Shown here: positions 1 through 64,000 of the stretch, piece after piece
Position numbering within the stretch: the first letter of the stretch is position 1
Layout of the letters: each line of letters begins with the position of its first letter
DNA from: Auanema rhodensis
Lineage: Eukaryota; Animalia; Nematoda
DNA length: 64,000 nt
Direction: 5' to 3'
Assembly (NCBI GenBank): GCA_964057225.1
Contig: OZ059900.1
Coordinates: 9,672,001 to 9,736,000 of the forward strand
Notes under the pieces: model-generated
The model's database searches: none
Seen by the model: only the letters and a program-made list of their open reading frames with translations
What the model was told of the DNA's origin: nothing
Made by a program: the position numbers and the translations under genes

Positions 1-510
1 TTCTTTACGATCCCTTCATTTGATTATTTTTCTTTTCTTCACAGCTGGAGATATCATAAAAGAAATTCAATGGCATGACGATGACAAATTTTTCCGAAAG
101 AAAAAGATTGTCAGGTGATGCTGTTGACGCAATCGCTTTTTCTACTTTCACTTGCTTATATCTCTGAATGAAATTCGCAAAAAAAGGGAAAAGACTAAAT
201 ACGCGCACGAAAAGAGTTTTAAATGAGACAGGAAGAAGACGCGGGGTGCGTGGAAGCGTTACGAGGAAAAGTGATTGTGAAACAGGCTAACAAGTGGGAA
301 TATGTATGGCTGAAGGATGATGTTGCTGGCGATGTGGTAGTTGTGGAAGCAAAAGGAGGAGAAACAGGGTGGATAGAAAAAGAGAAAGTGAGATTAGCCC
401 GCGTGAGAAAGGAATTAATGTATAGGCGCAACAAACTAGCAGATACGTTTAGAGGCTGTAGATATGACGATATAAGCATAAGATTGAAAGAGTATTAGAG
501 AGAAAAAAAT

Positions 511-540
511 AGAGAGAGAGAGAGGTAGAGAGAGAGAGAG
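511..540 (+). repeat. (GA)n microsatellite
   Basis: agagagagagagaggtagagagagagagag. Confidence 0.85.
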
Positions 541-3500
541 ACAATTCCCCCCCTCTCCCCTCATCCTACAAACGAACGTGTCTGGATATCGAAACGTGAC
601 AGATGAGGACGACTGGATGCATGTTGTCGTTTTCCCTAACAAGATAGCCCAGTTGACGACGCAAACGTTTCTCTTGCATGTTGAAATGAACGCTTCTCAT
701 CGTCATCGTTATCTTTAACACAGTCCACATTGCTCAAAAAAATTCATCATCAGCCACCGAAAGAAGAAACCGAAAAAACGCAGTAATTTGAACAATTTTT
801 CAAGCTCAAAAAAAATTTTTGTACAATTATTATAAGCAGTGACGTTAGCATTTGTTTTACTGAGAAGAAGAGAAAAAAAACATATTTTGGATCAACTCTA
901 CTCCGTTTACACAAAAATAATTTTAACTTACTCTTATCTAATTAGCATTGAAAACTTGGCCTGTTATTACATATGAAAAAATAATTTATTTTCATTTCTT
1001 TCATTATAATACTTCTAAATTTATCTTTTCATTCTTGAACAATATTTATTTTTCAATTGAAGCATGCTTAAAACTGGCATGTAACAATGTGTTCGAATGA
1101 ACAACATTCCTTGTTACTGTATTTTTTGAATAAATAACTATATATATATCTTCCTCAACTAACTATATATATATATATATATAGAAAGAGAAAAATACGT
1201 TCAAGCAGATGGTATAGTCTCCTAATTAAAGTGAGTAAATTATTCTTCTCTAAAGCTGTTATATACAATGACAGCTATACTTAAATAGATAGATAATATA
1301 CCATTTTATGAGCAGTGCTATCCATTGTCCACATCCATTTATACTTTTTCATTTTCTCTTGACAATCTGACCTCGTACCCAATTTCAAGCATTTTTCAAT
1401 TACTTTGCAGCCTCTGCTCAAATCTACAGCTTGAAATTTTGATTCTTCAAAATTTTGCCATTTTTGAGTAATTAATCCAATGAAATAAGCTTCATTACCT
1501 ATTATCTTGTAATTTAAAGTTTTGTGTAACATGGTTTTAATGAAACTTATTATATATCTCAGTCTTGTCTCTAGACAATTTATTCAACTTCTCACGATCA
1601 GTATGCATGGTCGACAACTCAATCACGTCAAAAGTTTTTTTCAATTCTTCTGTTTTTCCCATTGCATGCATCATCATTATTGGTATCTTGTTTTTTCTTT
1701 TATTTTCATATAGTAATAACTCATGTATTTTGTCAAATAATATGAAATTTACTGCTTTTGCATATTAGGCAATATAACTTTCTTATCATTAGAACATACT
1801 ATTCATTATTCTTGTCACCTTTCTGCTCATGGTAATGGTTGTTCTTTCTACTTTTCACAGAGGATTCACTGTTTTCCTTGATAGCCACGTCGTCAGGAAC
1901 GTGTCACTACTGTACCAACGAAGGCCAAACTGAAAGCTTAACAATCTTTGGCTTTATTTTCGCTTTTTATCATTCTGTCGCTCCTTTCCGATTTTTTTGT
2001 TTCATCTTCACTTTCATTAACGTTGTTCGCTACCCTCTGTATCAGCAGCAATATCTACATCAGACTATCGAAATAGAGAGGAATAGATGGTAGACTAAGA
2101 GAAGTGATGTAAGATATAGAGATGGCGTTGATTACCAGACATGTTAATGATGCCGAAATTATGAAAAAAACGCCAATGAAAGAAAGACAGTCAACATGTC
2201 GAAATCGTTCTGTTTTCATATTATTCAACATGATTTCTAGTCCTATTTTCTATTCCAATTAACATCATAATGTTTTTTTTTGTAAAACATGTACTCAATA
2301 TCATGCATCTCATCGACTAGAGAAATGATTGAAAAGCTGACTGATAATAGGGACGAAGAAACCTATCACCAGATATGATTAGAGCTCCATTAAGAAAATC
2401 ATTTGAAATCATATCTAGATAAACAGCTTGTGTAATATATCTATCAATTATCTCTTTGCAATATCCATTTGATTTATTGCTCGTTTTCTTCCCGGTTATT
2501 CAGTCGTGTTCGATTTTTTTGTCGTATTGGCTTTATGTAGAGTGAAACTTCTTTGTTTCAGTTAAATGTATTTTTCCAAATATTTTTCTCAAACTCTATC
2601 ACTGGCTATTGCAGAGTTTTCATGCTTTTGAAGTAAAATAATATTATTTCATGCTCTATTCCTATCACTATTGCACTTAATGAGAGACAGTATTCAACTA
2701 TTTTCAATTTACAAAATTGTTATTTGAATGCTCAAATGAGTATTTGCAAGTGTGAATGTCCTTAATTATACTTTTTTTCTGCAAAAAAAAGTATAATTTC
2801 AAATATTAAACTTAGTTTATATCTAATATTATAGTTTATACTCCAAATTTAGTATTATATATATCATTTAGTATTTGTGCAGCTTATATTTATCGGCTTT
2901 GATTTCATGTTTCATCCTATTCATTCAAAAACTATAAAGAAATTAATTATTCTTTCCCATAATGATATTCAAGCAATATGGGGTCTAAAAGGGTCATCAT
3001 TACTTATTCATCATATATCTCATCCAATTTTCAATACAATATTCTATTCGTAATTATGCATTCACTAGACAACTTATAGAAATTTTTTTCATATGCAAAT
3101 TACACCTGCATACTGATGTCCTAGCTACCATGAGAAAAAAAGGCCAGCATTGTGGTCAGTTTTTCAGCTATGCCCTTCAGCGCTATATCCAAAAAAAACT
3201 GTGATGACAAAAAAAACGTTGACGAAATAGCCATGCTAAGACTTGCTAACATAAAAAAAAAGAAAATCATGGTTCATCAAGCATAACAATGCACATGCAT
3301 CTGTGTTTAAATGTCCTCGCTTGTCAGACCATAGCGTCCATCGTGCGCACATTGTTCTGGCAAAATTTTCCATCTGCTGTAGCTTGCGTTATGTTATAAT
3401 CATGCATGTTCTCTCTCTTTCTCACTTCCTCCTCTCTTTCTCACTCCGCCTCTCTCTTTCTCTGTCTCAGTCTCTACTGGCTCTCCCTCTTTTCTTTTTG

Positions 3501-6500
3501 CGTCCTATGTTAGCAATGCGGCACTACCGTCATGATATGCCACAGACAGGCACCTGATGGTGCCATCTCATTCAGATTGCATGGTTGTCGACGACCATCA
3601 CAAATGTGCAGTCAGCTTATAATCAAGCTCCACAATCATACGAAAAAACATTTTTTTACTTTTCGAAATACATTCATGATTCGTTTGTTTTTTTTTGCAA
3701 ATAAATGTTGTTCTTTCATTTAATTTGGGAGGCAGAACGAATACAGAATAGCTGTAAGATTAGATAGGCACTTTCGCGCCAATTTTCATTCATATCTCAC
3801 GCACTCAGTACAACAACTCATATTCTACAACAAAGAAGCTTTTTTTAACCTTTCTTATTCCTTTTGTATTGTTTCTTCCTGCGGATTAAGGTGAGAGACC
3901 TCCCATATCTTTTCTTTTATTTCTTTCCCATTTTTCTTTCGGATCTGACCAACACAAACTCATTGTCCTCGTTGTTTCAATTGTCTTTTTTGTCTTTCGT
4001 TTAGCAATAGTTTTCAACGTTTACCAATACATATGACTTTTTCTTGTTTCTACGTACTTTTCTCACAAAATTTTCGAAATAAAGCGTCACATCGCGCTGT
4101 TCTCTTCATTCACCTATCCACCACTAGACACGTTGGCCAGCTACCTAATGACATACACGAATAGTAACAGAGAGAGGGGATGGAAAAGAAATCTTCTCTC
4201 CTTTCTTCTAATAGTTGTTCGTCTCTCTCCAAGTTTTCTGGGTAGCCTCAAAGAAAAACGCTTGTTGGCTATCTCTCGGCATATCTTCACAATCAGTTGA
4301 TTTCGTGCCTTCTTTAGCGCCATTAATCATTTTTTTTATTTCGCTTTGCCTTCAGATACAAAATTAAAAAGTTCTCGTATATCATCGGATATTTCATTCA
4401 TTTTCATCCCATTCAACCTACTTAGTTCCATGTTATTATATAGCTTTTAAGAAGTAATATATTTTGTTAATTATTGTGATTGCCTTTTACGTCTTTTTTC
4501 TCGAAATTATATAACCAAAGAGCATCCAAGAAGCTATTAGCTTACCATATTATGGATTACGTTTTTGAGTTTTTCCATCTTTTATAAACTCATTACATCA
4601 TTTTCAGCATTTTCAACACCATTACGTCTTTTTTCAATTACAATTTTTTAGATATTTGAACTACCGTATCGTTCTTTTATATCTTTTTTTTATAAGTTCT
4701 ATAATCTTAAGTCGTCATAAGCTGAGAGCTATTCATGATTGTTAATTCGTCGTGTGTGTGTTCATGCTCTGAAAATATACTAAATATTAATCGCTTACTG
4801 ACAATACGCTCGTTTTGACCTCTTAAATTCATTTTTTTTCTTGGCATATTCTGAACTGCTTAATGCTTTTTATGGTTTTTTCACGCTTTTTCTACTATCT
4901 CATGACATATAGATCATCATTAATCGCAGTGCTGAAACCCTCCTTTTTCATTTATTTTGCATTGGATGGGGCCACGGTATGCAAGGCTCATCTGAGACAG
5001 AGCCTACACTCTCCTCATCCTCCTCTCCCATCCTTGTAGTGTTCATACATTCATTTTGCATAATTTTGCCGTTCATTGTCATCAGCGACAGTTTCTGTGA
5101 CAACGAAACCATTAATTGTCCAGTTTGAACCAATTCCTTTTTTTTTCAATCTGCCTCGGACCGCCGACCCCTTCATTTACCCTACCGTCTTTGTCTGTTC
5201 TTTTGCTCATCCCTCCTACTTACCGCAGTTTTGTTTCAAAGAAAACAATGGGAAACCTGTAGTCGTTGTTCCATTTGAGCTCATTTTCTCCTTTCCCTTG
5301 TCCACCCCTTTCTCTCTGACTCTTTTTTCCCTCTCTTTCTCATTCATCAACAGGTCCACATTGGGTGGTCGCTCATCTCTTTCTCATCATTTTTGCTAAT
5401 CCTTTTCTTACTTCATCGTTTCGAATCTTTTACAAGTGTCCAGTTGCCCATCCGAACGTGTTTTCCTTTTTCATGCTCATTACTGTTTGTATCAAATTCT
5501 TTTATCCCTCCTAATCTCTTTCTCCGTGAATAATTTCATCTTTTTGTCTATAACCTCTCAGTCTTTATCAGCATCTTCTTTTCCTTTTACTTTTTGCTGG
5601 ATAATTTTCATTTTTCTTTCATTAATTATCCAATTTGTTCTAATCAATTAGCTAAACAGTTGCTTCCCTGTTGTTTTTCAGCCATCTTTTGTCAACTTTT
5701 TCCACTTCCACAAAGTTTTTTTTTCTACATTTTGAGTTGTAAAATCTTTATTCGCTCCGTTTCTTCTGCACCTCACAGATGGAACCAATTTACTGCTCTC
5801 AATCTGTTGCTTGTTAATTACTTTTATTTTCAAAAGACTCTCTCGCCGTCTCTTCTTCTCTCAGCTTATGTTTCTTGTAATAGAGACCTCCTAGTTCATT
5901 TCGTTTTTCTTTCAAATTCTCTTTTTTAAAAACTCAGCCCATTCTATCCAACTTTACGGCTGTCCTCAGCTACACTTCAATTTCATTAATAACTGTGGCA
6001 GGACACACACACATGGCCTCTTGCATATTGCCCTCCATTTCGAAAATAATCGCTCTTCTTCACCTTTACGTTTTTTTTCTCCACCTAACTACTGCTTTCC
6101 ATTATTCGTCCTTTACCACTTTCTCTTCTTCTCTTGTAACCTCCTGTCTGCGTTCATGTCCTAAGGGTAGAAAAAATGTGTCTGCAATGTTCTCATCTAA
6201 TCCATCCGTTTTAATTTAAATGTCTGTTGTCTAGCAGAAAATTTTATGAGCCAAGCATATACAGACAGAATGAACACTGGCCTGAATAAACGGTTGAATG
6301 TGAATGATTAAGTCCTTATTCGTTTTTCTCTCAGATTTTACCTAAACTAAAGCCTATTTCAATAGTACTATTTCATAATATTTTAATTTTACTATTTCGT
6401 AATCTGTTTGAGTCTACGCAAGAATCATTTTCTTTTTCGAAATTTAGCACTTTTCCTTATTTCAACAACGCTGCTTGTTACATCTGTGAATATCGAAAAG

Positions 6501-8816
6501 TTCAATGCTTCAAAGCAGATGTAAAACCTAAAATGAGATATTGAAGCTTTTCCCTCAATCTAGAACATAGCTATATCTCCGTATGTATACATTTGTGAAT
6601 GTGAGACGAAAAGGAGAATGTGCCCTCAGTACAAACTCTTTGTATTGTTCTGTTGTAGATTTTCCATTTCTATGTCATCATGTTTCTATATTTAACCCGC
6701 TGTTCTCTTTATTTGATTCTCTCTCTCTCTCGAATTCGCATACTCCTTCCATCTTTCACTCATCCCATCTCTCACAGTTTCTATGTAATTATTCGAGTGA
6801 TCCCGTTCTGAACGGTTTCACTCTCTTCGTTTCTGTCCGTCTCAATCTCTCCGTTATTCTCTATATTTTGCTTTGAAACTCTATCAATCTCTCTCATGTT
6901 CTCGTTCCTTAGTTCATTGTGTCTATCATACGCCTGAGGGTATGAAGATTTTTGTACTATTGAACGTATCGCCATCACTTATTTAGATTTAAACTACTTG
7001 GGTAAACCACTAAAATGTGTTTATATTTGTTTATTTATAGAGCTTTCCTCTGAGAGTTTTCGTGTTTCATCTCTTCTCCTTATTGTGCTTTTCCACGATC
7101 ACGACTATGCCGTTTTCATCATTTTGACCTTTTTTTTTCGTTCCTCCCATTATTCTCAACTTTTTATTTTATTTTTTTCACTTTCGAATATTTCTTGTCT
7201 TCGGCTACTAGCTCTGTACGCATTTGACCATGTAAAATACTACGAGCGCATGCGAACGTGGAAAGAGTTCATGGAAGCGAATCAGAAAGAGAAAGCACAG
7301 CATCATAGTAGATATGAAAAATGTACAAAAAAAATATTACGTTGTAGTAGGAGAGTACAGACAGTTATCCCGCCAACCATCCGACAAACTGTCTGTACCC
7401 GACATCCTAATGGGGCCAATTTTCGCATCGCATCGTTTGGTATCTGTCTGACTGCATGAGCCCGTTTTCAAGTTATGTCTAGCTGTCGTACTAGCCATCT
7501 AGTTTGCTTTTGTGGGTTTTCATGTCCTTTCCATTTCAAATTGGGTATGCCTATTGTTCAATTAAGTTTCAATAATAAACTATGATTAGTTAAATGGGAA
7601 AAAAATAGTTTTGCGTTGAGAAAAGCGGGCTTGTTCTTGCGCCAAGCCAAATTGAAGAATTAGTTTTCAATTGTCATGTTGAAGAAATATTACTTCATCA
7701 GTTATTCTCCAGGACGTTTGGATCAAAAGCCGTGCCGATTCCAAGGCTCACCCCTTTTTTGTACGATTCACAATTTTTTTCTCGTTTTTTCTGTTTTTTT
7801 TAATGTTCGTACAAAAGCTTCAAATCTCTATTTGCTCAGTTGCCTTGTAGGACTAAGAGAGGAGAGTCTTTTTCTTTGCACTGCGTCGCCCTGCTCTCTG
7901 TGCCTCCCACTCTGTTCTCTTCTTGCTCATTCTCTTTTCTCCATATCTCTCATTCATATTCTGACTCTCTAGCACTATATCGGCACAGTCTTTCTCAGTT
8001 TGAATTTTTCGTTTTCGTTTTTCATCTTTTTTTTCTGCACAATCCTTATTCTTTTGCTCTAGTTGACTTTTTATCTTCCACTTCTCCAAATTGCATTGCT
8101 CATTGTATATTGAACGCATTCACAATATGATTTAGCATAATGTATCGGACATCGTCAGCATATTAACTGCGTTTGGCTGGTGCATAGCGTCTCCATGCTG
8201 TGTGTATGTTTGAGTGCGTCATGAAACATTTGAATTTGTTTGAAGGACAAAGTGAATATTTTTGATTACAAATGGAAGAAAGTGCAGATGTAAAGCCAAA
8301 GCCAAATGCTCTGAATTCATATTTTTATGATTTGTTTGTACAAAAAATACAGACAAAACTAAAAAAGCTGGAAAAAACTTGGCCAGCGATTTGAGAGTAA
8401 ATGTGAGAGAGATGAAATAGGACAATTTGATAAAGTGAAGCTAAAGTGCATCTCATGATAAGCATCGTTGAACAAAGAATTATACAATTAATATTAGCAA
8501 ACATAACAAATTTCGAATGAAAAAATAGAGAAAAGGGCAAATTATTTGTATTATTGTTAGATACAAGCTAGAATTATGTGTATGTGAGAAGAGTTTAGAT
8601 TTTTTTGTTGTAGAAAGACCACCACCAATCTTTTCGTTCTATCTCATCTAATTAGTCAATTCGTTTGATATTTATCATTTGAAGACTGATTTATGTTGTT
8701 TCTCAGTTTTCTGTTGTATTTTCTTGCTTTGATTCCAATCATATCTCTGTCTAATTTATCTTTTTTTCCATTTCATTTTAGATGGCTTTTACTCTGTTGG
8801 AATCTCTTAATATCCC

Positions 8817-8860
8817 CCTCTCTCTTTCTATTTCTCTCTCTCTCTCTTTCTCTCTTTCTG

Positions 8861-8893
<33 letters not shown>
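8817..8893 (+). repeat. Imperfect (CT)n microsatellite
   Basis: Directly visible run of ctctct/ctttct units. Confidence 0.85.
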
Positions 8894-11800
8894 ACTCTTT
8901 TTCCAGCTTACTCTCTTCTGATCTTTTTCATTTTTTTCCTATTTGCCATCAATTATTATTTTATGTTTTTTATTGTTTCAAGCTGTATTAAATCAAATAA
9001 TTACTTTCATTAGAGCTTAATGGCTCGTTTCCTGTTTCTAAAGTAGGCTATTCTTTTATTTTTTGTCTTTCATTTTTTCATTCTCATCTTCTGCACTTAA
9101 TTTTTCGCTTCGTATGGGTGCGAGTGTATCCGTATGTCCGAAAGACCCTCAGTACACAAAGATAGTTCTGTTGAAGGAGATGAAAGAATGCTAGCTGAGG
9201 TAGTAAACGCATGAGAGAGTTAGAGATGGAGAATGCACAGAAAGGAAAAGACCTAGAGAGATGGCTAGGCTTCTGATTAATCGAAGACCGGTTCTTCAGA
9301 TTTAGCTGACTGGGCGCTAGAAGTATTGGAGATGCAGAGAAGCAGAGAGAAGACGAAATATTCAAAATATGAAATGAAGACAGAGAGGTGAAAACGGACA
9401 ATGAATAGAAAGGAATGCGAAAGTGATGAAAGAGAGATTGCGCGATTGAGAAAGACAGAGATCGCGGGGGAGAGGTTGAGAAATCGTCCAGAAAGGGAGC
9501 GGTTTTCGTCGTAGTCGACAGGCGTAGAAAATGCACTCTTCGACTTCAGACAATCTAATACTTCTTCCATCTCTCTCATCAATGGGCTATTTGCTAACTG
9601 TCTAGCTAGCCTTCATCTCTGTCATCTCATTGCCCTTACCATTAGAACGAAATCTTTTACTCCCTTATTCTGACAGATTTTCTCTCATCTTCGGCGCCAT
9701 TTCTCCCATTTCTATCATTATCTTCTATTCTCCTCAAGGCTTCGGTACATACACACCTGAAATGGGTGAGCGCAGCGCTAGAGATACAGAGAAAACTGCA
9801 GGTAATGTGGGGTTAACGAAGGAACGTACTACACCAATAATCTAAAATAAGAACATGACGAACAATACCGCTGTTAGAAAGCCTGACGGTTATAGAGTTT
9901 TTGTTGATCGTATGTAAGATTTGCGCACGCACAGCGTTACGGAATCGAACTTTTTTCTTTTCTTTTTTTCTCATTTGCACTAGCCTTTCATGTCCAAAAT
10001 ATTTTTTATTTCAGCAAATTTTGGTTGAATAAAGAGATTAATAATATTATTTAAAGCTATTACATCAGATTTGAAAGTTTGCACTTTCGACAGACATGTA
10101 GCGTCTATATAACAATTTCTAACTATATATATATATTAAAATCTATGTTCCCATTTATGTATTGATTGATTCTTTTTGCCGCCCAAATTATTATATTTGA
10201 AACAGTTTTTTAATGTATAAATATTTTTTGTATGACCGCGAGTAGCAGATGTATAAAATAAATAAAGTAACAGGTAACATATTCGATTTCATATGATGCC
10301 GTATCTTGCGTATGTGACCCATGACACTGATTTATCTACTTATATATACTTAGTATTGTATAGCACTTAGTTATAGTATATGTACTCTGTGGTAAAAATC
10401 AATAATCATAATCCTAATGAATCAGATCATAATACACTTTGAGCACATGAGTACATGGTACCTCATTCTCTCTCTCTCTCTCGGTTTACCATCCTATATT
10501 TTAATATTTTGCTGTTAAATGAAAGTTTTCATGTTTTATTTTCTATTTTTATGATGTTTATACTATATTTATAATTTAGTTTTTTTCCCGTTACTGTCAT
10601 AATATTTGATTTATTGCTATATTCTTGAAATTCACTGATATGTATATATTTGATTTGACTCGCTCGGTTTTACAGTTATGTTCGTATTTTCGTGCGCCTT
10701 CTAGAAGGGTTTCAAACTCTTCTTTGTTTCTTTTCAATTTTTTTCGCGCTTTTTTGGCAATTTTAGTTGTCTTGAAAAACGCATATGATCTTCATCTGCT
10801 CCATGCAGCTCGTAAAAGGCAATTGTTCTCAATCTCACATAAAATTTAGCGTCATTTCACTCAATATGGCAGTATTCTTATAGATAATGTATGGCATTTC
10901 CTAACTCTTTATCCTTTCTTTATTCTCTTTTTAGACATATAATTTCATTTTCTATTCTCTCGCCATTCATGCCATTTATTTTAGTTTGAGAAAAGAGTTT
11001 GAATGAGCCATATGGCTTCATTGTTTTCATTTTGAGTGAATCTTGACTATTCTCCGATTCTAAACCTTTGGCGCAATTTTTAGTTTGATATACTGCAAAG
11101 CTGTGAAGCACATTTCCAAATTCTTTGTTAGTCATTTCAATATTAAGAATCTTTTTCTGCTTTCACAACTATCCGGACATTGGTCGATTTGCATATATGG
11201 TTATCTATGTGATTCTGTCTCCCTATTATCATGTGAATATAAATTATCGTTTAGTCACGTTCTTTTATCCATTTCATGATGATCGTAGAACGTTTGCCTC
11301 CCGCTAATTCTGTTTCTAAATTCGTTTACTTTTCCTTTTGAGTTGAAAATCTTTCAATTCAGAATACCTAATGAGTATATGGGAATATGCCATTAGGGTT
11401 AATTCAGTTTTACTTTAATGCTCAGTCATAAGTCAAAGGCCATTCGTCAAACTCTTCTTCGAAATTCTTTTTTTTTTATTTTAGTTGATAATCCCGCTTT
11501 GGAAAAGAAGCGGGAAAATATTGCAAAATCATCAGATGAGAATACAAAAGGAGTGAAAAGGAAGAAAAAAAGATAAATGAACTCAAAAAGACAGAGACAT
11601 GAGAGAAAAGTGAAAAAATAGATGAAGAAGTGAACAAACTCTGTGCTCTATCAGCTTTTTGCATGTTCTTTTCACCCGGTTCAGCTCTTCAATGTTCGAT
11701 ATATACGGTTTCCCATCGTCACACTACGCACCATATGCAGTTTGCGAGAAAGAGTGTGGAGCATGAGAGCATTACGACAAAGCAAGTGCAAATGGATGCG

Positions 11801-12056
11801 CATCGAGAAAACGAAAGAGAGATGCTTTATCTTTATATAGAAGAGGTGAAGTGAGAGAATGCGAAAAGCTTTTATTTTGGTCATTTCGTCTTGTTGAACT
11901 ATTTTTTTTGCTAGCTCTCCGGAAAATGGAAGAACATTTCAATGATCACCATGCTTATTGTTGTTTCATCTTTTATTTTTGCTCGTTTTTCCTCTTTATT
12001 ATTTCTCGATAAGATGTTTTTTCTTATTAATGTATTTCATTTACATATTTTTACAG

Positions 12057-13185
12057 CTTTTTCGGAAGTTTCCGCAGTCGTTTTAACGGCTGATCAGACG
12101 CCGTCAGACACACCACATCTCTGAAAGACGTGCGTTGTGTACTAGCTCTGTGTGGTTTTCTCCAAAAGTTCAGTTTTTGATACTAGTCATTCAATCAGTT
12201 GATATTCACAAGTTGGTTAGTTACAAAATATATTTTATTTCATATAGATAGTTTTGAATGAAATCGCCTAACGGCTACGTCACATTCAACATAATTTCCT
12301 TTCATTTCAGTAAATTGATCCACATTTACTCCACTAAAATCTCTCTATTCAGAGAGAGTTTGCTTTGAATATCCGGTGTTAAAGCAGATCATTCGCATTC
12401 GAACAGGAATCTGTGCATACATTAACAGCCTCTGGTAAATTTTCAATCAGTAATTTTCATTTTTATCTCATATTATAGAAGCAAGGATTTGTGCCTAATC
12501 GTTGCAAAACAGCATAATTTCATAACGTCAAATATTTAATAACTATAAATATTTATACTGCCTCTCTTGGATTCGGTAGTGCAGCTCATCCATCGTCGGT
12601 TACTATCCGACAAATTGTCTTTTCATCTCGATAATCAACTCGAGAGATTGTCGTTAAGCTGACACATATTTTCATAACACACTATCTACGCACATATATC
12701 ATAAAGTGTATACTGCCTAAGCCGTACACCGGCTTGTAAATCTTCATACTTATAAAATACATATCTTGCGATATATATTTATACTCAGATAGGCATTAAT
12801 ATTATATATTCTGCTAGTTTGAAGCAAATCTATTAAATTGCATCAATCTGCAGTCCGCACTTAACTGAGCCAAGAGTACAATCAGCTCATATTCTCTTCC
12901 CTATTCTAATATTGCGGAAAAATCTGTTGTGTTGCTGCGTGAGCATTAGTGAGTTTTATTATTCTATCAAATAATATTATTATTTCTCGTTTAGACGATC
13001 AACGAACTATTCTAAACTAATTGATTGTTTTGCTTTGCCACTCTCTCGGTGCATACAATACCGGTGTCTAGGATATTTGATTTATCATCTAATCAACACA
13101 CTACGTTATACGCTATATAATATTCCTTTTTATACCGTGGATTAATTATTATACATAATAATACCTAAGCATATAGTTATACAAT
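12057..13185 (+). other. Spliced 5' UTR of the long CK1 isoform (non-coding exons ~12057-12129, 12311-12434, 12479-12948, 12995-13185)
   Basis: Acceptors TTACAG (12056), TTTCAG (12310), TTATAG (12478), GTTTAG (12994) and donors GTGCGT, GTAAAT, GTGAGT. Two introns are 44 and 46 nt, the modal size here. No ATG between 12261 and 13185. Confidence 0.6.
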
Positions 13186-13996
13186 ATGCAACCACCTAAC
13201 GCCCAATCAGCCGCTATGCAGGAATATCTATTCTCTTCTGATCCTCTTGTTGTTCAGCAACAACTACAAACTGCCGAACATCTTGCCGCCGCTGGTGTTG
13301 TACCTGCCGCTGCTGTCGCTGCTGCTGCTGCTGCTGCTGCCGCATCCTGGAACCGACTACCCCAAATGAACGGTGGACCATCCGGTGTTGCTGCCGCCGC
13401 TGCCGTTGCTGCTGCAGCTGCTGGACATGGACCAATTCATCCAGCTATGATGCCTCCGCATATACAGCATCAACTTCACCATATTGCTCAGCAACAAGCT
13501 GCTGCCGCATCCGCAGCTGCAGCTTTACAGGCAAATCATCAGCATCTTCTTCAACAACATCAACATCAGCAAGCTCCACAGACATCTCAGCAACAGGCTA
13601 ATCCCCACCAAGTACTTGCACAGCAATTGGTTCAGCAGCAACATCATCACATGCAGCAGATACATCACCAAAATACGATGAACCATGCACAGCAAATTCA
13701 TCACCATAATCAGCAACAAGCTGCTGCTGCTATTGCTGCCGCCCATGCTGCTCATCAACAGTCGCAAATGGCCCACCATCACTTGGCCGCTGCCATCGCC
13801 GCCGCTTCAACCGGCCCACCTGGAACACCTGCTACGGGAAACTATTCGCCAGCTTTAAGTATACCAGTCGAACGCCCCGTCATTGGAATTGAGCACCTGC
13901 CCCCTAACCAATTAACTGATTGGGCACTTACATTGGACCCTGTGGTTTTAACACAACTTCTCAACACCCAAATGCCACCAGCTTCTAGGAAAGGAG
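13186..13996 (+). CDS. kin-20: Low-complexity Gln/Ala/His-rich N-terminal coding exon of the CK1 gene
   Basis: 270-codon GC-richer ORF with mixed synonymous codons in the poly-Ala/Gln/His tracts, ending at a strong donor AG|GTATGT. Confidence 0.85.
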
Positions 13997-16900
13997 GTAT
14001 GTCTCTTAACTTTTTTATAAAAAATATATAAACTTTGAAAGAAAAAAACAAGATATTGTTATTCTTGTTCAATTTTATTTAATCATTAAAGCCATGAAAT
14101 ACTTTTTTGATTTTGATAGTGGGTTTTGAAGATCGGTTATTTCAAATTAAAAACTACTTAATAGAATTTTTTATTTTAAATTAGCAACAAAACAAAAAAA
14201 CAAATTTATATTTGTAAGTGTTTACTTTGAATTTGTATTTGAATGTTGATAAATCGAGTGCATGGTAGAACAAAGGACATTCAGTTCATTTGCTACCATA
14301 TGTAGGAAAGAATTTCTGACAAGACTGTGATTAATGCCTATTTTTCCTTCATATGTTGAGTGCATTTAAACTATTAGTTTTCTGTATTAATTATGTTTCT
14401 TTATTATTCAAGATTCCCGCTTAGCTTTTCAATGCTATGCTCTGTTTTCATTTATTTTTTGTTTTATGCAGCTTTAAACTTTTGCTTGTTCTTGCTTGTT
14501 CCGCATTGTATTGAGCTGTTTCCGTGAAATTTTCATCAGAATTCAGAATTTTTAATGGTTTTTGAGAAAATTAAAATGATATGTTGTCAGCTGATATTTA
14601 ATGTTCCCACGAAATTCATTGTTCTGCATATCAATCTAGTATGTGTTAATGTCAATTGAAATTCACCTGACAATGATGATAACTAAAACTTCCCTATTCA
14701 CAAAATTGTCCGAGAAATGTAGTTTATGAAGGGAGCTGGGGGGTTGTTCAGAGAAAATGTTTTTTGTTTGTTACTTGTTTTAGCTACAAGTTGCAAGTTT
14801 TACATAATATGCTTGTCTATATTTGCTTACCAATTTGATATGCAATGCAAATTAAAGCAAAGAATTAGATTTGTTATGCTTTTACTCTTTTTCCTCTTTT
14901 GCTTCCAAAAGTGCTATTTTTGGGGAGAAAAAATCCATATTTTCCAGTTTTCATTGTAATCATCTCAATATCTTTATTTTGAATGTTGCATTTGTGTTAT
15001 AAAAACAATCCACTTGGTTGTTCAATTTATACCAAAAGCATATTACATTACAAAAAATTTATGGGAAATTGAAAGAAAGAGAGAGCTGGGAGAGAGGCAT
15101 GAATAGTTTTTATTTTATAAGCGAATAAACCTGCATTATAGCATAATATATTTGAAATTTTGTATTCTTTTTTCCAATATTCAAACAGATGGTAGAAAGC
15201 ATGTTACGTGCGCAATTTGCGTCTGTCTGACTATGTCAGTTTTGAACTGTTTCTTATAGACTGTAGCAATACGTAAATCTTTTTTGATATGGAACATCTG
15301 TACGTATTCGTTTCATTTGTCTTCTAGCAGTTCTCTTGATTTTTCGCTCTCTCTCTCCCTTTGTCTGCTCTCATACAATGTTTTTTGAAATTATTTGTCA
15401 ATCAAGTCTGATACATTTTCGTGTGAACTGAACATATCTACTTAACATCCAGTACGTACTTTCTGCTAAACGACGTATTTTTCACGTTTTTCTTTTCTAT
15501 ATGTTCGTTATCTGTTCTGTTTTAGACGTTTCTTTGATAGCTTGACTGGATATAATTTATCATTTTTTCATATCCCTTTCTTTGATAGGCAATCAGCTCT
15601 CACACCCTTCGTTACAATTTTTTTCCATTTTTCTATTTTTTTGCTTTTAGTTAGCATAATTCTTTCTACTTTTTCACATAAATAACTTCATTTAATCGAT
15701 TATTACTTGCTATAATCTACATAGTTATAAGCCGTATCAGATATGACCGAGTATTTGCATACAGGTCTTATTCTTTGTACGGTTCTTACATGTAGATACA
15801 TCAGCCAACACGCAAGCATGATTACAAGTGACTGTAGATATAGACTTGCCATATGGCTAGCCATCACATTTGATTACAAATTGCCAGTTTCACATCTAAT
15901 TAGATATTCAGGCAACATCTATCTATCTTGATCTTTTCTTTTTATTCTTTGTCGGCACCAAATTTTCTTTGCTTTTTGTCGTCTGTAATCGGTTTTCATC
16001 ATTCTTATGTTCATCCAATTTTGGTGTATCGACACAAACTGAACATATATAGAAACTTTTGCTTTAATTTTGTTTTCTGGTCTAGTCATTGATTGGTGCT
16101 GATTTTCAGTTGGACAACAGAAGTTCTACAATCTGTCTTTTTCCCTGACCTCCACATTTTTTGTAAGAAAACTCGAAAGTGAACTATAAAATGAATGCAT
16201 TTTCATAACTTTATCTCACCAAATACTGAAAACAGTAAATTACTTGCATATCTGACTTTCTAATGTTTCATTTTTGCCTTTCATCTGTCGTTGTCTCAGA
16301 AAATCAGTGCCCCCCCCCCTGTCTCTTCCTGTATTTATAATACGTCTTAATCTGGTTTACACTTGGTGATCTTCTAACTTGTTTTCCTCTTCTTATAAAA
16401 ATAGTGTAGTTTGTTTTGGCCCCTTCTTTATACTCGTTCACATCGTAAAATTTGCTTAATTGCCTATTTAGATGTACCTAGTGCTATTTGTGCACGTCTG
16501 ATGATATTCCGAATCAGATGACCTGACCTGCCTTGTTGTTGAACTGTCCTTTCTAGTTAGGCAGTCTCTCACCTATAGTGTCTTATATCTCTTTCATTTC
16601 TAATTTCTATCGTTTACGCTCCCTTTTTACTATATCCGATTGGTTTCTTCTTGTTGTGAATAGTCCGTTCACTATCTAGTACCCATCATGACCTCAAAGC
16701 CCTTCAGGTGGTCAAAATAACTACCTATCTTCGCTCTATCTCGCCCATAAACAGTTATACTTTTTGCCGCTTTAATTGTTTTATTTCACTACTAACTGAC
16801 TTTTTTTCATCAGATCACGTATTGAGAAAATTTTTAAAAGGGCACGCAGCCATCAATTCATAACACTTTACCACCGCTATCGTCTGAAATGATCATGATT

Positions 16901-19900
16901 AATGAGATAATACGAAAAATTCTTGAGCGAACTGCATGAAAAAGTTCAATAAGAATACTGTAACTTAAAATTGCTTGTGAAATTCGGGAGAAAAAAAGGA
17001 TTAATAGTGTTATTTATGCACCTCGAAAAATGTTGTTAGTTAATGGCCGTATTTTGAGTGATGTTTGAACCTCTAGTTTATAAATTATCAAGAAAAGAGG
17101 CTGTTGTCCTTTTTTTGCCGCAAATCTGAGATCAGCCAACTCATGGCCGTCTGAATGAGGCTGTACCAAACACAAGGCAAGTATGCTGACGATAAAAACG
17201 ACCCCACAGAGAGTAGCTGCGTGAAAGCGAGGACATGTCGCCAATAACCTATAGGTGATTCGAAGGCGGTAGTACCGAGGACGTTTGGCCTGATCGCTGT
17301 TTTAGTATTGACGAACAAGAAAATGCATTAGCACCAACTCGCGATGTTTCTTTTGTTTTTTTTTTACCAATTTTATTCGCCTCATCTCACGACGTCCTTA
17401 AGTTTTTATACCCAAAAATCGTATTTCCTTTTATCTTTCTCTACCATTGCATTACTTATACGTAGATTAGTATTATAATCGGTGAAGATTGCGAGGTCTT
17501 GGCAGGCTTGTGATCATGGCACCGAGGTCGTTGACATGTATGCCTACTCACATTTGTCTTTTCCTAAACACATGCCTACCTTTTTGCTCTGCTGCTCATG
17601 ACAAGTTAATCGCATGCATTCATGATTTATTGATTTTGCTTTTAAAATTTAAGCCAACTTCTCCAAGCAAGGTACAATCATTTTCAATTTGCTGCTTCAT
17701 TTTATGCAACTAGCCATTAGATAGGCTAGTCTTGTTTAATGCTAACGTTCATTCTAATTTTCAAGAATTTTCACTCACCATCAACGCTGAAAAAACTGAA
17801 ATCTCTTCCTGAATTAGTTATAATTCTCATCACGATGCTGATGAGCGTAAGTGTCCCTAGTTTCTTTTTTTTTGTATATTCTAAATGAAACTTCGCATCT
17901 TTCGGCTGTATCTAATAGAGCTGGAAACATCTTCGATTTAGCCGATTGATGTATGCCGTTCTCTCCGATTTCTAGCTTTTCAGTCTCTCTGCTGATGTTC
18001 GCGATCCCCTTGAGAATCGCAGCACATTACCATATAAGTTAGATCGCTCATCCGTCAGTTTCGAGTTCATTCGCACCGAATATCTAGTCTTAACAGAACA
18101 GAAGATTAATTCGTTTGAAACTTCATTGTTTGTCTTAGCATTTCATCATTCATTATCCATTTTTTTCGGTTTTACATCGGCGCTTTTATGTTCTACTTAT
18201 CTCTTTGTATCTCTGAAAAATTTCACTGTATTCTTCTCAGTACATCCGAGAGCTTTTCTCATTTTTCACTTCACTACCCAATATCTTTCGTTTGCTTCAG
18301 TCACTGACCAGTACACGTCTGTTTTAATGCAACTGGCCAGCAATCAACTGTCGAGGCAAGTGTCCATCATCACAGACGTTTCTCATCAACATTGAGAGCT
18401 CAGCTGCAAATTGTGTGTTCTCCTTATAATATCGTCTTTCACTTCATTTCATTTATGGCTTTGACCTCTCCGATAAATCTTTTCCCGCCAACACACTTTG
18501 TCTTATCTGTCTCGCTAGTGTCATCTCAAACCCATCTATTTCAATGCATTTATTAGAAACACTTTGTTGTAAATTTCCCGTTGAAATGCAAATTTCATCG
18601 ATCTGCCAGTGAATCACTAGGCTATTTGCTCTGAAAAGTGACCTTATATAGATAAAACATGTGGAAAGCTCAAATCAAATGCATTTAATGAATATCAACA
18701 ATATTTATTGTTGTTTATCACATTGTTTGCTCCTTTCTTCTTACAATGATGTTCTCATCTGTACCACATCGTGATCTGGTTACTTTGGATATCTATCTAT
18801 TTATTGTTTTCGCTTTTCAATAATCTATTAGCTTTATATTGTCATCAGCTGATATATTCCATGCGAATAGATATATGTGTTGTGGTTGTGCCATAAGTAT
18901 TCAGTCTTTGGTCTATCGCAGCTTCTTACAGTCGTATATGTACATAGATCTAGCACCATCTGTCATGTTATTAGACTTAGTTGCTGTCAGTATATCTATC
19001 CTTAGCTTACTCTCACGCGTGTAGTTAATCCTTTCTCATTTACACATACCAAAATAATGTGAAATATAGAAAATTCATGCTAATTGCGCAACACGATCTG
19101 CTAGAATATTCAAGCCCATTGTATGACTAGCTCAGAATGAAATTGTCAATTTCTTGTTTGGTTATATCGTTTGTAGCTCATTTGCTTTTATTTATAATTA
19201 GACATTTTGGAGTATATAATCGTGTATATACAATTACTATTTTCTTGACTGCGGACTCAGTAGTATCCGTGTAGCCTAATCCAGTTGATCCGACCTTTTC
19301 TCGTCCTGCTACCAACGTTTTATGATCTTTACATCACATGCTGTAATTAGCGTAATTTGTTATTACTTTGAGCAGTCCTGATGATCCGTAATTTGCATTA
19401 TTATATGTTGGTTTTGCATTCATTTTTGCTACTATTATCGTAACAACCAGAAAATGACGACAACAGCGACTATGTTGATGATGATGCAGTTGACGTGGTT
19501 GGACGTTCGCTCGCACTTACAGTTCTGACATGTCGTTTCTTCATCTTCGTTATTTAGTCTTCATCATCTTTTGCTACAATTTCTATTCATTTATCGTATC
19601 TAGCTGAAAGAACTGCGTTCTATTCTGACAACCTAGCCGTCTGTTCGTACGATTTAATTGATTTTTCCCAATTATCCTATTCCTTGTACACGCATCAAGA
19701 AATAATATTCCTGTTGTTGAACACGCTCGCATGTTGCTGTCGGGATCTGATCGATGCCGTCTCATCAAATCACTCGTCTTTATTAATTGATGACAGTCAA
19801 TTATTTGAGAAACATATGACTCTTTTTAATATTTTGTCAGTTTTACGATCAAATCAACTAAGGGTTAATCAATTCAATCATTTTTCAATTTGAAAATGCT

Positions 19901-22900
19901 ATCAATGCAATGAGTGGTAATATTTGTATTATTAAGTTCAACATACTATATTTAAACAGTATCTTTTGAATTTATATCGGTTTATTACTGAAGTGAATAC
20001 TATTCAGCAACTTGCATCTTTCTCAGTTTACTGATTTTATTAGATTTTCTCTACATATCCACTTATCGTCCTATTGTCTTCATACTTCTTCAGGTCTATT
20101 ATTATGTTCTGAGATCATTTAGTTTCTAATTACTTTACTTCTTCATCAATTTACATTTATTAAATTTCATTATCTCTTTGTGTAACTCCTAAAAATTATA
20201 ATTACAATATTCAGAATAACAAAGATAACATCATAGACCTAGATGTGAACGAATATTGTTTCAAAGAATTCTTTACATAACTCGAACCCTAATTATTGAA
20301 CAATAGTTCCTTGTTGATACCGGGTTATATAGTTCTACAAATTGTTTTTCAACCTGAGTACAAACAATGTTTTTCCATGAGTTAATTCATCTGGCATACT
20401 TTACTCATCATCAATTATTAAAGATTTTGTTAATACTTCCTCATCGTCTTCTTCCTATTTTCAAGGAAGTTTTTCAGTTACAATCGTATTTAAAGCTCAT
20501 TTAATCGAAAAAAGATGAATCTATCTGTTAATAATTCGCATTACGATTATTATTATCTTATCGGGTGTAGTGAAGCATCTGCGACACGATATCGTCACCT
20601 TTTAAGACTATTCCGATGTACGTCACTGTTTTAGTGCTGAAATCTATCTTTTCTGTTTATTTTAAGTAAAACTAACATTTTATGATAATTGAATGAAGTA
20701 AAATACAGAATAAAGACACGTACTGTCATTAATTCAGCACAATCTGTTGATTGTTCTTCTGGCATTGTATTCCAGTTCATTCATCACTTACTTTTTTCTG
20801 TATTTTTCATGTACAAGGCCAGAAAAAAAGCGCAAAAGCCAGATGTCTGAACACTGTTACGTTCCGTTCATTATCCTCCTACACGTGTCCTTATTACTCA
20901 CAATTTTTTATTCTTCTTATTTCTATATACGATGTAGATGTAATCAGACTTTTCCAGCCGGTTTTTGTCTGCTTCTCTTAAAATTCTGACACACACACAA
21001 ACATTTATTTTTTAAAAGCTTACGAGCTTAAAGCTTTATAGGAAATTTGAACGCTGGAATTGAGCATGTCTCATATTCTCAGTGTTTTGCGGCTGTTCGT
21101 TGGCTAAGAGTTGTGTTCTATTGCTTTTCTCTAGCATCTCCGTTCAAATCGGCTGATATAGAATGAGAAATAAAATCGTAAGCAATAGAGAAAGAGTGAA
21201 ACTGACACACTGCCAGACAGAAAGAAAATCCTAATGAAAACGGAAGAGATGCTGATGTAAAAATGAAATGAAATAGCTCCGACCAATCACATTTTTACAT
21301 TTTCTTATGGTTATCTTGCTTAAACTGACAATTCAATGTAATCCACATCTTCTCAACCAACCGCCTCATTTAGTATATCTCCCGTTAAGTAGTCGGAATA
21401 GAAAATAGTTAACGAATAAGAGATATAGCGAAAAACAAGCTATTACGTACTGAGACAAGATGCCGATCTAATTAGGGCAAGAAGAAGAGCCCAGCGAAAC
21501 TTAGCTGATTGCCTTCTCTCCTATACTCCTAGCTACAATACCCATTTGCAACTGCATCATTGCAATCATTTTCAGCTATAATTCAAAAGCATTCATATAG
21601 CTAGTTTGCTATAAATAATTTGAAAAATCTATTTGCCATATTTTCAAATTTTCTTATTTTGGCTCATCCAGTTCTCATTCTCATTCATTCCGGTAAAAAC
21701 AGCTTTTGAAAACTTTGTATTAAGCTGAAACAAAATATTGTTTCCATCGACTGTGAGATTTCGTACTTTTATTTTTTCACATGAACGAGCTTAAAACTCA
21801 AAATGTAGTTTAACAATAGATTTGTGAGAAATAAGAGAATTAAAATACGTCGGTGTCGAAAATACGAATATAGTTAGCATATTATACAATTTGTATGCAA
21901 TTTTTGTTCTCCCGACTCTCTTTTATTTGAAAAACTTGTTTTCTATTAGCACTTTTAATCTATACCATTTTGAGCGCCAAAATGAGCATCTATTTCATTT
22001 TTAAATTCAAGTGAGCGCGCTGCTCAGAAAATTGGTCTTTCTAATGAACTCTTTCATTCATTCCGTTATTTTACCCTAAATGTTTTCCTCGTTTGTTTTC
22101 TAATAACTGTGTATTAATGAGTTCATTGAAAACAATAATTTTTCTGTGCAAAGTACAAATGACAAGTATTGATTGATTGATTGATTTGTGCGATAGATTG
22201 AGTCTATACTATAAGGCGGTGAGTTGGAGGTTAAAGATTGACCTACTCTCATAATGATAGGTCGCGACGCACAAAATCTATTGTTGCACACACATTGATT
22301 TATTTTTTTTTGTTGGCTATGTGTATATATTTTGTACTCTTTGTATAAACTATACATTGAAATTTAATTAGAACTTTATAATATGCTAACTATTCATGTT
22401 TATATTAAACGGAATTGTATAAGGATTGAATTTAATTGATTACCCTTTGTATAGTATGTGTGGCTTGTATAAGAAAGAAAGAGAGAAAGAGAGAAAGATG
22501 AAGGGATGCGGGGGGTGGATGTGGTAGCAGTTCTAAAAGAGTGACGAGCAGATGGACAGCAAATCTGTTTAGCTTAATAGGACGCCTGACCCTTGACTTC
22601 GTCAGTTCATTCAGCTTTCCGACACCAACTATTTCTCTCACTTGCTTTCTCCAAAGCCATTGAAAATATTTCATTGCTTTAGTTGCTCTTTTTGCTCACC
22701 ATATTCCGCAGTCAATATTCCCATTATTTTCTAAAGAAATCTTGAATGCTTTCGAAGTAGTCCATATGTTTTTTTGGTTTAACTGCTTAAGCTTGTGTTA
22801 TTTCTTAGTTTGAACGATTTCGCTTGTCCCTTTGAACTTTATAGTTAGAAGAATTGAGCCATTTCTTCTACAATACATCGATATGGCCTTCAAATATTCA

Positions 22901-25900
22901 CAGATATATTATATATTTATCTGTCAAGTGGAACAGGCAAATGTTGCTCTATGTGTCTAATTCTCTTCCACTTGAGCATGACAGCTCGGACTCCTTTCTT
23001 GTTCGCTTCTCTTTTTCACTATCGGTCCAATACTAGTATTCTCTAGTGATTCTTCTTGGCTTATGCAAATTTTTATGCAGAATGGCATTCGTTCTATTTG
23101 ATTTTGAATAACTGTCATAGTATCTAATTCTGTTTGTGCCATGTTGATGCAAGTTTTGTACAACAATCGCTTCATTTTCTGCAATTTTTTTCCAAATTTG
23201 AAAATATATAATTTCATATAGTTTGCAATGTACTGATGTAAGTGCTGTGCGCAATCCTATAATTTGATCGAGTTCATTTTGAGTCTGTAAGGACATCAAA
23301 TATTCCTACCTTTTCAGTTTGAGTTTGAATTGCTGGCAAGAGAGAATGAATGAGAAATGTCTAAAAGTAGAAGTAGAAAGGGTTATGAAGTACTCATTCA
23401 TGTTCTCATATTCATGTCTTCTTGTGTTGTTCGTAAATGGAGCACATCTTTTGTAGTATTCACCTTCACAATGCCCTTCTCTCGTTATTCTTTAAGATGA
23501 TGATCTGAATCTAATAGGCGTTCTCTAATATTCCTTGAAATGTTTGTTGTCTGTTTATACTCTGTCTGCGTATGATCAGATTGAAAGAGAGGAAGATAGA
23601 GTGAGAATGAAACGGTATAGAAAAGACGATCTTTATATTCTTCATTATACGACCCCTTGTTTTCTCTTTTCTTTATAATATACTGCTTGAAAAGAATAAC
23701 ATAGCATCATTCTCGCTCATCATTCGCTCTTGTTCTTGTATTTCTATGTCGATTACCTCCCCCTATTGAATCATGTTATGGCCTTGTCGTCACCACCTTC
23801 GTCTTTCTTCAGAATATGTTATTGTATTTTGCAACTCCGCCCTCATTCGTTCCTCGTTACACCTTGTACAACTCTGTGTTCTCATCATTGGCGTTTTTCT
23901 CACACAAAACCTCAGTCTTAATGGTTGTCTCGTTTTTCTTGATATCTTTCCTCATCCATGCATGAGCAGACAAGCAGTCAGATCCTGTTTTGGTACAGAT
24001 GTACCCATTCTGCTGTTCTTCCATAAGTGTACTCCACCAAGTGAATAAATTCTAAAGAAGGAAGGATTTGACGGAGGCAAGTATATGCTTGGCTTAAGAA
24101 GCGAAAATGAGGTCGTCTCAGTCTACTCTCAATTTTACCAGTTTTGCCAATGATTGAGAGAAAAAGTGAACGAGAAAGGACACCTAGCATCGCTTATGCC
24201 AGCTAGTGAAGTGCTTCATGTGCAGATTCACACTTGAGGAGATCGTGTTAAATGTAAAAGTTAATTATTCATTGCGCCGCATTCCCAGAAAAGGCTTCTG
24301 TTGTTCATTCAACTGGTGATGATGATCACTTGACAGCTCATCATTGCTTGAGTTTTTTTTGTTCATTTTCAATTTTCTCAATTTTCGTTTTTATGCAAAC
24401 TAAGCCCCTTCACTTAATTCGCATTTTCTGCTTATTTCCTATTTAGAAATATTTATATTTGACAGCAATTCATGATCTTTTTCTTTTGCTCTCTTGAATT
24501 GCTATCTATCTCAATACCAACAATTTTGGTAATAGCTTTGCCAGCTTTATGTTGACTCCGTGAACGTCTTGGTCTATGTCTCTTCAATTTCTTATCTGGT
24601 ATTAGCGACTACTTCTAATCCGTTCTCAAAGGCTTTGCCAATTGCGGTAATTGCAATTTACTCTAAAGTCCTGAGTTGAGTGGTTGGATCTTGCTTCAGT
24701 CGCCCAGACGTTTTCAATGCATTTCACTTTTATTTTACTTTCGCTTTTTTCTTCTTCTTCGTCGCCTTTTTGCTTCAAAAGTATGGGTTGCCAGGCATTT
24801 AAATATTGTCTTCAATCAGTGGGCATCCGAAATCTTATCCAAAGGCTAAACCTGATACAAAAACAAAACACAGTCTGTTTCCCTATCTTTTCTGGACTGT
24901 AATTCTATACTTGAACACTGAAAATGGACTGAAATACGGAACAAATGCAAAATAGAAACGTCGCAACCGTACATTGAAAGCTTGAACATATTTTATTTGG
25001 AGGACAGAGTGTGTTGTCCTTTGCATCAATTTGATTGTTAGGTGGTTGACAAAGCTGGCTTTTCATCTTCCTTTTCAATATGAATTTTTCTCGTTCTCTC
25101 CCTTTTGCCGCCTTTTTGCAACTCGCTATTCACATATCTTGTCTTCATCAACAAGCATTATAGCGATCAACTTCATCTTCTTTAACATATTTCCTGTCTC
25201 TCCCCACCCCCGACCATGCCGCAGTCCACCTCATCTCTCACCCTTCTCGGAGGACTTCGTCATCGTTTCCGTATACACGAACGGCTTTCCTGTGACGACG
25301 CCAACTGCTTGGGCATATAGACAGACAAATACGACATTGCTGTTAAAGACTTCGTTCTGCGTCTGTGGTGTGTCTGTGAGTCGGCGTTGTCTCCTCATTC
25401 TCCGATGTTGTCGTCATCACCAGCCCAGTACTCTCTCCAGCCGGTTTTTTCAAATGGACTCACTTTTCGTCGTCGGAGACTGAGACTCCTCAGCTTGTAG
25501 CAGCGGCAACATTCACTCTCCCTTTCTATCTGTCTAATTTTCGTTTTTCCCCTGACTTAGCTCCTTCTAGCCTTCTTGCTTTTTTTGCTGGTCTTTTCAT
25601 TTTCTTGAGAAAGAGAAGGAAACTGAGGAGAGGACCAAAAGAAACTACCATTTTCTATTTTTTTTCGGAACCTTTTTAAGCTTAGCATCATCTTCGTCCT
25701 TGCTTTCTTCTATATCACTCTCTTCTTTATTCTCAATTTTCAACTCACTCTCATTGTTGTCTTTTGTGGTTTGCATTGTATAACCTTTCTTTCTTGAGCC
25801 TCATCTTGCAATGGGTTCCTGTTCCCCCTTGTTTTATTTATTTATGATCTTTCCAGCGTTCTATTTCTCACGCCTTGTTTCTTTTTCTTTCAATTTCCGG

Positions 25901-28900
25901 CATTTCATTCAGTTGTTCGATCTCTTCTAGCACTAGCTTGTTTTGCGTTTATCACTTAGAAATCTCAACAATTCTTGGAGAAACGTTGTCCTTATTTTCT
26001 AATATTTGGTCAATAACTTGTTTCATTTTCTCGCCACAGCTTTCTCTCATTTTTTACAACATTCGTCAAATTCTAAAAGTTATTTTCATTACTCGTTCTC
26101 TTTTACTTGAAAGATTACTTGGTGTCGTGTGCATAAATGTGTGTGAGTGTATGTGCTTGTGTGTCTTGCTCTATCTTTCTGTGAGGCTAGGATGCTGGTA
26201 GTGCTGCTACTACTGCTGTTGCTAGTGCTGCTGGTGTAGTATGCTACTCGATTTTTGCCCTCTGGCCCCTGGCACCAACACAATATTGATGAATCAATCT
26301 AGACTATTTGTCTGCTGGTTAAACATTTTTTTGCATTAGCTTTTAATGGTATATGTCTCCAAAATTTAAAAAAAAAACGCAATGCTTCGGCATAATCGAT
26401 CATCATTCTCTTGTCTTTGTCTTAGATTTTTTTCCAATTTAATCACCCCTATTCACATTTTGCGGTGTTATTTATGCCTCATCAGGTTTGTAAACGACAA
26501 GAAGAAACATAAAGAGAGCTTTGTACTGTTTTACTGCGTATGTTCAGTGGTCCTTGGCCTCTACTTGACCTGAACCATCCTAGTTTGCACATAAGGCCGG
26601 CTCACAGCAATGACCTGAATTTAGTTTAATGCCTTATTGCCATTGGAACGCGCTAGATGACTGAGGTCATCGCAGCGTTCTGCATGGAATACAGAGTAAC
26701 GCTGTTCAGCAAACATGTAGTTGTTTCTCTTCTATCAATATGACTTCTTCAGTAAATATCCACTCAAACGTCGAAAATACTGTTCGAATCCTGTATTCAT
26801 TTTATTTTGTTTGAATGATTTGTGCATTACGCTTCATTCTCCAAACCTCGTACATTTTGCAATTGTCCTCTGCAACTACACTGCCCCTTCCAGCAGTTTT
26901 CGTTAATATCGCTCTTTGTCAGATAGGCTAACAGTGTATATACATGCCTATGTGTCAAGTTACAAGCAAGTACCTTTTGCTTCTTCTGTTTTGTTTTTTG
27001 CTCATCCTATATCATATTTCATTACTTCACTTTCAGGAAGTTTTTTTTCGTTCATTCACGAGAACTCATCATGATGATTAGTTTGGCAATTCTTTTTCAC
27101 TTTGTTTCATTTATACCCTTTTTTTTCGTTAAAAAACTATACATGTATAGTATATTTTATATCAAATTCACAATTCATTTTGTTGCCTTTGCTTTACGTC
27201 ATTATGAAAATTTTGATTATATAACTTCAATTCACTCTCGATTCTCATACTACGTCAATGCATGAATAAACTGATGGAAAGTAATCACACAACAGCTTAT
27301 ACTGTGTGAAATTGAAAAATCTAAGTTGTAACTTTTGATCTTTCTGATAGTAAGTCTATATATATAACTATATGTGTATATATATGTGCGCATATATCAC
27401 AATGCTTGACATATGCAAATGCAATGATTGGCCAACGCATTGCTATATACTATGTATCGCTTGATTTGTGCCCTTTGCTATGTTTCCAGTTTTTTTGTAT
27501 TTTTTGTGTACATTTGAATCCAAATATCCGTGCTGAGTAAGAATGGGAAGCGAGAGAAAGAGTGAGGGGAAGCGGGTTTATAGTTCGCTGATCTTCAATG
27601 TATATATATACATATATACGTCTCGTTGTCAGGCTCACTCTCTATCGCCTGCGGCTTGAACAAAATCGGCATTCGTACATACGTTTAAACGACCAAATAC
27701 ATGAATAGGTGGGTATCTGTAGCGCGAAGTTGAACGAAAAAGAGAAAAAGCTAGGGAGAGTGGAGAGATTAAATGTTTCTGAAAATTGAGCACAACTGGC
27801 TTCCGAATGTGGGGGGGGGGGAGGAGGAGAGAAGGACTAGAGGGCAGTTGCCCAGTCAGTTGGTGACGGATGCACTCAAGAATTTGTATTTGCTCTTAGC
27901 GTATGTATGTGTTCTCTAGTTACATGAAATTACGATTTGTATAGAAGATACATCTGTATATAGAGATGAGAGTGAATTGATGACATTGATGACATTGATA
28001 GAATTAAGGGAGAGATAGAGAGAATAAGCGAGGGGGTTACGGAAACAGATAAATTGGTTGAACGCAATTGGGGGAGGAGGGTAATCGGATGATCTTTCCT
28101 AGAGTAACATTATATACTAATCATATAACGGTATTAATTTCGTTGAGAACGTATTCATCCTGCTTTATCATGCATTTTCGTATTATATGCTGATTCAGAT
28201 TCAGCTATAATCATCATCGATGTACCTTTTGACAGAGTGCATTTTGAAAATGAAAGGTCCAACGCAATCTTCTCCTCTCTCTTTCTCTTCTTTTTGAATT
28301 TAGCCACCTTATCTTTCACTCTATCCTGCTGTCTGGCTCTTCTATGTTCTTGCACTTGATCTATCTCTCTCTCCCTCTCTTTATGTGTTTATTTGCTAAC
28401 CAGCTGAGGTGGAGGTCTGGTGGTTCTCAATATTTGCGTCGAGTCCGGCCCATGACTACTCGACTTGCGTGCTCCTTTTGCTTCATCCTTCGTTCCGGTC
28501 ATATACTGCCTCTTTCTTATATGAAATGTATTCATTCCCGCTTGGCTTGTCTTCTCCTGTTTTGTTTATCGTCCATCCAGAACCTAGAGCAAGAGAAAAA
28601 GAGGAGGGCAACGGACGGAGAGCTGTCCGCGTGAACAAAACAAGCGTTCAGACGGCAGCTAAAGCAATGCTCACACAGCTGATGGTTGTAGTATTCCTAT
28701 GCGTATGCGTAGACGCATCACCTACATGTATTATTTCTGATTAAGATTTTTACTTATTTCTTTTTAAGCCTCTTGACATTTTACATTTTACTTACAATTT
28801 TCTCATTCTGATTAGATTGCAATGTAACTATAGAAGTATCAATCAATAATATCATAAAAGTTGTGGACACGGCTCTATTATTATTATTTGATTTCTTTGG

Positions 28901-29017
28901 ACAAGAAATGTTATTGATAAAATAGTCTGGTATCTTAAAGCATAGTGCCTATGTTCGTGATACTGATATCTATTCAAGAACAAACTCAAATAACAATTGT
29001 CGACTTGTATATATATA

Positions 29018-29048
<31 letters not shown>

Positions 29049-30910
29049 TAGTGTGTATATTCATAAGTGCGTTGATGTATTTTTTGTGCTTCATGCTTAT
29101 ATGCATAAGAATTCGTGTTTTTCAAAACTTTTTACTATCATCATACAAATTTCTCATTGAAGAATATACTTTTAATTTTGCTTCCTCATTTAAAAGTTCT
29201 AAAAGTGTTTGTAAACTATTTCACCATTTTGAATCATAAATTTTGAAGAAAAAAACAAAATTATGACTAAGTTATGTCTATTAAAAAAAGGAAAGTGAGA
29301 ATCAAAACATTTGTGCGTAGGAGGATGAATAAGAGCATCACAGTCAAATAGTATTAAAAAATCACTTATCGTTTCAAACGTTCCTTATCAATCAAACATT
29401 TTTTGTTCATTTCTACACGGCTATAATGAATAAAACTATTGAAAACGAATAATATATCATCTTTTCTAATCGTTAATTCAAGAAAATGTTTCGTTTTTCA
29501 TTATTTATATTGCTAACTTGTTTTTTTCATTTCCATATTTCTAGCTCTTCCTGATATGGAACTGCGGGTTGGAGAGAGATATCGGTTAGGACGCAAAATT
29601 GGAAGCGGATCATTTGGAGATATTTATTTGGGTTTGTTCAAGCATAGTTTGAATTTAATTCATTTTTTATTGTTATAGGTCAAGATATCGTTACTAATGA
29701 AGAAGTAGCTGTAAAATTGGAATGTGCTAAGTCGAAGCATCCTCAGCTACACATTGAAGCACGCTTATATCGAGTTTTGTCCGGTGGATTTGGTATTCCA
29801 GAGGTATTTAACTATTATAATTTTTTATTTTTCACTATTTATATTATTTATTAGAAACAAATAATTGCTGTTTTAGGTGAAATGGTGTGGAATAGAAGGA
29901 GAATACAATGTGATGGTTATGGAATTGTTAGGTCCTTCGCTAGAAGATTTATTCAACTTCTGTAAACGCAAATTTTCTCTGAAAACTGTTTTACAGCTTG
30001 CCGATCAAATGGTAAACTATAAGATGACAGCATGTCAACAATAAACGTAATTCATTATAGATTTCACGCATAGAATACATTCATAATAAGGATTATATTC
30101 ATCGTGATATTAAACCAGATAATTTCCTCATGGGTCTAGGAAAACGTGGTAATCTAGTCTATGTAAGTATTTTGAGTGAAAAACGAAATTAGATTATTCT
30201 TTTTCTTAATAGGTAATTGATTTTGGTCTTGCTAAAAAATATCGTGACTCTCGCACAAGAACGCATATACCATATAGAGAGAATAAAAACCTTACTGGTA
30301 CTGCTCGCTACGCTAGTGTTAACACTCATCGTGGAATTGGTATGAGTTTAAGCTGTTATTTTCATTGAATTTATTATTTATTTTCTAGAGCAAAGTCGTC
30401 GTGATGATATTGAATCCCTTGGATATGTTTTAATGTATTTCAATCGTGGCACATTGCCATGGCAAGGATTGAAAGCGGCTACTAAGCGACAAAAGTATGA
30501 TAAGATTTCTGAAAAGAAAATCTGTACATCTGTGGATGAACTGTGTAACGGTTACCCAGGTAATCGTCCGAAGAGCTTGTATAAGCGCTTGATAACCTTT
30601 ATTTCGTTTTAGAAGCTTTTAAAAATTATCTCAAGTACTGTCGTGGACTTGGATTTGAAGAAACCCCCGATTACTATTCACTGAAGCATGGCTTCCGTCT
30701 CCTTTATGAAACTGAAAAGTATCGTTATGATCACTTATATGATTGGAACTATCACAAGTAAGTTGAACATCTTATCCTTATGAACTCATCTTAACAACAC
30801 CTGTTTATAGAACCGGAGGACGACATCAACCACAAGTTCCTCAAGCTGTGCAACGACAACCTATGGCTGCTTACAAAGCCAATAACAATCCAGTCATCCG
30901 CATGGAATGA
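13186..30910 (+). CDS. kin-20: Casein kinase I delta/epsilon (KIN-20/doubletime type), long isoform ~600 aa; exons 13186-13996, 29545-29631, 29679-29803, 29877-30011, 30061-30162, 30213-30339, 30389-30559, 30613-30757, 30811-30910
   Basis: Spliced translation gives [94 protein letters not shown] and LPWQGLKA, all CK1 hallmarks. All introns are GT-AG and in phase. The phase-1 donor after 13996 (G|GTATGT) matches the phase-1 acceptor before 29545 (...[13 protein letters not shown]). The kinase exons are near certain; the junction across 15.5 kb is inferred. Confidence 0.9.
20050..20454 (-). pseudogene. Possible decayed gene relic in the CK1 intron
   Basis: Two GT-AG intron-sized gaps (51 and 50 nt) join in phase to [61 protein letters not shown], with in-frame stops. 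Confidence 0.25.
22957..23296 (-). CDS. Candidate nested antisense gene in the CK1 intron, 94 aa (exons 23296-23234, 23178-22957)
   Basis: A 55-nt GT-AG phase-0 intron joins two overlapping ORF-track frames. Upstream on the minus strand are a pyrimidine-rich tract and the acceptors CTTTTAG and TTGCCAG. No homology recognised. Confidence 0.33.
29556..30910 (+). CDS. kin-20: Casein kinase I short isoform (~326 aa) starting MELRVG
   Basis: An in-frame ATG 11 nt after the acceptor TTTCTAG (29544) corresponds to the canonical CK1delta/epsilon N-terminus. Stop TGA at 30908-30910. Confidence 0.8.
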
Positions 30911-32661
30911 TTTAGCATATAGTATTGATTATGAGATATTTTTAAATGGCTCGTAATACTTGCTATATATACATTTTGCTTCTTATTTCATGTGTTTTTG
31001 ATTGTATTGTGCGCGCTGACTTTGAGGTAATTGATAATAATGCATTGTTTTCTACTTCACCCTTACTGATTTCAGATTATGTTTGGTAATCTCGATAACA
31101 ATCTGTGGTATGCAAGTGAACTGGGGCAAGAAGCTGCTTATTCTTGATGCCGTCATGTTATACACTACGATGCCATGTTTTGAGTATCCAGAGCAGTCTG
31201 CCCTATCCATTTGTCGTTTTGTTCTCGTGCTTTACGCACCGTCAGCTAGCGTTTCATATTAGGTATCTTTGCACACTGTCTATAGCAGATATGCAATGGA
31301 ATCGCTGTATCGCATCGAAAATATGTTTGTGCTAGTCCATGCACATGGTTCATGCACAACGTTGTTTCTACTAAAGATGTGTCTAAGCTTTAGTAAAACG
31401 GATAGTTGATTTGCAAGGTGAATTAGCTAAAATGCAGTACGTTTTCTTCGTACTCAAGTCCGATGTTATATCTTATCATCACTTCCGCATTGTAACTATT
31501 GTTCCAAACATTCCTTGGACGCAAGTATGAATGGATCACCTTGCATCATCACTCTTTGTGCCTATTGTGATTGGCATAGTAAAAGCTTCTTTGACATTTT
31601 CTCAGACCGATACCGCAAAGACCTGTGTCTAGTTTTTTTTCCATTTGCTCCTCATTTGCTTTGACGATTTTGTGTGATTTTATTAATTATATCGAATTCT
31701 TCAAATCATTTGTTTTCCGTTACAGATTTTTCTTGGCCCATGTGTTCCGGTGATATATACGTTTAAACGTTTAAACGCCTAAAACCACATAATCCACGAT
31801 GCATGTGTAATTATCTGATATTATGTTAAGCATTGCACCCACTTTTAATTCTCATTTTCTTTTTTCTCTCTCTTTTTCTCTTTTCTTTTCTCTCTTAGTA
31901 TCCAACTCGCTTGTTGTCTTCAGATGATTACGGACAAATGCTCTATCCACTAACTATTCTGTATATTACCTAGAGAAAGCCTATATTATACTTCAATTGC
32001 CGCTTCCTCATACCCTAGTTTACATCATATTTCAATGCATATTGAAACTACTAACCAGAATTTTAGTAAAACAGATGTATTCCGGTAAAATCTTCTACAA
32101 GTTCTTTCACCTATACAAAGATAGCGCTTTTATGTTCATACTCTTTCTCCTTTTCCCAACCCTCCTCTCTCTCTCTCACTCTCTGGCTCATCTTTGCGTT
32201 GTTTGCGCCTGAAAAGGCCACCCTATCACATTTACATTACTCCTACAAAAAACAGAAAAAGGAAATATTGGCTAATGCCTCTATTTCAAATAATTATTTC
32301 ATGCTACTGACCTTCGATAGGGGCAATTTGAGCCGTACTCTATGCGGGTATTCAAATATTTTTCTTGTGATTATCTTATTTGCCGGCTATATAACAGATG
32401 TCTTCACAGTCATTCTGTTTTTCTGCTTAACTTGAGATGTTGCACTCTTTCATGAATTCATTTCAAAATAATTTAACTATATGTGTATATATCAAGAAAT
32501 ATAAAATTACAAGAATATAATAATATAACGACCTGTTTGATCATTTTTCATTTTCCAATTGTAGCATGCTACATCAGCTATGAGCAGTTCGCACATAGAA
32601 GTATGTTTTAGTTTGATATTCTCTTAGAGCCTATCGGAGCCGGCTTTAGCTGTGCATGATG

Positions 32662-33083
32662 AATTGTCTTCAATTTGTTCAACCGTCTCATCCACTCATA
32701 CTCTTTCTGTTGTATGTATTTTCCTTCCTTTTCCTCTATTTCCGCAAATTCACATCACGTATCACATTGTCTTCTTTCCCTATATTTTCATCTCATATGC
32801 AACAATTGATTCCGTTCCTGAAAATTCTCAATTGAAATTGTATCCTCATTTCAACCTATTGTACTTTTAACTATGCGATGCAACTGTAATTATGTCTTCC
32901 TAACTATATCTTTCTAATATTTCTAATTTTCAAAATAGGAAATATATGAAAGAAAAGAAAATTATCAATCACTTTGTTCTTTTTGTTACTTGTTGTATAT
33001 TGATAACCGTGATTGATGTATCTAATTGTATTATTAAATGAATTGACGTGTTATTTCTAGAAAAAACCCGTTTTGTTGTGAAT
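32662..33083 (+). repeat. Direct repeat copy 1 (422 bp)
   Basis: Matches 34496-34918; the only difference I found is one T indel near the 5' end (caatttgttc vs caattttgttc). Confidence 0.95.
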
Positions 33084-33401
33084 TTCAGAAAAATCGTAAA
33101 TGAATCTGTCTTCCTAATCATGTGTTTATCTAGTTAATTACTATTTCAACATTTTATTTCAACAAATGCTTTATAAAAGCAAAATGGGACAGAAACTTTG
33201 GAATACTGAGTAAACATTCATGGCATGTAAACAAACTTTATAAAGAGGAAGCATTATTTCATTTGATAAAAAATGAACTAATTGTTTAAAAATAATTGAT
33301 AAACCTGATTGAAACTTAAATAAACAAATGAAATGAAATGAAATTCATTCTAAACTTTACAGTTGATAGTGTTCTATTCACCAGAGTCATCATTAAAATA
33401 A
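33084..33401 (+). pseudogene. Probable truncated 3' fragment of another gene inside the insert (exons ~33084-33095, 33134-33226, 33363-33401)
   Basis: An open 93-nt phase-0 exon (LITISTFYFNKCFIKAKWDRNFGILSKHSWH) between TCTAG and GTAAAC, then a TTTACAG acceptor, LIVFYSPESSLK* and AATAAA at 33428. No start codon; the fragment is cut at the repeat junction. Confidence 0.4.
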
Positions 33402-33573
33402 TAATTATATCAGCTTTATTCATATTGAATAAAAGCATTTTTTGAGGATGTCTTGGAGAAATGTTACCTTTATTCTAGTTGAAATATAGTTTTGAAGCTT
33501 TTATTGTTATAGAAATACACAGTGAAAACAAAATATGCACAGAAAATGTAAATCATGCAGTTTCCGATCTTGT

Positions 33574-34206
33574 TCATGTTGAAGAATTCTTTTTTGGAGA
33601 ATATCCCATAAGACAATCAGGAAATACGTTAATTGGCCCATCAAATGCCTTTGGATTCTAAACTCAAGTAGTTAAAAATTTGATAAGTTAATGATTAAAC
33701 TACCAAAACATAATAATCAGCTTCTTTTTTCTTCAACAGTTTATGAATATGAGGAGTTTTAACAGGGGAGTGAAATAAGGCAGTCTAGGGAAAAATGAAA
33801 TGATTTCAAAAATTTGGTAAACCTTACATCGAATTCTGCTGAATCACTTTGTCGATTATGAAGCTGAAGACAATCACTAATCTGATCCGTATCCAATGGT
33901 TTACAAACATCTTCTGGAGATTGTAAGCATCTTTTATTCATATTCAACCATTTCTGAAATCGTTCAGATTCAAACATCTTCATATTTATACAAGCTCACT
34001 CTGTAGCCTGGTAATGTGCATAACATTGCATATTGATATCTCAAAACTCGTACCAGATTAGGATCAAGTTTACTATTTGCCAGAAAATCAGTTTCTACTT
34101 CCCAAGATTTATGCTGATTGTCAAAGCTCGTTTGCAACGGTGAAGACCTAAACTCTTCCTCAGTTTTCCCATTGATTTCCACAATTGATTTAGTTATTTT
34201 TGGCAT
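33574..34206 (-). CDS. Orphan hypothetical protein, 165 aa; exons 34206-34000, 33953-33828, 33784-33704, 33657-33574
   Basis: Three phase-0 GT-AG introns of 46, 43 and 46 nt join into an open frame MPKITKSIVE...LPGYR|KWLNMNK...SAEFD|TALFHSPVKTP...YYVL|NPKAFDG...GYSPKKNSST*. A TTTTTAG acceptor (likely trans-splice site) lies just upstream of the ATG, and AATAAA lies ~70 nt after the stop. No family recognised. Confidence 0.85.
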
Positions 34207-34354
34207 TTTTATCTAAAAAATCAATTTACTAATAACTAAAAATGCTGCATATAAAAAGAAAAATCAAAGCAAATAGAGGCTTATCAAATTTCATTTTAAA
34301 TGTGAAAATTCTAAAGAGAAATATAACTAAAATATCTCTTTTACAATGATATTA

Positions 34355-34429
34355 TGGCGGCAAAACTTCAAAATTTCCCTCTGAGACTACATAAATAAAT
34401 AATTTTTATCAATAACCCGCCTAAATTTG
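34355..34429. promoter_or_regulatory. Candidate E2F/CDE-CHR-like promoter motifs upstream of the orphan gene
   Basis: TGGCGGCAAAACTTCAAA (34355-34372) and CCCGCCTAAATTTG (34416-34429), 150-220 nt upstream of the ATG in otherwise very AT-rich DNA. Spacing is not exactly canonical. Confidence 0.35.
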
Positions 34430-34495
34430 TCTAATTTTAATCCCAACTAACTTCGTCCCGTCCAAACTTCTTTATTGATATGCTTTTTCACTACA

Positions 34496-34918
34496 AATTG
34501 TCTTCAATTTTGTTCAACCGTCTCATCCACTCATACTCTTTCTGTTGTATGTATTTTCCTTCCTTTTCCTCTATTTCCGCAAATTCACATCACGTATCAC
34601 ATTGTCTTCTTTCCCTATATTTTCATCTCATATGCAACAATTGATTCCGTTCCTGAAAATTCTCAATTGAAATTGTATCCTCATTTCAACCTATTGTACT
34701 TTTAACTATGCGATGCAACTGTAATTATGTCTTCCTAACTATATCTTTCTAATATTTCTAATTTTCAAAATAGGAAATATATGAAAGAAAAGAAAATTAT
34801 CAATCACTTTGTTCTTTTTGTTACTTGTTGTATATTGATAACCGTGATTGATGTATCTAATTGTATTATTAAATGAATTGACGTGTTATTTCTAGAAAAA
34901 ACCCGTTTTGTTGTGAAT
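34496..34918 (+). repeat. Direct repeat copy 2 (423 bp)
   Basis: Same sequence as 32662-33083. The ORF track shows the identical peptide CSTVSSTHTLSVV...FNLLYF at both loci. Confidence 0.95.
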
Positions 34919-35336
34919 ATTTAATAGAGTTCTTCTAATAAATTAAGCTTAACTTGAATAACTATTTTATTATTTTCACAAATATTTTATACATGCATAT
35001 ACACATACATTTGTTCTGTTTTATTCGCAAAGGAATAAAAGTTTTACTAGAATTAAGAGGGCAAAAAGGGCTTGGTTTTGCATTCTATATACTAAACATT
35101 TCTCAGTGAATCATTAAGATAATTGATTATACTAATTGATTATTCATAGATATATGAAAAGACAAATGATTTGTATTAATAAATAATACGAGTATTGTAA
35201 AATGAATACTGATAGTATGCATGACCATAATGTGATAGAATTAACTACAAACGTTAGTAATTTCTTTTTTGTTTGTTTTTTTTTTGTTTAAAATTTAATT
35301 TGAAGTTATGGATATCACAGACTACAGCAGTCATAC

Positions 35337-37329
35337 TTATAATGCTGCCATTAATGTTTCAGCTAATGACGATGATATTGTCGACCAAAATGTTCTAGAA
35401 AGCAAATTGGCCTAAAACAACAATAAGAAAACGGATAATAATTGAAAAATTGCGCTATGGATAGAAACGAATGCTGGCTACAATCTCAGCTGCTGTTTTC
35501 TTTTCGTGTCGACTCTGATTGGCATATCGAACAGCTTCCGGAATTAGTTGGCAGGCAATAAAATCTTTCGTATCGCGCCAGATTTGTGTCTGTTGAACAA
35601 TTTTATTATGATTTTTGATATATTTACTAATTATTGATTACCTGTTTTCTGGCGCTATTTGCAATAATTTGACTTGTACGCAAACGCGAATAGCGGTCGA
35701 TTGTTTCGGCTCGTGCTTCTTGTATTATTTTCATGAGCTGCTTCTGCTCATCAATCTGAATTTTATCCGATTTATACTTTTATTTTCTATTCCGTTTACC
35801 TCCATTCGTCGAAGTAGTTCAGATCTACTAATGGGTGGAGATCTTGAATTGGTAGAAGGAGTCTGGATAACAGTAGTAGTTATCTTTGGTAATTTTGTGA
35901 GAGGCTGAGCTTTTCGTATAATCTGTAATCCAAAATTTTTTATTCACTTTCGAAGTTTGTAATATTTGGTTGATACAAAAATTTAATAGCCTGCTTACCG
36001 TCTGAGTATTCTTATTGGAGGAAGATGGGGCACTTGTTACCTTGTCGCCAACATAAAATTTAGTTGTTTTCGTGTTGATATGTTCTGATCTAGAAGCAAA
36101 ATTTGCGAATTATCCGCTTTTGTTACCCAACAATAGACTAACCTCGTTGCTCGTATTCCATTTCCATAAACTCGTAATTGCGGCACATCGTGAGCTTCAA
36201 TTGTATTGCTCAATTGAGTAAAGTTGCGAGGTTCTAACATTCAAAAATGAGTATGTCATCATCTAATACGCTAAAATAGTTATACCTTTTCCAATTGCAG
36301 CAGTAACGTTTGTTTTGGATGAGCCATTACGGATAGCAGGTACTATAACATAATGTTATTTTTTATAACTTTATTGATTGCTCTTGTTAATTTCATTTGT
36401 GCACTATGATAAGTATAACACTCACCAGGGGAACTGGAACTTAATTTTCTATGCATGTTTGAGGAAGAAAATAGAGGTTCTCGACGAAATTGACCTGTTC
36501 ATAATATTATGTAAAATGGAAGAATAGCGAGATAATAGGAAAACTGAATGGAAATTATAAAGAAAATTACCTTTTTCAACAGAATTTTGCTCGTAGGATT
36601 GATCTGCATGCGGAGCTTGTCTGAAAAGATGTGATAATATATATCTATATATATATATATCAATGTATATATATATAGATATATATACATATAGTTAATA
36701 GCTATGTTGCTGAAAACGTTGATGATAATGATGATGAAGCAATTCATGCAACTCTCACATTGATACACATGTACGATTATAACATATTTAACACATACTG
36801 CCTAGATAATGATGGGAATGAGCTCGCGTATCCGTTATGCTTTGAGAATGTGACTGATGTTGTCTTTCCGGGCTCTAATCTATTACTGAAAATTAGTAAA
36901 GATAATTGATGCAAATGAAGTATTTGACAGCTTGGTGCTTTTTCAATTTCATCATCTTTATGCTCTTATGTTTATTTCATTTAAGATGCACCCGGATGAC
37001 ATGAAGAACGGATATTAGATGGTGGTCAAAGTTCTTTTGCAAGAACTGCTTTCAGTGAAGGTGGGTGAACATTCTTATTTTATTTATTATCTTTTACTTA
37101 TTAAAAAGTATGCAAAATTGGAAGTTTTGCAAGAAAATGCCTGCTTTGAGGATTAGCATAATGAGTACTACATTCATGTTTTGAACTACTTTTACGTACA
37201 ATTTAAGCATTAAGTTTACCTCAACTTTGAGCGCATTAGGGGAACAAATTGTTGCTGCTGATGTACATTCTCGAGTGCTGCTACACGCTCACGCACTGAT
37301 ACCAGACGTTCTCTAGCTGCCATAGTCAT
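35337..37329 (-). CDS. Hypothetical protein ~324 aa, 11 exons: 37329-37220, 36885-36799, 36620-36571, 36494-36426, 36342-36286, 36233-36143, 36089-35999, 35922-35800, 35755-35642, 35589-35482, 35411-35337
   Basis: Ten GT-AG introns with consistent phases give a 975-nt open frame: MTMAARERLVSVRERVAALE, an S/T/P-rich middle, and a helical C-terminus ELLRRMEIDEQKQLMKIIQEARAETIDRY...LAETLMAAL*. The start may extend upstream. Confidence 0.85.
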
Positions 37330-40300
37330 GTCGTCTCCAGCAGCTATTACACCTATTTCCTAATGTGTGGCCCAATAACAACTTAGTTAGTAATTAATAG
37401 AAAGCCTACAAACAATATCAACAATAAGAATAAGAATATAACAAATAATATAAGAATAAGTCAGCTGACTGAAAAATCATTTAATTGAAATCAATAAATA
37501 GAGGATTTAGATAAAGTAGAAAAAGTAGATATATATCTATATAATCAAAGCTATAGAGGCTTCTTTTCCATCATTTAGATGAAAAATGAAGAATTAGACA
37601 GCTTGTTTCACTTAATTTCAATTTACTTCGAATTAAGAAGAATCCACTCAATTTTATGATTTTTTTTCTGACGAGAAAAAACGAAGAACTTACTGACGTT
37701 CAATCTAACCCTCTTTCGTGGTATTTATGTTTTGGTTATAACCTTCTTTTTGACATTTTGGAGATTATCAATCAAGAAAAATGAGCGGAAATGGAACAAA
37801 TTTTTTGTTTCTATTCTTTGCTCCCTTTTTTCTATTTCTTTTTTCAGCAAAATTAAGCAATAATTCTTTTTTTTTTATTTTAAAACGCTTTGCACAATGC
37901 TAGATAAGATATACTATAATCTGGAATATAATGCTTAATGAAGAATATCTGATATGTACACGCATTATTTCTTTCAAAACAATTCTAAGTGAAAAAGAAA
38001 AAAGAGCAATTTAATGATAATAATAGGCCGATAACATGAAAGACAATGGCAAAATTTGGAGGAATTAAGAGCGTTTGCGCTGTGATGTTCACAAAACGCG
38101 GAGGAGAGTGACATGAGTGATATTCACTCTTCTTCAGGTGCATGAGGGTGTTTAGAGATAGGAAGTAGTGACGAAACAAAAAGGTTTCAATGTATTATAT
38201 ATAACAAAAGCAATGAAATATTATTGTGATCAATATGTAAGCTCTTGTCTTATTCTTCATTTCTTTTATCCATTTTACTAAAGTAGTGATGATATCAATG
38301 ATGATGATAATGATGACGATGTTCATGAAAGAAAGAGCTCAATCTTTTCTCCCTCTCATTCAATCTCTCTATCTAAGCTAATACGTCAAAGCTTAAAGGG
38401 CTTCGTGTACTAGTGACATACTTGAAATTTCAATACTACATTTTCTACACAGAAATATTTAGCTAGTAGATTAAATTTGAAAAGAGATGAAGAGAAACCA
38501 TCTTTCAAATCAAAAAAATACGTGTTAATATATCATATGTGGGAACGTATGACATTTTGTGAAAATCTAAGAAATGGCTAGGAAGGATAAGACCTTTTTT
38601 TTCTAAAATAAGAACAAAAAGATGAAAAAATTAAAAATATATGTGTGAATGAATAGGAATGTTCGAAATTATTCCAAAAATGTGACAAAAAAAGTTTAAA
38701 ATACTATCTGTGATGCAAACTCACATTAATCGTTTCATTGAATATAAAATGTTATAGTGTTTATAAGAATTAAACGTGCGAATATGAATACATTAAACGC
38801 AAAAATATGCAGAGGACAGAGAAAAGCAGTTTGTTTTGTAAAAAAAAATTAAGAAATGGATCAGACAACGATGAGAAGTTTTTAATATACCGATGTAAAC
38901 CGAATTATCTGGATGAATAGAGATAATAAATGCTGGAATTGTATTTTTAAACTTGAAATTATGATGAGATTAGTTTTGAAATGGTATGAAATTGAGGAAG
39001 TAGTGATTAAACATATTATTTTTACAAGCCAAGAAAAGAATTGAATGTATTAGTCGGCGCTAATTTAAGAGATTAACCATAAGACAAAACTTTTATTTAA
39101 GATTACTATGATATTTTAGGATAAAATTATGTTTGACTTTGGATTTGTTGAAAAGGAAAAGATCAGTGGCATCCCTGAATAATCTTCTCCATTTTTTTTT
39201 GTCTAAAGCTTATCAACAAACCGAAAACTAGAAAAAATGTTCTTTATTCTCGCAGTAATAATTTTTATTTCAGAAAATTAATTATAAGAATTGATTTGAT
39301 AAAATTTGTAAAATACTGAAAAGAACGGAAACAACAGACACGGAGCAGTTTTAAAGAAATTGATGATGAGAAGAATAAATGTCAAATTCACCCAATATAA
39401 GCCAATTGGATGTAGAAGATCATTTGCTATCAATAGGAGAAATACAGAAAAATCGAACAAGTGAGTTGTATGTATATGATAATATGTGTGCATTATACCT
39501 TTTTCTAATTGATTTTTTCAACAAAAACTAGAAAAGTTTTAAATATGCTTCATGTAAAGTAAAAATTCGTGATTAAAGCTTAAATTTGGAATGAATGGAA
39601 AAGACAATGATTTTCTTTTTTTCATTCTTCTCACAAAATGCTTGTATTATGATTGAAAAAGTAGAAAGCTTATAGATAAAGATGATGAAGAACAGACGTC
39701 AATGTGAAGGATGAATCCATCTTAGCTTGTGCTTACAAAAGGAAAAACGTTTTCTTTATTTACGATTTTCGATAATCGGCTGATGAGTATTAGACAAGAT
39801 AGAAGAAATAGTTTTTCTACGAATATATATAAGCTAACTATACATATATTTATATTTATAAATATATATCTATATGATATCGTTATTTATGCATTCATAT
39901 CATGATTATATCAAATGATTAAGGAAAAGAAAAAAATAATAATAAAACAATTCTTCTTCTTATTTCATGTTGCTGTAGCAAGCATATTGAAACAGAATAT
40001 GCTTTGATGAGATAAGTTTTTCTCATTTTTCAAATACAATCTCATTCATTTGTTTTATTTGTTGTTTACTAGCAGAATATAATACTTTGATAAATTATTT
40101 GAAAAAAATTTATTCGAATTCGAGATAATCCAATAAAAAGTAAGGAAAACCGTTTTCATATTGCCTAACTAAGTGAAAAATAATTAGAAAACTATGTGGT
40201 TTTAAACATTTTCCAATTAAAAATGTATTTATGTCTTACATTTTTAATTTTCCGCTGTAATATTCTTATTTCAGATAGTTCGAACAAATGAATTAAACCA

Positions 40301-43002
40301 CTCGTAAACTACTAAATTGCTCTATGATAACACGTCAAACACTTATGAAAATGCTTATTGAGCAATATCCTTCACAAAGTATAGAAAATATTCATATTTA
40401 TTATCTTTATTCTTCAACTTTTATTTTGATAAATGAAAGTGTGAAGTAAAACTATTTATTATTTAAACATTTCCAAATAATTTGTACTTTTTTATAGGAA
40501 AAATAGGATCCATAAACGGCTATTATATTCAATGTTTATTGTAAAAACTAGATACAAACATTAAATTGTGTTTTATTTATTGTTGAATTTTAATTATTTT
40601 TTTCTTATTTATAGACATATAATTAAATATTTTCTAGATATATACGATAATCATTATTTAGTTTCAACTCTATATGTATAAACTTCTATATTGTATTAAA
40701 TAAATATCACGAGTTCATTAAACATTTATTATAGTCTATATTCTGTATTGGATATAAAAAAAATAATCGATAATAAACATGAACATCCTCACTAATTGGT
40801 TTTAATGACGCGGGAGAAAGTTGGCCGAATCAGAGGATTTAGAGCCAATTTTATTTTAGATAAATGCATAAAGAGATACGTGAATATCACTAAAAAAAAG
40901 AAGATATGATTAATTGATTGATTTTAGCTCAATTTTTATTTTTAAAAAAAATATTTTTTATGCATTTTATTATTTATTTTGTTTATTTTACGTATTATTA
41001 ATGATGATGTAATATACTATATACTATATTTATATGTAACTAACTTAGTGATATCTTTCATGTTTAGCTATTTTATCGAAAATCATCAAGCAAAACATAT
41101 CGGTTTTTTTCGAGATGAATGAAAAAAAAAGAATTTATTTGATTCATGTTATATCTAAACATTCTGAAATTCTGAATCATCTCATCTGATAATATCCTGT
41201 AATGTTATTTTCTCTGTAAAAGAATTCCTCATATCATAGGCTATATTGCTATTGATGCTGTTAAGCATGAGCCATCATAGTTTATGTTCAACTTTTTTTT
41301 TCTCATGAAATGTTATATTTCATATTCTGTCCAGCATTATCAACATAACACTTGATTTTTCATCATGTTTATGACACATGTTCAATGTTTGATTTATTAA
41401 ACGCATTTTGATATGTCATAGATCATGAGAAGTTATTATCACGAAGCGAATTAGTCAACTTTTGGACTTTTCTTTATCACTCACATGCAACACAATGAAA
41501 TGTAAAGATGAGACTCACATAGAAAACTATGGCCTGGCTCATTGTTTGCTCATCCATATGTGCTGCAGTTCACATAATCTTGATTGCTAACAGATTATTT
41601 AATTTTCCATGCTTTTAGTCTCCATTTCCCTTTTAATAGTGTAAAATTCAAATTTGAAATGTGACCATTTATATGCATATATTATGCAATTCTGTTATTT
41701 CAAAATATTTTTAATATAAATAAATGCTGTTTTGACCAAAATATTCGTTTACCTTATACTATGCTCTATTGATTTATTACTCAATTTTCTTATCTCATAA
41801 AAAATCTATCTAATACTCGTTCACAAAGTTCTAGTTTCTTGTTTTGTTGCTTTCACATAGCTATTCGTTGTATTGTCCATTAGCCTAACATGATCTAGGT
41901 AACAGTACCCATTTCCTTTTTGTCTATTTCAAACATATACTGCTCTCCATTTTAGTTCCGGTTCATAACAAGTAGCCAGTTTTAGCAGCGAACGTTATTT
42001 GAAACAGCCATATGTATTGTGATTCTAAATTTTTGTTCGTTCTGATTGTGTAGTCAGTGAGACATTGACTGACAGTTCGTGATTTTTCTTTTCTGTATTC
42101 GTTTGGAAAAATGGTTACATGGTCTAAGAAAAAAAGAAGTTAAAACCATATAACTATTTAATTAGTTTTCTAATTTTCACCGTTGCATAGTTTAATTAGT
42201 TGAAAGTGTAAAGATTGCAATCTTAATGAATTTTCTTATCAAATACTAGAAGATTTTTTTATGTTTATGCTATAAATGTCTAAACAGATGCGAAAAGAAT
42301 ATATTTAACCGACAAAAGTGATTGCCAACTAGTGTAAACAATCAGATTGTACAAAGTGCTTTGCGATCCTGTTAATATCTTATCGTTTATCCAACTCGTC
42401 GAAACTCTTTTCTACTCTGCGTCAATAATGGACAATGCGGGACAGCTCATCCTTTTCTAAATTGTCCGTTACTCCTCAACACAATTTTTCGTTTTCAACA
42501 AAAAAAAAGAAAGAAGACGAGTGTGCATATGTGTCTGGAATGCAAACATCACCTGTAACACTATTCCTCGTAGAACTGTAAAACTAAAGCTTACCTTGAC
42601 ATACAAACGCTCTGTGAACAAGGTACGCAGTCACGTACATTTACATTAACTTAACGCTCAATTATAATTAAATCTATTTTTTTAAACATAAGTTGATATT
42701 AATGGTATTCACAGAACTATCTTTTTACGTCTTACTTCGATTCTAAATCTATTATTTTCATTATAATGATAATTTCTTTTTCCAGCTGATATTGACTGTT
42801 ATTTTATTGATTGAACGGTTAAGTAAAGTGGTCAAGCCACATGATCATCAGCCGAGTTGTAATCTTTTGCAAATATTTTGAATTCTCTCTCTTCAATCAA
42901 TTCTACTTAAACGCATATATCATTCCTTGTTAATCAATTAATTTGTTGTATTTTCACGCTTAATTAGCATTTCCAGAAATTATTTCTAAATGTGAAAACA
43001 AG

Positions 43003-50036
<7,034 letters not shown>

Positions 50037-51644
50037 TCTGATGAATATTCTCACATATTCATCAGTTGATATATCTATCATAGATTTTTGAGTTTAGATA
50101 AATATCTGCTTTCATTAAACATCATATGCGTATTGCCTTGTGACATAGTTTAGCTTAATTATATTTATGTCATCATAGTTATAATATTGTTTAGCCAAAA
50201 TCATAGTTATGAGATTATATTCTAAAACCTTATTGCAGTTACTTACCCACAGGTTCATAATGAGATTACTTTTCCGCCTTTTCTAATCATTTTTTGGTCA
50301 TATTGTTTATCAGCTTTCTTCAATTATATCTGTGATTTTGTGCACATGGTCTTATTTCTGCTTATTCTCAACTATTAGAAAAAGCTTTAGTTTCAACGCA
50401 CCACCTTGATTTGATCTTGTTTTTTTCTGGTTCTTTTCTTCCCATCAAGGTTATTGATTACCTTACCATGTAAGACAATTTCATAGTTTGATACTGTGTA
50501 TCGATTCAGTTTTCTCTTTTTCTTATTGATTGATATTTATAAAACAACTTTCTATTCTCATCTCTTGAGAGACTATTCTTTTCGAAATTTTTAAATTATG
50601 TTGTTTAGTTAACTGGTACTAATACTATTTCATTTTCTCTCTAACAAGCATCGTCTTCATTTATTGAATTTCCATTTTTCTTTCCAGTTTTTATGATAAT
50701 AGTTATCGTATAATGTTAATATAATATATCCTGTAAATATATATACATTTCGTTTCTTTACAAAATATTTTATAGTTATTACACATCTCTTTATATATTT
50801 TTACTTCATAATTCATGAGTATGAGTATATTTTTATTAAGAAAATGAGTTTACACATTACAATGCAGATTGCAGCTATTCTTTAAGATTTTTGTAAAAAA
50901 AAGGAAGATCATAAACTTGACAATGAGAATCATATGTCATAAGAGCTGTTAGGCTAAGGTAGGTTAACCACAAGTTATGTACTTAGTATCTATGCATATA
51001 GATTGATATGTGTATCTAGATCTTGTAACAACAGGTATGAACACAGAAAAAATAGACGAAACGGTGTGTTTATTTAACATAACAAACACATATTATAACT
51101 TATATTATTTATAATTTGTATAGTATTGATATCACAAAGAATTTCAGCTCCATATTGATACTTGTATACAAATGAAGATGTGTTTCTTTGTTTCTCAATT
51201 GGAATACAATACTATACTTCTACTATACGACCTCATATACGGAGAACATAAATAGGTTGTTAGTCTATGATGTATTTCTTTTGCAATCTAATTCTTTTCT
51301 TTAATCCAGAAAACGAATTCGCTCAAAAAATGCTTAGAAAAATGGTTTTCGCAATGATCGTGTGTAATTCAATCTTGTTGGCTTTACATCTTACATAAAT
51401 GGCTTAGACTTTGCATGGAAATTGATGTAAATCTTCAAAATGCTTAAACGCATATATGGGGCAAAACGATTTCAACGTAATTATCTCAGCTGGTGTGGTG
51501 TACTAGCAATGATTTCATGTTTCAGGCAATAAACGCTGACACCTTCACTTAATTTTTATCATAATTGCTATTGTTCGATTGTCATAACGCTTATTGTCGT
51601 CTTGGATAAGAATTATCTCTACATGACTTTGGCATTCACGCCTC

Positions 51645-51677
51645 ATGCGCGTTATGCACGTTATGTGCGTTATGTGC
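51645..51677 (+). repeat. 9-bp tandem repeat ATG(C/T)(G/A)CGTT, ~3.7 copies
   Basis: ATGCGCGTT ATGCACGTT ATGTGCGTT ATGTGC. Confidence 0.8.
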
Positions 51678-53004
51678 TCAGGTCATATGGTGGATAGGCT
51701 AGAGGCAAGTCGACGCATCCGATTGCTCATAGCATCTGGGATAATTACGGAACAAGGTGAGAAGGTGGTGCGGTGCACAATTAATTGTCTATTGTTCATA
51801 GTTATCGCGCGTAATATTGTACTAGAAGGCCAGGCTCAGCCAATCTCTGCTGTTCATTATTCTATGAAACTTGAAGGTTTCCGGTCTACTTTTCGTTTGT
51901 TTCGTTGTAAGAAAAACATTTTTTTTTGTAAATCGCAAGCCCCAAGTATCTTTTTCACATGATTAAATAAATCTCAATAGCTTTACACTCACTTTTTCGC
52001 ATACGAAATCCTTAACATAATTTTTCTCCCTTTTCGTTTCTTCAAACACTTTGGTGAATCCTGTTCTGTTCTCATTTCCTTTGCTCAACTCTGCTCTAGT
52101 CTCCTCCTACTCTTTACTTTTTCTCGCTTTTATATCCGATCCTCAACTGACTACCTACTATTGCCCTCAATACGTTAACCTAAGTACAAAGAGTTGTAGA
52201 GTAAGATAGAAAGTAAGTAAGAGAGTCAATGAATATATAAGAGATATAGACTGTTAGAGTGTAAGCTGAGGGTATTCAAAAGCCGGGAACAACTTTCTGT
52301 TTGTTCTATTTACTTAAGGGTGGTCAGAATCTCTATACTTACAACATCTATTCTATACTTCTTACTCCTCTTCCATTTTCAATCATCCATCTTGCTTTCT
52401 TAGCATTTTCAAATCATACCTCTTTATGCTTCTCTTAGAACTCATTTAAGATGTCTTTTATTCTTTTATAGCATATGGCCCATGTACTTAGAAAACACTT
52501 AAACATCAACTATTCATCTTGTACAATCTCAGTTCTGTTTCAGTTTTGTATATATTTAAGCATATGTTTATTTATTTTCCCCCTATTCTTGCATCATTTA
52601 GAATCACACGTTTAAAAGTTTTCATATTCATTCTCTCTCTTCATTTCAACAACTTCCCCCCTCTCCTTACCACCATCTGTCAATTTCCCAAACTTCTTTG
52701 TGCTGAGACCATATGAGTTTTCTGCTTTTTTTTACAAATTGCTCAGCGGGTTACCAAGAATATGACAGCAAATGCAGCATTTCCATATATTAACTTTTCT
52801 TTCGATTCTGCGCATTGCTCAAATTCCGTCCAGAAAAAAATATTTTCATAGCATGAAGCTTAATCTTCACTTTAATTACTTGCTATTTCTATGTAGTATA
52901 GTTAAAAGTTTCTTTTGCCACATCATATTTGAAACGAAAAAACAATAATTTCAGATAACTCCAATTTGATGAATGTCTTCATCTTTCACACAGATTCAAT
53001 AAAA

Positions 53005-56000
53005 ATGTTGCAGTCACTCTGTTTCTTGATCATTCTTAAATCTGCAACAGTAGATGCAGAATGTTTGAATAGTAATGTAAGATTAATCTCGATATGTCAA
53101 GTAGTAGTCGTATTTAACGATGAGATACTTGTAGGTCGGACGCAACACCTTTCTTTGGTCCGTCTCCGATGCACAAACAGGATTACGCGGCTTTCTATTC
53201 GGCACTATTCATGTGCCATATACCGAGGTTTGGAATACAGGTACGAGTTATTGCGTCATTTATAAATAACGGGAGATGATGTTAAACATAAAGCGTAATG
53301 GTACGCATTTTATAATTTGAGAATGATGCTATTGCGCAATGGTCAGCCTTTTCACACAATAAGAAAAAAACTTTAAAATATAGAAACCATTGAAATGCTC
53401 TGGTTCTGATTTCTCTTTGTGTATCAAATATCACACACAGCATTCAACAGATGTACATCGTTTCATTTTTACTTTAGTCTAATTACTAAATCAGAATGCA
53501 TCATCACAAAGAACATATGTTTCTATTGTTTAGAAGAGAGTGAGGAGAGTAGGGGGGAGGGCAATGAAAGAGGCTGAAAGTGTGAATTGATGTTCATGGC
53601 TATTGTCTTAGTCTTTGCTTGTTTATTTATATATAGTAACATATAATTAAGATATATAAATGGAATAAATCCCTCTGTGAAAAAAAAATTTTTTTTTCAG
53701 ATACTTAATGGCTTTGTTATGCATTTGAGAAAATACTTTTTATGTTTTGGTTTAATTATTTCAAATGCTTGCTTACATTTAAATGTAAAAATAGGATATA
53801 ACCCCCCCCCCCTTTCCACAAAATAGATCAAAAGATTAAATTTTTGTTTTCAATAAATTAATTAGCTCACGTTTTTTGTTGAAATGAAGATGAGGAGAGA
53901 AAGAAATAGAGAAAGAAATGCGTATTTTCATTCTAATTTAGTCAATTTTCACTGTAAACATATATAAATCCAAGCTCGTATAGGTTAAATGTTCAAATAG
54001 CTCTTGTAATTAATTTATGATGTTAGCACCTTGTCCGCAACACTAACTTGTTGTTTTAATTTGAAATGTTTCAAATACAAATTGGCTTTGAATAGATTTC
54101 TTTCATAATGTATTTGAAAATTTCGAATTATTTATGAAATATGAATGATTGATGAAAGCTTAGCTTATGGCTATTGTTCAATATAATAATAATAATAATA
54201 ATAATAGTAATATATTATTTGTTTTTCTATCCTATAGGTATTTAAAGAATATTTTGATTTCAAGTATTCTTCATTCTTGGAATCAACATTAAAATATTAA
54301 GTGGCTTCTTCCTCAAATTATTATATGAAATGGTTTTAAAGCTTGAAAAAATCAAAGACATATGGCGAAATGTAGATGAAAATTGTAATTTACTTTGAGT
54401 TGAAAAAATATGAGAAAGCTTATTTTACAATATGAAGAATGATTTCATTTTTTTACAGTATCGGATCGCGTGAAAGAAGCTTTAACTCTATGCGACTCAG
54501 TTCTACTGGAGGTTGATCTTCATGATAACAATACCATTTACAAATTGGCTAAATGTAAAAATTTGCCAAAAAAACAAACGGCACGCTCATATTTATCTCC
54601 ACAATTATACAAAAAAGTGAATTCACGTAAGTTTATTTTCTAGTTTTCATTCATTAATTTCTTATTTTTTGATTTGCAGTTATGAAACATTTTGGTAACA
54701 CAAGGTCAGGTATTCGAGGACGTAGTTCGAGTAGTAGATCACGATCAAGATCAGATACCGGTTTAGCTGGTAGGATGAATCTAAAAATATAATTTATTTC
54801 ATCATTTATAATATCTTTTAAGGAAATTGGTATAGAAAACGTCCCGAATGGCTATTATTTCTATTATATCATCTCAGTGATAATTTGCCATCAAAAACAA
54901 CACCTTCACCAATATTGGATGTGTTTTTAGCCCAACAGGTAAAAATAACACATCTTGTTATGGTTTTTTCGAATATAATCATCAAAATAAGAAACCAATC
55001 ATAAAAAAATTAGATGAAAGTAAAAGTGAAATTGAAATTAAAGTTTGTTCGTATTTAAAGATTCACAGAACTAGTATTTAGGCTTTGGAAAAACAAAAAA
55101 GTATTGGAGCTATTGAATCCGTTGAAGAGCAATGTCGACCTATTACATCGTTATCGTCATCTGATGTGAGGAAATAGATTTATTCTAACTATTTCATATA
55201 ATTAGAAGCTTGAAGTATTAAATATGCTTATTTAGATAGTGTTTGCTATCAATTATACTGTCCAATTTTTGGAATATAAGCAGTCAATTAGCTCTGCCAT
55301 GAAAAGGACAATTGAATCACGTGGTCAGCATTTACGACGTCTTGTCGAAAATTACCGATGCGGCAACTTGGAACAAAAAGTTGTATATTCAAATGAATTT
55401 AATCTAGCTGGCATAAACATGACGATTGAAGATGAACGACGAGCGGATGAAGTTAGTTCTATCTAAATTTCTCTTTTTTTCAATTTTCACATCATTACTC
55501 AAATTAAAAAGATTTCTGATCGCTTCATTAAAAATTCCAATTATTTCAGATTAACAAAGCTCTCAAACATGATATTCTTTTCAAGCGGAACGAAGTCATG
55601 GCCAAGCGCCTTGATCAATATTTTACGAAATCGTCAGAAAAGCTAATTTTCACTGCAATAGGAATAGGCAAGTTTCTGCAATATGAAATTTAGTTTCTAT
55701 TGTTTTCATTCAAATATATCTCTTCGTTTTCGCATAAGTTTTCATTATAACATCACTATCAGCTATATCTATAGCTATAGCTATAACTATATGTGAAATA
55801 AGGCTTCGTTTTCAATATATATATATATATATAACTTTACATCTATACATCTATACCCGACAATTGTCAACATTTCAGGACATTTTTTCGGCAAACTGAG
55901 CATAATTCGATCACTTCGTAAAATGGGTTATATTATTCAGCCAATAGAAAATGATTATCACTTGTAAGTTTTTTAGGTTGCCCAAGCCAAAACCAAAAAA

Positions 56001-56308
56001 TATCATTTTTTCTTCAATTAAATTAAACTTTTTGTTTTTTCTTTTGAAATATATATTAATATATGAAAATAACACATTTCAACAAAAAAATGTAGTCTTT
56101 AATGTCTTAGGAGTGTTGATGTTTCAGAAATTTTGAAAGACGTCGACCACGTTTACGAGTTAAATCACTTTGGAATAAAGATGACAGCTTGCAGTCTACT
56201 TCGGATGTAGCTTCTGGTAGTCATCATCTCAACAGCAGATGGCTTTTCACATTCGCCGGACTCATATTACTTTTAATGACAGTACAATCTATATTTCAAT
56301 CAATCTGA
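53005..56308 (+). CDS. TIKI-like (TraB/PrgY family) metalloprotease ~411 aa; exons 53005-53076, 53135-53240, 54459-54626, 54680-54769, 54823-54938, 55082-55165, 55236-55451, 55550-55667, 55879-55963, 56128-56308
   Basis: Signal peptide; [68 protein letters not shown] and RRPRLR..LW match TIKI/TRABD2 motifs; hydrophobic C-terminus (GPI/TM-like). An alternative in-frame ATG lies at 52969. Confidence 0.9.
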
Positions 56309-59300
56309 ATGAGCGATGTGTGAATTAGACTGAAAAGCCTGATGCATGAGCATTACTTTATGGAACAAAAAAGTACATGGCTTCTCGTTGAATACATCAG
56401 CCAAGCAGAGTATGACAACTGTTTTGTCCAATGTCTCGTAGTCAAGCTTATCCGCTTTTCTGTCTCTCTAATCCCGTTGTTTTTTGTTTGTTTGTTACTA
56501 TATATCAGTCCGAATAATTAGTTTGTCGGTCGTATTCTTTCATTCACTAATCATTTTTATTGTTATCTAGCTTTAGCTAGAGCAAATAAGTTTATGTCGT
56601 TGCCTTGTTCAACTTATATAGCCAAATCCTTCATTTTAATTATTTTTCATGTTTCTTATCTTCTTGTATTTTTTTCCTGCTGCTCGCATCTCATCCTCCA
56701 TTTCATCATCTCAACATCTTTTAAAATTAGTGGTCTCAATCTCTCCGTCTCTTCTTGATTTTGGTTTTCTTCTCTGCTTTCTCAACTTTATATGAAAAAA
56801 ACTTCAAATTTTTCCTCAGAAAGAGCGTCGTCCTCTAGCTTTAAACAAACTGTTTTCCTATTTTTTGCTTGTCGCATCATCTATCTTATGAGGATGTCTC
56901 GGCAAATTTTTTTTATGGATCATTGCTTCACTTTAACAGCATCCTTCTTTTCATTTAGCTAATCATTCGAATTATATGTCCTTGCCCAATTTATATCATT
57001 CGCATTTATCATTGAAACTTATCTTGTATTTAATTCCTCACATGCAAATTCATGTGCACTTCAACATCCAAAGACAGCGATTACATCATTGTTTTGGCTA
57101 ATATGACCGCATGTGGGGTGAAGCTCGGATTTTCGTTTTATTGCAAATATTTGTTTTTTGTTTTATGTAGGAGACCGTTTAGAGAATGATTTCAAAGCTA
57201 TTAGAAACTTGTAGATACAACACAATATTGCTATTCTGCGCTTATTCCTATTTCAAACTATGTAGTTATTTTATTTTTTTAAATTATAACATATCCTTAT
57301 CCTCTCAATTCTCAAATGCTTTTCATTTTTTGAATCTCTCTCTCTTCGTTTACGCTTACTCTTTTTTTAGTTCGTTGCTCATTCGAACAAACAAAAATCG
57401 CTAAAGTGGTAAACAACTGTCACAGCGGCGTAAAAGAGATATGAGCTTTCCTCTAGCCACGTTCTGCCTAAAATGGACTTGAGAACGTCGTTCTCAGTGT
57501 TGTCTCGTAAGCCTGCGTCTCTGTACTCCTTCTCTTCGGGCATCAGCCTGTTGCTATTTTGCCTCTGCTTTCTTCGACTCAACTCCTTCATTCAGAAAAA
57601 GAACGCGATGCCAACATTTTTCTTTTACTTTTTTTCTTTCTTTTTTTCATCTGCTAGTTTATACATATTTTGTTTTTCTTTCTTGTTTGCTTTATTGAAA
57701 AAAAAAGAAAACTAAAGAAGAAACGAATATATACATACATATAGACATATATATTGAGCGTATGTATGTCTTTATAGTTATAATTTCATTTATAAACTAT
57801 ATTCATATAGTTTATATATATAATATATTAATTCTTTTATAGTTTGTATTATGACACTTAGATCAATACAATGAATACACGTGATATATATACATATATT
57901 GCTTGATTTATCAATAATTATTCGTATTAATTGCTCTATTCTCTCAAACTATTTATCATTATTTATTCATTGAAGCTAAATTACCGGTTGTTTTATTCAC
58001 ATAATTCGATTTCAAAATAACATCGAACATCGCTAACAAGATCAACGAACTTGCTCTCTATTCATTCAGTTTTCTCTTCATTTTTTTGAGTAGAATTTAA
58101 AAAATTTTGAATAAATTTAGAATTTTCAACTTAGGCTCTGCGCCAAACAAAATAAAAAAAGATGGAAGAACCGAGACTACTGCCTTCGTTCACATATCTA
58201 TCTGACGATCTCATTTTCAATTTCTTTAGCTGAAAGCCATGTTAGATCTTAATTGACTTGTTAGCCATTATCCATAAATGTCTTCTTTTAATATCATATT
58301 TTAGTTTAGTGTATGTGCTGATCTTCCATCTCTCTCTTCTCTTTTCTTTTTCTTGTTTCATGCTTCTTTGACTTTTTTCCTTTTCTCTCAGGCTCTCCCT
58401 CTCTTCTTCTTCTCCACTCCCTCCGTATGACTTTTATCGTTATTCTTAAACATCATTTGCCTTTCTGTTCACTTTATCTTTTTTCAATTGTCAAAGTTCA
58501 CTTTTATAGATATACGTATTTTTATGTGTCCGAAACATTTTTCTGTTTTCTACTTAAGTGTTTTCTTTTCATCTGTGTGTTAAATGTTTCATAATGCTTC
58601 TATGTTGTTCAAATTTAATAATATATTCAACGTCAACATAATTTTAACCTTTCTCCAGTGATTTTGAAAAGAAAAGAGAAATTGAACCGCACATAATTTG
58701 CATGCTGTATTGAAATGTTGCTTTCACAAGCTTTAGTTAACACATAAGTCTGCCTGATACGTACTAATATGAATTTAACCTCACTCTATGTTAGCAGTTG
58801 ACATAAGCTTGAAAATCTCTTGGTTAGTTTCTCTTAATTTCGTTTTTTTGTCAAAAATTTTTTTCACAATCATTTATTAATTAGTTAATTCAATTGAATT
58901 ATGATGTCAAAATCAAAAAAATTACAGTATTTTCTATATAAAAGCCAATGTTAACTTTTATTTAAAAGTTACAACTTGGCTCTATTTCATATATCCATAT
59001 AATGCCAAAAATTCGATCAATGGCATTGAATGACGAGTTTAGAAATACTATTTACGCTCATGCCAATTTAAAATATTTTTAGTCTTTTTTTTCATAATTC
59101 TTAGCTGTTCAATTGAATGGTAGAAAAGTGGAAAGTAAAATAGGCTAATAGGTGTAACATCGTCTATTTTTCTTTGTTCATTCTTCATGGATACAACAGC
59201 TAACACTTTATATGCATTCAGATGGAATATTCTGTCATCTCGTTTCTGTCATATTTTTCTCGAGCTATGAATTAGTATTGTAGCTTTAGCCCTAATAGAG

Positions 59301-62022
59301 CTACAAACTTTACACACATTTTAATTATTTGTATAGTAAATTAAAGACAATTTATGCTATTTTATCTTTAAAAAAGCTACATTTTTATCATAAATCTACA
59401 CATCTACATGTATATAATATTAAAATAATTCTAAAAAAATAGTTGAAACATCATTGTGTAGTTAGAACTCTGTAGTTATATATGAAAATCATCATTTTAC
59501 TACACTCATATTCATCATAAATTGATATTATATCTTCAAATAATCGACTTGTTATTCTATTTCTGTTATCAGTGCATATTTTTCTAACTCTAGCACTCAT
59601 TTCTTCATTCTTCTCTTTATTCTCATTTCTTTTTTAAATTCAGCATTTTTTTCACACATTTAGCTTTCTCACATACATACTCTATTTAATATTTTTATCT
59701 TTTTTCCTACACATTAAAAATGCGGCACTATTTGGTTTTCCATTACTTTTTTCGTTGTCTAATTGCTTTCTTCGAAAATATCGTCATCTTATTTCTTTCT
59801 TTTCTTTTCATTTCAATGTCTTATGATATATATTTCTGCGAATGAACTAGCTAGTTATTTGTCCGAAAATGTACTAGTATATGACATTGACATTTGCATG
59901 ATGTTTACACGAGTATGCTCTCACTTTCGAGAAAAAAAATACATGTACATGGATATAGATTCAAAAATACATCGTTTCGCGCCATAAATATCGAGACTTT
60001 ATTTTCATAATAAACTTATTTGAATTAAATATTTAATCATATAAAATACTGTTGGTCGGTAATCATCTTTATTTCAAAATTAAATGGATTATCTCATTTC
60101 CCTTTTTAGATATTTCATCTTTCTATAAAATGTTTTATATATTAATCTCTGCTCATTTGTAATTGAAGTTTACTTCTAGCTATCTCAATTTCAGTTCAAC
60201 AAAAAAACATCCAAATTTCGGGTTATGAAAGAATATTTGCAATAAATTGTCTGATAATTTTGAAAAGGAAAAAACTTTTTTTCCCGAAATTCGTAATAAT
60301 AATGAAAATATACATGCAGAAGCGGAGCCATTTGTAACCTAATTCTTTCATCTCTTCGTTTCATACACCCCTTCTTCTCCCACTGTACGCTGTTCGGGTC
60401 GTCTCGTTTGCCTTAAATATCTCACAACTATACATTCAAAATCTCAGAATTTTTATCCATCCTCGCCTTCTCTGTCTTCCCACTCTCATTTTCTGCAAGC
60501 TTTATATTTTCTTCTTCTCTTTCACATGGATTGTCCTTTCAGATTTCTATTTCCGTTGAGCTAATTGTCTTCTCCGTCAAGTAAACAATGTGCAACAGGC
60601 TGCTATGGATCTTTTCTTCTCCTATGATCATGCTGGTTATCTCATTCTATACCTGTACATATCGTGTTATAGACTAGGCCCAGATTCGCAAACCCTTAAT
60701 CCATTAGTCATGGCTTCATCATTATAATGGCTTTTCTCATTGCTTCTTATGTCTTAAATCACCATCTGGTACGATTCGTGGGAGATCCAAAATCCCATAT
60801 TACTCTTCAGCCAAAGCAAATACATGGCTTCTCTACCTTTCGTTCATTTTTTTGTCATAAATGTTCTTCGCTGTGTAATTAGCATGAAAAATCTATATAC
60901 ATATATTTACCTTGGTCTTTACTATAATTGGCGCTGTTCCTCATTTGTGGTGTGTCTTCTGAGAGAGGCGCATTACTGCTTGCATTGCCTAATCCTCAAT
61001 CTTCCTGATGAAAAGATTTATTTATTTGTGAAGGAAATTTGCTTATGTGAAATCAATGAAAGAGCAAAGCTTTATCTCCTGTTATCTGGCTTCCTGTATC
61101 TCCATCAGCCATGTCATATTTTCATTTGTTTTCCTTTCAATTCATCCATATCCTGCTAGTTCCTTCCTAACTACTGCTCTTCGTGATAATCTTAAATCGT
61201 GCTGTCCACATCTTGTTCTAATATCTATTTATGTATTACTCCATTTCCATATCCTTTCGCATATCCCCCATCTTGCTTCTCCATAATCTGTCTCAATAAT
61301 CATGCTGTAAGTCTTCTTCGTATTTTCTAATGTACAAAGCTCAGAACAATATCAAATGCTCCCCCTCTACTCATCAGTCGCCGTAATATAGCGGACAAAA
61401 TTGTATTTTGATTCAGTTTCTTTTTCATATTTTCTAATTTTCTATGTCCAATCATTACCTAATATATTGATATTGAGCTAAAATTCTATTTCCGTTCTAT
61501 AGAGTTCGTTCATGGCAGTTGTTCACAACCAAAAATAGAATGTTAAGCAAAACGAGGACAGCATGAAAAGATTAAAAGGTGAAACTAAGTTTAACAAAGA
61601 ATAATATGACAACTCTTGATGTCTGTCACACGAATTGCCCTTGCATCATGGAAATATATAAATAAATATCAATGATTAATATTTCATTTCTTTAATCTAT
61701 TTCATCAAAGACAATTATTCATTCATAATACGTTATCAATTCATATGCTATATATATATAGTATATATTAACTATTCTTATATATTCAATTGCATTTTTT
61801 TTCTTCATAACAGTGTGAATATTCGAAATAGATTCATTGAAATAAATTAATCCAGATATATAGATGTATATCTGGCAAGCAATCAGCTTCATAATAAAAA
61901 TTTTTTTTTCTACAATTTTATCTTCTTCCTGATTTTGTGGTTTTTGCTTATTTCACATCGGGTTCTAATCGTATAAGCCTAATCTTTCAAGAAAAGTCTT
62001 TAATGTGCTTTTGTTTCAAGGT

Positions 62023-63376
62023 ATGTCTGAGACAAACGAAAACAATGATGATTGGATATCTAATGAATGGATGGGAAACGATTGGATTGCCTTTGCTAGC
62101 ACAATGTTTCTGGTATGTTCAGCCTGTTATCGAAGTTGCTAGGGAAAATTGAATGGTGAAATAAATGATGCTCTAACTGAGACATGAAATTATGAGAGAG
62201 TTGGTAGAGAAATTATGCCTTGTTCAGGCTATCTCTCGCAAAGTCCCTTAGTAGTTATATGACATAGTCAAAAGTTCACTTATTTTCTGAAAAATGCGAA
62301 TTTTTTCTAAAAATACATCAAAAATCAATTTTGATATTGAAAGCATGTTTGAGAAAGCAATGAGTTGAGAGTTATAGCACGATACACACGAAAAGATACA
62401 CGCAATATTGCTGGCACGCAGGTCACATCATTAGCTGACACCCATATTTAGGGCTTTCTTCCACTCGTCTACGCCATTTACAAGATGTTTTCCCAGCGTG
62501 CGGTTGAGCAGTTGGATGACACAATAACGTCTACTGATAGCAGTGATGTTACAAACAAATCGACTGATTCCAACGAATTGGATGATCCGATGTTTCCACC
62601 AGCACGTGAATCAGCATTTTCTGTACCTGATGGTCATGCTGCCACATCAGCTGGTAATATTTTATTTCTTTTTTTTCCACCTGGTTTTATGCTTACGACA
62701 ACGATTTTTGTTGTTTGTGTGATTTGATTGCCTATCAAATATTATTATTCGTTACTTAAATTTAGCCAAAAAAAGATTATAAATAACTTTTTTTTTGCAT
62801 TATGTAACTTCTTTGATGGTGCTCAGTAGTGTTACTTTGTTTTTATACATTGTCTCTAAGGATTGGCTCGGGCGAAAGAATTATTGGTTCCTATGCTTGA
62901 CGAAAATGAAATTGAAGACATCGAGAATCAGGAAGAGCCACCATTGGAACGACCAATTATCCTAAGAGAAACTGAAAGTGATGAAGAGGAAGAAGAAGAT
63001 GAAGAAAACCTAAGTGTTATTCCCGAAGAGCAAGAAGATCAGGACAGTAATGTAAGTACTTAGTCAAACACAATCAAAATACAATGAATGCATCTCTTTT
63101 TAGCCATCAGGTTCACAAGGCGTATCAGATAACTTATCAGAAGAAGATATGTATAAACTAAACAAGAAAAAGTTGCATGGAAAAGTTGCTACAGCTCGTA
63201 TCCGAGCAGAAACTCGTCGCATGATGCGAAATATGACAGATAACGAACGTGAGCAGGAAGAGGAAGTTGTTAATCAGCAGTTAGAATCCATTCTACGTTT
63301 ACTACAAGAAAATCAAGAAAATGTTGGAATGAGTGAAGAAGATGTGAAACAACAGCTTAATATGTACAAGTTCTAA
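62023..63376 (+). CDS. MXRA7-like single-pass membrane protein ~251 aa; exons 62023-62112, 62452-62653, 62861-63051, 63104-63376
   Basis: N-terminal TM segment (WIAFASTMFLGFLPLVYAIY), acidic disordered middle, and C-terminal MTDNEREQEEEVVNQQLESILRLLQENQENVGMSEEDVKQQLNMY resembling the MXRA7 C-terminal helical motif. Phases are consistent. The gene model is more certain than the family label. Confidence 0.8.
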
Positions 63377-64000
63377 ATTCCGTATTGTGTAATATACTCG
63401 CGTATCGTCTCATCTAAACTACTTTCCATGCTTTTCATCCCAAATATATCATAAAATTGTCGTATACACACATATGTATATAAGTAAGTGATGTAATTTT
63501 GTAATATATCTTATATTATATATTATTTATAATATAATTTTTCTTAAATTATGCAATGGTATGTGAAGCTATAACTTGTTTCACCTGGTCATACCCGAGG
63601 TAGCTTGAATAACTCATGGCAATCAGCTTTGATGTATTAAGCATCGTTCAGCAGATATGACGTAGTTACACATCTTATGATTATTTCATAAACCTCTATG
63701 AATGGGATAAATAATGTTAAAGCTTGATATACAATGTAATTTTCTATTATTTGTTTTCTTGTTAAGTTATGGTATTATAACCAATAGAATTGAATAAAAC
63801 TGTTTATTATTAATTTTAATTTTGATTTTCAATAGAAAAAAAGGAATTTGAGAAAAAACTGAAAAATAATTGAAATAATCGATTAGAGAATCAATTGCTC
63901 TAAGAATATTTATAGTTTATCATATATGTAGTATGAATTATCTTATTATATATTTTATATTTTATAGTTAATTCATATAACATCTTAGTATAATGGTTGT

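Follow-up and report, generated by a model that had tools for sequence, protein, structure and literature searches.

Organization of the locus

The 64-kb window (the whole stretch of DNA that was analysed, 64,000 nucleotides long, whose coordinates are used throughout) contains a casein kinase 1 (CK1) gene on the plus strand, a weakly expressed multi-exon gene (gene D) on the minus strand, and between them a small expressed gene on the minus strand that lies in a single-copy segment bounded by two almost identical direct repeats. We refer to the left flank as L, the two repeat copies as A1 and A2, the middle segment as B and the right flank as R, and the features of the locus are as follows:

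29556–33088, plus strand: CK1 gene (alpha/delta type); ATG at 29556, coding sequence stop at 30908–30910, 3′UTR to at least 33088
32662–33083, plus strand: repeat copy 1 (A1), 422 bp; final part of the CK1 3′UTR, within the CK1 mRNA contig
33084–34495, no strand: segment B, 1412 bp, between the repeats; matches only itself in its own genome
33099–33104, plus strand: AATGAA, 16 nt after A1 and 11 nt beyond the end of the CK1 contig
34496–34918, plus strand: repeat copy 2 (A2), 423 bp
34937–34942, plus strand: canonical AATAAA, 19 nt after A2, read from the sequence
35455–37300, minus strand: gene D, multi-exon, weakly expressed; stop near 35455, spliced in RNA contigs at 35589/35642 and 35922/35999 (CT..AC)

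The DNA belongs to the 180.9-Mb PacBio HiFi plus Arima Hi-C assembly of the inbred A. rhodense line APS4 (bioRxiv 10.64898/2026.08.27.747507), a line that was taken through 50 single-hermaphrodite bottlenecks (PMC6469403). The genome that we searched is the 180,911,798 bases of Auanema rhodense APS4, and the read evidence consists of Logan contigs from four runs. Run X10 is RNA, as is shown by the splicing of its contigs, and run X9 is DNA that includes GATC-ended contig pieces of the sort that an Arima Hi-C library would give.

Exon pieces of the CK1 gene match solved structures of CK1 delta/alpha with E values of 2e-17 and 3e-11, and Pfam searches with single CK1 and gene D exons, which are short pieces, returned no match. 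A 4893-nt CK1 contig from X10 has introns at 30758–30810 and 31025–31073, the latter in the 3′UTR, and is then unbroken from 31074 to 33088, a span that takes in the whole of A1 and 5 nt of segment B. The CK1 3′UTR is about 2.1 kb long and the 422-bp piece is its end. No RNA is present in the read contigs over 33089–33497, between the end of the CK1 contig and the gene in segment B, or over 34919–35161, to the right of A2. AATGAA is a common variant of the poly(A) signal in nematodes, and from its position the one at 33099 is probably the signal that CK1 uses at present.

The direct repeat and the evidence for its arrangement

Pairwise alignment of A1 and A2 gives zero substitutions over 422 bp, and the sole difference between them is one T, where A1 has TTT (32674–32676) and A2 has TTTT (34508–34511). 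Their similarity stops abruptly at both edges with no decayed extension, and each copy has AAT at its start and AAT at its end; the probability that two random trinucleotides in the window are equal by chance is 0.023. The distance from A1 to A2 is 1835 bp, they are the only repeat of at least 80 nt in the 64-kb window, and the 422-bp piece is present exactly twice in the 180.9-Mb genome. The A1-B-A2 layout is real, and it had been precisely described in the first-pass annotation, whose 1412-bp segment between 422/423-bp copies differing by one T is confirmed by the alignment, as are the AAT trinucleotides at both repeat ends. Its view that the repeat is young is also upheld.

DNA searches of the same 180.9-Mb genome found segment B to be single copy genome-wide and found no second locus for either flank, so a haplotig or homoeologue is not a confounder here. 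Apart from the locus itself, searches with the segment, the repeat and the flanks returned a CK1 paralogue on C3 that is 75–78% identical, and a short palindromic element that is present in about 100 copies.

One possibility is that the assembly falsely duplicated a 422-bp piece. The A1|B junction is bridged by an X9 contig (33054–33387), by an X15 DNA contig (32955–33105) and by RNA run X10, the A2|R junction is bridged by an X9 contig (34895–35514), and the L|A junction is seen in X10. The B|A2 junction (34495/34496) is bridged by none of the listed contigs and rests on the HiFi assembly, which is the observation that speaks for an artefact, and short-read graph contigs are unable to span a 422-bp repeat. 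HiFi reads, however, are far longer than the 2.3-kb structure and the line had been bottlenecked 50 times; moreover, the A|B, A|R and L|A junctions are present in other libraries, the TTTT variant of the second copy is present in an X15 contig while the RNA contig has TTT, and the two X9 repeat contigs have depths of ~1580 and ~2230, deeper than the flanks at ~1080–1110 and segment B at ~900–1020. These X9 depths correspond roughly to a double-copy repeat and a single-copy segment B, and we regard an artefact as very improbable.

No contig with an 1835-bp skip, as expected of an empty, gene-less form of the locus, is present in any run; X9, X13 and X15 probably come from the same strain, and contigs hide rare forms. 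Runs labelled "organism C" contain DNA of this locus at 2–7x without differences; these reads are probably traces of the same strain and are given no independent evidential weight. In low-depth runs, two contigs end exactly at structural boundaries, and this weighs against the local duplication that we favor below.

Near-identity of the copies would be uninformative about age if the duplication were old, shared with relatives, and kept identical by gene conversion. The lack of any substitution in 422 bp fits such a history, and direct repeats 1.4 kb apart can convert one another. Nonetheless, the edges of the repeat are clean and abrupt, with no decayed extension, and conversion seldom maintains 422 bp, right up to both ends, in perfect form for long; an old duplication is on balance decidedly unlikely. 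In the search for the locus in a sister species, a word search with a 52-aa CK1 exon and an exact look-up of the exon-1 open reading frame of the gene in segment B gave no match.

The gene in segment B

Segment B contains one gene, which is oriented tail to tail with CK1 and whose exons are as follows:

34000–34212, minus strand: exon 1, 69 codons; RNA contig and model; TTTTAG acceptor at 34218–34213, ATG at 34206–34204
33828–33953, minus strand: exon 2, 42 codons; RNA contig and model
33704–33784, minus strand: exon 3, 27 codons; RNA contig and model
33469–33657, minus strand: exon 4, 27 codons plus 3′UTR; stop at 33576–33574, RNA contig reaches 33498

A 590-nt RNA contig is made up of exons 34218–34000, 33953–33828, 33784–33704 and 33657–33498, which are joined across introns of 46, 43 and 46 nt, all GT..AG, and it ends within ~50 nt of the gene's AATAAA poly(A) signals (33505–33500 and 33474–33469, minus strand). 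The introns of the neighbouring genes are 42–76 nt long. The open frame is 165 amino acids, and none of 20,000 shuffles of the coding sequence (0/20,000) stays open. The 5′ end of the contig extends past the TTTTAG|A acceptor by 6 aligned nt, of which one is mismatched, and then by 4 loose letters; this end fits the tail of SL1, CAAGTTTGAG, and not SL2, so that the message appears to be trans-spliced to SL1. The canonical SL1 leader has more than 1200 occurrences in the genome, mostly in a 252-bp array on C3. The trans-splice site of the gene is 283 bp from A2, which lies upstream of it. The RNA contig bears out the earlier prediction, made from the sequence, of a complete four-exon gene with introns and a trans-splice-like acceptor, and the predicted polyA signal is present in the sequence.

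The predicted protein is hydrophilic (GRAVY −0.67), and its maximum 19-residue hydropathy is 0.48, from which it follows that it has no membrane segment and no signal peptide. None of the four exons matched Pfam at E values up to 10, and a protein search of the worm's own genome with exons 1 and 2 returned only the gene itself at E values up to 10. Exon 1 (69 aa) gave 0 matches at E values up to 0.001 among 1.84 billion representatives in a HMMER search of a library that lacks this species' proteome, as is evident from the failure of exon 1 to match itself there. Fragments of RabGAP-TBC proteins were returned for exon 1 by a protein atlas (best score 0.86); these are weak leads that we do not trust. 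An AlphaFold prediction for exon 1 alone, from the single sequence, consists of helices with low confidence (pLDDT 64, pTM 0.30). As far as tested (Pfam, paralogues in the genome, and exon 1 against the 1.84 billion proteins), the orphan status proposed in the first-pass annotation is upheld, with support for exon 1 only, and we call it the orphan gene below. About 15% of A. rhodense genes are without homologues in the species compared (bioRxiv 10.64898/2026.08.27.747507), so an orphan gene at this locus is not unusual.

A likeness to nematode toxin–antidote loci had also been suggested, and we found nothing in support of it. What the locus may have in common with elements such as peel-1/zeel-1 and sup-35/pha-1 is, speculatively, a young lineage-restricted gene at a structurally variable spot. 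Unlike those elements, segment B holds a single 165-aa gene and not a linked pair, and its product has neither a membrane segment nor a signal peptide.

The direct repeats around an inner part give the locus a superficial resemblance to an LTR-like element, and in LTR retrotransposons and TRIMs, too, an internal region is enclosed by two near-identical direct repeats a few hundred bp long. It is nevertheless extremely improbable that the gene is a retrocopy or is carried by a mobile element (LTR-like, TIR or Helitron). In 181 Mb the repeat occurs twice and the inner part once, whereas such elements would not be confined to a single occurrence. The repeats lack TG..CA ends, neither a primer-binding nor a polypurine tract adjoins them, terminal inverted repeats are absent, and the DNA outside the repeats shows no short target duplication; an open reading frame for a transposase or reverse transcriptase is likewise missing. 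The cellular gene that makes up the inner part has introns and is encoded on the opposite strand, in which it again differs from the internal regions of LTR elements and TRIMs. A retrocopy is ruled out by the three introns that the RNA contig shows to be spliced and by the lack of an A-tract at either end of B. The absence of TIRs, LTR ends, a polyA tail and a transposase, all noted in the first-pass annotation, is confirmed with no mobility open reading frame found, and its claim of a non-retro origin holds. To our knowledge, a 422-bp duplication is far longer than any made by a transposase.

Origin of the A1-B-A2 arrangement

Any origin of an A-B-A arrangement needs two new junctions, and we considered three histories that would create them. 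In the first (S1), B entered an L-A-R ancestor and A was duplicated in the process. The second (S2) starts from L-A-B-R, with a copy of A then placed where B meets R, and the third (S2′) starts from L-B-A-R, with the copy of A placed where L meets B.

S1 corresponds to the earlier proposal of a DNA-mediated relocation of the gene with a 422-bp target duplication. Here the ancestral locus would have been CK1, a single 422-bp piece and gene D. A 1.4-kb genomic fragment with the whole orphan gene in it would then have been inserted, with the 422 bp ending up on both sides of it, either because a staggered break was filled in or because a replicating end copied the fragment at another site and, on switching back, resumed 422 bp short of where it had left. 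The near-identity of the two copies fits this history, and a switch-back within ~1 kb of the stall point has been described (PMC5783719). Without the segment and one of the copies, the CK1 end looks intact, has an AATAAA 19 nt further on, and faces the 3′ end of gene D. That AATAAA, by making L-A-R a neat CK1 end, counts against the local duplication that we favor below. This "emptied locus" argument is correct in that the AATAAA after A2 is real, but there is also an AATGAA at a similar offset after A1, and hence it is not decisive; since both signals are present, poly(A) signals are neutral between the readings.

The difficulty for S1 lies in the source of the inserted DNA. Insertions with long target duplications, made by fill-in of staggered breaks or by switch-back during BIR, have the same A-B-A layout, in which identical host sequence flanks a unique block, but unlike those insertions there is no source for the block in this genome. 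If B had been copied in, by whatever version of S1, a near-identical donor should be present. The search for a donor of 33084–34495 in the worm's own genome, which had been suggested as a check, returned only the self match at the DNA level; donor, paralogue and relic of B are all absent from the genome, and B is at single-copy depth. S1 then requires an additional loss of the donor, or cut-and-paste of non-mobile DNA. It also leaves the AAT at both repeat ends unaccounted for, and under it a 1.4-kb fragment taken at random would have to contain one complete gene, no more and no less, along with a promoter that works within 283 bp. With B single-copy, no donor, and only 422 bp doubled, we find relocation of the gene unsupported, and consider S1 possible but not probable.

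The fact that only the 422-bp piece is doubled, while B is unique and its donor absent, favors a local duplication of the UTR piece. The gene looks native, given that its 43–46 nt GT..AG introns are like those of its neighbours and that it appears to be trans-spliced to SL1. Similarly, the unbroken CK1 contig through A1 and the AATGAA at 16 nt indicate that the A1|B junction works as a normal gene end. Near-identical local duplications elsewhere in the genome, found in the survey of C8 given below, count in favor as well, as does the published class of template-switch rearrangements (PMC5783719). We judge it reasonably probable that the orphan gene is native to the site and that about 420 bp of the CK1 UTR was copied locally in a templated duplication, the template having been switched twice at AAT. 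The event would then have run in the direction of S2 or S2′, which we favor over S1 with moderate confidence, and A2 is favored as the newer copy.

Under S2, the event might have proceeded as follows. A DNA end being extended in the course of replication or the repair of a break, and already past the upstream region of the orphan gene, would halt at an AAT and re-anneal to the AAT in front of TGTCTTC in the CK1 UTR, 1.8 kb behind it. It would copy ~420 bp from there as far as the next AAT, and then rejoin the AAT from which it had departed and continue. The net result would be a tandem duplication of an 1835-bp unit minus the gene in the second unit, created in one event with two switches, and the ancestral B|R boundary would read ...CACTACA-AAT-ATTTAATAG. 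If a single target AAT served as the microhomology for both departure and return, equal repeat ends are expected, although a 3-nt microhomology is weak evidence by itself. The homopolymer slip between TTT and TTTT is 13–16 nt from the B|A2 junction, a position that low-fidelity synthesis just after a template switch would explain.

Comparison with known rearrangements and consequences for the locus

Rearrangements in which a fork stalls, the template is switched and returned to, and a duplicated piece is inserted nearby are a described class (PMC5783719). The FoSTeS/MMBIR events described there as "templated duplication with intrachromosomal insertion" (Leon-Ortiz et al. 2018, PMC5783719) likewise gain a nearby segment with the source kept, and, if the local-duplication reading is true, they would resemble the present locus in having two novel junctions with short microhomology (putatively AAT here), a return to the point of departure, and a small slip beside a junction. 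The A. rhodense case differs from them in being very small and local, with 420 bp copied in direct orientation to a site 1.4 kb away and no loss of target DNA. It also differs from the helicase mutant of that study in being a natural event in an inbred wild-type line, and its mechanism is read from the junction sequence alone.

The CK1 message retains A1 as the end of its UTR in the RNA contig, and it would end shortly inside the gene-bearing segment, judging from the 5 nt of B in that contig and the AATGAA beyond them. Recombination or single-strand annealing between the two 422-bp direct repeats should be able to delete the gene, and loop-out between A1 and A2 is plausible. If the local-duplication reading is true, the locus is a clean natural two-switch templated micro-duplication in a nematode, in which the CK1 UTR end is intact, a UTR piece has been copied in front of the neighbour's promoter, and a 422-bp direct-repeat substrate able to delete an expressed orphan gene has been created. 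Such an event would not be surprising, and the locus could be of use as a marker or as a natural single-strand-annealing reporter.

The germline genome of A. rhodense is remodelled by massive programmed DNA elimination. It is conceivable, though rather unlikely, that A. rhodense recurrently inserts DNA blocks with perfect 0.4–2.4-kb target duplications and that this locus is a gene-sized case; if so, an orphan gene would have moved without leaving a donor, in a cassette precisely removable by recombination. The locus would be of greater import if the insertion were true and were part of such a recurrent long-target-duplication process in a species with programmed DNA elimination. A survey of twenty 10-kb samples of C8 (200 kb, six of the samples satellite-filled) found two further near-identical local repeats, one direct, of at least 2209 bp and 100% identical, and the other an inverted pair of 3681 bp that is 99.8% identical.

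Contig Ends and a Short Motif at the Repeat Boundaries

32662–33083, repeat copy 1
33084–34495, single-copy middle segment
34496–34918, repeat copy 2

Among the Logan contigs of sequencing runs X13 and X15, two of low depth (33083–33308 and 34496–34794) stop exactly at structural boundaries, and they do so without the 30-nt overlap that is expected of a graph break at a repeat; these exact ends could reflect a second sequence context in the sample, or they could be due to chance. The 13-mer ATGAAT+TGTCTTC, which lies across the junction between the left flank and repeat copy 1 (32659–32671), occurs a second time with one additional C at 33100–33113, 16 nt into the middle segment, and its TGTCTTC portion is also found within the repeat at 32768 and 32893. 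This recurrence may be due to chance, may represent a motif of the UTR, or may have been left behind by the rearrangement.

Other Repeats in the Genome

Two further near-identical repeats were seen on the contig C8. Piece L037 (C8:9320001–9330000) has a 100% identical direct repeat (5116–7324 and 7792–10000) of at least 2209 bp, a lower bound since the second copy runs to the end of the piece; its start-to-start distance is 2676 bp. The pair represents a perfect tandem duplication or, alternatively, a further A-B-A arrangement with a 467-bp middle. Piece L032 (C8:9220001–9230000) carries a 3681-bp inverted repeat (1821–5501 and 5637–9317) whose arms are 99.8% identical and are separated by a 135-bp spacer.

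A large ~164-bp tandem satellite array with units 96–99% identical fills L024–L029 (C8:9.06–9.17 Mb), ~0.5 Mb away from the gene-rich window. Across the genome, exact matches to the 22-nt SL1 leader number 1187 in forward and 80 in reverse orientation, and most of them lie in one array with 252-bp spacing (L019/L020, C3:6.74 Mb).

Features of the Neighbouring Genes

31025–31073, plus strand, spliced intron in the casein kinase 1 (CK1) 3′UTR
36637–36700, TA-rich palindromic element (~57 bp) in an intron of minus-strand gene D

The CK1 stop codon (30908–30910) is 114 nt upstream of the 3′UTR intron, and in many animals a stop codon so placed marks a message for nonsense-mediated decay; the layout may instead reflect an alternative C-terminal isoform. 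A DNA search of the same genome found ~100 copies related to the gene D palindrome, many of which match on both strands.
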